Shown here: positions 1-64,000 of the stretch, one piece after another
Layout of the letters: each line of letters begins with the position of its first letter
Numbering within the stretch: position 1 is the stretch's first letter
From: Podarcis cretensis
Lineage: Eukaryota
DNA length: 64,000 nucleotides
NCBI GenBank assembly: GCA_951804945.1
Contig: OX638153.1
Coordinates: 84,754,001-84,818,000, forward strand
Reading direction: 5' to 3'
Notes under the pieces: model-generated
The model's input: only the letters and a program-made list of their open reading frames with translations
What the model was told of the DNA's origin: nothing
Databases searched by the model: none
Made by a program: the position numbers and the translations under genes

Positions 1-942
1 TCTTTTGTTGACTTCTATTCATGTTTATCAGTCATCTCTCTAGAGAGGGCTCTGTCCAAGCTTGTGCACAGCAAAGAAATTGCAAAGCAAATTCTCCAAA
101 GCAAGGGGAAAGCTACAAAAGCTTCTCTTAAAAGAGGTTTACAAAATGCCGTGAATGATTATTTAAACAACACTCAGAGAGGAAGAAGGCAATAAAAGAA
201 TTGAAAAGTGCAAGGGCTGAGAAGAGTAATTGGGTCTCCTTTCCCATGGTCTCCAGCCAGGAAAACCAGCGAGGGAAAGCTAACTCTTTCTGAAGACAGT
301 GGGAGTTTCAGTTTGTTTACCACTGCTGAAGTAGAGGTCAAGAGTGGCCATTTTAGGAAAGAGTGCTGGACTGCAAATGTTTACTTCAGGGTGTGCTTTA
401 GAAAAAAAATCTCCTAAGTGGCATGGTTGTTAATGTATGCTACGGTTAGCAGCTGGAGGGCCTCGAGGAAAGAGAATTGGGTTTAAGGTTCATGTTCATC
501 TAAGGAAAAATCACTTTTGCAGGAGGCTGTTGGAAACAGATCGCTCGATTTGTACACGGACTGGGTAGTCATATCGCTGTTTTAAAACAACAAAGGATGC
601 TACAGCTAAATGTGTTAAACAGGTAAACAACCCGCCAATGCAAAAATGAAAAGAACACCAGCTGTTCTTGCTACAGGCCACTGGCTGGATGCCTGGAATA
701 TCTCAACTCTGTGAAGTGACTACCCAGATGTAGCAATGGGAAGCAACTTCCCTTGCTCCTCCTGCTGTGGCAATCAGTGAAGCTGGTGAATGTCAGGCTG
801 TAGAGGGAAGCAGGCTCAAGAATAAGTATGTGCATATTTTGCCCACTCTAAGACCAATCCCATGTCTACACACACACACCATCCAAAGTTTGGGTCCCAA
901 TCGAAACTGGCATGGACTGTTGCCAGTGCTACCCATTCATCA

Positions 943-1378
943 AATCACAGAATCATAGAGTTGGAAGGGACCCTGAGGATCATCTAGTCCAACCCCCTGC
1001 ATTACAGGAATCTCAGCTAAAGCATCCATGACAGATAGCCATCCAACCTCTGTTTAAAAACAGAGAGTCCACCACTTCTTATGAAAGTCTGTTCCACTGC
1101 TGAACAGCTCTTACTGTCAGAAAGTTTTTCCAAATATTTAGTCAGAATCTCCTTTCCTGAAACTTGAAGCCATTGGTTCGAGTCCTACCTTCCAGAGCAG
1201 GAGAAAACAAATAAGTTCCCTCCTCCATGTGACAGCCCTTAAGATAGTTGAAGATGGCTATCATATCTCCTCTCACTCTCCTCTTGTCCAAGCTAATACA
1301 CAGCTCCTTCAAGTGTTCCTCATAAGGCTTGGTTTCCAGACCCTTGACCATCTTGGTTGCCCTCCTCTGCACACATTC
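943..1378 (-). mobile_element. CR1 LINE 3' fragment
   Basis: Encodes the CR1 ORF2 C-terminus ([19 protein letters not shown]...[13 protein letters not shown]), followed by the CR1 3' UTR and an (ATTCTRTG)n tail. Confidence 0.9.
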
Positions 1379-3646
1379 ACTTTGCTAAGCAAAATTCTAC
1401 CTGATGGTGAAAGCCACCATGACAAGCATGACTGACAATGCGGTTACGATCTTGAGCAGCACAGCCACATAGTTTTCATGTTTGGACATATTTTAATGGG
1501 TTGGGTAGGACTTGTCTGTCTTAACATATTGCTGGAGGAGCATTTTATGCATTTTGCGTTGTTCAGTGTTTTAAAACTGTTATGGTTTCAAGCTGTTTTT
1601 ATGTGCTGCATTTTACCTTGTCTAACCACCTTGAGACTTTTTGTTGCATAAACTGACCGATAAATGTAATGGATAATCGTAATTCATTTCTTCTAGTCCA
1701 GATAATTACTAGAATCCTCCTCACCTTCATACAGATACACACAGAGAGAGAGACATGTATGGAGAGAAGGGAGTAGTAACTATAGCAAACTAGCATCAAC
1801 TATAACTCATGGGTCGTTTCATAAGCTCTGCTTTTAGTTACTACATTCCGGGTATTTAACTCTTCCTGAAAGCCCACTGGACAGACACTAGTGAATTCAA
1901 GCTTTTAGTCTAAAATATCCCTTAATCTGATCTGGCATGGCAATTCCTAGGTTCCTCAGTTGCCCACTTCTTCGCTAATTCTGCTCTGATTAACTTATGG
2001 CACCCATTTAATTGCATGTTTATTTGTGGCTCCTGAGAATAGTGACTTAAGCAGAGCTGACTAGTACTTCAGTTCAAGATCAGGACACTAATAGCACTGT
2101 CAGAATTCATTTAAGCACTCCTGTGCTATGAAGCAAGTCATGACATTCCAAATTGTACTTTACAGGTGGGAAGGGGGCTATGCTTGTGGATGCAGATATC
2201 AGTTTGTAGGAAGTGATTGAAAACATCATGTGTTTAATATAATGCCCTGCCACACGAGACTTTGAGATATATGTATATTCCTTGCATTGCTAGCGAGTAC
2301 TTAGTACTTTAACAGGAGATACACAGAAATTCCCACTTAGCAGATTCACCAAAAACATTGCAGAACTTATAACTGAGTTTTTATGCATGTTCAGTGCAGG
2401 CTGGTCTGTTCTAATGGGACAGCAATCTCCCCTCATCCATCCTACACCTGTCTGTCTTCTTACTGATGTCCAGTCCTTCTCAGTCTAGAATACCTGGATA
2501 CAGCTAAAGTTTTAATGTTATTGTCTTCTTTTAACTTTGCAACAAAAGGAAGAAGCAAAGGAAAGAAGGTAGCTATGAGATGAAGCAGGCTGACATCTGC
2601 CTCAATGAATTTAAATGTAGATTTTGCAGCTCTAAATGCAACACATTGTCCAAGATTTTGTCTGAATTCCCACCAATATTTATCTTCCATCTGTTCTTTG
2701 ATTTGCATGTCAATTTTTTTACCCTCAGATCTCAGATAGAAATAATCTCAAATCTCATCTGGGTGCCATGTTCACAGAGATTAAATATTTTTAGATGTGG
2801 AACTATTAAATATATTTCATATTTAGTAATCTTTCCATATTGGCTGTGCTCCATTCATGCAGGGCCATATTCCATCAAAAGACATGTCTCCCTCTCCAAA
2901 TTTACAAGTTAGAAAAATCTCAGTTAATAGCATTAGGCTGGCATTATGCTAGTGGAAGATCAATATGAGACCTTTGGGACACTGAAAACTCTGCAGAAGC
3001 AGTAAAACTGCCTTTAAAGGTTGCTTTTTAATAAACATTACATTTGTAAGCAATTGCTTATTAGCCACTAATTCCATAAGAAACTGTTTATTGGCAGCTG
3101 ACTTTCATAGATTCGCTGCTCACAGATAAATACTTTTTGGTCCAACAAAGTAACCTTAGTGGAAATCTTTACTTGGGAAGGAAAACTTCCATAATTAAAA
3201 TGATTTTTTTTTTTTACCATTATCATTTTTGCACTAATATGATTAATGCAAACTGAAAGCACAATGTAAGCAGACATTAACTTGTTTTTTTATTAAAAGC
3301 CACATTGTTTTAGATAACTTATCATTCACAGGCAAAAAGGCAGTCAGCTTAATTTTTAATCTCTACAAACAACTTTCACAAGTTTGTAAATTCCTCTTTT
3401 TTGTTACAATTCACTGAGAACCCATTTCACTAAGGAAACTGATGTTAACGTAAGTCAGTGTAACATTTAAACCAGGGGGAGCCAATGTTGTGGCTGTTCA
3501 TATGCTAATCACATCTCTCAACATCCCTGAGCATTGGCCATGTTGTCTGGCGCTGATAAGAGTTGGAGTCCCATACCATACTGAGGGTACCATATTGCCT
3601 ACCTTTGAGTTAACTACTTTTATTCAATAATAACATTGTTCAAGTA

Positions 3647-3876
3647 CAGTCATACCTCGGATTACAGACACTTCAGGTTGCGTTTTTTCAGGTTACGGAC
3701 CCGCCGAAACCCGGAAGTACTGGAACGGGTTACTTCTGGGTTTCAGCGGTCACGCATGCACAGAAGCGCCAAATCGCAACCTGTGCATGCGCAGATGCGC
3801 CACTGCAGGTTGCGAACGCTGCAGGTTGCGAACGTGCATCCGGCACGGATCACGTTCGCAACCCAAGCGTCCACTG
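3647..3876. mobile_element. Tc1/mariner (Tigger-like) MITE
   Basis: TA|CAGT...CACTG|TA ends with an internal quasi-palindrome (aacccggaagta/tacttctgggtt). Related to 60160-60410 and 61949-62209. Confidence 0.8.
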
Positions 3877-5860
3877 TACATTGTAGTGCAACACTTGTGC
3901 CCACAAAGCTTCACTAAAAGCATTTCCCCCCCATAAGGCTCCATCCAAACAAAACCTGCCCACAACAGAGAGTTATTAATGAACTGTAGTGGCTGCATCT
4001 TCTCGACACCTTAAGAAAAGGAAGATTACTAGTGCTTGTCACCTTCAGATACCAGCAAGCCATAGACCTTTCCTGGGCACTCCAGGACACCAACAGAATA
4101 GGTGAGCTGTCCTGGAATTAACCAACCAGAGAGTCTTTCTTGGAAACCAAGTGCTACCTTATCTTCAATGAAGACAATTTGAGTTAACAGTAATCGCTCT
4201 CACTTAGAGAGGTGTCCCGCTGCATGCTGTTCCTTTTATTTCATTGTCATACAAACCACTAAAAAGAGCCCTGCTAGATCAGACCCAAGGCCCATTTTGT
4301 TCAGCATCCAGTGGCCAACTAGATGCTTATGGGGAGCCGACAAATGAGACGTCAGAGCAATAATGCTCTCCCTATGCTATCTTGCAATACTGAGGCAATC
4401 CAGACAACCTAGTGAATGCAGTAAATCATTTCAGCGGTGTCAGCAAACCACTATAATAAGTTCAGGTGAACAATATTTGGGAACCGTGGAAGATGAACTA
4501 TAATTGCCATGATCCCCCAACATAAAATGATGCTGCCATGTTGTGCTTTACTAACATAGGGCTCATGGGAGGGAGAAGAGTCCGTTGTGCCACTGTGACA
4601 CATCTTTGGGGGATTTTCTGTTGCCTGCTTTGTGGAAAGCCTTCCTCAATAAGCAGTCCTTCGTGCTTAGGGAAGGGGACTGATGCAGCAAGTGGGGGAG
4701 GAAATCCAGCCATCAGCAAAGACGCTTTGAAAGCTCAGCATCTCCCATCTCCAAGCACAGCAAGCATATCAGATGCCCTTATCCATTTTAGCTGGATTTT
4801 GCAGTAAGCCTTTGTTAGTTCTCTGGGATAGTGAACTTACTTGAGAGGAAGGTTAACTCTTAGATATAACCATGCATCTTTGTTGAACTGCGCACCACCT
4901 TTGCTAGTCTATTGGAGAAGATCAATAAATTGTGCTGTTTATGACTGGAAGTAGAGTCCTCCTCCTTTTTTGTCCATGATAGAAGGATGCTCCTAATTAG
5001 TTTGAAATCTGGAAGAGCAAACCATGTATATTACTCTGCTCCCAGACAATCAAGTCACAGCTAGCTGTGTGTGCAAAGTCATCAATCAATCAGAGAATGG
5101 CAAGAAGTATTTGCGGCATTACAGAGACATAACACATCCAGATGTCTCACATAATTTCTAAAGGCCAGGAGGACACACGATCTTCAATGTAGACCTTCTC
5201 CTATTCTGTACTCACAGTGTAACAACTGCAGGGCAAGTAACCATCATGAGCCTTTGTGCAATTCCTGGGAGAGTTAAGAAGTAGAATTCCAGTGACAGAA
5301 TGCACAACGCTTCCTGCAATTTCCCTGCTCTAAGATGCAGACAGGAATGAGAGGTGCTGAAGATTTACTACTGAGCAGTCTCTTTCTAACCCCCACAAAT
5401 GGCTTATTTTAGCCCTGAGCTAGTAGGAATGAAAGGAAAGCTTGTTCATTTGGAGAGCTGAATCATATTCCCAGGCTGTTATCACCTTATATAAAGGTAA
5501 ATTGAAGTTGTGCATATGCATGTTTAATTAGCAAGGGAAATCAGCTGTTGCATAGCTGGCATCATTGTTATGTGGTTGCAGCTTCTGAGATTGGCCCAGA
5601 AATGGCAGCTAGTGCAAAATGCAGCAGTTCGACAGCTCATTGAGGCAGACTATTCATCATGTTACACCGCTGCTGAAAGAATTGCAGTAGCTGCCGATAA
5701 GCTGCCAGGCTAAATCCAAGGTGCAGGTACAAGCATGCAAAACCTTGTGGAGCTTGGAACCAGGGTATCTTTGCCAGCCAGCCAGTTCTTACTGATGTGT
5801 TTCAATGTTTATGTAGTTATATACCACCTTGTGATATTTTATATGAATGTGCCATTGATA

Positions 5861-6088
5861 CAGTGGTACCTTGGGTTACAAACACTTCGGGTTACAAACA
5901 CTTCAGGTTACAGACTCTGCTGACCTGGAAGTAGTACCTTGGGTTAAGAACTTTACCTCAGGATGAGAACAGAAATTGCACGGCGGCAGCGTGAGGCCCC
6001 ATTAGCTAAAATGGTATCTCAGGTTAAGAACAGTTTCAGGTTAAGAACAGACCTCCAGAACGAATTAAGTTCTTAACCTTTTGCACTG
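5861..6088 (+). mobile_element. Tc1/mariner MITE (CAGTGGTACC family)
   Basis: TA|CAGTGGTACC start, repeated caggttaagaac motifs, degenerate right end. Confidence 0.8.
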
Positions 6089-6684
6089 CACTCTCCCCCT
6101 CCCCCACCAGCACTTGGGGGGCAAGAACAAGGTATGGGTCACATGACTCATTCTGGAAGGCGTGCGTCCCAGAAAACGTGTGTCCTGGTTTGCATCAGGA
6201 AATGTTGGATGATACGACATTCTTTCTTTCTATCTTAGCTTCATGGCAAGTAATGGGCCAGCTCAACACATCTGCCTGCCTGAAATGAAGATCAAGAAGA
6301 AATTCTTCTCCTCAATTCCACCTGCAGAACTTGAACAGACTGCCATTTGATTCTTACTTCAACAGTGAGCGTGCGACAACTTCCTCCACCTTGCCCAAGG
6401 GCAGCATGCTAGTTTAAAGGGTGCAGAGCAGGCCATCTTAGGAGACTCTGGGCTGATGGCAGGGGCTGTTCTAGTCCCCAGAAACTGCTTCCTAAGTTTC
6501 ATTCTGCCTATTGACAGAACCAGACTCAATTCTTAGAGGCTGACATTAGGAGGCTGAACTACTCTTAAAATAGCACTTGTTCGGGAAATAGAATTCCAGC
6601 AAGCCAACCACTGTGTGTGTGTGTTTAGAAACTGTGCTGCTTGACAGGTTCGTGAGACACTGAAAATTAACAGGCCCCACTTGA

Positions 6685-6950
6685 TGAAAAACAGTACTTT
6701 TTCATACAGCGCATTGTTAAACTTTGGAATTCAATCCCACAGAATGTAGTGATGGCTGCAGTTAGGATGGCTTTAAAAGGGATGCAAAAGGGATCTAGTA
6801 TTAGAAGCAGTAGACCTTTGAATGCCAGGAGCAGGAGATCAGAGTGGGAGACTGCTGTTGTGCTCATGTCCTCTTTGTTGGCTTCTCAGAGGCATATGGT
6901 TGCTCAGTGCTGAACTGGATGGGCCTCTGGTGTGATCTAGCAGGACTCCT
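6685..6950 (+). mobile_element. Old CR1-type LINE 3' fragment
   Basis: gatggctttaaaagg...actggatgggcctctggtgtgatctagcagg is a typical old squamate CR1 3' end. Confidence 0.6.
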
Positions 6951-7072
6951 TTTATATTCCATAGAAAACACTTTTTATTTTGCAGAGTGTACCATCATAA
7001 AAAGTGCCTGCAATCTACATTTAAAGAACACACCTGATTGTTACTATTATTTATTATTCATTAAATTTCTAT

Positions 7073-7450
7073 GGGACGCAGGTGGCGCTGGGACGCAGGT
7101 GGCGCTGTGGGTTAAAGCCTCAGCGCCTAGGGCTTGCCGATCGAAAGGTCGGCGGTTCGAATCCCTGCGGCGGGGTGCGCTCCCGCTGCTCGGTCCCAGC
7201 GCCTGCCAACCTAGCAGTTCGAAAGCACCTCCGGGTGCAAGTAGATAAATAGGGACCGCTTACCAGCGGGAAGGTAAACGGCGTTTCCGTGTGCGGCTCT
7301 GGCTCGCCAGAGCAGCGATGTCACGCTGGCCACGTGACCCGGAAGTGTCTCCGGACAGCGCTGGCCCCTGGCCTCTTAAGTGAGATGGGCGCACAACCCC
7401 AGAGTCTGTCAAGACTGGTCCGTACGGGCAGGGGTACCTTTACCTTTACC
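7073..7450 (+). mobile_element. Sauria SINE (Squam1), young full-length copy
   Basis: tRNA-like head with ggttcgaatccc B box, (ACCTTT)n tail, and 11-bp TSD taaatttctat (7062-7072 / 7451-7461). Confidence 0.93.
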
Positions 7451-7616
7451 TAAATTTCTATACCGCCTTTCATCTGACGAACACAGGACACTTCACAACA
7501 TAAAAACAAAAAAATACAAACAAAAAATACCACCGCCCCCAGGTTAAAAGGCCATTGATTGTTTAATGAGCCAAAGGCCTAGGAGCAGAGGGGTGTTTAT
7601 GCCTGGTGTCTGAATA

Positions 7617-7842
7617 CAGTGGTACCTTGGTTTACATACGCTTCAGGTTACGGACTCCGCTAACCCAGAAATAGTGCTTCAGGTTAAGAACTTTGCTTCA
7701 GGATGAGAAAAGAAATTGTGCTCCGGTGGCGCAGTGGCAGCAGGAGGCCCCATTAGCTAAAGTGGTGCTTCAGGTTAAGAACAGTTTCAGGTTAAGAATG
7801 GACCTCGGGAACGAATTAAGTACTTAACCCGAGGTACCACTG
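7617..7842 (+). mobile_element. Tc1/mariner MITE (CAGTGGTACC family), inside an L2 remnant
   Basis: TA|CAGTGGTACC...GGTACCACTG|TA. Confidence 0.88.
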
Positions 7843-8852
7843 TATATGCAACAAAGATGCCACGTGAGCCTCCTTGGGGAGAGAGTTCCACAAGGGGGGG
7901 GGCACCACAGGAAAGATCCACTCTTATGTTGCCATCATCCAAACCTCTCACAGAAGAGGAGTAAGAATTTAAGCCACATATGATTAAAATCATGAGCTGA
8001 ACTATTCTGTGTCAAATCAAACACCTATCTAATTGAATTAGGGATGTTTCAGATATTTTCCCCATCTCTTGTTTCACTCCAGATCTTCTATTTCTAAGGC
8101 ACCTGGTCTTTGCTTCCAAACTAGAATGGATGCAGTAGGAAATCTGCATTGTTTGGAGTCTCTGCCCACAAACAATTCCACAGTATATAATGCTAGTTTT
8201 CCAAAGTTCCATGACTTGGTTTGTGTCTTCTCCTTGTCAATGTTACTCATGAGTTTGCCTGTGTGTTTCAAAAAATGAATATAAAATAAAAGCAATCTTT
8301 CTCCTGCTGCAATATTTCTCTTGGGTGGTATCATGATTCTTTTGGTATGGTGTTTTATCACTGCATAAGGGAGCAGACATGTGGCCATTAAGACACCACA
8401 CAAACCAAATATTGGTGCAAGCACATCTACGGTCATATCAAAATTGTTTGCTACTGTTTTCTGAACATTGGCAGTTCAGTGGTGGCGAGGAGATGCAAAA
8501 GAATGAGGAAAGCTAAGTGCAGTGGGGAGAGGAAGTACAAAGAGCCTCTGTGCACAGCCCACACTGTGGAATTTGCCACCACAATACATATTTAAAAGTT
8601 TGACTGGGTTGCTGACCATAGCAATTGGCTGTGGTGGTTGGCTCTGGGAGTGTGGTTCTCAGGAGCATACTGGGGGAAGAACCTGTCCCTTTGGGGCAAT
8701 TCCTGGGCTATCAATTAGGATATTGACCTGGATTTTGGTATTATCATAACTGATCACCTCCTCCCCCCATTTTCTCTTACCTGGCAGCACTCAAAGCTGT
8801 CCACCTCCTAAAGACCTAGATGTGCCAATGGAATCTTTGTTGTTTGAACCTA

Positions 8853-9097
8853 GGTAAAAGGTAAAGGTACCCCTGGCTGTACGGGCCAGTCTTGACAGAC
8901 TCTGGGGTTGTGCGCCCATCTCACTTAAGAGGCCAGGGGCCAGCGCTGTCCGGAGACACTTCCGGGTCACGTGGCCAGCGTGACATCGCTGCGCTGGCGA
9001 GCCAGAGACGCACACGGAAACGCCGTTTACCTTCCCGCTGGTAAGCGGTCCCTATTTATCTACTTGCACCCGGAGGTGCTTTCGAACTGCTAGGTTG
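8853..9097 (-). mobile_element. Sauria SINE, 5'-truncated young copy
   Basis: Nearly identical to 7073-7450 in reverse orientation; flanking repeat ttgaaccta. Confidence 0.92.
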
Positions 9098-9234
9098 AAC
9101 CTAACTCATGGCTAATTCAGCCAGTGATGTGTGGTCCCTTGTCTTTACTACAAAGAAGCAAACCTTGAGAGCGCTGCATGAGACAGCTCTCCAGAAGGTG
9201 ACAGCCAGGAATATGGGTGCATTGCAAATACGTA

Positions 9235-9460
9235 CTGTGGTACCTCAGGTTACATACACTTCAGGTTACAGACTCCGCTAACCCAGAAATATTACCTCGG
9301 GTTAAGTACTTTGCTTCAGGATGAGAACAGAAATTGTGCTCCGGCAGCATGGCAGCAGCAGGAGGCCCCATTAGCTAAAGTGGTGCTTCAGGTTAAGAAC
9401 AGTTTCAGGTTAAGTACAGACCTCCGGAATGAATTAAGTACTTAACCTGAGGTACCACTG
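9235..9460 (+). mobile_element. Tc1/mariner MITE (CAGTGGTACC family)
   Basis: TA-flanked terminal inverted repeats (TIRs); same body as 7617-7842. Confidence 0.88.
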
Positions 9461-10150
9461 TACTTCAGCCAACTGGTGGCTGTAGCAAATTTATATTCCA
9501 ACCAGCAGATGGCAGCAAAGAGATTCAGCCGATCAGAAGTATAGGCAAGATCCCAGCTACCAGATCACAAACCTCCCCCCTTAGCAAGTGATTTCCCCAA
9601 GGCATGATGCACTCAACATATTAGTGATTTCAACTAACTGCAGCATAGGAGACTTTGCTGAAGAGTTGCACAAATGCATGCTTCATGCACTCAACTCAAC
9701 AGTAGATCAGCTGTCAGAGACCTAGTTGCAATTCAGACTAAAAGCAAGCAATCAACCTCTTCATTGAAAAGAATTCAAGCGCTGCTAGTGATTTCTTATT
9801 TATTGAGAGTGGCAAGGGGTGGGGGTGGGAAGCACAGGTGTCCCAAGCACCCTTTGCTGGTAAGCAAATTGCAGCAGTTTCAATTCAGTGTTGCAGCTCC
9901 TACCAACATGGAAAGTGGACTTCTTCACAGCAATGCGTCTTGGGTTTCTTACAACAAGGGTACACTACAAGCTTCCACCACTTAGGGACTTCCCTTTTTC
10001 TCTATAATCTTACGGTTCTCTGTGATGCTACATTAGCACATGTGTTAATATCATTCATATACATTTGGTTTACCATATGGAGATCTAGAAGCCTGGAGTC
10101 ACAGTTTCTGCGAATTGATATGCAAAGTTACACACACACACACACACACA

Positions 10151-10376
10151 CAGTGGTACCTTGGGTTACAGACGCTTCAGGTTACAGACGCTTCAGGTTA
10201 CAATCTCTTCTAACCCAGAAATAGTACCTCGGGTTAAGAACTTTGCTTCAGGATGAGAAATTGCACGGCGGCAGCAGTAGGCCCCATTAGCTAAAGTAGT
10301 ACCTCAGGTTAAGAACAGTTTCAGGTTAAGAACGGACCTCCGGAATGAATTAAGTTCTTAACCCGAGGTACCACTG
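10151..10376 (+). mobile_element. Tc1/mariner MITE (CAGTGGTACC family) within a (CA)n tract
   Basis: CAGTGGTACC...GGTACCACTG|TA. Confidence 0.88.
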
Positions 10377-10673
10377 TATATACACACAGAGAGGGGGGGG
10401 GTTGCTTCACCAAAACCACCCTACACTCACATTGATCACAATGCTGGAGAAACATAACTTTTCTGTTACAACTACAATATATACCTTTAGCTACCTTTTC
10501 TCTAAACCATCCTCTGTGGCATTCTCCATCTTGCTTTCCTGTACTGCGAGTTCCCAGACTCCTTTCTGTTCAGTCCTTTCTTTCTTCAGCTTTCTCTGTC
10601 ACCATTGCACTTTCCCTCAGGCTGATTATCCTTCCTTTAGGAGTCATTTCTCACTCCATTGCCATGACTTACT

Positions 10674-11032
10674 AACAGTACATGTGAAAAGGATCTGGGG
10701 GTCTTGGTGGACCACAAGCTTCACATGAGTCAACAGTGTGATGCAGCAGCAAAAAATAAAATAAAATAAATGCTATCCTAGGCTGCATCAACAGAAGTAT
10801 AGTGTCCAGATCAAGGAAAGTAATAGTACCACTCTATTCTGCCTTAGTCAGACCACATTTGGAATACTGTGTCCAATTCTGGGCACCACAATTTAAGAAG
10901 GATGTTGAGAAGCTGGAACGTGTGCAGAGGAGGGCAACCAAGATGATCAAGGGTCTGGAAACTAAGCCTTATGAGGAACACTTGAAGGAGCTGGGTATGT
11001 TTAGCCTGGAAAAGAGGAGAGTGAGAGGAGAT
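10674..11032 (+). mobile_element. CR1 LINE ORF2 fragment
   Basis: Translates to [48 protein letters not shown], the canonical CR1 RT C-terminal region. Confidence 0.92.
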
Positions 11033-11180
11033 CATAGAATCATAGAATCATAGAATCATAGAGTTGGAAGAGACCACAAGGGCCATCGAGTCCAACCCCC
11101 TGCCAAGCAGGAAACACCACCAGAGCACTCCTGACATATGGTTGTCAAGCCTCTGCTTAAAGACCTCCAAAGAAGGAGGA
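11031..11180 (-). mobile_element. CR1 3' end with (ATTCTATG)n tail
   Basis: About three copies of catagaat, followed by reverse-complement CR1 3' UTR. Confidence 0.85.
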
Positions 11181-11207
11181 TACACACTGACTTTAAGGGG
11201 GGGGGAG

Positions 11208-11512
11208 GTAAACCACAGAGCCTAGGAGTTGCTGATCAGAAGGTCGGCGGTTCGAATCCCTGCAATGGGGTGAGCTCCCATTGCTCGGTCCCTGCTCCTG
11301 CCAACCTAGCAGTTCGAAAGCACGTTAAAGTGCAAGTAGATAAATAGGTACCACTCCGGCGGGAAGGTAAACGGCTTTTCCGTGCGCTTCTCTGGTTCGC
11401 CAGAAGTGGCTTAGTCATGCTGGCCACATGACCCGGAAGCTGTATGCCGGCTCCCTTGGCCAATAAAGCGAGATGAGTGGGTCACGACGGGACCTAATGG
11501 TCAGGGGTCCTT
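11208..11512 (+). mobile_element. Sauria SINE (older subfamily, 5'-truncated)
   Basis: ggttcgaatccc...tgccaacctagcagttcgaaagcac...gctggccacatgacccggaag. Confidence 0.88.
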
Positions 11513-13556
11513 TAAGAATGTGCTATAGGTGCTACGTGAATGGTCCCTTCTGATTTCCTCAAGTTACCAAATGATGTCACTTGAAATAACAGAATTAGAA
11601 GAAGCTTCACTCCAGAATGAATAAAATGGGAATCTGACACCCTCACTCTTTATGAATGCTCAGTTTCATTTGAAGTCACTTTTGCTGTCATTGGGGCCCA
11701 TTGATGTGCGATTTGATATAATGAGCTCTCTCTCTAGATTTCTTTTTAAATTCAGAGCATTTCTCCACTTCAGCTAGTCATTTATCATCTCATCAAATGA
11801 TGTGAAGGATTCCCTGTGCAATTTCATCATGCCTTATGCCTAATTCACAAAAAAAGTCTATTCAGGGTTTTCATACCTATAAGCCTAAAATAAAAGGCAA
11901 ATGACAGAAATATTTCATTTTGCAATTTCGGATTTTATTCATGATGCTAGTTTGCATCGATGAGAATCCAGGGTTTATGATTTGTGGGGAAAGTAGAAGA
12001 TTGAGCTCACCAACTTCTCTGCTGCCATCTCATTCTCGCCTAGCCCATTTCCACCCATCTGTCTTGTCCATTTAATGTAAGTTCTGTGAATAAGAGGCTG
12101 CACCACTACAATACAATGCTTCAACTCCTTAGAACTAAAGAAATGTTTGATTTCAGTTCCTTTCACAGTGAAAGTCCCATAACCTCAGAGAATTCAGGGA
12201 GATATACAAAGACTAAGCTGAAGGGGAAATAAGGACTTGATACCATCTAGTCCAGGCTTCTGGTCCCATAGAGGCCAACCAGAAGTCCTCATGCAAGACA
12301 TGAGGGTGAGTGCTTTCTCCCACTTATTTCCCCTAGCAACTGGTAATCTAAAGTAGACTAATGCAAAACTGTTGCCTGGTGAAACTTAAACCTTAAGAAG
12401 CTATGCCCCATATCCTGAGATGCCATCAAAACTCAAAATTAGGTGGCTCATATGCCAGAACTATCAGGTTCATAAATGGCTGAATGTGCACCAAGTCCAG
12501 TTATCTGTCTAACAGATCTTAAAATTACCATATTTCAAAATTAAATTAATTCTGAGTTCATTTCCAGATTTTTTTGTACATGCACTTTCCACATAACTAA
12601 TCGTCTAAATTCTGCATACTCAGGTGCTTCCCATGGGGTGGTGTTATTTTAACCCTTTTAGCTACTCTTTGTCAAATCAATTAGGTTTAAAGTTTGGATC
12701 TGAACTCCATCTACAGTTGATCACTTTTGAAGCAACAGTCAAACTTGCTGTAAGACAGGAAAACAATTTCTCAGAGAAGGAAGCTTTGTGATGCATGACA
12801 TCGCAATGTATGCCGTGAGTCTATTGCACTATAAATCACACATTGCCAGAATGAACTAACTTATTTGGTTGCTTATTATTATACTCTACCTTTCCTCCCT
12901 AAAGAGCCCCCCCCCCCAAATTGTATATGGTTACAAGATCTGGAAAAAACAGAGAACTTTCATCCAAGTTTTTAATGTGGGATTTGATGAACTGAGTACA
13001 GTTTCTGACGGGGGTAAGTTCACACGTCACTCTCCATAATCATTTATAGTAGGGTTTTGCCCAAAGTGACAATTTGAGATGAATTTGCTCTGTTGACCAA
13101 CCAGTCCGATAATGTTGAAGAGGAACAACAAGTTTTTCAATAACATTAGCAAACTTTGTGACCTAGTTCAACACGTCTTGAAGGGTTTCACCTAGAGCTC
13201 TTTTTAAAAGATCACTTTGTACAAACAACACATTTGAGGAACAAGATTTCTCAAAGAAGTACCAGATGTTAATACGTCCTGGGGGAGTTTTCCAAGTCTG
13301 CTTTTTGTTTCCTTTGACTAGCACAATAAAACAGGGCCAAATAAGCACATTTATGTAAATGTTTTTAATGTGTGTAATTCATACAGTCTGAGACCAGGTG
13401 GGCTTTTTGGCAAAGAATTAGAGTTACCCTAGTAGAACTTTTTCTCTGTCTGTACATTGCCTTGACCCGTTATTCTTGTATGAGTAGCCCTGAAGTGAGT
13501 TAAGCCTACTACTACTCAAACTTAATGTCATCGGTTCAGGTCATTCACTTTTAACC

Positions 13557-13695
13557 CAGCCTTTTCCAGCTTGGTGCTATCCAGATGTTTAAATCTATAT
13601 TTCCCATTGCCCCCTGATGACTGGCAATAATATCCAGGGCTGATGGGAGTTTTAGTCCAAAATATCTGGATGGAACCAGGTTGGAGAAGACTGCT
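13557..13695. mobile_element. Degenerate palindromic hAT-type MITE
   Basis: cagccttttccagcttggtgc...ggaaccaggttggagaagactg inverted arms. Similar decayed copies near 3472-3605, 18965-19060 and 27775-28010. Confidence 0.55.
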
Positions 13696-15739
13696 TTAAC
13701 CACTGGCAAATATAATTGTCTGCCAGGAGGAATTTGCAAACAACTGGTGGAGAAATGTCTCAGCAAGTTCAAACCCAGTATGCTGAACCTGCTGAATAAG
13801 AATACAAATGACAGAAGAACCAAAATCTAGGTACTCATTGGTATCCAAGCCCACTGCCCCACTAAAACCCTTGGCCAGCTGACTGGGAAAGGTCAGAAGA
13901 AACTACATTTATATTCCAATCTAGCTCTGAAAATATTTTTAATTGATTCCTAGAATATCATTTTGAATCATACATTTTGTAGAAGAAAAACAAACTGCAA
14001 TCTCGATAAAGGATATTAAAAGCAAACATTATGCCTTCCTCTGATCCCTTGAGAAATGTCTGTGATCCAGTTGGCTCTCATCCTGGCATCCAGAAACTTG
14101 AGAAGCTCTTGAGCATCTCAATATTCTGATGCCTAGACATGCTAAATAAAGTTCGGACCTCTCCATTGACATTCCTACTAGGTGACAGCAATCTTAGCTG
14201 TAAATTCCTTGGGACACTCAATTCAAAATGACATTTAGATCAGGAAATGAAGTGGCATCAAGTTGCACATTGAGTGTAGTTGCCCAGGTATGATTTAGCT
14301 CTAGGTCAGTCCAACTGTGAAGTTACCAGTGCATGAATCACATGTGAGAGCTGATGCAAGTTGAATCCCTGATGTGGACTGCGTGCAGAGTAGAAATGCT
14401 TTAGTGAATAGTCTTAAAATAGTTACAAAGAAATGTTACAAAATGCAAAGTAACACATTGCTCTTAAATAGCAAGAAATGTGCACCCCTCTTCTTTAGGG
14501 AGAGAAATTGCCAATGCAACCTATCATCACCACTGAACTTAGCCATTACTGCTAATGCTCTTGGCCCCACCGACAGACAAAGATACTGAGTTCTCAGTTT
14601 TCATCTTCCCTCTGCTTGACTTTCCAGCATGAGTCGCCAGTTAGCGTAAAGACTGGAAACATCCAACTTTTTCTGCCATGTTTGCTAGAGTGAAATCTCC
14701 TGCCCAATACAAACTTCTCGACTTTCCAAATATAAATCTTTATATAAGTTTTTCAAAGTTGAATGCATACAAACATTGCATTTCATGGATATACAATTTA
14801 TACCTGTAACATCACAGTGACCAAACTATCCCGGAACAGAGAAGGGCATAGTTGGTGTATCAACCTAAGTTGACAATAGGTGCTCCAATGCAATAGGTAC
14901 ATTGATGTGGGGCACCCATTTCTGACTAAAGGCCCCCTCCATGGTGTAAGGGTAGGGCACATCTGTGTATCCTCTGTGTAAAGAGGCAGGGCTGAGATCA
15001 GTGTATTTTCCCCTACACTTCAAATATGTATAATATATCAATGACAGCAGAGGCAGTTTTAGGCTAATGTGGCTGGTTTGGTCACACTGGGTGCCATGGT
15101 GAAGTGGGCACCAAAACAATACTGTAGAACAGAGCACAAGAAGGTGGTGCCAAATTTTAGCATCACACAGGGCACTACTGAAATATGAGAACCCAAAGTC
15201 CACCACTGATGGCAGAAGGTGTACACTGTTGCATTGACCCGAGAACCCAAGCCCTCTTTTTAAATAATGCTCCATTATACTCAGAAATTAAAGAATGCAT
15301 TGTTCTCATGCCCTCTGTAATGACTGGCCTCGTTAAAAACAAACAATTTGCAATAACTCCCAAGGCCGAATGAGTCATTCTGCAACCGCATTTATTTCAG
15401 GCCAATTCATTAGTCATGGTTAGCCAAGATAAGGAAGAAGGGTAGTTTTATGAGCAGCTACACTGCCTAAGACAGAAATTAACAGGTCTAGGAATTACGC
15501 AGAGCAGTTTTAGGCTATTGCCAAAGGATGTAAATTGTTTGTTATGGTTCATGATGGAAGAATGTACAACAACCAGCAGAGAAGACACCTGTTTGTATGT
15601 CCTGACAAAATAAAAAATATATAAATAGCAAGGACATGACTACCACCTGGAACAGTGAAGACCAGGTCATGGTTTGAGAATGCCCATAGCAAAGTGCTCT
15701 CTAGTGTGTGTTCTCCTATATTAATAGACCCCTAGTCAT

Positions 15740-16110
15740 GGGACGCGGGTGGCGCTGTGGTCTAAACCACTGAGCCTCTTGGGCTTGCCGATCAGAAGGT
15801 CGGCAGTTTGAATCCCTACGACAGGGTGAGTTCCCATTGCTCGGTCCCTGCTCCTGCCAACCTAGCAGTTCAAAAGCATGCCAAAAAGTGCAAGTAGATA
15901 AATAGGTACTACTCTGGTGGGAAGGTAAACATCATTTCCATGCGCTGCTCTGGTTTTAGTGTTCCGTTGTGCCAGAAGTGGCTTAGTCATGCTGGCCACA
16001 TGACTTGGAAAAACTGTCTGCGGACAAACATTGGCTTCCTCGGCCTGTAAAGCGAGATGAGCGCAGCAACCCCAGAGTGGACTTAACTGTCAGGGGTCCT
16101 TTACCTTTAC
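15740..16110 (+). mobile_element. Sauria SINE, full length, older subfamily
   Basis: gggacgcgggtggcgctgtgg head, cctttacctttac tail, imperfect TSD tagtcat/tagtaat. Confidence 0.9.
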
Positions 16111-16490
16111 TATTTTAGTAATGGGCTTAACTAGCAGTGGCAATGACTGGCAAGAGTAGTATGAGTTGCTGTGTAAAATTTCACACAGTGACCTGTGCCA
16201 ATGTTATACCAAGGGCTTACCTCCCCCCAGCCCCCAATATTTTATTGAGTTTGGTACCCCTAGTACAGAGACATAGAGCAAAACTTTCTCTACTATGGCA
16301 CCCTGGGTGTAGAATTCCCCACAGAAATTTGACTGTCCTCTGCGTTAGTGCTTAGTGTCAGGCCAATGGTATTGGTGGAGAGTTTTTGCACAAGCTGTTG
16401 AACTGTTTGCAATTTCTCATTCTTAATTTAATTCTGTCCGTCTCTCTCACTATCTCAATGTTCTATATTGTTATATGGTTTTTATACATA

Positions 16491-16733
16491 CAGTTGTACC
16501 TTGGAAGTTGAACAGCTTAGTTCCAGAATGTTTTGGCTCCTGAACGTCGCAAACCCAGAAGTGACTGTTTTGGTTTGCAAACTACTTTGTGGAAGCTGAA
16601 CGTCTGACAGGGCTCCTGAGGCTTCTGATTGGCTGCAGCCAATCAGAAGCCACGCTTTGTTTTGTTTTTTGAATGTTTTGGAAGTCGAATGGACTTCCGG
16701 AACTGATTCCGTTCGACTTCCAAGGTGTGGCTG
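16491..16733. mobile_element. Tc1/mariner MITE
   Basis: TA|CAGTTGTACCTTGGAAGTTGAA...TTCGACTTCCAAGGTGTGGCTG|TA, with central palindrome gcttctgattggctgcagccaatcagaagc. Confidence 0.8.
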
Positions 16734-16744
16734 TATTTTACATT

Positions 16745-16907
16745 TCATATGCAGAAGGTTCCAGGATCAATCCGTGGCTTATCCAGGAAGGGCCTGGATT
16801 TCCCTTCCCTGAAATCCTGTAGAGTCATTGCCAGCCTATGTGGACAATATTGTGCTAGATGGACTTTTGGCCTGACTTGATGTTAGGCAATTTCCTATGT
16901 TGCTATG
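16745..16907 (+). mobile_element. tRNA-derived SINE (Squam2-like)
   Basis: gcagaaggttccaggatcaatcc head remnant and ttcctatg tail. Confidence 0.6.
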
Positions 16908-16928
16908 TACCTCCCAAGGAATTTTAAA

Positions 16929-17100
16929 TAGGAAGCTGCCATATGCCACATCAAACTATTGGCTCATCTAACTCAGTATTGTCTGGCAGCAGCTTTCCAG
17001 AATTTCAGGTCTCTTCCACCCTGACTTGGAGACGCCATTGATTGAACCTAGGACCTTCTGCGTGCAAAGCAGATGTTCTACCACTGAGCCATGATGCCCT
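16929..17100 (-). mobile_element. tRNA-derived SINE (Squam2-like), tail-to-tail with the previous copy
   Basis: Reverse complement reads gctcagtggtagaacatctgctttgcacgcagaaggtcctaggttcaat (A and B boxes)...ggcagcttcctat. A further remnant lies at about 33520-33650. Confidence 0.65.
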
Positions 17101-17506
17101 TGTTGGGATTTTGCCTACGTGCAGCTTCACACACAGCAATTAAGAGTTGGCCAAAGGCCAAGAAGACTGAGCAGAGGGAGTTAGTCTGCCTAGAGATACA
17201 GGGGACCTTGGATACAGCTCTACTATTGGTTGAGGCCTCCACACAGGCATGATGACTCATGACCTTGCTTACTGGATAGTGTGTTGGTAAGTGTGGTGTT
17301 CTGAGAGTCATTTGGAGTTTGTTAAGAGAGCTAGTTAAGATCCATATATGTTCATGTATATAGTAACTTGTGAGTGTACTGTAAATAATAAACACCTCTA
17401 AGAAACCAAGTTACTTGTTGTCTCCTTCCTGCCTGCAACTGATTGCCTCTGGAAGTCTGCGTATGCTCTGCTATATTCAACTGGGTCTGGCAAAGATCCT
17501 GCAACA
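17101..17506 (+). mobile_element. LTR, possibly Copia-type
   Basis: TGTTG...CAACA termini, AATAAA near 17386, followed by GGTTA. No TSD. Confidence 0.6.
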
Positions 17507-18319
17507 GGTTAAAGTTGCGAAACACCAATAGCCCTTACCTTCAAGCCTTGGGTGGAAGGGTAGAATACAAATTAAATCAACAATTTAAAAAAAAAAGATG
17601 ATAATATAGAATAACACGAGGGAAAGTCATAAGTCCTTTGTCGGAGGAGCTTACAGTTGGGGGAAAAGGGGAGACAATGAAGGGAGGGCAGAGGAAGAAA
17701 ATATAGAAAGAGCCAATAAAAGAGAGAAAGGGGGAGAGAGGAGTCATGACAAAGGGTAAGAAAGGGTTGACATGAGAAGATGCATTTCCAGCAATGAGGG
17801 CCGCAGTCAGGACTTCAAACCTGTAGGTGGTCAGTCAACTAAGCCAGTTTGACAAGAAAGGTCAGTGCGTAGGTGAACAGCAAGAAGCACTCTGCATCAA
17901 ATTGTGGCGATTCTTTGAGGTTATCTGAAATTACTGTGATGGGAAAGAAAGGAGTGGTGTGGTGCGTGTTAATAAAACACTATAAGCACTTGAGGTTCCT
18001 CAGTGAGGAGAGATTTAAGTCTATGCTTAAGGCTACCATGCTAAACACACTTTCTAGGGAGTAAGTCCCACTGAGCACAGAAAGACCTGCTTTTGGATAA
18101 AAACGTGATTATGCTGCTGCTGTAAATCCCGATTGGAAGCCAATGGGATTTGAAAGTTTCTAACTTATACTCTTTTTACCAAGGAAACCTCTAGGATATT
18201 TTTTTCCAACTTTTTTTCTTGGGAAAAAAAAATGTTTCTGGGCCAAACTAGGTGATATGCTGCAGATAAGACCATAAGAAGTTGAACATATGGAAATCTC
18301 ACAAGCAGAACCTGAACGC

Positions 18320-18320
<1 letters not shown>

Positions 18321-18364
<44 letters not shown>

Positions 18365-18685
18365 TTATTACTTATACCCCGCCCATCTGGCTGAGTTTCC
18401 CAAGCCACTCTGGGCGGCTTCCAAAAGGTGTTAAAAACAATACAGCATTAAATATTAAAAACTTCCCTAAACAGGGCTGCCTTCAGATGTCTTTTAAAGA
18501 TAAGATAGCTGCTTATTTCCTTCATATCTGAAGGGAGGGCATTCCACAGGGTGGGTGCCACTACCGAGAAGACCCTCTGTCTGGTTCCCTGTAACCTCAC
18601 TTCTCACAATGAGGGAACCGCCAGAAGGCCCTCAGCGCTGGATCTCAGTGTCCGGGCTGAACGATGGGGGTGGAGAGTGGTCTCC
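18321..18685 (-). mobile_element. L2 LINE 3' end with (ATT)n tail
   Basis: About 14 AAT units, then reverse-complement L2 3' region; same family as 49366-49740. Confidence 0.8.
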
Positions 18686-19971
18686 TGACTTGCAATTCAC
18701 AGCCACTGGGTGGCTACGTAGATAAGTGTGCTGTGGGGGTGATTTGGAATGGCACCTTGGCAAAGAGGGATAGTGGACCGAGGAGACAGGACTTATTCCC
18801 TTCTCCCTGCACCCTTTCATGAATGAGAACCAGTAGGAAAATATTACGTGTATCTTGTCTATGATTGCAAAGACCACCTTAGGAACAGAGGGTATTTCCA
18901 TTAGGGAAACAATTAATACCTCATCTCTGTATGCTGTGGTTCCCATTAAGACCATCAGCTCTACCAGGGTGGGGGTAGTGTAGCCCTCCAGTATTGTTGG
19001 ACTCCCATTTCTATCAACACCAGCCAGCATGGCTAGTGGTCAGGGGCAATGGGAGCTGAAAACACTGGTTCCACAAGCAAGCATGTCACCAACATCCCCT
19101 TTGATAACTGCCTCACTGCAGCTGCCTAAAACTTTCACGAACAAAGAGAGGAAGGTCATTTAAAGGAGCTGAACAATTTGCAGATGCCTGCCCTCCTCCC
19201 AGTATCAACAGTCTGGTTCCCAAACTTATTTTGTCAAACAACAGCAGGTTCAAATACGCTTAATTATGAGAGTCTCTGACAGCTTGTCAGTGCGCAAGCC
19301 AGAACTTTATAAAATTGTCAAACATTCATCTCCAGTTATGGGTTTTTTTGCCTCAAGTCCAAAACACAAATTTATTGAAACAGCTAAGTGGTTTTTGTTA
19401 CCATTCCACAATATTAAATAGGTGTGGACAGCCATCCTGTTAAGATACGAAAGCCAGCAAATTCCAAGTAAAGTGAAGAAAATATTATTTATAGCAAAAT
19501 TCAACACCTCTCATTTTCTAGTGTCCCTCCCCCTATAAATACTCACCATTGTAACCGGTCTGAACAGTACTGACCGTACTATTATTTTTAGTGGTAGTGG
19601 CAATATATGCTGTGCTGTTTTTATTGTAATTATCTGTATGCTATATGTGTGCGTCTGTGTGTTCTTTTAACTCTACCAATGTTTATTTTTTATGTTTTAA
19701 ACTGTTCTTTTTATCTGTAATCTGCCTTGAGTCTCTGTTATTTTATTATAAAATAATAAAATTCTAAGGGAATTTCAAAAGTCAGCTTCCTCTGGACCCC
19801 ATCCACAACACACCCAGAGAGTGAAAGCAAGATAAATAGAGTCTATTTCTACTTGTCCTTAGTCCTGTTACTGCTCCCTTGCTTGGAGAGGACAAGTAGA
19901 AACAACACACAGCAGGCAGTGATGTCAGTGGGCTTTGGGATATCGGGTCCTCCCTTAAAGAGGCCATGTAT

Positions 19972-20727
19972 TGTGGTGAGACCTGGAAAAACTAACACCC
20001 TGTGTTGTGGGTGGGTACAATTGGACAGCCACATCACCCGATTGGTAGGTCCCTCAAGGCTGGGTACAATCTGCCCAATGGGACACAGTCCAAATGGTTC
20101 GAGGGACCTATTTATGCCCATGCACATGACCCAGAGCTTCCTCTTTTGGTGCGTGCATTTGGAACACCCGCCAACCTCTCCCTATATTTAGGACTTTTAT
20201 GCTTGACCTTGCTATGCCGTCGTGTGCCGTCTGTCATTGGGGCAGGGGCACGGCAGGAATTTCCCCACTTGGCTGATTGGCCGGTACCATTTGGGTTTCG
20301 CCTGCTGCATAGCAAATCGTCACAACTTGTAAGGTTGCAGATAGGCTCTGGTTCAGGTGATAGGGATGGGAGAACGCTCTTGCCATCCCCATGTGAAGGG
20401 TATTCCATTAAAAGAATCCAGTGACTCGATGGTTTGGTCAACCCCTGAGAGGGGGTTGTGCCCGTGCCTTCCAGGGGGACATTTGGGTGGCAGAATTAAC
20501 CCATTCCCGGCTTTCTGCTTATCCGGGTGTTCACCCTCAGCTGACCTATGCTGGAACCCTGGGCCAGTGCTATCTGCATGGCAGGGAGCTAGTTGGACCA
20601 GAGCCTATGCAACCAGTGACTTTCTGTAATCAATAAAGCTGTGGCCTAAATTCTGCCAAAAACCAAAGTAAAATTTGAGTCAAGTGTGAATTTATTTAGG
20701 GAGGAGGTTTCTGGGTCTGAACATGCA
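19972..20727 (+). mobile_element. Unclassified LTR-like or DIRS-like repeat
   Basis: GC-richer island with imperfect inverted ends (gagacctggaa / ttctgggtct) and AATAAA at 20632 followed by gctgtggcc. No TSD found. Confidence 0.35.
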
Positions 20728-22004
20728 AATGACAGTGGGCCCCTGTTGGAGTGTGGGCCTTGACAGGTGCTATTTGTTTAGGGGGCTGTCATTCAGATTT
20801 TTTAAATTTTAAACTCCAATGACTAAATAATCTAAAGCTTAGATAGGCTAAAAGAAGGTCTCTTCATGATGGTCTTTAATAACTCAATGAAAAGCTTTTG
20901 GATGCCTTCACAACAGTAAGCAATGTGAAGATGTCTTAAAATATAAAAGAAGGAATATTTCAAATACTCAGATCCCAATTAGAGCCTGCAAAGCATTTGT
21001 TTCCTAGAATGGAAAAGAGAAAGATGGTATTCTGTCAGTTCGTTTAAATGAAGCATTCCCCAAAAGGCCTAGCAATGGTATTTTTGTGAGTTCCCTTCAC
21101 TTACTTCTTTGCAGCTTTCATTTCATCTGATTTGTCTATCTTTTTGTCAGTTTTTTTTTAACTTCACTCATGTCTGGAAAACGGTACTGAATAAAGATAA
21201 TGAATAAAGTAATGGAAAAGGCATAACCTAGCAACTTCTAGTGTTGGTTGACAAGCATTTTCTTCCATGATAAATAAAGCTTTGCCTTGCAAGGGTTTAG
21301 CAGAGCATACCGCTGACTGTGATTGATCGTACCGGTTAGTGTCACTCATTTACTTCCAAAGGCTTTCTGAAGAACACCAAAAGTCAAGAAGAAAAATGAG
21401 GATAAAAATGTATTTTAAAATAAATAAAAAAGTAACTAAGTTGTCATCGTGGATTTAAACTTAAAATAAGTCACATGAGGAAACCACAGACAGAAATAGC
21501 CTCGTTCCAAGAAAACATGCCTTGATTAATATTCATATAAGTAACTGCAGAGAAGTAAATTGGCCAAGAATCAAAAGTTGTATTGAGATACTGAGAAACT
21601 TTTACATGGACAAAATAGCTTTGTCAGCCCCAAATCATCCCACTACTATGATTGCATACAGGGCTAGTCCAACATAATTGCTGCCTGAGACAGAACAACA
21701 AATGTCAACCCCCCCCCCCCAACACACATCCTAAATCAAGATGGCCATCTGAGTCAGAAAAGCGTCACAGGCTACTCTCTGTGGGGATATAATTACAATA
21801 AAAATACATTAGTTAATAAGTCAATATCGTCTCATGGATATTCTGACCCTGTGGAATTCTTCTGACAGGCCTTATGTTTTCAACCAATCAAGAATAAGTC
21901 ATTGTTTTGTCCCTCCCTTTTTGCTTTTTGGGGAGCCCTCATTGCTACACTTCAGGGCTTAGCTGTCTCCCAAGACTCACTAAAAGTTAAATCTCTGACC
22001 AATA

Positions 22005-22323
22005 CAGTGGTGCCTCGCAAGACGAAATTAATCTGTTCCGCGAGTCTCTTCGTCTTGCGGTTTTTTCGTCTTGCGAAGCACGGCTGTTAGCGGCTTAGCG
22101 GATTAGCGCTATTAGTGGTTTAGCGGTTTAGCGGCTATTAGCGGCTTAGCGGCTTAGAAAAAAGGGGGGAAGGGGAAAAACTCGCAAGAACTCGCAAGAC
22201 GTTTCGTCTTGCGAAGCAAGCCCATAGGGAAATTTGTCTTGCGAAGCACCTCAAAAGACGGAAAACTCTTTCGTCTAGCGAGTTTTTCGTCTTGCGAGGC
22301 ATTCGTCTTGCGGGGCACCACTG
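22005..22323 (+). mobile_element. Young CpG-rich Tc1/mariner MITE with internal (TTAGCGG)n array
   Basis: TA|CAGTGGTGCCTCGCAAGACG...CGTCTTGCGGGGCACCACTG|TA. Confidence 0.9.
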
Positions 22324-22829
22324 TATAGCATATGAGAATGCTGGTGATGGAGCTTGGTCAGTGTTCCTTGATTTGAAAATGAGTGTGTTGCTCACCTATC
22401 TCATCTAGGAAATGTTGAGTTGTGATTCACCTATGCTGATTTCATAATGTTTGGGTAGAGGAAGTGTCTGGTGACACTGAAAAGCATTTCCTTGTCTTAA
22501 CATGGCCCAAGTTGAACACATTAGCTTAAATTCTGTTCCAAACAGGAGACACTTGGCTGCTTACAAATATGTATCATTGTCCTAGATTCTGGTTTGAGAC
22601 TGTGCAGCTAATGAGGTAGCACATCTTGAGGATAGGGTGAGCTAGCCTGACTTTACTCAACTAACCTCTCACATGTGCTTTCCATCTGCAGAGTGGGGTT
22701 GTCTGAACCTCTTAATGTTGCAGTGGGGACAAGAAGCACGAGGGACTCAGGTTTTCTTTCCCCTCCAACATCAGAAACAGAACCTTAGCATCTCTCAAAT
22801 TTGGAAAGAAAGGTAGGAATGGCCAGCAC

Positions 22830-23405
22830 CTTGGGTAGCATTAACAGAGGATTAGACAAGTTCATGCAAGATAAAGCTATCCTTAGACAGTAGTGTAGCG
22901 TGGGTTGCCAGTGCCTGGGGATGCACAGAGGATGGGCCTGGGAAAAAGGGAAACAGACGGAGTATACATGCACACTCAACTGCCTAACTGCGTCCAGGTC
23001 ACCCAGGAAATCGCAGCCACAGAGATAAGAAGAGTCTGGAGAGGACATTTCCTGGTTTGCATGGAGAAGTCATTTTCAATGGAGCCCCATGGCAGAAGCA
23101 CACAGCTGTATTGAGGCACCACCAGGTGTTGAAATTTTGAGTCCCTAGCAACTTTGTGCCCAGGGCAACCCTAAAATCCAAAACGCTACTTTTCTTGGCT
23201 ACTAGCCACAATTTCTTTGTCCTGTCTCTACCATCAACAGTGAAATGCTTTTGAATACCAGTTGCTGGGAATTGCAAATGAAGAGAGCATTATTGCACTC
23301 AAATCCTGCTTCTGCAAGCTTCTCACGGGCATCTGGTTGACCACTATGAGAACAGGATCCTAGCAGACAGGCCTTTGGTCTGATCCAGCAGAGCTCTTAT
23401 GTTCT
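22830..23405 (+). mobile_element. Old CR1 3' fragment interrupted by a hAT-type element at about 22888-23190
   Basis: The CR1 ggattagacaagttcatg...aagctatc|...|ggctactagcc is split by an insert beginning cagtagtgtagcgtgggttgcc. Confidence 0.6.
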
Positions 23406-24542
23406 CATGTAAGGGTGGGGAGGGGGAAATAGAAAATTGATCTTCCTCAAACTACTCTGTAGGACAGCGATTTCTCAGCCATGCAGATTCTGGGACAGTC
23501 AGAATCTGTGGAACTTGAAACCCTCTATCCAAATACATTTCCATCTAATGAACTCCAGTTCCATTGACTAAAGGCTAAAGTGACTAATGGAGCAACAGAA
23601 ACTGGCTATTGGCAAGGCTTTGACGCCCACTCATTGGAATCTTATTTACAGCTTAGAGGTATTTGCTTTCTTCTGCCCTTTAGGGAATGTAATGTCTGAG
23701 CTGCAGGAAATCATGTAATTATTGAAAAATCAAGACCCCTGAAGCATATCCTGAAGGCCACAAAATAAAATTTAAAAAATTACACCCTCCAAAGCATGAG
23801 AAACACTGAGACAGCTGCAGATCAAGAATGTGTCACATGATATCACTTCCTATCATCTCTTCATTAATAACCACTTTCCAGGCAGCATTTTTTCTCTGTA
23901 ATAAAATAAATTCATCAATGAGGCTGACGTCTTATGCTCAACCTTATGAGTCTTCCGAAAAAGGTGTATAGGATTGCACATATTAAGTGGGGAGGGACCA
24001 GTTATCAATGCATAGCACCTCTGAATTCATCAGGTAATTGCTTTGCTTATATTATTATACAGAAAGGTGATGCAAAATGTCAGAATTAGCAGTATTTGTT
24101 TATATCCCAAACTTCTTCCAAGGAATTATCCCCCCTCTCATTTACAAACTCATAAGAACTTTTTGTGGTGGTCAAGGGACACAGAATGAACTTTATGACT
24201 TTGATTTGAACTTGTGTCTGCCCATTCCTCGTCCAACACCATAATCTAACTTTCCACTACCTGGTGCTCTCTAGATGTTTTCAGACTGCAAATCTCATCT
24301 GCCCCAGCAACTGAGGCCATTGGTCAGGGATTTTAACAGAATGAATATAAAAAGATCCCTGCTGGATCAGAACAAATGCCTATTAGATTCAGCATGTTTT
24401 CCCACAATAGCCAACCAGATGTATAGGAGGAGCCCACAGCCAGGGCATAAGAACAGTGGCCTTCTCTCCTTGTGGTACTTCAGTGACAGGTATTCAGAGG
24501 ATGTTGTCTCTGGTCCTGGAAGTTGTACACAGCCTTCCGGAC

Positions 24543-25348
24543 TAGGCATGGGGGAGACATTTGATTCAATTCACACTTGTTTGCAAAACTACCTACTTCG
24601 TAAGAACTAAAACACGTGCTTTGAAATTTTCACTTCATATTTTGCAATGCTATTTTCCAGCTAAGCAATGTGTACCAAAGGGGGGGGGAAGAAAAAAAAT
24701 AGAAAGATTATAATAGAGCGAAGGGAGCATAAAAAGCTAAAGGTACCCCTGACTGTTAGGTCCAGTAGTGGACGACTCTGGGGTTGCGACGCTCATCTCG
24801 CTCTATAGGCCGAGGGAGCCGGCGTTTGTCCACAGACAGCTTCCGGGTCATGTGGCCAGCATGACTAAGCTGTTTCTGGCAAAACCAGAGCAGCACACGG
24901 AAACACTGTTTACCTTCTCGCCGGAACAGTACCTATTTAACTACATGCACTTTGATGTGCTTTCGAACTGCTAGGTGAGCAGGAGCTGGGACTGAGCAAT
25001 GGGAGCTCACCCTGTTGTGGGGATTCGAACCGCCAACCTTCAGATCGGCAAGCCCTAGGCTCTGTGGCTTATAGTAGAGCAAAGGGAGCATAACTATGCA
25101 TATATTAAACTGATATGCATTACATTTGGGGAAATTGCTTTGCAAAAAAAAGTGTATATCAGGCAAAATTGCATACAAAATGTGTATATGAGGAGAAATT
25201 TGCACTAAAATGCTTGTGATTTTCATGAGGACTCCCCCCCCCTTCAAAAAAAATTCACAAATTGCTGTGGTAACATGGAAGACTAAACTTAAGATTGGAA
25301 AAATACAAAACTGAGAGAAATTGAAATTGACAGATTTATCCATCTTTA
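24543..25348 (+). mobile_element. Non-autonomous hAT-like element (TAGG...CATC family) containing a SINE
   Basis: Body shared with 37450-37794 and 63927-64000 (ggggaaattgct...cttaagattggaaaa...gatttatccatc). Confidence 0.55.
24733..25072 (-). mobile_element. Sauria SINE
   Basis: Reverse-complement Sauria body with about 19-bp TSD tagagc(g/a)aagggagcataa. Confidence 0.9.
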
Positions 25349-26522
25349 CTCATCACGAGTAACATTGACTGCCTTTTCCTCCATGAATTTGTCTGTTCTC
25401 TTTTTAAACTCTTCTAAATTTGTGGCCATCACCACATATTGTGGTTGCAAGTTCCATAGTGTGACTTTGTGAGAAAAATAACTTTCTACAGCACAACACA
25501 CATAGTTATAAACATGGTGTTATTATCTGTGTTCTTGTGTAAAGGATTTGTGGCCTTCATTGTACTGGATCTCTCCAGGCCAAATGACAGCTTCATTCTA
25601 TTGCCAGATACAAAAGAGTAATTGATTCTATGAACAGCGCTAGAGTATTGTTTTGATGGAGCAATTTGTCTTTTCCATGATGGCTTTTTTGGTCCATTTG
25701 TTAATAATATTACTCCAACTCTTAAGTGGACATCCTAAAGAATTTATTTACTCTTTTTTTCTCCTTTGAACTCTGAGCATCCCAAATTGCAGCCTACATG
25801 TCAAAATGAAATATCTTCTTCATTAGTCTCAAAGCAGGCAACCACATTTTGAAATAATACAAAAGCATTTCAAATAACGCATAATGAAAAATAAGGATTC
25901 CCCTTACAGCATTTCCTGCTATTAAGATGAACCAGTTCTAAAAATGCCATAATGAGAAAGAAGCTTTATTTTTCCTGGGAAATACTCAGGCTCTGATGAT
26001 GTCACAACACTGCAGAAGGGTTTTTTTTTTAAAACCCACAACAACACATATTTAATGTAATTCACAAAAAATGTACATATTCCTTTCAGTTGTAAGAATG
26101 GCAAGATTTTTTCCCCTAAACACAAGCAACAAACCATATTATTAGGATTATAAAGTAATCTAGGATGCTTGACAAATTTGTGGATATCAGGTAAGACTGG
26201 TCTGATCCACACCTCCTGAAATGTGTGAAGCAGAACAAAATTATCCATCAGCTTTCATGATACTAACTCGGTTTTTGACTCAAAAAATATAGAGGAATAG
26301 GTTTGTGCTAGTTTGGGCCAATGGCCTATCTAGTCCAACGTCCTGTTCTCACAATGGCCAGTCAAGTGCCTTTGAGAAGCTTGCAAGCAGAACCTGAGTG
26401 CAACATCACTCTTAACACTTCTGGTTCTCAGTAATTGGTATTCAAAGGCATGTTGTCCCTGATAATGGAAGAGAATATAGTCATCATGGGAAGTAGCCAC
26501 TATCCTCCATGAATTTGTCTAA

Positions 26523-27290
26523 AATAGTAATAATAGTAACAGTAACAGTAACAGTAACAGTAACAGTAACAATAACAATAACAATAACAATAACAATAAC
26601 AATAACAATAATAAATTTTATTTATATCCTGCCCTCCCCAGCTGAAGTCGGGCTCAGGGCGGCTAACAACAATAAAATAATACAACATTCTAAAATCATT
26701 TCATTATAAAATTACAGTGGTGCCTCGCAAGACGAAATTAATCCGTTCCGTGAGGCTCTTCGTATAGCGGTTTTTTCGTCTTGCGAAGCAAGCCATTGAC
26801 AGCTTAGCGGATTAGCGCTATTAGCGGTTTAGCGGCTTTTAGCGGATCAGCTGATAAGCGGCTTATCAGAGGATCAGCTGATAAGCGGCTTAGGGCTTAG
26901 GAAAAGGGGGGGGGGGAGGGGAAAAACCCTGCAGGAACTCGCAAGACATTTTCATCTTGTGAAGCAAGCCCATAGGGAAATTCGTTTTGCAAAGCGCCTC
27001 CAAAACAGAAAACCCTTTCGTCTAGCGGGTTTTCCGTCTTGCGAGGCGTTCGTCTTGCGGGGCACCACTGTAATTCAAATCAAATTGATGGCAACCATTG
27101 GGCTAGAGTTCTGTGAAGATTGCAAAAGGAGGGAGTCAGGCTGTGCCCTGACCAAAGGCCTGGTGGAATAGCTCTGTCTTGCAGGCCCTGTGGAAAGATG
27201 TCAAGTCCCTCAGGGCCCTAGTCTCTTGTGACAGAGCGTTCCACCAGATTGGAGCCACAGACGAAAAAGCCCTGGCTCTAGTTGAGGCTC
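26523..27290 (-). mobile_element. L2 LINE 3' end with compound microsatellite tail, interrupted by a MITE
   Basis: Encodes RAFSSVAPIWWNALSQETRALRDLTSFHRACKTELFHQAF (L2 ORF2 C-terminus); tail (GTAACA)n(ATAACA)n at 26523-26612. Confidence 0.85.
26715..27070 (+). mobile_element. Young Tc1/mariner MITE (same family as 22005-22323)
   Basis: TA|CAGTGGTGCCTCGCAAGACG...GGCACCACTG|TA. Confidence 0.9.
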
Positions 27291-28260
27291 TAGTTAATAT
27301 CCTTTTAAAGCCATCTATGATGTTCTCATTGTAATGTCTCATGAGTAGCCATAATGACATTTTGTGAGAGCAAATTCCACCATTTAACTATGTGCTGTGT
27401 GACGTACGTTCTTTTGTCTGTATCAACATACTTACAAAAATCATATCTGAATAGAAAAAAAAATGTTTAGAAATGTATTTGAAGGATGTTTCCTATTTAC
27501 ATATTTTAATGTAAATAGACATGTAAATGAATAAATCCTAGATCAATGCAGAAACAGGATGGGGTGTGTTTAAAGAAACCTGCATGTAAAGGAATTTGGG
27601 GAAGAAATAGATTGATTCACTCATCCCTAATTTAAAACATTAAGAAGTCCAACAACAATATAGGTCATGTAACTTAATATTACAATTCACATCCAAGTGA
27701 TTTAGAATTAGTCCAATAACAGATATTCATAACGGGAACAGCTGTTGAGAAGTTGATTCCTACACTATTAACTTAGCTTTCCCAAATCTTGTACCCTGTG
27801 GATGTTAATGGACCCCATCTCCCATCATCTCTGGTGGACTTTGGGCTCTCAGATTTGTCCAATGCTAAAACTTGGTGCCCCCACCTCTTGCATTTCAATC
27901 TACAGCATTGTTTTGGTGCCCACACTGTGCCACCCTAAAACCACCTTTGCCATTGGCTATGCTGGCTGGAACTGAAAGGAGCTGGAGTCCAGCAGTTTGG
28001 AGAAATCTGCTCTAACTCTAGAGCACAAAAATCTCTATTTAAATGAAGACTGCAGTGAGACGTCACTCAAATGTGAGAAGTGTAGCTAGCATGGTGCCCT
28101 TCAGATGCTGTAACACTCCAAGCCCCATCAGCCCCAACAAGCTTTTAAACTGAATTCTGATTTTTTAAAGTGTGGGGTTTTTTTTTAAATAGTTCTATTG
28201 CATTGGGTCTTCTGCCAATGACAGTAGAGATGACTGTAAATTAAACAGTATATGCATTGT

Positions 28261-28958
28261 TGTCAGGGAACTGCCATTGGCTCAGAGTCAAGAGATAGAA
28301 GGGCAGTTGTGTTACAGGGAGCCTCCAAAAATCTTGTGAAGCAATTCCTCTTCCGGTGAGGAGGAAAGCCCCACCTCCAGTGGAGAAGAGGTGCAAGGAC
28401 CAGAGGATGCTAGGGAGAGCCTTAACACCGCTCCTGGGCAAGCCAGACAGGAGAGAAACACGCTCTTGTCATCGCCCATCCTGTGCAGTAGTTTGAGGTG
28501 CAGGGAGAGGTGGAAAAGGCTGGGGGTGACAAGACTTCTATGTTGGGGGAGGTACAAAAACAGACCACTCCCGGATTCTGCTAGCGATTGAGCCAGACAT
28601 GAACTTAGGACGCTCTTCACTGTAAATACTTTACACCAAAATAAAGAAGAAGAAGAAGAAGAGTTTGGATTTGATATCCCGCCTTTCACTCCCCTTCAGG
28701 AGTCTCAAAACGGCTAACATTCTCCTTTCCCTTCCTCCCCCACAACAAACACTCTGTGAGGTGAGTGGGGCTGAGAGACTTCAGAGAAGTGTGACTGGCC
28801 CAAGGTCACCCAGCAGCTGCATGTGGAGGAGCGGAGATGCGAACCCGGTTACCCAGATTACGAGACTACCGCTCTTAACCACTACACCACACTGGCCTAT
28901 AAAGGACAGGTCAGAGTCTTGCCTTGTTACTCTTGAGCAACCGCAACAGCGCCTGACA
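28261..28958 (+). mobile_element. Solo LTR (Gypsy-like)
   Basis: TGTCAGG...CCTGACA termini, perfect 5-bp TSD attgt (28256-28260 / 28959-28963), AATAAA near 28640. Confidence 0.85.
28647..28896 (-). mobile_element. CORE/MIR-related SINE (Squam3-like) with (CTT)n tail
   Basis: Reverse complement reads gccagtgtggtgtagtggttaagagcgg...gggtgaccttgggccagtcac (CORE-like); flanking ataaag repeat. Confidence 0.8.
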
Positions 28959-29726
28959 ATTGTTGAAACAAATGCAGAATAAATTATAAAATCAGAACTT
29001 TGCGGCAGGGGCTGGGGAGGTGGCTGACAATTACAGAACCATGAAACATGCCACTACCTTCCAAGGTTGTTGATCCAACCTTGACAGCCTATCATCTCAA
29101 CTGGCTGCCTACTCAAATGCTAGACTCTACAAGGAAGTAGAAGCTGTGTTTGCAAGGGAAACACAGAACTCCTGAAAGAATGGGAACCTCCTGAAAAATC
29201 CAGGTAACCAGAATAATTTTGCTTTCAGAAAAACACACAACAACAATGAACACACCATTTCTTTTACTTTGGAAGTGGCAGCATGGAACAAAAAGAGAAC
29301 TGTCTTCCTTGTGTAAAGAGGGACAACAACCCTGTCATTTACATCTTCTTGACTTGAAGCCAAGTCTTGCCTGCAAATTGACTGTAGGGCTAAGAAATCC
29401 CATTTTGCACCACCACTGCTGTATCTGAAGGCAGATGAGGGGCGGTGGTGGTGAGAATTGTTTTTCTTTTGCTCATTTTAAAGTAGCAAACTCTTCCCCC
29501 CTGTTTGAATGGCTGTCTTGCAAATAGGCTGCAGTTATCTGCGCTGAAAGTCTAGCATTAACTAGCAGGGCATTGCAAATGTCAGACACTCGCTCCTTTT
29601 GCATCCCAGGAAGACAGATAAACACTGTTATTTGAGTTGCCGCTGAATTGGGCCTAAAGCAACATTTTGAGTCAAATGTGGAGGTTCCTGCTTAGGAGAA
29701 ACCTCCAAAGAATTTTTTCTCTCTGT

Positions 29727-29757
<31 letters not shown>
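29727..29757. repeat. (GT)n(GA)n microsatellite
   Basis: Read directly from sequence. Confidence 0.9.
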
Positions 29758-30498
29758 ATTCAGCAGCTACTGAGTTCTGCCTAAAGTGAAAATTCAACAT
29801 AAATGTGGATGCTTCTGCTTGGTTGTAATATTGAGGAATTTTGTGCCAAGCAAAAAGAGTATCAATTTGACCAGCAATAAATATATTTTCTTTCCAAGAG
29901 GGTGTTGCAGATCCCTACTAAAACATTAGAGACATATTACAAATAGGCTTATTCAGTTAGGTCATCTGGGGAAGTCCAATACTGGCCCCCATGGAGCAGA
30001 ACCACAGCTCATATCAATAAGAAGTTGTGCCTTCATTGTTGTGGGTCCAATTCTGCTGAGTTTCCTCCCAATAGAAGTCAGACAGGCACCGTTCCCGATA
30101 GGTTTCAGATACCTAATTAAAAATGCTCTATTTCAGAAGGCTTTTTCATCATGGATGTTTCTCTGTTTTAAAATTTTGCGATTTTATTTTTTAAAAGATT
30201 TGCAATTTCTGAGGTTTTCAATTTTGTATATTATGCTTAATTTTTTTACTGCAAACCACTTTGAGACCTAGATAGTTAAAAGTGGGATTGTTTATTTAAA
30301 TTGTAACAATTAATCAATGCATAGTTGTAGCCTTTCTTTTTTTTTCTAAAATGGTAACCTCCACAATTAGGAAGAGGAATACGAAAGGTGTCCTTCATGA
30401 TGCCACCACCAGAATAGATATACAGTAACAAATTTGGCAATTAAAGCTTAGATTATTGGGGGCATCTTATGTTACGTTTTATAGGCATGGCTTCACCC

Positions 30499-30505
<7 letters not shown>

Positions 30506-30544
<39 letters not shown>
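30506..30544. repeat. (AT)n microsatellite
   Basis: Read directly from sequence. Confidence 0.95.
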
Positions 30545-30547
<3 letters not shown>

Positions 30548-31104
30548 AATATAATGTGAGAATAGCAATATCAACAGCTAAGTTTGAGAAAACACATGGG
30601 GGATTTCTTATCCAATGTTTTCTTTCTCACGTCATGCTTTATGGACACTTCCTGAACGCTTGCAAGAATGCAAGGTCATATAACCCAGTTATTATATCTG
30701 CCTTTGGGAAGAGTGGAGTTAATTTCTCTGTGTGAGAGAGCCAAAGAGGGTGGCAGTGCCAGGGGTCACAGGGCTGTAAATAGAATACTTTTTTTGCAAC
30801 TCAAAACTGTGGCGTTCATTTGCAACAGCTGTTACTGTGATGAAATAAGGTTCCGTTCTCTTGTAAGGTAAAGCAACAAATGATCAAGAACACTGAAACC
30901 ATATCCTGTCTTGTTATAAACACATCTGATACTGCCAGCTTCTGGAAATAATAGGAGACATCTTGCCTTGAGAGGCAATGAACACTTCCTTGCATCCTTT
31001 GTGAATGTGCATAACCAATCATATTGTTATTAAATGCTGCTCCAACTACCAGTATTCTCTACTACTTCTGCCACAACCTGTATCCTCCTTCTCCTGCTCC
31101 ACTA

Positions 31105-31435
31105 CTAAATGACCCTGAACAATTCAGTATGATCAGTACACCTGGCCACTTCATTGTTCACCTCTAACTCTAGATCCTTTATGAATAAGTTAAAAATCAT
31201 GGATCCCAATACCAATCCTTGGAGGACTCCACTTTCATGCACTGGGATCTGCCTTTTATATTCTGCTATGAAGACAGATACAAATAATTCATTCAACTTC
31301 TCTGTAATCTCCTTATCCTCTTTTGGCACACCTTTGGATCCCTTGTCATCTGAGGGCCTAATCACCTCCCTAGATGGTCTCTTGTTGCTAATGCATTTAA
31401 ATAACTTCTTGTTGTTGCTCTTAATGTTCTTAAGG
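31105..31435 (-). mobile_element. Old, internally deleted CR1 ORF2 fragment
   Basis: DKEITEKLNELFVSVF is joined to SGVLQGLVLGSMIFNLFIKDLE (degenerate RT SGVPQGSVLGP motif). Confidence 0.75.
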
Positions 31436-31745
31436 ATGTGCTCCTCAAGTTCTTTTTAGCATCATCTTTTTTCATTACATACTGTCTACTGGCACTTTAT
31501 TTTTTGCTAGAGTTTTTGTTCCACCATCACTGCACTGCCACCATATTAATAGTGGGAAAGGAGAAGGAATAATAGGATTCAGAGATTAGCCCCCCCCCCC
31601 ACTTCTGCAAGCGAGCACCGAAATAATACTCTACAGCATGGAGTTATTCTGAATTTTTGTAGGACGAATAACTTGGAAAGAGACTAAGCTGTAAACATAA
31701 ACATATTTTTCCCCAAACACCCACACCTCCACACCCACAACTTAC

Positions 31746-33253
31746 CCAGTTTTTGCAAAACTTGCCCAGTACTTCAGAATAGACCTACTCAGAGTTTCCT
31801 CCGCTTTGGTGTAATTAGCTCTTCTCTCTAGAGGTAGTCCAAATACAAATTCTATTTCATAGCCATGTGGTACTCCCATCCACTCTGGCCAAGGTAGTTT
31901 TGAAGATCGGTGCTCAAAGAAGTATAAGAAAGCATTGTTCTGTGCCTCGACAAAATGTTTTACAAACTCCACGGTAGGACATATGAAATTGTAATCTCCA
32001 ACGATATCATCCATAGCATCACGGTAATTGAAAGGGATCTGCTCTTCCTCCCAGTCCGTATAGTGAAAAGCAATAGATTCCAGTCCCACTTCACTTGTTT
32101 CTGGGAAGGATAGTGCCAAGCCTGCCCGGAATTCTGCTTCATTGATAAGGCTGTTGTTATCTTTGCTGAAGCCAGGTGCTCCGTACACAAGGAAAGCCGT
32201 ACCTTCATCTTTGTTCACCCCCAACAAGATCTGTGTTTGTTTAAAATTCCCATTCTTCAACAAGGTTCCAGGAAGATCAGCAAGAAAATGGCCATCAACT
32301 ACTGGAGTGAAGTACAGCTCTAAAAGAGCCCTGTATGGTAAAACAGACACTTCATTGGCAAGTATATCCTGGGGATCTTTGCTCTGAAGACAAATAATGA
32401 TCTCTGTTTCGTTGCTACTCGTACAGTGGAGGAGTTTAGCTAGAGCTAGAGTTCTCCGTGTTGCTTCAGAGGGTAGAAGTGCACCCCAAGGGGCATTTCC
32501 AGCACCACTTTGCAGGATTGCCCTAGTGAAGAGAGGATGGCTTTGTGGAGAAAGGAGATGGTAGCTGACACCTCCTGCTCCAGCACTCTCTCCAAACAAT
32601 GTCACACTTTTAGGGTTGCCACCAAAAGCTGCTATGTTGTCTTGGACCCACTGAAGTGCCAGTCGTTGATCAAACAACCCTGCATTTCCTGGAGCATCTT
32701 CGTTCCCTGGCAAAGCCAAGAATCCCAATGCTCCTAACCTATAATTCATTGAAACAACAATGACTCTCTCAACACGGGCTAGAAATCTGCCATCATAGAC
32801 ATTCAATGAGGAGGTCCCAGTCTGGAAGCCTCCACCATAGATCCATACCATGACAGTTGCATTTTTAGGCTTGGGTGAAGGAACCCACACATTGAGGTAG
32901 AGGCAATCTTCACTGAGGTTTGTGTTGGGGTTCCACATCTCGGATCCTGAAAACCCAGGGAAAGTATTGTCTATGTTCTGATAGCAAGAGTTTGCATACT
33001 TGGTGGCATTCCAGACCCCTCCCCATTCTTCCCGAGGCTGCGGCTTTTTGAAGCGAAGTCGCCCAACAGGTGGAGCTCCATAAGGAATCCCAAGGAAGGC
33101 TGAAACTGTTCCACCAAGCACAGGCAAAGTCAACCCTTTGACTCTTCCACTCTTAGTAGCAACGACGGTGTCATCTTGAGGGACCACCTTCTTGACAAAC
33201 ATGTACAGCACAAGAAGCCACATGAGAGTGCATGCTCCATTAGGGTATATCAT
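31746..33253 (-). CDS. BCHE: Butyrylcholinesterase, coding part of exon 2 (25-aa signal peptide plus mature residues 1-478; partial CDS)
   Basis: The 503-aa ORF is colinear with vertebrate BChE: [10 protein letters not shown] oxyanion hole, FGESAG (Ser198 codon 32587-32585), NKDEGTAF (Glu325, 32206-32204), HGYEIE (His438, 31867-31865), W82 and D70. BChE-type residues Q119, L286, A328 and F398 are present rather than the AChE aromatic set. Acceptor tttcag|GAAACATG gives exon start 33258. Donor ACTGG|GTAAG after 31746 splits Gly478, as in the known BCHE exon 2/3 junction. Confidence 0.97.
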
Positions 33254-35671
33254 GTTTCCTGAAATGAAATGGGGTGGGTGGGTATGTTTTCAGTGCAGCA
33301 ATGCAAGAGGTGACTGCATTCAGAAAAAAAGAAATGTGCTATAGCCTTAAAGCATTAAAAAATCACAAAATAGTAGGCATACCCTGGGGAGACCAAGAAA
33401 TGAGCCTTACACAGTAGCTAACTTGAGTACCTAAGACCAAGCTCTCCTAGTGCTTTGAATTACAAATTTAGCCAAACAGGAGTGGAGAAAAATGAAAAGC
33501 ATTGTCCTCATCATAAGACCACAGGAAGTTGTTGTACACAGCAGAGTCAGGATGTTGGTCTGTCTAGCACAATCCTACCTAGAGATGGTGGTGGTGATTG
33601 AATTTGGGACCCTGTGCATGCAAGGTAGATGTTCTACTACAGCTATCCTCATCCTCCCTGAATGACCACATATCAGGGGTTCTGTCATAGTGGGTTTCCT
33701 GCATTGGTAGGGCATGTAACACTTGATATCCCTTCCAGCTTAATGAACCAACTATTTTCACTTATAGTCTGCTTCTCCCATTTCTAGTCAAATTCACCAG
33801 GAGTGCTTTCCCCAAGGGTGGCTAGTGCCCATTGAGACTGGTAAGGCAGACCAACACTAGTTGAAGCTTCAGACAGACAGGCAGAGCAAACTAATTCTAG
33901 TTTTGCCCACCCTGATGAGGTCTACAAGGACAATACAGAGACTATGGAAGAGGAAGGTTACATGGTCATCACTGCCTCCTGTGGGAATGAGTTCCATAGT
34001 TTAGCTGTGTGCTGTATGAGGAAGTACTTTCTTGTTTCTCCCCAACTTGATTCAGACAAAAGAATGCAGAGGGACCTACTGACTGAACCATTTTGTTACT
34101 TCACAGGATCTAAAAGAATTAGGTTGACACCATTTTGAGGCATTTCATGGAGAGCAAAATATCCTATCTTATGCCAAGTCATATTTTTACACCAAACTCT
34201 TTCCTGGAAACTTTGTGTGTGTTTATTCATCACGCCACTAACGACTGCGCTTTCTTTCATATCGAGTTTTCTTTCAGGAGTTATGTTTGAGATTCAGGCC
34301 TTGATATTGACCTTAGTAAAAAAAAAAAAAAAAACCTCCAAAATGATATTGCAGTAACTTGGGCGTTGTGAGTAATTTCTCCTTGAGGAGGGTGAAAAGA
34401 TATGGGGGAAAGGAAAGAATTCTGTGTCCTTATTACTGTCATTGTAAACAGTCTGTTCTAGGTTATTGAGTAGTACTTCTATCCTTAAAAGGAGCAGAGT
34501 TAATTTCTGTGCAAAATACAGCTGTGTGGCTCATTGAGGGCCATTTTGCTGGCTGTCTGCTTATAGTTGAAAGCTGAGAGTGGAAAATAGGAACATTTTT
34601 GCTTGAAGTGCTTCCTAAGTATGCGAGAGCATCAAAGGAACAGAAGGAGAGGGGGATTATCAGAGACAATATTTCACAGATTCAGTCGAATGTGAGAGCA
34701 AATAAAAAGCCGAATACTGAAGGAAAGGATTTAAAGTAATAGTAGACTTTATGTAAAGCCTCTTGGGGTGGTTCATAAAGAACTGTAGAGCATGATAAAG
34801 GAGCATTAATCTATCCTTAAACTTTGCTCACCTAAGATCTTACAGGAAACTGCACACCTGTGAACTTTGTGCTTGCCAGGTGTTTGGCGATGACACTGGG
34901 CTTGCATGCAGAATGCTTGCACAAGGTTTTACATGGAGATCCACAGCCCTGTGTGCATGATATTTTCATGAATATATGCATCAGTTGGCTGGGAAAGATG
35001 TTCATTCACTTCTTTGTTCCTCTAGGTGGGTCATGCTATTCCCTTTGCCTTCAGTGTTACTGAGAGTGTCCTGCTATGCCCATTGACTTCAACATGCCAT
35101 CACCACATTCCACCAAAAAAAGGCCCACAGAGCAGTTTACATATCAATGAAAATATGACCGTCTCTATTCTCAGGCTTACATTTGAAGATACCTGACACA
35201 AAAGGGAAATGGATTGGGGCAGAGAAGGAGATAAGAAAACTCAAGTGCCAGTTGTCATTTACAAGTCCTTCTAATGACACGAAACATGATTTAGAACACA
35301 TCCACGTGGTGATTTAGATAGATGGTGTGTTCACAGAAGTGACCAAAATCAAGATCTTCTTGGAGATGTTACGTTCAGTAATATGTTTGATTGTTGAATA
35401 TGTAAGTGTATGTCTAGAGATGATGGATAAAACAAACACCATTGGCTGCACTGCTGGCTAAGTGTTTAATGGTTATTGTATTCACGGTTGTTTTAAAACC
35501 AATAAAAATTATTTTTAAAAGACAAAAGTAGTGACATAGAAGTCAATGGGTACAGTATCACATACACACAGGAGCACAGAAGTCAATGGGCATGGCATGA
35601 TATACCCACAGGAACGTTTTGATCAGAGCACGGGTGGCCAGGCATGTGCTTGGTTAAAGGCACTTATTTTA

Positions 35672-35672
<1 letters not shown>

Positions 35673-35711
<39 letters not shown>

Positions 35712-35730
35712 ATAGATAAATAAATAAATA
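35673..35730. repeat. (TAAA)n microsatellite
   Basis: Read directly from sequence. Confidence 0.95.
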
Positions 35731-35893
35731 CACTGTCCCTTTCTACAACAGATTGGAGCTCATTCCCAAGTAAATGTGTTTAGCATCAAGGCAGAAAACA
35801 CAAATACTTTCCATTCCTAAGTGGGGGAAATAATGGTGAAATATATTATTTTGTTGTACTGCAAATGACTCAGAGGAGGAAGCAGGGGTAGGA

Positions 35894-35894
<1 letters not shown>

Positions 35895-35930
<36 letters not shown>
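35895..35930. repeat. (CA)n microsatellite
   Basis: Read directly from sequence. Confidence 0.95.
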
Positions 35931-35933
<3 letters not shown>

Positions 35934-36299
35934 GTAAAGTGGCTATGTTGGTGAAATTCTGTTTCTTGCCTTTCTGTTTACAAATGGGTACTTTTAAGAA
36001 ATTACAATGTGCATATGAGGGAGAGAAGTAGGTGGCTCTCAGCCTTTTCAACATAGTTGGCAAAAGACTGAGTGACTGATGGGGCTTTTTATGACTTGAG
36101 AAGAAAGCAAGCTGATTCCTAAGCGTATCAGATTTCAGCTTGCCTGCCTACACCCGACCAGCTTCTTCAGTGAGGCTGCAGTCCTAACCCTACTTGTTTG
36201 GGAGTAAGCTCCATGGAATTCAACAGGACTTCCTTTACTTCCAGAATGTTGAATTAACGTGGAAGAATCATCAAAAATCTATAAAGAATCTTGCCTGCC

Positions 36300-36364
<65 letters not shown>

Positions 36365-36365
36365 T
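36300..36365. repeat. (CT)n(GT)n compound microsatellite
   Basis: Read directly from sequence. Confidence 0.95.
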
Positions 36366-36833
36366 ATGCGTAGAGAGAGAGCCTGGGTTTCAGTTTAGGA
36401 GGGGGAGATAGGTGTAAAATGAACAAGATTACCCGGTTTAAAGGTTGGGCTTTGGTTTCAAACTGCAGAAGGTACAACAGGCAATTTGATTCAAGAATTG
36501 ATTTGCAAGTTAATTATCAACAGTACAAATACAAGTGAGCACTGTGGAGACTGTCTTCTGAGGAAGATAAGCAGATAAAAAAGTGAAGAATCAGAAAAGG
36601 AGGAAAAGAGATTGTGAGAGGTGGGTATGGAGAACTTTGCACTGTATCCAATGCACATTTACTCAAAAGTCAAACCTATCCAGTTCAATCCTATTTATTT
36701 CCTAGCAAAACATGCCTATGATTTGCAGGCTGTTTCACCTTGACTTCTTCCAGTCTTCCTGTGGCAAATAATATATAGCTGATTAAAAAAAGAAAGCAAC
36801 AATATATCAGGGCAACTCACCCCTTCACACATA

Positions 36834-37075
36834 CAGTGGTACCTCGGGTTACATATGCTTCAGGTTACATACGCTTCAGGTTACACACTCCGCTAGCCCA
36901 GAAATAGTGCTTCAGGTTAAGAACTTTGCTTCAGGATAAGAACAGAAATCAGGTTCCGGCGGCACAGCGGCAGCAGGAGGCCCCATTAGCTAAAGTGGTG
37001 CTTCAGGTTAAGAACAGTTTCAGGTTAAGTACGCACCTCCAGAACAAATTAAGTACTTAACCCAAGGTACCACTG
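36834..37075 (+). mobile_element. Tc1/mariner MITE (CAGTGGTACC family) in BCHE intron 1
   Basis: TA|CAGTGGTACCTCGGGTTA...TAACCCAAGGTACCACTG|TA. Confidence 0.9.
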
Positions 37076-37449
37076 TACTTCTTTTCACAAAGTGGACATG
37101 ATCCTGTTAAAACTAAGTAAAGCAGTGTTTTGTGATTGCACACATTGCACACACCTCAATACACATTTCAATGTCCCTGTGGGAATGCAAATGGATGGTG
37201 ATAATGGGCAATTAACAGCCTAACAGTTACGCAACTTCCAAATAGTTCTCTGAAGAATCGAAGGCAATGATTTCTGCAAATGGTGAGAACTGATCAAGCA
37301 GACAAGTTTTTATTAACAATTTTGCCATCAAATTGAATAGGCCACAGCAAATTGTAATTCTTTTTCCTTTTCCTTTTTGCATTAGTCAGTGATTGCAAAT
37401 CCCATGCCAACAAGGAAAAACCATTGAAGTCAATGGGTTTCCTCTCAAG

Positions 37450-37794
37450 TAGGCACAAAGAAGCAACACAATTCAGTTCAAATTCTGCTGAATTTGCAAT
37501 TCCTAAAACCACAGGTGTCATTCAAAATTCGCACTTCTCCGAATTTTGCAACACATTTCACCAAGCAAGCATTGGATACAAAAGGGTATATACTAGTGAA
37601 ATGGGCATAAAATGTGTGTGTCAATGAAAATAACATAAAAATGCATTATATTAGGGGAAATTGCTTGCAAACATGTATACAGCATGCAGAAAATGCTGAA
37701 GAGTTTTCATGATGTGGAAATGTGAAGAGCTGAGTTTAAGATTGGAAAAATAAGAAATTGAAAGAAATCAAAACTAAAAGATTTATCCATCCTT
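37450..37794 (+). mobile_element. Non-autonomous hAT-like element
   Basis: Same family as 24543-25348. Confidence 0.55.
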
Positions 37795-38699
37795 ATTCCC
37801 AAGTAAAGGCGAAGGAAGCTGCGTCCTAATGGTATTTTAGGACACAGTTAAATATACTTTAGTCCAATTAATTTCCACATGATGCAAGTACATAAAACAA
37901 TGTACTGGCTTGCAGCCAAGTGTCAGCTATTAAATATGCACACTGGAACCACATATAATGTTGTGCATGTCACAATTATCCCTATAACAGCTTGTGCTGA
38001 CTTATTTCTTCCTGCATGATGGAGCAAAGAACTCAAGAGCAGGTATAAAGTTGCCTTTCAAATATTTTCCAAAAGCCAACTCTCAACTAAAAGTTAAACT
38101 GCCATTGTTTGGTATGAAATATTTGATCCTGTGCTTAGGTTAACGTGAAACAGACTGAAGAAAATAAAACTCACTTTATTAATTCCAGAACAAAAGAAGT
38201 CAGAAGATTCTTTTAGGCTGTCATCCAAATGTAGATACATTGGTAGATGCATCTACTTTTCTTTTCTTTTTAAAGTTTTTTTCCATTAGTCTTTATCCAT
38301 GAAAGTTCAACAGAACAGACTTCGGTATTCTCATTCAGTGAAGCAATACAATTTATTTCAATGATTGTTTCCTCTCCTTGCAAATCTTTAGCCAACCAAG
38401 AAATCTATACACAAGGCTGTGTAATCTCTATTTAAATTCAGCAGATAGTTGAATTAATAAATGATTTTTTTTAGTTCAGTTTAATTTACTTAGCCCAGAA
38501 TCCATTGAATAATACTATGGTTCGATACACATGCCTGCTTATTTGTTCCATCAGTTCCATTTGCAGAATAGACTTTGTATTCCCAGCAGAGCAACAAATG
38601 GACAGAGCATAACGTTTTAGTAGACTGCAATTCCCATACAAATCGAGCTTAACTATAACTTATGCTGATAGAGATCAACGTAAATAGAGAATCTCTTAC

Positions 38700-38845
38700 C
38701 CCGTTTCGTATTACAGAGATGCCAAAGTATGTGTGTTTTTTTAAGATCCAAGATCTTTAATACTTCAGCAAAAGGCAGTGTTCAGCTGCTTCTTTAATGC
38801 TTGCAAATTGGACTGTGCTGACATTATAATGAACTGTTTAAGAGA
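38700..38845 (-). other. BCHE: BCHE exon 1 (5' UTR exon); 5' end approximate
   Basis: Minus strand reads ...aatgtcagcacagtccaatttgcaag...gcagctg...gaagtatta...cggg|GTAAGA, with the GT donor at 38699-38698. This resembles the human BCHE exon 1 as I recall it (aatgtcagtgcagtccaatttacagg...gcagctg...gaagtatta...cgg). The 5.4-kb distance to exon 2 is similar to mammalian intron 1. Confidence 0.8.
38765..38824 (-). promoter_or_regulatory. Upstream ORF in BCHE exon 1, MSAQSNLQALKKQLNTAFC*
   Basis: ATG at 38824-38822 (A at -3) and TGA at 38767-38765. After splicing the ATG lies 130 nt before the main ATG, so it is out of frame. Confidence 0.7.
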
Positions 38846-39000
38846 AAGCTCGCGAGACTTGGCAACAGCAATTTGATCTGAAAGCAGGCGGTCTTAATAT
38901 CTGACATCTGCTCAAAGGAGAATGCCATCATTGTTGAAAGGCTTTGCAGTTAAGTCAAGTAGGGAATCAGAGCATTCCAATTTTCAGGATTTCATCAGGG
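38846..39000 (-). promoter_or_regulatory. Putative BCHE core promoter
   Basis: Repeat-free sequence directly upstream of exon 1, with no clear TATA box and a CTCGCGAG palindrome at 38849-38856. Confidence 0.45.
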
Positions 39001-39690
39001 ACGGGGAAATGAAGGAAGTGCATGCATATTTAGAAAAGCCAGTCCATTGGAAGTACAAAGTATAAAAACAATGCAGCTTTTTCCATGCATTTTTCCATGT
39101 TTAGTAACATTCACACGCAGGTCTAGAGGAATCATTGTTCTCATATGATTGGTCTTCAGCTGGTTGGTGGGATTTGAGACTTTGCTTGGCACCATCACTA
39201 GTATGGGGTGTGTGGGAGGAAGAGAGAGACAATAATAATGCAGAAGATAAATAAATTTAAATTAAATTCAAAATGAAACACACTCCAGTTTTGTTTTGTT
39301 TTAGATGATTTTTATACTGCTCTTCATAGAAGCCCCGGGATGGCTTACAACAAAGTCAAACAAGCTAAAGATAATACATAATATCCCAGGTGTGCCACCT
39401 GACATCTGGACCACCTAGCAGACACTTATTTAGATTTCTCCCCCCAATGCCCCCCCCATCTCTCGGGTATGGAGGCTATCATGAAAATCCCCCACAATGC
39501 CCAGAAGCAACATTATGTAGGGGGAATTGTGAGGAATTAAAAAGGGAGCTGCAAGCCACCTAGTGCCAATTTCGGTACTGCTGTTGTTCATCACCGCTAC
39601 TAATACTGAAATTTCCTGCGACCTGCCAAAGGCAATTTGCTCGTTCGTGGAGCAGACCCTACCCAAATGCTTTTCAGGAATGCACTTTTC

Positions 39691-40058
39691 AGGAATGGTT
39701 AGATTGGTCTCAACTAGGGCAAGGGCCTTTTCAGTACTGGCCCCAACTTGCTGGAACGCTCTATCACAAGAGACTGGAGCCCTGCGGGACTTGACATCTT
39801 TCCGCAGGGCCTGCAAGACAGATCTGCTCTGCCTGGCCTTTGGTTTGGACTCAGTTTGACCCTTATGTTTCCCTCCCCTTATGGTTTTAATCTATGGGCT
39901 ACTTTTAAAATGAGGCTGCATTTAAAATTGCATTTTAACCTGTATTTTAAATTGTCCCCCCCCATCCCATTATGTTTTTACTGTAATTTTACTGGTGTTA
40001 CCGCCCTGAGCCTGGCTCTGGCTGGGGAGGGCGGGGTATAAATTTATTTATTTATTTT
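39691..40058 (+). mobile_element. L2 LINE 3' end
   Basis: RARAFSVLAPTCWNALSQETGALRDLTSFRRACKT; (TTTA)n tail. Confidence 0.85.
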
Positions 40059-40251
40059 TAAGCCACTTATATGTGCCTTTTTTGTATGTGTAAAAAGTGT
40101 AAGGCAGCATACAAAAGCATGAAAGGCATACAAGGCATCATAAAACATTAAAACAGCATAAAATACAATTCTACTACAAAGCGTGTTCACGTGTTACAGT
40201 CATTGAGTGTGCCATCTTTGTATCTGTGCACACATGGAGTTGATCCTTAAA

Positions 40252-40375
40252 CTCATAGAACCATAGAATTGTAGAGCTGGAAAAGACAACCAAGGTCATC
40301 TTGTCTAACCCTCTACAATGCAGGAATCTCAGCTAAAGCAAGAGCGATGGCCACCCAACCTCTTCTTGAAAACAA
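40252..40375 (-). mobile_element. CR1 3' end fragment
   Basis: catagaaccatagaattgtagag...ggtcatcttgtctaaccc. Confidence 0.7.
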
Positions 40376-41539
40376 AGAAAGAAGATGCTGGCTTGCCTGG
40401 TGTTGCCAGCTGTGACATCATGTTTGTGTGTGAGAGAGGGGGGCGTGTTTGCAGATTGGAGGAGATGGAGGCAGAAAGACAGGAAAGCATTTGATTGGAT
40501 GCAGCTTTCAGCAGCTGTTCAACTTGCACCCTATAAAACAGTCTTCTGGCTTAAATGAATGTCTGTTTCTCTTCACACTCTGTGTGCGGGAGGACTACTC
40601 TCAATCTGAATTTAAATTTGTGAATTCAAGTCAGGAGGATGAATGTCAGGGAGGAAGAACGGTACAGTCCAAAAAATACTGTGCCATCTTGGAACAAATG
40701 TGTCAACATTCTGGACCTTTTTAATTTGCATGAATCTGACATTGTTGGAGTGACATCATTGTGTGAACGCAGCATAGATTTTTAAAAAGCATTTCCTCCT
40801 TTCTTGTTAAAACAGCCTGTGCTCCTGCTTCTGTCACTTTAATTGGTCAAGGTGAGGACAGTTTAATTGGGTTTACTCAAAGCTGTTGACAAGGTTTTCT
40901 TTTTAGATCCGTCCTTTTTCTCTCTCTTTAGCTCCTAGTTTGTACAAAATTATGCCAGTGCTGTGAAGAAGTGAAAAGTTTGCACTTAAAACACTTTTTC
41001 AGCCTCTAGCTGAGTCTTTATATTTTGTTTGCTGCTCTGAGTGTATCTTTAGTGCATTTAAAAACTCTCCAATGAGTAGTTTAACACTTCCATGCTCCCA
41101 TGAATGCAAATGATTCTGCAGATAACGTTTTACCTGAATAAAGTAGTAAATGTAAATGCTTGGGAAGGGAGATTGGAACCCACAGTGGGGACTAAGTTGC
41201 AATTATTGTTGTGATTATTACTTATTCCTTTGAGCCCAGTAGTGCTGAGAATGGTGGAACTTAAGCTTACAGAAACTGGGAAGAAGAAACCACATGATAT
41301 ACTTCAAAAGAAGCAAGGCACACAGGATTTGTGAGTGTATTTGGAAGTGAGCCCCATTGAGTTCAATTGTATGCTCTCCCAGGTACATATGTATAGGCTT
41401 GCAGGCTCAGTTTTTATTAAACCTATGAAGCAGGGATGGGAGTCTGGACCTAGGTGGGCCCCCAGCCCTGTGGGCCAACTTTGACAGGTGATGAAGGATG
41501 CATATCTGTTAAAGTTCAAAGGGGTTCCCTGTAACCACC

Positions 41540-41692
41540 AATCATAGAATCATAGAATTGTAGAACGGGAAGGGACCCTGAGGGTCATCTAGTCCAACCC
41601 CCTGCAATGTATGAATATGAACAGTCCCACATGGGGACTGAACTTGCGACCTTGGCGTTATCAGCACCACGTTCGAACCAACTGAGCTACCC
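41540..41692 (-). mobile_element. tRNA-Ile-headed, CR1-tailed SINE
   Basis: Reverse complement reads GGTAGCTCAGTTGGTTCGAACGTGGTGCTGATAACGCCAAGGTCGCAAGTTCAGTCCCC, followed by a CR1 3' end and (ATTCTATG)2. Confidence 0.8.
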
Positions 41693-41761
41693 ATCTGAAG
41701 AGGAAAAATGTCTGTTTGCCTCAGAGTCCAAAGGGATTTTCCAAGGGGCTCACAGTCTCCT

Positions 41762-44160
41762 TCTTCTTCTTTAAATAAATGAATTTAAATTTTCAGATTT
41801 ACAGTCATCAAGCAAACAAGTAAAACGATTTCCATAAGTTCCCTTGGACTTTCCCCCTCCCTTTTGTGGGTCCTTACCTTAACTTTTTCTCCTGCATCTT
41901 CTCTGTTAGTTCAGTTCCATTAAATCTCCGAAACCATAGTCCAATGTTTAACTACAAGCGTCATTCCAATCCTACTAATAATTTTAATTGTTTAGAATGA
42001 TTTTTTAGGTAAATTATATATTTTCCCCATTCCTTATTGAAGTTTTGTTTTTCTTTTTTTTTTTATAATAAATTTTTATTAATTTCCAATTTTTTAACAA
42101 ACACAACAGAAAAAACATAAAAACAAACACATAAATTCATAATTTCTTAACCTTATTTCCATAAGCCTCTTTTCTTGGACTTCCCCATACCTTCCCCTTT
42201 TTGCATCCTTTTATTTTTAACAATTATTCAACAACCCTTTTAGCCAATTTAAATATAAATTCATTCTCCCTTTCAATTTTACCCTAAATCAAATAAAATT
42301 TACCGCTGTAATTCTACGTCTTCCTCTCCCTTAGCATTTTAGCACTCCTCAATTTTGTAGTAACTCTTAAGATATATTTTAAACTTCTTCCAGTCTTCTT
42401 CCACAGTCTCTTTCTCTTGGTCGCGGATTCTGCCGGTCATTTCTGCCAGTCCCATAAAGTCGATCACTTTCGCCTGCCATTCCTCCAGCGTGGGTAGCTC
42501 TTGAGTCTTCCAATACTTTGCCAAAAGAATCCTTGCTGCCGTTGTAGCGTACAAAAAGAAGTTTTTATCCTTCCTCGGCACCAGCTGGCCGACCATACCC
42601 AAGAGAAATGCCTCTGGTTTCTTATGAAACGTGCATTTAAGTACTTTCTTAATCTCATTGTAAATCATTTCCCAGAAGGCCTTAATCTTTGGGCAGGTAC
42701 ACCAAAGGTGGAAGAAGGTACCTTCAGTCTCATTACATTTCCAACATTTGTTATTGGGCAAATGATAAATCTTCGCTAGCTTGACTGGAGTCATGTACCA
42801 CCTGTAAATCATTTTCATAATGTTTTCTCGTAAGGCATTACATGCCGTGAATTTAATACCTGTGGTCCATAACTGCTCCCAGTCAGCAAACATAATGTCA
42901 TGACCTATGTCCTGTGCCCATCTAATCATAGCTGACTTCACTGTCTCATCTATTGTATTCCACTTCAACAGCAAGTTATACATTCTTGATAAATTCTTAG
43001 TATTGGGTTCTAACAGTTCTGTTTCTAATTTCGATTTCTCCACCTGGAAACCAATTTTCCTGTCTTGTTTAAAGGCCTCCATTATTTGAAAATAATGGAG
43101 CCAATCCCGTACCTTGGACTTTATTTTCTCAAAACTTTGTAGTTTAAATTCACCACCTTCTTGTTCTAAAATTTCAGAATATTTTGGCCAGTTGGTTCTC
43201 ATATTGAGTTTCTTTACCTCCTTAGCCTCCATTGGTGAAAGCCACCTGGGGGTTTTATTTTCCAGTAGATCTTTATATCGAATCCAAACATTGTATAGTG
43301 CTTTCCTAACAATATGATTTTTAAAGCCCTTATACACTTTAACCTTGTCATACCAAATATATGCATGCCAACCGAAATTATTATCAAATCCTTCCAAATC
43401 TAGAATGTCCGCATTTTCAAGAAGTAGCCAGTCTTTTAACCAGCAGAAAGCTGCCGATTCATAGTACAATCTTAAGTCCGGCAGGGCAAACCCCCCTCTT
43501 TCTTTAGAATCAGTAAGTATCTTAAACTTAATTCTGGGCTTTTTGCCCTGCCAGACAAATTTAGATATGTCTTTCTGCCACTTCTTGAAACAGTCCAATT
43601 TATCAACAATTTGTAATGTCTGAAACAAAAATAACATTCTAGGCAATACATTCATTTTGATTACTGCAATCCGACCTAACAAGGAAAGCTTCAGGTTCGA
43701 CCATATTTCTAAATCTTTCTTTATCTCTGTCCAGCACTTATCATAATTATCCTTAAATAAGTTTACATTCTTAGATGTCATGTTAATCCCCAGGTATTTT
43801 ACACTCTTTGCCACCGTTAACCCAGTTTCCTCTTGGAATCTCTCTTTCAACATTTGTTAGGTTTTTTTCCAATACCTTAGTTTTTTGTTTGTTCAACTTA
43901 AATCCTGCGACCTGACCAAATACTTGAATTATTTCTAAAACTCTTTTAGTACTAGTGTCTGGATCTTGCAAGGTCAATACTAAGTCATCTGCAAAGGCCT
44001 TCAATTTGTAATGTCTGGCTCCGACCTGAATCCCTTTCACCAGCTGGTCCCCCCCCTTATTGAAGTTTTGGTCATCCTGATTCCTAATTCTTCCATTCAG
44101 TTTTGCCATTTCTGCATGTTACCATCAGTTTAATCTGCCATTCTTCCCTGGTAGGGACTG
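41762..44160 (-). mobile_element. Older L1 3' end, split into 44055-44160 and 41762-42047 by a younger L1
   Basis: Rejoined across the TSD it reads ...EMAKLNGRIRNQDDQNFNK|EWGKYIIYLKNHSKQLKLLVGLE*, homologous to the ORF2 C-terminus of the young L1. Confidence 0.75.
42048..44054 (-). mobile_element. Young 5'-truncated L1 LINE (partial ORF2, 3' UTR, polyA)
   Basis: RT motif AFADDL, KYLGI, and zinc knuckle CWKC...HLWCTC; 504-aa open stretch 42339-43853 with one frameshift near 43845. AATAAA plus A-tail at 42048-42081; 16-bp TSD ccttattgaagttttg (42032-42047 / 44055-44070). Confidence 0.93.
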
Positions 44161-44470
44161 CGCCTCTGTTCCAGCACAGTCTTGGTAATCTGAGGACAGT
44201 GATAGTCTTCACTTGAATGCTGTTTTTTTAACCGGTATGCAAATATGCTCATTCTACGTGCCAATTTTAAAGCTTTGTTTTTCATCTTTTAATTTTCATA
44301 AGTTATAATTGCTCTCTCTGTTATACATATACATTATAAAATGAAACAAAAGCAAACATTACAAAACAATAAAAAGAGCTCACAGCCCATGAAAGGGGTG
44401 GGGAACAGCATTGTACAGCCAATCCTATTGGAGCTCATTGACATCAATCAGCTGATTGGTGCCATCAACA

Positions 44471-45060
44471 CAGGGCTGTCTTAAGCATATGCAACACCGG
44501 GGTGCAAAGATCCACCTGGCGCCCCTCCCAGGTTGCCCAGAGTTCTTGACCTTTTTTTACTGGGGGGAACCCCAAAATTGTCAACCTTCTTTTTTTAGGG
44601 TGGGCCGGTGAGGCATGCATGGCATGGTGGCCATGGCGAGGCATGGTGGCCTTGCCAGCCACCTCAGCAACAACAGAGGAGCCTGAGGAGGTGGTGATAG
44701 CAGAGTAAGGCTGGGGCCGGGCACCTGGGGGGGGCAAGCAGAGCCCAGCGCAACATCAGTCAAGCTCAAGGCAGCAGCAGTGACTGAGCGAAGCCAGGCA
44801 CCTGATGTGAGCGGACTCTTGATGGCCCGCCAATCCCAGGCATGCAGGAGGGTATAGCTGGTCGGCTGCCTCAGTGGCTCGCTCACCCACAAGCAAAGAG
44901 TTGTGGCGCTCTGACCCGCTCTGCTCCACTTGGCAGGAGCTGTTGGCTCTTCCCAATTCCTGGACTCCAAATCTCAGCCCAGGACTCTCGGCCTGCCGCC
45001 CCTGAGAGCCCTGCGCCTGGGTGCTCCACACCCCTAGTGCCCATGGGTAAGACGGCCCTG
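44471..45060. mobile_element. Non-autonomous hAT element, 590 bp, GC-rich
   Basis: TIR CAGGGCYGTCTTA; perfect 8-bp TSD catcaaca (44463-44470 / 45061-45068). Confidence 0.9.
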
Positions 45061-46263
45061 CATCAACAAGTCCCACTTGCAAAGGAAGATTTGGGGCCTT
45101 CCTTTGTTCCTCTGTAGCCATGTCTTTACTTGTCCCACACCTGATGTAGGACAGGTGGGTGGTGTGGAAAATGACCTTGCATGTCAAATTGAGACCTGTG
45201 CCAGGAACCCGTGGCCAGATGTCCCCCACCACTACAATAAAAAAGGGAAAGTTAATATGGTCTAAAATACTTAGGCAGAGCTTTAGACGACTTCTTCTTC
45301 TTCTTGTATTACATGAAAATTCCCCAATAGTTCTCTCACAATGAAAAGATGAAATAGATATATGTTTCTGTAGAATAACTTTCCAATATTAGGAAAGTTC
45401 ACGCTACTTACCTGTTCATTTCAGCAAATGGGAATATCTTTAACTACATTACAACCAGTGAAAGACTTCTTTTATATTTATATATATATGTCAGTATATC
45501 ATGCAGAGCTATAATTTTCTCTTTATTGCTCTAATTATAGCTGGTTGTAAAAAAATTATTCATTAGTAAAATTATAAGTTGCTAGTTTACGGAAAAAAAT
45601 CAGGAAAAGACTGTAAATGAAAAAAAATGGTTCTAGGTATAGTTCTTGTCATAGCTAGGCATTTCTTATGAATATATTTTTCTGGTATATTTATTGCACA
45701 TAAATAAATGTATTATTTTGGTTATTGCTGGGCACTTCTAAAAAGCTTCCTGGTTAGCCTGCATAGTCTTAAAATGTACTAAAAATGAACAAATCAAAAT
45801 GGAAGCAACTTCAGAGTACAAACTCCTTTTGGAACAGAAGGCTCTGTCAGTCTGTGAAAATGCAATTGGTGTGTGATCATGGAGATCTCATTATAAACAT
45901 CTGTGAAAAATTTCCAGGAATATGTCACGATTTCTGCATACTGTGTAAGTATATCACGGTACCATCTGCTTAGAAAACATGGCTTGTCAGAAGGGTGTGT
46001 TAGTGGGAAAATATAGTAAATGTGTTCAAGTATGCAGATATATTTGATACATAAAGCATGCCACTGAAAATGACTTCAACACAGGTTGGTGATAGCAGAG
46101 AGCAAAACATCAACCAACCCAATGAGGACATAAATAGCAGATATGGTGAGATCTTTGAAAATCTCCCTTCAGTGATGGTGGCCTGGTGTCACATAGTGAC
46201 TGCCTGTGCAATCTGAGTCTTGCTTATTCAGAAGTAAGTCCAAATTAGTTTAATGGGTCTTAG

Positions 46264-46425
46264 CAGGGCTTTTTTTTCCTAGAAAAAGAGTTGCTTGTTG
46301 ACCTTCCAGGGCAGCACCCAGCCAAAGTTGTGGAGTTTTCTTAGGGGGGATGGGGGGATGTGCCACCCCATTCTGCAAGGCCAGAATGCACCAAAGAGGT
46401 GAGTTCTGGTTGTAAAAATGCCCTG
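46264..46425. mobile_element. hAT MITE
   Basis: CAGGGCTTTTT...AAAAATGCCCTG; perfect 8-bp TSD ggtcttag. Confidence 0.85.
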
Positions 46426-46481
46426 GGTCTTAGTTTCATCTATGTACTAATACTGTGACCTGCAATCCTATACACACTTAG

Positions 46482-46645
46482 GTGTTGTTGTTTGCATCCA
46501 TCTGTCTTTGAGAGACAATGGAGTGTGCTTCCAGGGGTGAAGTCAAACTGCTGTGGTGGCAGCACTGAAGTGACCCACTTGGGACACAAGCCTGGGCAGT
46601 GTGTATGGAGGTCCTGTGCTGACCAGACAAGACCCCCCCCCCAGC
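46482..46645 (-). mobile_element. Unclassified non-LTR retrotransposon 3' end with (CAA)n tail
   Basis: Reverse complement ends ...gacagatggatgcaaacaacaac. Confidence 0.4.
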
Positions 46646-46671
46646 TTTGCTTAGAGCTTATAGCAGTCATT

Positions 46672-47120
46672 TAATAATAAGAAGAATAAGAATAAGAATA
46701 AATTTTTATTTATATCCTGCCCTCCCCAGCCGAAGCCGGGCTCAGAGCGGCTAACAACAATAAAAGTAACACAGCATTCTAAAATCAATTCCTTTTAAAA
46801 TCAATTCAAAATCAAATTAATGGCAACCATTGGGCTAGAGTTCTGTGAGGATTACCAAAGGAGGGGGCCAGACTGTGCCTTGGCCAAAGGCCTGGTGGAA
46901 TAGCTCTGTCTTGCAGGCCCAGCGAAAAGATGTGACAGAGTGTTCCACCAGATCGGGGCCACAGCCGAAAATGCCCTAGCTCTGGTTGAGGCAAGCATAA
47001 CCTTCCTGTGGCCCAGGACCTCCAAGATGTTTTTGTTTGAAGACCGCAAGGTCTCCGTGGGACATACCAGGAGAGGCGGTCCCATAGGTACGAGGGTACT
47101 AGGCCGTATAGGGCTTTAAA
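46672..47120 (-). mobile_element. L2 LINE 3' end
   Basis: Same subfamily as 26523-27290; (AATAAG)n tail on the plus strand. Confidence 0.85.
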
Positions 47121-48679
47121 TTTCTGTATTTGCGCATTGCATCATGGCTATTACAGTCTAAAAGTGTCATCATCATCACAGGATATGGCAATACACAAAA
47201 CTGTTAGCATTTCCTTTCCTCCTTTATTTGATTTTTATACTACCCTACACCACAAGATCCCAAGGTGGTTCACAAGATCACATGATCTGTGTTCACAGAT
47301 ATCGCAAGACTACATAGTGTGCATTGCTATGTGATAACGGTAAAGCCATCCTAGTACACAATGAATGCGTAGGGGGTTCATCAAAATTAAAGCAGATTCC
47401 CAAACTACCACAAAATTTTAAGGAGAAACTAGGAATATGACAGAATAGCCATATTTACTTTGCATTATAGTGGTTTCAAATTTCAGTGGCCAGGGAATAT
47501 GTTGCAGAAAATATAGGCTTAGCTTTGTAAGAAACTTGCATTCTGATGTAAATTAACAATAAGATATTGCCATGAAAATCCTTCTTGTCAGAATAATATG
47601 TGAAATGAATTGTTGGACACCTCAGCTCATCTGCCTCAGGCGTTTGACATTACATACACTTCTTTTTATTTTGTCACTTTATAGGTTGGAGCTGTTAACA
47701 GGTGGATTCCTGACATTACATATCAAGTTGGTAATAGCTATGGAGCCATTAACAAGTGGGACTGTTTGTCATGAAGCCCTGCGCCAGTGTGAGCTATGGA
47801 GCTATTAACACATCTGCTTTTGACAGGGGACCTTTTAACAACGTCTTCACAAGTCACCTGATATAATACATGTGTCAATCCATTCTACAAAATGGCGAAA
47901 TGTATCTTTGAAGCAAGGCAGGGGTGCAAGGACAGTGACTGCCATGAGGTAACCTCTCATTAATGAATCCCTGACACAACAGGTGTTGCAGCCTCAATAA
48001 CTGTGAAATAATGATAAAAGTGGGAAATGACCAAATCAAAGAAGAGGAAATAAGAAAAGATCAAATCACAAAGGGGGTGGACGGCAGACTAAGGTCTTCT
48101 TAACTCTCATCCTGTTGTATCCAGAACAAGATGAGACAAATCATTTATCTATGAATAGGTGGTAAGGGGAACTTCCTATTCTTTTCCTTTCCTCAAAAGA
48201 TAACCCGTTACTTTTCTTCACTCCTTAAGGAGGGGACAGGGGTGTAGTTCAGGGGGAATTATTCAGGGAAAGGGTTAAATCTCCCCCCCCCCACCGGCTG
48301 CTGCTATTTCACTCTGGATCACTTGATCCTACTGGCTATGCTCCGCTGACTCTGATGGCTCCAACCTGATTGTCCATGACTGAACCACGGATATTTACGT
48401 TTCTATACAGGTTCCCCTATGCATTTAGGCACCTTGATCATGCAAGGGTCAAATCATATGGGGAGCCTAGGCATGCTACAGGTGACTCCCAGTTCCAGAC
48501 CTTCACCAGCAGCATATGGTGCAACAGGGCCACCGGGAATGTGATGGAGGTAGAAAAGCCTTGCAAAATGCAGTGCTTCTTTTAAATGCCTGATGTGATA
48601 CGGAGGTCTTCATCAGGTGCCTGATGTTCCACAGGGGCTTGTATGATCTCTGCTGGGAGGAAGTTCCAAGATCAGCAAT

Positions 48680-49675
48680 GAACCCTATGTGGGGCTACCT
48701 TTGAAGGTGACTCAGAAACTGCAACCAATCGAGAATGGGGAAGCTAGACTGGTGACTGGGAGCAGTCACCAGGACCATATAGAACTGCATTGGCTCCCAG
48801 TATATTTCCAAGCACAAGTCAAAGTGTTGGCGCTGACTTTTAAAGCCCTATGCGGCTTTGGCCCTATATACTTGAAGGAGTGTCTCTGTTACTATAAAGA
48901 AGCAATGCAGAAGAAAGAAGCAGCAGCTAAGCCAGCTGCTGGTGGCTGGAAAGCCAGACAGGATGTTTGGGACTGTTACCATGGCAATAAAGGGGCAGTC
49001 CATTCTCCGTATTGAGCACCGGATGTGAGCTCAGTGTGTGATATATGACCTGTACAGGATGTACATGGGTGGAGTTATTATTCTCTCTGCTGTTGTTTGT
49101 GAAGAGTGCAGACATCTTTATCTGTATGGCTGCTAAAGACAGAAATAAAGACATGTAAATACATTTCTGTCTGAGTCTGATTCCCCTCCCTGGGGAGCAG
49201 GGAGGAGGAGAGAAGCAGTGGTGTGTTTTTCTCACAGTCTGGGAAAAATCGCCGATACAGACCTCGCCTGTTTACCTGCCGGGAGTGACAGGGGGAGGTC
49301 AAAAGGAATTCAGCCGGTGCCTGGAGAGGTAGGCACATTCCTCTGACCGAGGCAGAATTCCAACAGTCTCCACCCCCATCATTTAGCCCGGACACTGAGA
49401 TACAGCTCCAAGGGCCTTCTGGTGGTTTCCTCATTGTGAGATGTGAGGTTACAGGGAACCAGGCAGAGGGCCTTTTGAGTAGTGGTGCCCGCCCTGTGGA
49501 ACGTCCTCCCAGCAGATGTCAAACAGATAAACAGCTATGTGATGGTTAAAAGACATCTGAAGGCAGCTCTGTTCAGGGAAGGTTTTAGTATGTGATGTTG
49601 TATTGTGCTTTTATAATTTTTTGTTGGGTGCTGCCCAGAGTGGCTGGGCAACTTAGTCAGATGTGTGGCATATAA

Positions 49676-49720
<45 letters not shown>

Positions 49721-49740
49721 CTTGTCGTCATCATCATCAT
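48680..49740 (+). mobile_element. L2 LINE fragment interrupted by a solo LTR
   Basis: GLPLKVTQKLQ...ELHWLPVYFQAQVKVLALTFKAL (L2 ORF2), resuming at 49366; (TTG)n(TCA)n tail. Confidence 0.82.
48887..49365 (+). mobile_element. Solo LTR
   Basis: TGTT...AACA termini, perfect 5-bp TSD gtctc, AATAAA near 49144; the L2 is continuous on both sides. Confidence 0.85.
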
Positions 49741-51235
49741 CTGGTGGATATGAGCCATGAGTTATCACTATATATATATATATATAAAAAACTCCCTAGG
49801 AAATCTCAGTGATTCAGGCAGGGATCTTATAAATCAGGCAGCTCTTAATGCCTGAATAGTCCTTGCAACTCTGGTACTTTTCATACTGCTGTGACAACCG
49901 GTTTTACACTTTCTTTCTGCCTTTCAGCATTGTACACCCACATGGACATCAGTCCCTGGCCAGACTGGCAGATGCCTGGAGCTGGTATGTCAATTTGTCA
50001 CTGCATAATTCATAGCGCATAATGCTACAATACCAAATGGTGTCAAAAATTCGGAGGGGGTGAGGACTATAGGATTTAGTCTGTTTGCAATAAAGATGTC
50101 CACACTCCTGCAAACTCTGGAAGAAAGTTTAACAGCACAAAACCTCATGTTGACTCATTGGCTTAAACCTGACAGACATTAACACTGTCAGGTTGGTAAT
50201 TATTGTTGTCTCTGTCGATGCTAGAGTAAGAGAAGTTCTTCGGAGGGAACAGAAATAGAATAGAATAATTAATACAGTTAGCACGGGCTACCTAAAAAGG
50301 AAGCATATACTGAATGATCTCAGCAAGACTCAGAGAGAGAAGCATAACATCAAACTGAAAATGCATACACTTATCCAAACATAACAATTCATCTGGAACC
50401 AGACTTGCTTATTCTCATTCATTTAACCAAATGTATATATTGCTTGAACGAGGTAAAACCTCTAAGTGGTTTGCAAAAAAATACTAAAATTATCAATAAA
50501 AAGATTGATTTTGTACAAATCTAAAATGAGTATTATTGTGGCACTGAAACATTGTCAGCTCCATAGATTGAAGCAGTCAAGGGAAGACATATAGGGCAAG
50601 TCGATTACACAAACTGATCACCGTCCACAGACAGAAAGAAACCTTCCATCCGTGCAAGGCTTTTGATCCAGTGGAGAGGTTGTACCGGCAGTGAGCAGGG
50701 GTGACTTTTGTTGATTCTCTTTTACTTCTCCTGTCTCCACAGCCATTTCCCACACTGTTCTGCATAGTATCCCAAGCCAATGGTTATGGTGGGCACTGGG
50801 GTGTGCTATTGCCCTACACCACTAGAATTGTCCTAGTGGATCTCCACTCAGATGATGCTCTCATGGAGCTCTGTGGGAGGGAACAGGGCTCTCCTAGCAA
50901 CTCTCAGTACTGTAAACAAGCTACACTTCACAGGATTTTGTGTGCGTGCAGGGGAACGATATCTGGTATATATTGGTATGATACCACTTAAATGTACAGG
51001 GCAGATGGGGCCCCATGTAGAACAATGTCCTGGAACACACAAATGCACAAAGGAAAACCCCCTTGTCCCAAATCATGATTGCTGAGTAATTACATACAAA
51101 TGTTGCAACAGGCTAATAATTTTGCTTGATCCTGTTCCCCCTACCATTCTCAGAAAGAGCACTGTCACAATCTTCTCTGGCCTTGCCCTGATTCCAACAT
51201 AGCTGTTGGGGCTAAAAACCTCCTCCCACCTCACC

Positions 51236-51861
51236 TGTCAGGCTACTGCCAACGACTCCTGGCTGGTTGCCCAGAAACGTACAAAGACAAGGGAATGGTT
51301 CTTGCTGTCCACTTTTTATTCAGCATTTACAGAGAGAGGCTGTAGAACCCATATATAATGGTGTTGTCCACCCCACCCCATCTCTCCCTCTTCCTCATTT
51401 GTGATTCTTGTCGTCTCTCCTATGGCTGCTGCTACATGCCCTCTGTTTTTGAGCTCTTTGCTCTCCTACTTTCAAGCTCGCTGGGTTCTGGGAGTGGGTG
51501 GGATCTGGAATGCTTTCTAAATTAAGGTTACCAGATTTTTTTTCAATGAATCCGGGGACACTTTTCAACTTCAATGGATTTTGTATGAGGACTGATTTGT
51601 AAATCTGGGGACTGTCCCCGGGAAACGGGGACATCTGGTAACCTTATTCTAAATACATTTTGTCCATCAGTTGTCGCCCCCTGGTGCTTCCTCCTTCTCT
51701 TCCTCTCCCATTATTTCTCAACTTTCCCCCTCATCTTCCTCTGAGCTACGACCTTCCTCAAGCCCCATTGTAAATCTAAACTGTCTTTCTCTTCCTCCTC
51801 CCTGGAAGGGTCAAGCTGGGGAGGTAGACTCCACCATTCCTCCTTGGCCCAGTCCCTGACA
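51236..51861 (-). mobile_element. Solo LTR (family of 28261-28958)
   Basis: TGTCAGG...CCTGACA, TSD tcacc/ccacc, reverse-strand AATAAA near 51315. Confidence 0.8.
51523..51646. mobile_element. hAT MITE nested in the LTR
   Basis: Perfect 14-bp TIR TAAGGTTACCAGAT; perfect 8-bp TSD ttctaaat. Confidence 0.9.
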
Positions 51862-51896
51862 CCACCTTGCATTCAGTATCATGTAGCATTACTATC

Positions 51897-52261
51897 GGGA
51901 CGCAGGTGGCGCTGTGGGTTAAAGCCTCAGCGCCTAGGGCTTGCCGATCGAAAGGTCGGCGGTTCGAATCCCTGCGGCGGGGTGCGCTCCCGCTGCTCGG
52001 TCCCAGCGCCTGCCAACCTAGCAGTTCGAAAGCACCTCCGGGTGCAAGTAGATAAATAGGGACCGCTTACCAGCGGGAAGGTAAACGGCGTTTCCGTGTG
52101 TGGCTCTGGCTCGCCAGAGCAGCGATGTCACGCTGGCCACGTGACCCGGAAGTGTCTCCGGACAGCGCTGGCCCCTGGCCTCTTAAGTGAGATGGGCGCA
52201 CAACCCCAGAGTCTGTCAAGACTGGCCCGTATGGGCAGGGATACCTTTACCTTTTACCTTT
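51897..52261 (+). mobile_element. Sauria SINE, young full-length copy
   Basis: Near-identical to 7090-7450; 13-bp TSD tagcattactatc. Confidence 0.93.
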
Positions 52262-52311
52262 TAGCATTACTATCAGCTAGCAGCTATACTGTAAATAAAA
52301 AAAATGAAGAA

Positions 52312-52678
52312 AAAGGTTAAAAGAGAGAAAGTAAAATACCCCAGGATGGTTAACTCCAGTCAAAGGCAACTATGGGGTGCAGCGCTCATCTTGCTTCTGG
52401 CAGAGGGAACTGGTGTTTGCTATCAGACAGCTTTCTAGGTCATGTGGCCAGCATGACTAAACCGCTTCTGGTGCAACAGAACACTGTGATGGAAACCAGA
52501 GCACACGGAAATGCCGTTTAACTTCCCACCGCAGTGGTACTTATTTATCTATTTGCACTGGTGCGCTTTCAAACTGTTATGTGGTGCAGGAGCTGGGACA
52601 GAGCAATGGAGCTCACCCCATCATGAGGATTCGAAATGCCAACCTTCTGATTGGCAAGCCCAGGAGGCTCAGTGGTTT
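52312..52678 (-). mobile_element. Sauria SINE, older copy
   Basis: catgtggccagcatgactaaaccgcttctgg and other diverged Sauria body motifs in reverse orientation. Confidence 0.8.
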
Positions 52679-54435
52679 TATGAAGAAAAAAGAAACAGCT
52701 GGCACACATTTCACTCAGCTACCACCACATTGCTTGCAGGTGCATTTCGATCAGCCACACAAGTCCTCTAACACCAAGCAAAATAGAAAATTCAGTTAAT
52801 TGTTTTTGAAAATCCCTTCAGAGCCCCATTTCTTTCCATTGTTCTGTTCCAAAAACGCAGTCCAAGACCTGGCAGATACCCCCAAAAAGCAGAAGAAAGG
52901 GGAGGGGAAAAACATATTTATTTCCTGTTCTGTTTGAATATTTTTTTAGCCTATGCAAACTGCTCGTCTTCTGTTTCATTATGACATATAGAATCTAGCA
53001 AGATAAACTGGTGCTTCCCCTGCTCCCCAACCACTTTGAACATTTTTACCCCTTAGTGTATTTTATAACTTATTGCAGCATTTTCATGCTAGCCAGCTGC
53101 CTCTGGCAGATTGATTGGAACAAAGCAGAGCTCCAAACACATCGAGTCCCCCAAACACAGAATGCAATTGGCCACAGCTACAGCTACAAGTCTATGGATC
53201 ATTTAAGAAGGATGAGGTCTATTTAATCAAACTCAACATTGTTCAGCGGACAAACTACCTTAAAAAGAAATGAGAAAACACACACCCACACCCCCAGAAT
53301 TCTCCTGCATGATGTTTGGACTCCCAATGAAGCCTGGGGTAGCTCAGTATCCTACAACCGATTTAATTAAAAGCAGTTCTTTTCTGCCAGCTGCAAACAA
53401 ATAGTTGCTAATAAATTAAAAAGACATGTTCCCCTTATTGATACATGATAATCAGATACCACCAGGTTGTGCTGTTGCACTTATGCACCATAAATATATA
53501 CAATGGTAGAACTGTGTTACCATGTTTCTCTGATGTTGACATTTGTCTCTAGGAAGGAACTTAAACATTGGAGCACAGAGGCAAGGAATTATTCATTTTC
53601 TCCATCGTTTAACTGCTTAGCATTCTCTTGGAGAGCTTTGGCTCCATCATTCAAGCACCAGCAGTGTTCACTGGCCGTGAACTGTGAACATACGCCACAG
53701 GAAACAAATAACTCACCTGGAAAAGCATATGATGCAAAGCTGCTCGGAAGATGGGCAACTACAAAGCTAACATAAACGTGTCAAGTCAGAAGAAAGCTGC
53801 ATTGAGTTCAATGGGAATTTATCTCGGGTGATTATATATTGGAGGAATGTGGTCTTAGGAGTCCATTCATCTTGCAGGACACCATTCATTCATTAAGACT
53901 AGTATTGCAAACAATGTTCTTTGAATACAAGAGGTGGTGATGGCTACCATCTTAAGTGGATTTTTAAAAAAGGATTAGACAAATTCATGGGGGACATGGT
54001 TATCAATGGCCAGTGGCCAGGCCCAGTTATTCTTCCTCCATGGGAGTTGCTGGGAGTCACAAATGTGGAGAGTGGAGGGGGTGCAGAAAATTATACCCCA
54101 AGGGTGTCTCTCATTGACCCTCTCAGAGCTTCAGCAAACTTGGCTCCAATGCAGCAGTATGTCATGGCTCCTGGTCCCTTGGTGCAGCCTCCACCAGCCA
54201 ACACTACAATGGTCTGCCTACTTTCTCCTTCTTGTTCCCAGAACACCTTTAGATTTCAAAAAGGACGCATTTTTTTCCCATGACATCGCTTTGGCAACCC
54301 AGGAATTTATTGCCTGGCACAGTTCTGCAGCTTGCATTCTCCTTCCATATCCCAAATACTATCTAAATACCAACATTTGTTAATTTCTACCATTCACTAA
54401 CTGACTCTGGACCTCAGATCTATGACAGTATATAC

Positions 54436-54571
54436 CAGTGATGGCCAAACTTGGCCCTCCAGCTTTTTTGGGACTACAACTCCCATCATCCCTAGCTAAC
54501 AGGACCAGTGGTCAGGGATGATGGGAATTGTAGTTCTAAAACAGCTGGAGGGCCAAGTTTCGCCATCACTG
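54436..54571. mobile_element. Palindromic hAT MITE
   Basis: CAGTGATGGC...GCCATCACTG with long hairpin arms; flanks gtatatac/gtatatgt. Confidence 0.85.
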
Positions 54572-54601
54572 GTATATGTATTCCAGAGAAAATGTATAAG
54601 C

Positions 54602-54736
54602 CAAGCATAGGCAAACTCTGGTCCTCCAGATGTTTGGGACTACAATTCCCATCATCCCTGACCACTGGTCCTGTTAGCTAGGGATGATGGGAGTTGTAGT
54701 CCCAAACATCTGGAGGGCCGGAGTTTGCTATGCCTG
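54602..54736. mobile_element. Palindromic hAT MITE (related subfamily, opposite orientation)
   Basis: CAAGCATAG...CTATGCCTG; perfect 8-bp TSD gtataagc. Confidence 0.88.
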
Positions 54737-56220
54737 GTATAAGCTTTTTAGTAGTTAACAAAGTTACATTTTGGTGTCACAAAATCTCTTTTTTTTCCCC
54801 CTCTCCATTTGTGTGTGTGTGTGTACCATTTAAAAATTAGGAATCTCAACTGACTTTCATGGTACTTTTCTTCCTCGTCCAGATATACACCAGAATGAGA
54901 TCTTCTTCTTTGTAACAATATAGAAGCATCAAATGCCCTCCAGCTATTTTCACATTTACCTTGTGTCCTCAAATTTTCCATTATCCGACATAATAACTTT
55001 TAAAAGTCTACAAGGGTTGCTGAGCATGATATTTAGATGCCACTACCAGAAAAGGTTCTTAAGTTTAAACCTAGGAGATATATTTCTTATTGCTCAAAGA
55101 CATAATTAAGGGAGAGTTATAGCTCCTAGAAGATTACAAGAGAATTGGTAAAAACCAGCAAAATTTCCACAAGGAAAATAAAAGCTGTGCCTAACCCGTT
55201 CACATTCTGTAAAAGATAAAACAATGAAGAGTGCAATTTGAGCAAATTATTTATACTTTTCAAAGGCTCCTGATAAAAATCTATCACAAAACATTATTAC
55301 AGGAACTCAGGAACCACAGGGTAAAAGGTAAAATGTCTGTACCATGGATTTAAAAAAGTGGTTAAAAATACAGAGGGAAGAGAGGATGAGTACAAATGGC
55401 TAATTCTCAGCATAGAAAGAGGTTAATAGAGAAATGCCCTCAGGATCAGTAATGGCCATGGTCTGCCTAAGTATAACATATGGACATGGTCAGGAGGCTT
55501 CCCCTGATTTAGTTAAATGATCTTTTTGTATTTCGCATTATATTAACCTGCTTTAGTGGCTCACATGTTTTTACTATTCGGTTTTGATGAAACTGCCTGA
55601 GTCCCTTCTGTTCATTCTTGTTTAGCCATTTCAGAGTAAAAGGGACACGTGTGTGTGATGTGGCAGATCTCCTGATCTTCTTGACAGCTCAACAGATTGG
55701 AAAGTGAGGCAAAGTTTATTGCAATTTCATAGCTGGTGTAGCCAAGGGACTCAAGCACTGGGTGATTGCCATGATCTGCAGGGATAGGGGTCCAGGAGAT
55801 CCAAACCCACCAGTTCCCTGCCCCCAAATGCCTCATTTTCAGAGCTGTTAAATACCAGTCGCTGGGAATCACAAGTGAAGAGAGACTGTTTTTCTCAAGA
55901 CCTCCTTGTGCCATAGGTATCTGGTTGGCCATGGTGAAAACAAGACGCTCGAGTAGATAGGCCATTGCTTTGATGCAGCAAACTCTTCTTAGGTTCCAGC
56001 CATCAGAGAGAAACTCGGACCAGTACTATGTCATAGTCCGCTCAAATGGCAGTGCCAACAGAGACTGGAGGAAGAGCCATTATGCACAATCCTACACTTC
56101 TTCGCCAATCTCCAGACTTCAACATCTAAGGAGGTGTTAGGAGAGCTCTCAAAAACTGGAAATTTGTCACATCTATTGATGTATATGGCCAGGCATTTGT
56201 GGAGAACTAAGTACCAGCCC

Positions 56221-56735
56221 AACCTAGACAGCATCTTAAAAAGCAGAGACATCACCTTGCTAACAAAGGTCTGTATAGTTAAAGCCATGGTTTTCCCAGT
56301 AGTGATGTATGGAAGTGAGAGCTGGACCATAAAGAAGGCTGATTGCTGAAAAATTGATGCTTTTGAATTATGGTGCTGGAGGAGACTCTTGAGACTCCCA
56401 TGGACGGCAAGAAGATCAAACCTATCCATTCTTCAGGAAATCAGCCCTGAGTGCTCACTGGAAGGACAGATCGTGAAGCTGAGGCTCCAATACTTTGGCC
56501 ACCTCATGAGAAGAGAAGACCCCCTGGAAAAGACCCTGATGTTGGGAAAGATGGAGGGCACAAGGAGAAGGGGATGACAGAGGACGAGATGGTTGGACAG
56601 TGTTCTCAAAGCTACGAACATGAGTTTGACCAAACTGTGGGAGGCAGTGGAAGACAGGAGTGCCTGGCATGCTCTGGTCCATGAGGTCACGAAGAGTCGG
56701 ACACGACTAAACAACTAAACAACAACAACAACAGC
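56221..56735 (+). mobile_element. BovB (RTE) LINE, 5'-truncated
   Basis: NLDSILKSRDITLLTKVCIVKAMVFPVVMYGSESWTIKKA...KLRLQYFGHLMRR..LEKTLMLGK; gagtcggacacgact plus (CAA)n tail; TSD aagtaccagccc. Confidence 0.93.
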
Positions 56736-57289
56736 AAGTACCAGCCCAGAGTACCCCAGAGTACGACAAAAACAAACCTCTCTGACTCTGGGGGATTTGA
56801 TTTGAATGTGTTGCTACTGATGGGATCCTGTACCATGTCAGTATTCACAGGATTGGGTTGAAACCAACCACATGCCAAAATCTCCCCAAATATGAATACT
56901 TGGCTAGACCTTTCCCAACATGTAAACTCTGCATAGTATTGTGATTTTGATGTGGGTGTGTTTTTGAGCCACTTATCCCTCACATATAGTTAGGCCAGTG
57001 AAAGAACTATTGGCATATCTGAGTATGTTCTCACTCCAACAAGACACTTGATATGGTGAGCGTTTTGCTGAAATGGAGAAGACAAAGATCTTGTCTCTTG
57101 AGGCAAAGATCAGAAATTTATTAGCAGCAGAAAGACTGTAGCAAGGGATGCTTGCAAATTCCAATATGAAATGGCAAGTTTTGCACCTCTTAAACCACTG
57201 TGTGGACCAGAACTTGGCTATCTACCATGTTTCACACTTCTCCAACTATTGCAATGTTTGGTTAGAATTTGCATTGTTACAGATGAAAT

Positions 57290-57498
57290 TCAGAGCTAGT
57301 GCTAAGTATCAGACTCGGACTAGGCAGAATCTGGTTCAAATCTTCACTCAGCTATGAAGCTTGGGCCAGTCACTACCTGTCAGCCTAACAAAACAGCCTA
57401 AAGGGCTGTGACGAGGCTACAATGGGTGCAGTAAGAATGATGTGCCCTACCTGAGCAGCTTGGAGGAAGAGTTTGAATAAAATGTAATAAATAAATAA
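57290..57498 (+). mobile_element. Old MIR/Squam3-like SINE
   Basis: ggttcaaatc B box, ttgggccagtcac CORE-like segment, (TAAA)n tail. Confidence 0.6.
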
Positions 57499-59406
57499 TT
57501 GATGGATGCATCTTATTGAAACTTGTTGATTTTCTGTGGTATATATTATACATTTAGTATGCTTGAAGAAGGACTGGGGCAATCCTTTGGAGGGCATCAT
57601 GGAATACTGAAGGCCTCATTCTATGTAGGTCTATCTACAGTACAGTAAGGGAAGTTTGTTGATGTAGGTCTTCCTGTCAAGAGGTTTCCACCACTATGTG
57701 GTGGAACTACTCAGTGGTTCTCCGCTAGCAAGGAGGAGCATGGGGCAAGGAGGTGTGTCAGTGGCCTAGAGTGACCAGTCTTTTGGGTATCCACAGGATC
57801 CTAAATGCCTTCGTTTCCATGACACCCACCCCGCTTGCCCCACAAAAAGAGAGAGCCAGAAACTGCCTCAATCCGAGAGGTGGAATTTTTATTTTCCTCC
57901 CATTGGAGGATGTGGGAGCGAACAAAAGAAGGTCATTATAACCATTTGCAGGGCTTAGGAAGTATGTCACAAACTCCACACACACACACATACACACAAC
58001 TCATGCGTGTGCGCCATTAAGGTTAAGGTTTAGGAGATGTACAAATGGAACAACCACTGATATAGAAGTGCGCAGGGCACTGTTGTTCATGTGGAGCTCT
58101 CTGTACATATCAGAGCCCTGCTTATTATGGGATCTCAGCAGCAACAAAAGTACAGGTATGCCATAACGGCTGCTGTGAATTTACACTCTCTCTTGGAGGG
58201 CCTGTTAAAATATCTCACATCTTTTAATTACAGGACTGGAAGTTTTCCCAGACTAAAGAATGCATCTGGACACTGAGAAGTTTTAAAAAGAACAATTAAA
58301 ATGAAGTTAGTAACTGGATTATTTAAAAAAGATTGCATAAGAAATGTGGTCACTTTTCCCCACCACACTTTCTGAAAATATAAGGGACAGCTCTTGAATT
58401 GTGCAGTCATAAAAAAACATGTCTATGTTCTGATCCAGGCATTATCCAACAGAAGCCTATATCCAAATACCACCAACCTGTTAGGGAACTTATCACCTTT
58501 GCAGCAGTTGGTCATTTTTTTTCCTTAAAAATGTCAATTTCATTTGAATATTTGCCATGAAATTTGGATGGCATACATTGCCTGATAGGTTTGAACTGAG
58601 ATGGATGTTGTATTATTAATGTAAGCTGATGTTTTACCTTTTTCTCACTTTTTTAATGTTAAACTTGCTTTTAAAAAAAAATAATAACACTCTTTCCTGA
58701 GAAGTGCAATTTCACACATCCATCTGAATTGCAAATGTTGCTGTCCTTTGCATCTTCTCACCTCCTACTCCTGACTAAATGCCACAACTCTGTTTTTACA
58801 GTATTAATTCATTAAGATGTAGAACAAATGCCAGCATCTCCCACTGTTCTTCTGAGCTGGCTTTGGTTCTGTTAAGCTGATCCATGCCAGCCCTGAAAAC
58901 AGAGCAGACTGGAAGGGGGTAATGTCAGCCTTCTTTGTTCCACCTTGCTCAAAGTAATCAAGCATAAAACAGGGCAAGCAAACAGGTGAGTCAAATGAGG
59001 ACTTAATTGCTGACCAGAGAGATAAACTGACTTATCTGCAACTTTAAATAAAACTTCTCTGTTTACTAAATCATCATCAACAACAACAACATCATCAGCA
59101 CCATCCACCAGTGGGTGGTGATTTAAGTAGCTGTACTGCAGATCATTTTGATTCCTGGATATGAAGCAGGTGTAAGAATGTTGTAAATGTTTCCAGTTGC
59201 ACCCCAAAGAAGACAGGTGGAGAAAATGAGGACTGGATGCAGAAGTTCATACTCTCTCATTTAGAAAGTGGGTTCCCTACCAACTCTTCTGAAGATCACA
59301 GTACATCTCACAATGGGGTTTAATCTACAAAGAGATGTATTTCCCAGTAGGGACCATGATGTGACTTTCAGGTGGTTTCAAGTATTAACCTGCATCTATG
59401 TCTCCA

Positions 59407-59769
59407 GGGACGCAGGTGGCGCTGTGGGTTAAAGCCTCAGCGCCTAGGACTTGCCGATCGAAAGGTTGGTGGTTCGAATCCCTGCGGCGGGGTGCGCTCC
59501 CGCTGCTCGGTCCCAGCGCCTGCCAACCTAGCAGTTTGAAAGCACCTCCGGGTGCAAGTAGATAAATAGGGACCGCTTACCAGCGGGAAGGTAAACGGCG
59601 TTTCCGTGTGCGGCTCTGGCTCGCCCGAGCAGCGATGTCACGCTGGCCACGTGACCTGGAAGTGTCTCCGGACAGCGCTGGCCCCTGGCCTCTTAAGTGA
59701 GATGGGCGCACAACCCCAGAGTCTGTCAAGACTGGCCCGTATGGGCAGGGGTACCTTTACCTTTACCTT
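59407..59769 (+). mobile_element. Sauria SINE, young full-length copy
   Basis: Same subfamily as 7073 and 51897; TSD tatgtctcca(g). Confidence 0.93.
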
Positions 59770-59784
59770 TATGTCTCCAGATAA

Positions 59785-60138
59785 GGGACGCAGCTGGCGC
59801 TGTGGGTTAAACCACAGAGCCTAGGACTTCCCGATCAGAAGGTTGGTGATTTGAATCCCTGCAATGAGGTGAGCTCCCGTTGCTTGGTCCCTGCTCCTGC
59901 CAACCTAGCAGTTCAAAAGCACGTCAAAGTGCAAGTACATAAATAGGTACCATTCCAGCGGGAAGGTAGACGGTGTTTCTGTGTGCTGCTCTGGTTCGCC
60001 AGAAGCAGCTTAGTCATGCTGGCCACATGACCCGGAAGCTGTACGCTGGCTCCCTTGGCCAATAAAGCGAGACGAGTGCCGCAACCCCAGAGTCGGCCAC
60101 AACTGGACCTAATGGTCAGGGGTCCCTTTACCTTTACC
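59785..60138 (+). mobile_element. Sauria SINE, older subfamily, full length
   Basis: TSD tatgtctccagat (59770-59782 / 60139-60151). Confidence 0.92.
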
Positions 60139-60159
60139 TATGTCTCCAGATGGATGTGT

Positions 60160-60410
60160 TAATGGACCCTCGAGTTACATACCACTCTGGATATGTAACT
60201 TTCGGGTTGCGAATGCGGCAAACCCAAAAGTGTATACTTCCGGGTTTCGCTGCATGCACATGCGCAAAAATGCTCCATGCGCTGCACACATGCGCAGAAG
60301 CGCTCTATCACGCCGCGTGTTTGTGCAGAAGCGGCACCTCCAGTTATGGACTTTTCAGGTTAAGTACAGGCCCTCGGAACAAATTTAATTCATATCCGGA
60401 GGATCCACTG
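60160..60410. mobile_element. Tc1/mariner MITE (degenerate left end)
   Basis: ...ggatccactg|ta right end; internal tgcgca palindromic motifs. Confidence 0.7.
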
Positions 60411-61948
60411 TACAAGATGTACAGATCATAACATCCATCCATTCATATATCTCACTGGAGCCTAGAGATCAGTTTCCCAATGGGAAACATGCTGTGGGTT
60501 TTAGTCAACAGCAGATTTGTAAAAATACATGCAAGTTGCCCATTTATTTAAACATTGCTTAGAATCTTGTTTTTCAGTGGGGAACATGATGTGGCCCTTT
60601 GAGAAGGATACAAACAAACTAGAATCAGTGCAGAGGAGGACAACCAAGATGGGCAGCAATGTGGAAAACAAATGATATAGAAATTGGCTGCAAATGATAT
60701 GCAATCCTTATCTAAAACAAAACAGGGTATTTATTTATTTTTTGGCGGGGAGAACTAAGAAATGTAAATACTGTCTAAGTAACCAAGACTAAGACACAGA
60801 CAAGAAAGTTTCTGTTGTTGTTTGCTTGTATAAGGATGTGACTGAGATTGACTGGGAAATGATGGAAACTGAACAGGTATGAGGCTGGGTAAGATACTGT
60901 GAAGGAAACAAAACACAAGCTGAGCAAATGCCACCAAAGCCTTTCTGAGAGACAGTGTAAACTTGTTGCATTTTAAGGCTTCGCCATCCCTTCCTTCAAG
61001 CACTGTGATTGGAGAGCATTGGGTGAGATTCTAAGCCTGGATTGGAAACTAGAGCTCTCAATGAGCAAAGTTCAGGTCCCCTTGTCCCCCTCTCCTAACA
61101 AAGTGATTTAATTAATAATTGAAACATTTTGGAGACAGTCTTTCTGGCTTCACAGAGATCATTTTTTTAGTTCCAGATCAGTACACATTGTCCCAGAGCA
61201 ATTCAGGTCCATTCAACCCAATCTGTAACAATCTGTAGCTACCTTGACCTGATCTAGATATGGCACAAATTGCCCCAGTTTGGTTTAGGATTTGGATAGA
61301 TCTGTTTTCATCAATACAGACAGTTTCTCTGTTAGGTCCAACTACCCCCACCCCCCATTTATATTTACAATGTAACATTTTAGTCAACCTGGAATCTAGA
61401 GCAAGGGCCCTCTGATTTTTGCCAAGAAAGTTTAATTATTTTGCTTAGGTTGTGTTCCTGAACAAACTTTGATCTGAATTAAATGTGATTTGCAAACATT
61501 GACCCTCTCTATGAAATAATTTAGAGGCATTGTGTGGTTATTGCATCATTTTTCGCAAGGTACTTAAAAGAAGAAAATGACCTCTCCAGATAGATGGCCA
61601 GGACATATTTATATATAGAAATGAATAAGTGATCTGTGGTCTATGATACTCAAGTGCTCTAATAACACTGATATATGATGGAACCATTCTAGCCATGGCA
61701 ATTAATCTCTTCTAAAGCGGCACACCTGATGATAAAGAAGCTTGCTTGAGATCTGCCTTAAAATCTACAAGTCTTAAGAGCAAAAAAATAAATTTTATCA
61801 GCTAAAAGGCTGGAGACATGACACGCATGCAGGTTTGAGAAGAAAAAGGGAGGAATGGCTATGTTGTGTGATTTATAGTATCTGCCTGAAAAGTAAGCAT
61901 GCTTCCTAACAGATGTAAGGCATTTTTTATATATATATTTTTGTAATA

Positions 61949-62209
61949 CAGTGGAACCTTGGGTTGCAGACGTAATCTGTGACTGAGGCACATCCGCAAC
62001 CCCCAGCATTCATAACCTGCAGCGCTGCGTCTGCGCATGCGTGTGACACGATTTGGAACTTCTGCGCATGCACAAAGCACGATTTAGTGCTTCTGTGCAT
62101 GTGCAAGCGGCAGAACCCGGAAGTAACCCTTTCTGGTACTTCTGGGTTTCCTGCACTCCGCAACCTGAAAACGTGTAACCCAAAGCATCTGTAACCCAAG
62201 GCACCACTG
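61949..62209. mobile_element. Tc1/mariner MITE
   Basis: TA|CAGTGGAACCTTGGGTTGCAGA...TCTGTAACCCAAGGCACCACTG|TA. Confidence 0.85.
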
Positions 62210-62307
62210 TAGATCTAATTGATTTAGTGTATTGGGTTATAGCTATCTATTATTTACTAATTTCATTTGTATTCCACCTTTTACCCAAAGGAATCCAGGG
62301 TAGGAAA

Positions 62308-62464
62308 CAGTGGCGTAGCGTGGGTTGTCAGCACCCGGGGCAAGGCAAGTAATTTGCGCCCCCTAACCCGTGGATTTGCGCCCCCTAACCTGTGGATTTG
62401 CCCTAACCCCAGAAGTTGCGCCCGGTGCGGCCGGCCCCCCTGCACCCCCCACGCTACGCCACTG
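62308..62464 (+). mobile_element. hAT MITE with CCCTAA motifs
   Basis: Perfect 17-bp TIR CAGTGGCGTAGCGTGGG; perfect 8-bp TSD gtaggaaa. Confidence 0.92.
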
Positions 62465-62577
62465 GTAGGAAACACTTTAGGACGTGGTTCAGAGGAAGGG
62501 TATGCCTCAAAATCATCCACTTTGAAAGGGGGAGCAGGGTTGCCCCCGAACTTCTGGCAGAGAGTCTCAGTGGTCAC

Positions 62578-62736
62578 CAGTGGCGTAGCGTGGGGGGTGC
62601 AGGGGGGGCCGGCCGCACCAGGCACAACATCTGGGGGTTAGGGTTAGGGGTAGGGTTAGGGGGCGCAAATCCACGGGTTAGCGGGCGCAAATTACTTGCC
62701 TTGCCCTGGGTGCTGACAACCCACGCTACGCCACTG
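62578..62736 (-). mobile_element. hAT MITE (same family, inverted) with (TTAGGG)n tract
   Basis: Same 17-bp TIR; TSD gtggtcac/gtagtcac; GGGGGTTAGGGTTAGGGGTAGGGTTAGGGGG at 62633-62663. Confidence 0.92.
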
Positions 62737-62811
62737 GTAGTCACTGGGGAAGGGCTATATGAAATGTTGAACTTGTCCCCTTAGTTCTTAGTAAATCTGG
62801 TGCACAGCAAG

Positions 62812-63160
62812 ATGGTAAAGGTAAAAAGGTTAAGGTAAAGGACCCCTGGACAGTTAAGTCCAGTCAAAGGAGCCAGCGTTTGTCCACAGACAGCTTTCTG
62901 GGTCATGTGGCCAGCATGACTAAACCGCTTCTGGTGCAGCAAGACACTGTGACAGAAACCAGGGCACACGGAAACACCATTTACCTTCCTGCCGCAGCAG
63001 CACCTATTTATCTACTTGCACTGGTGTGCTTTCGAACTGCTAGGTTTCCAGGAGCTGGGAAAGAGCAACAGGAGCTCACCCCTTTGTGGGGATTCAAACT
63101 GCCTGCCTTCTGATCAGCAAGCCCAAGAGGCTCAGTGGTTTAGACCACAGCGCCACCCGC
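62812..63160 (-). mobile_element. Sauria SINE, older copy
   Basis: (GGTAAA)n tail at left; head ...accacagcgccacccg at right. Confidence 0.88.
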
Positions 63161-63670
63161 AAAATGATACAAGTAGCATGGCAATAGATGACATGCACAT
63201 CAAAAGGACCAAGTTGGTTCTCAATCCCCCCCCCAAAAAAAAAACCAAACCCCAAACACCCCACTATCACATTGGATCCTGCAAAAGGTTTGAATAATGA
63301 AGGAGCATGCTGAAATTAAATAAGCCTGGTGGCTTTTATTTATTTTGATGTTTATTGTACATATATTTCAAGTCTCAATATGAGTTGTGTCCCTCCCTCC
63401 TCCTTCTTTTTAACTATAAAAAGGAAGTAAAACAACAGTTTATTGTGGCAATGCTTCATACTGCCCTACTTCCGTAAATTGTCTCGAAGCTCTAGGGTAA
63501 ATACAAGAACATTCATGTTTTTAAATTGGATACAAAGGCGCTTTCTCTGCTGCCGCATAAATTGCTACATGGAGGCTATCAGATATGTCTGAATATATTG
63601 CTGTTCAGCAAATTGCAAACCATGTTGAGCTTTGCTTTAGCTTTGGTAGACACCCTCGGTGCTTTTGTTA

Positions 63671-63733
63671 TTTATCTGTCTATCATCTATCTATATCTAT
63701 CATCTATCTATATCTAACTATATCTATCTATCT
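63671..63733. repeat. Imperfect (TATC)n microsatellite
   Basis: Read directly from sequence. Confidence 0.85.
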
Positions 63734-64000
63734 AAACAATGTGCTGGGTTCTACGGCGTATCAGTGCAAGAGTTCCCTGCTGCCAGCTATGAGGTCCTTG
63801 CTTGAAAGCATCAAGGCAATGAAGCAGAAGACATGGGTGCCACAAAGGGATTGCCTGCCATGTTCTCTCACTTGGCGGTCATTCTTTGCTCAGCACTCCA
63901 GGAAGGGGAAGATGTTGCAGGAGAGGCAGGGGTGGGCAATTCTGTCAGTTTCAATTTCTCAGTTTTCCAATCTTAAGTTCTGTTCTCCACATTTTGACAT

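Follow-up and report, generated by a model that had tools for sequence, protein, structure and literature searches.

Nine codons shared by lizard and placental BCHE upstream of the main start probably reflect core-promoter DNA rather than a regulatory peptide

Exon 1 of the BCHE gene in the lizard Podarcis cretensis carries an ATG upstream of the main start codon, and the codons that follow it resemble those that open the N-terminal extension of placental BChE. The question raised by this locus is what has been conserved. The initial annotation of this DNA proposed that the conserved unit across amniotes is the upstream ATG together with a short peptide or RNA element acting in translational control, and offered overlapping promoter or initiator elements as an alternative. 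We analysed a window of 64,000 nt (assembly GCA_951804945.1, contig OX638153.1, positions 84,754,001 to 84,818,000), and all coordinates below are positions within it.

The gene lies on the minus strand and is BCHE: the open reading frame (ORF) that starts at the main ATG at 33253 in exon 2 (31742..33258) matches COesterase, and its product is 97% identical to P. raffonei cholinesterase over residues 1-110. Later BCHE exons lie just beyond the window edge, and the region of the upstream ATG is single-copy in the genome. Exon 1 as shown transcribed by spliced contigs occupies 38700..38820 (-), and intron 1, of the GT-AG type, occupies 33259..38699 (-) and is seen directly as a contig joint that skips 5441 nt. 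The joint between the donor after 38700 and the acceptor at 33258 was found in spliced contigs from two organisms, and in all four further contigs the unaligned ends match exon 2, which backs the junction. A candidate distal first exon is located about 20 kb upstream of exon 1 at 58478..58515 (-), where 11/12 residues of the N-terminus of P0101 are matched and a GT donor is present. This isoform, annotated in Podarcis lilfordi only, joins the distal exon to an acceptor internal to exon 1 at 38754 (AG present), beyond the stop of the upstream ORF (uORF); its ATG is in frame in P. lilfordi and in phase 2 here, with a stop that overlaps the main ATG. The distal exon was seen in none of those four further contigs, and the isoform may be minor or a prediction.

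The upstream ATG itself is at 38822..38824 (-), with A at -3 and T at +4, and it opens a closed ORF of 19 codons, MSAQSNLQALKKQLNTAFC, at 38765..38824 (-), where the TGA ends at 38765. This much agrees with the initial annotation, as does the likeness of 8/9 residues to the placental extension, which in a six-frame scan of the window scored 37 against 25 for the next best and was the best of ~128,000 positions. The mammalian start MSVQSNLQA, as given in the initial annotation, is borne out by placental records and by Table 2 of PMC6435664, which gives a human upstream ATG at -123, the residues MSVQSNL and a 643-aa product. The A at -3 is not common to the human gene, for which the same paper gives t at -3. 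That the uORF is out of frame with the main ORF is true of this genome, in which splicing places the upstream ATG 130 nt ahead of the main one (phase 1), but not as a general rule, as three related lacertids have phase 0 and one has phase 2. The distance from the ATG to the end of the exon is 125, 124 or 123 nt among lacertids, giving phase 1, 0 or 2, and these differences of 1-2 nt fall in an A-run/CA tract at 38728..38742 (-), with a 2-nt gap at 38728, a 1-nt gap at 38736 and a substitution at 38729. The TGA is unchanged in all five contigs that cover it, out of six lacertid contigs; among lacertids the stop is fixed and the phase of the ATG to the main ORF is variable. The stop lies 70 nt ahead of the main ATG, and lizard BCHE has the layout of a uORF, a start codon closed in frame before the main ORF begins. 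A separate 35-codon ORF with three ATGs (38931-38824, minus strand), whose stop overlaps the upstream ATG, lies upstream of all contig ends and bears a partial likeness to the N-terminal part of the placental record P0208. Two further readings of the bases around the ATG were set aside: a TATAA that overlaps it is absent from P0208 and was not used, and a DR4-like nuclear-receptor reading of codons 1-6 has 60 equally good sites in the window.

Homology between lizard and placentals extends well beyond the nine codons. A gap-free block at 38798..38878 (-) takes in 54 nt upstream of the ATG as well as codons 1-9, and its placental counterpart is represented by three protein records, P0208, P0229 and P0339. 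P0208 is a spurious 80-residue placental ORF that reads through the promoter; its residues 21-47 match the block with 67% identity (E 9e-13), and the 19 codons before its Met align to the lizard sequence without gaps, 10 of them identical. Residues 31-57 of P0339, which came from a profile search of 1.84 billion proteins that gave four matches, align to the block with E 9e-6; this record is unchanged at the Met and at all four residues over the motif, but it differs at four of residues 3-9 and shifts frame afterwards. P0337 adds one more record with the same start, and P0338, a 190-aa tandem concatemer of BCHE-promoter-like translation that is probably an artefact or part of a synthetic library, was left out. 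The upstream block (38878) scores 40 and the ATG block 37, each being the best of ~128,000 positions, and the two are collinear. P0229, from the raccoon dog, matches the same DNA in another frame than P0208. The two records are compatible at one of 13 offsets, at which they jointly fix 19 bases, 18 of them the lizard's, both CpGs included, on the assumption that both species share the sequence. Protein record searches for a sauropsid promoter translation found none, and all seven matches from a scan of metagenomes for vertebrate exon 1 DNA were chance matches that lacked flanking homology.

Within the block, TCTCGCGAG at 38848..38857 (-) agrees with the published consensus of the CGCG element, or BANP-type motif, at 9/10 bases and contains two CpGs. 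It occurs once in the window against an expectation of 0.03, and its bases are identical in two placental read-through ORFs that are read in two frames. It is adjoined by TGCCAA at 38859..38864 (-), which we take to be an NFI-type half-site and which is identical in the two-frame deduction. The motif region has a GC content of 0.39 and a CpG observed/expected ratio of 0.49-0.67, compared with 0.29 for the window, and is no CpG island; we therefore treat the motif as one that would work like a CGCG element and not as a member of a CpG island. CGCG elements are described as lying 20-70 nt upstream of starts, with the main reporter start at 28 nt (PMC6192621), BANP is identified as their binder in published abstracts, and a 2026 preprint reports that BANP positions starts (bioRxiv 10.64898/2026.05.04.722487). 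The BCHE motif shares with these promoters the 9/10 consensus bases around an intact CGCG core (PMC6192621), a start predicted to fall on a pyrimidine-purine step at a distance of 29 nt, conservation across vertebrate lineages and the absence of a strong TATA box. It differs in being single, CpG-poor and of a tissue type, whereas the known cases are housekeeping CpG islands, and its 3' flank, AGC, is not among the variants named in the portion of PMC6192621 available to us. By likeness, the BCHE motif would belong to the CGCG/BANP class.

The position of the transcription start was approached from two sides. Six spliced contigs (five studies, four related organisms), presumed to be RNA, end at 38820, 38813, 38813, 38797, 38795 and 38732, and none of the six contains the ATG, the furthest reaching 38820. 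In four of the six, the contig pieces stop at their own termini with no loose ends at the 5' side. A contig end does not mark the start itself and is usually some way short of the cap, which makes these ends a weak hint, and lizard starts may therefore lie some bases upstream of 38820, the ATG included; five of the six ends fall 28-53 nt from the CGCG motif. Raw RNA reads from X20 and X22 contained almost no BCHE signal, with one X20 read over exon 1. The sequence GTCAG at 38818..38822 (-) is initiator-like and places the predicted +1 on A 38819, inside the Ser2 codon and 29 nt from the edge of the CGCG motif. CA steps number six in the 27 nt of the nine-codon block versus eight in the surrounding 122 nt.

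For the human gene, 5' ends were computed from published tables, using a BCHE 5' end of 165555211 in hg19 (PMC8699623, in a table whose own source is unstated), the gene span in GRCh38 for the offset (PMC12708154) and the position of rs1126680, c.-32, at 165837337 (PMC11727802; PMC6435664). Assuming that the hg19 and GRCh38 spans share their 3' base, the shorter annotated 5' end falls at c.-118 and the longest at c.-157. The former lies 5 nt past the first base of the ATG (-123) and is homologous to lizard 38819, and the longest annotation includes the upstream ATG. Annotated 5' ends of this sort generally follow cap data. Work on the same promoter in human and rabbit by Jbilo in 1994 reportedly placed a start at -157, which agrees with the computed c.-157. 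Indirect evidence from both lizard and human thus points to a start downstream of 38824, an outcome that the initial annotation had itself named as counting against a conserved unit built on the upstream ATG, and it is doubtful that 38824 lies inside the usual mRNA.

Because the match sits inside a longer conserved stretch and most starts are likely to lie past the ATG, the conserved bases are probably promoter DNA and not a regulatory peptide. The alternative offered in the initial annotation is the better-supported reading, and a conserved unit of ATG plus peptide or RNA element fits poorly with homology that reaches at least 54 nt upstream, with variation at 7/8 positions of the peptide and with the lack of any RNA structure or family (below). 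We consider it probable that the nine-codon match is core-promoter DNA, that the main start falls just after the ATG and that the ATG is present only on longer, minor transcripts; the sequence, the splicing, the extent of the homology, the frame changes, the rarity of the motif and the contig ends are observed, and the start position, the identity of the factor and the transcript shares are what we infer here. The CGCG-type motif (38857-38848), with the flanking TGCCAA, would recruit a chromatin-opening factor, BANP by likeness of the motif, and the recruited factor would make transcription begin at clustered sites 20-70 nt beyond the motif. The main start is predicted on A 38819, five nucleotides downstream of where the ATG begins, and the CA-rich block that happens to read Met-Ser-x-Gln-Ser-Asn-Leu-Gln-Ala would be the start zone and the first transcribed bases. 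With a start past the ATG, most mRNAs would therefore lack it and be translated from 33253. Minor longer transcripts would carry the ATG near the cap, where in lacertids it would open the 19-codon uORF; in those placentals whose exon 1 is by chance open and in frame, the longer transcripts would give the 41-residue N-extension.

The ATG may have a role on the minor longer transcripts, given its retention in every one of the three placental records that were not selected for it. One tentative extension of the promoter reading, which we regard as possible though not probable, is that the choice of start acts as a switch: transcripts starting after the ATG would yield the normal secreted enzyme, and those starting a few bases earlier would include the ATG and divert ribosomes. 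That this switch is built on a lone CGCG/BANP-type promoter outside CpG islands, kept since the amniote ancestor, is an equally tentative suggestion, and so is the proposal that the diverted ribosomes would translate the uORF in lizards and an uncleaved N-BChE in placentals. Such a switch combines promoter DNA with an ATG that dampens translation, and those two readings are not exclusive. The human papers invoke a 5' UTR hairpin to explain the choice of start codon, whereas the coordinates used here suggest that the mRNA contains the ATG or lacks it depending on which start site is used; if the switch were real, the level of N-BChE would be set by start choice and not by the 5' UTR hairpin put forward for the -116A variant in human.

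Taken by itself, selection on the ATG as a translational damper present on a sizeable share of transcripts is the main rival, though unlikely. Ribosomes starting there would be diverted, in lizards into the 19-codon uORF and in placentals into a long signal peptide that is poorly processed, and the sequence of the peptide would be irrelevant. The ATG is retained in the lizard and in all three placental records that were not selected for it (P0208 and P0339 directly, P0229 by closest codon), the lizard and P0208, whose Met follows a Val codon, both have a purine at -3, and the lacertid stop is invariant. In human variant homozygotes, N-extended peptides were detected by mass spectrometry, and variant carriers are described as having an uncleaved signal and lower activity (PMC6435664). 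Upstream AUGs are in general conserved above background, commonly with neutral peptides (PMC7889888), and BCHE resembles the canonical regulatory uORFs of that paper in its conserved ATG, short ORF and unconstrained peptide; it differs in that its ATG apparently falls ahead of the main cap site or no more than a few bases away from it. The supplements of two papers on uORFs and 5' UTRs (PMC11317171, PMC7889888), as far as they were available, did not list BCHE. The longest human annotation takes in the ATG, but the shorter one begins past it, as do all six contigs; the human context is weak, and the nearest initiator-like site upstream in the lizard would leave a leader of 6 nt. As the three bases of the ATG occupy positions -5 to -3 relative to the predicted start, its retention can be explained without translation.

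A nascent or free regulatory peptide of nine residues as the conserved unit is very unlikely. Eight of nine residues are equal between the lizard and most placentals, and the extension has been reported as conserved in mammals (PMC6843418), but positions 3-9 all vary among the 19 placental records with the ATG block, six of which depart from the majority sequence, with four changed positions in the tarsier, and P0339 has four residues changed as well. Variation affects 7/8 columns of the peptide versus 32/100 in the mature enzyme (Fisher p 0.003), compared with 27/27 in the signal peptide. Two synonymous codon differences from the lizard in the canid record, obtained by closest-codon reading from another frame, favour a peptide, but they are accompanied by two non-synonymous ones, which is no coding signature. 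Past codon 9 the lizard-placental match continues in the second and then the third frame, this second block being the best window match for two of three queries and outside the top three for the third query and for P0208, and the non-coding DNA upstream is about equally conserved. In lacertid organism D, exon 1 has no substitutions in 113 nt, a span that extends past the stop, and exon 2 differs at 8/98 four-fold sites, among the 15 listed of its 16 exon 2 differences (Fisher p 0.002 versus exon 1). The peptide is not supported as the conserved unit.

The claim that the long extension is lineage-specific held in the records seen, in which it was placental-only. It occurred in 23 of 125 placental records (22 by filter and P0190 by eye) and in none of 124 others (0/93 sauropsid, 0/14 marsupial and 0/17 amphibian or lungfish), where the counts are of records listed, not species, in a partial sample of each large cluster, with a visible N-terminus required and 12 truncated records left out. 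Because curated records open at the standard ATG irrespective of the sequence before it, absence is weak evidence for any single species. A word search for the extension returned five candidates, none of the five named as non-placental, and one short ORF, P0208. Likewise, the initial annotation was correct that this lizard cannot make the long N-BChE: the TGA stands at codon 20 in lacertids, and neither this genome nor any of the five covering contigs has an uninterrupted frame linking the upstream ATG to the main one. Lizard and human share a homologous ATG, the first nine codons and exon 1 (PMC6435664, PMC6843418), and differ in that the human ATG at -123 gives a 41-residue extension and the lacertid frame is closed.

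These records bear on the idea that exon 1 coded an N-extension in the amniote ancestor and that lizards retain its frameshifted remains, to which we give very little credence. Lizard exon 1 does match the placental extension lengthwise in three frames, the pattern expected of a coding exon that has decayed, and three lacertid organisms have phase 0. The extension is missing, however, from every sauropsid, marsupial, amphibian and lungfish record counted above, and some placentals likewise have it disrupted or skipped, with exon 1 out of frame in P0229 (raccoon dog) and P0283 (vampire bat) and other records starting at the second ATG (e.g., P0191, P0193, P0288). Lacertid exon 1 is moreover under present-day constraint, and the homology reaches into untranslated upstream DNA. 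A conserved 5' UTR RNA structure is the least likely source of the match, despite nucleotide constraint on both sides of the exon 1 stop and the hairpin proposed in PMC6435664, as the fold has a z-score of -0.27 with 75/200 shuffles equally good, Rfam returned no matches at E 1 and no contig extends as far upstream as the best-conserved block.

N-BChE and its spread among mammals are already published, and we did not find the motif or the start-site argument in print; the BCHE literature that we searched on promoter, uORF and BANP, largely non-subscription, contained nothing naming either. Read as promoter DNA, the BCHE block is real and ancient but an ordinary kind of promoter element, and since that kind is already known, the gain is mainly for cholinesterase and promoter specialists. 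For them, the "conserved N-terminal extension" cited in favour of a functional N-BChE protein becomes explicable by promoter DNA, and a specific mutable motif and a start base are named for an enzyme that metabolises drugs and about whose regulation, according to PMC6435664, little is known.

Three further features of the locus were recorded. Within the window, the N-terminal residues of the crow isoform P0117 are best matched inside intron 1, at 38550-38488 (-), about 150-210 nt beyond the exon 1 donor. The match scores 37 against 29 for the next, with a tblastn E of 0.04, and hints at conservation between lizard and bird and a possible alternative donor in intron 1. Two overlapping ORFs of 504 and 108 aa at 42339-44109 (-) resemble, by eye, the end of a frameshifted LINE ORF2, and the 504-aa ORF matched no Pfam families. 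Intron 1 also contains a SINE-like repeat at 36826-37081, which has very high read depth and recurs at other places in the window.
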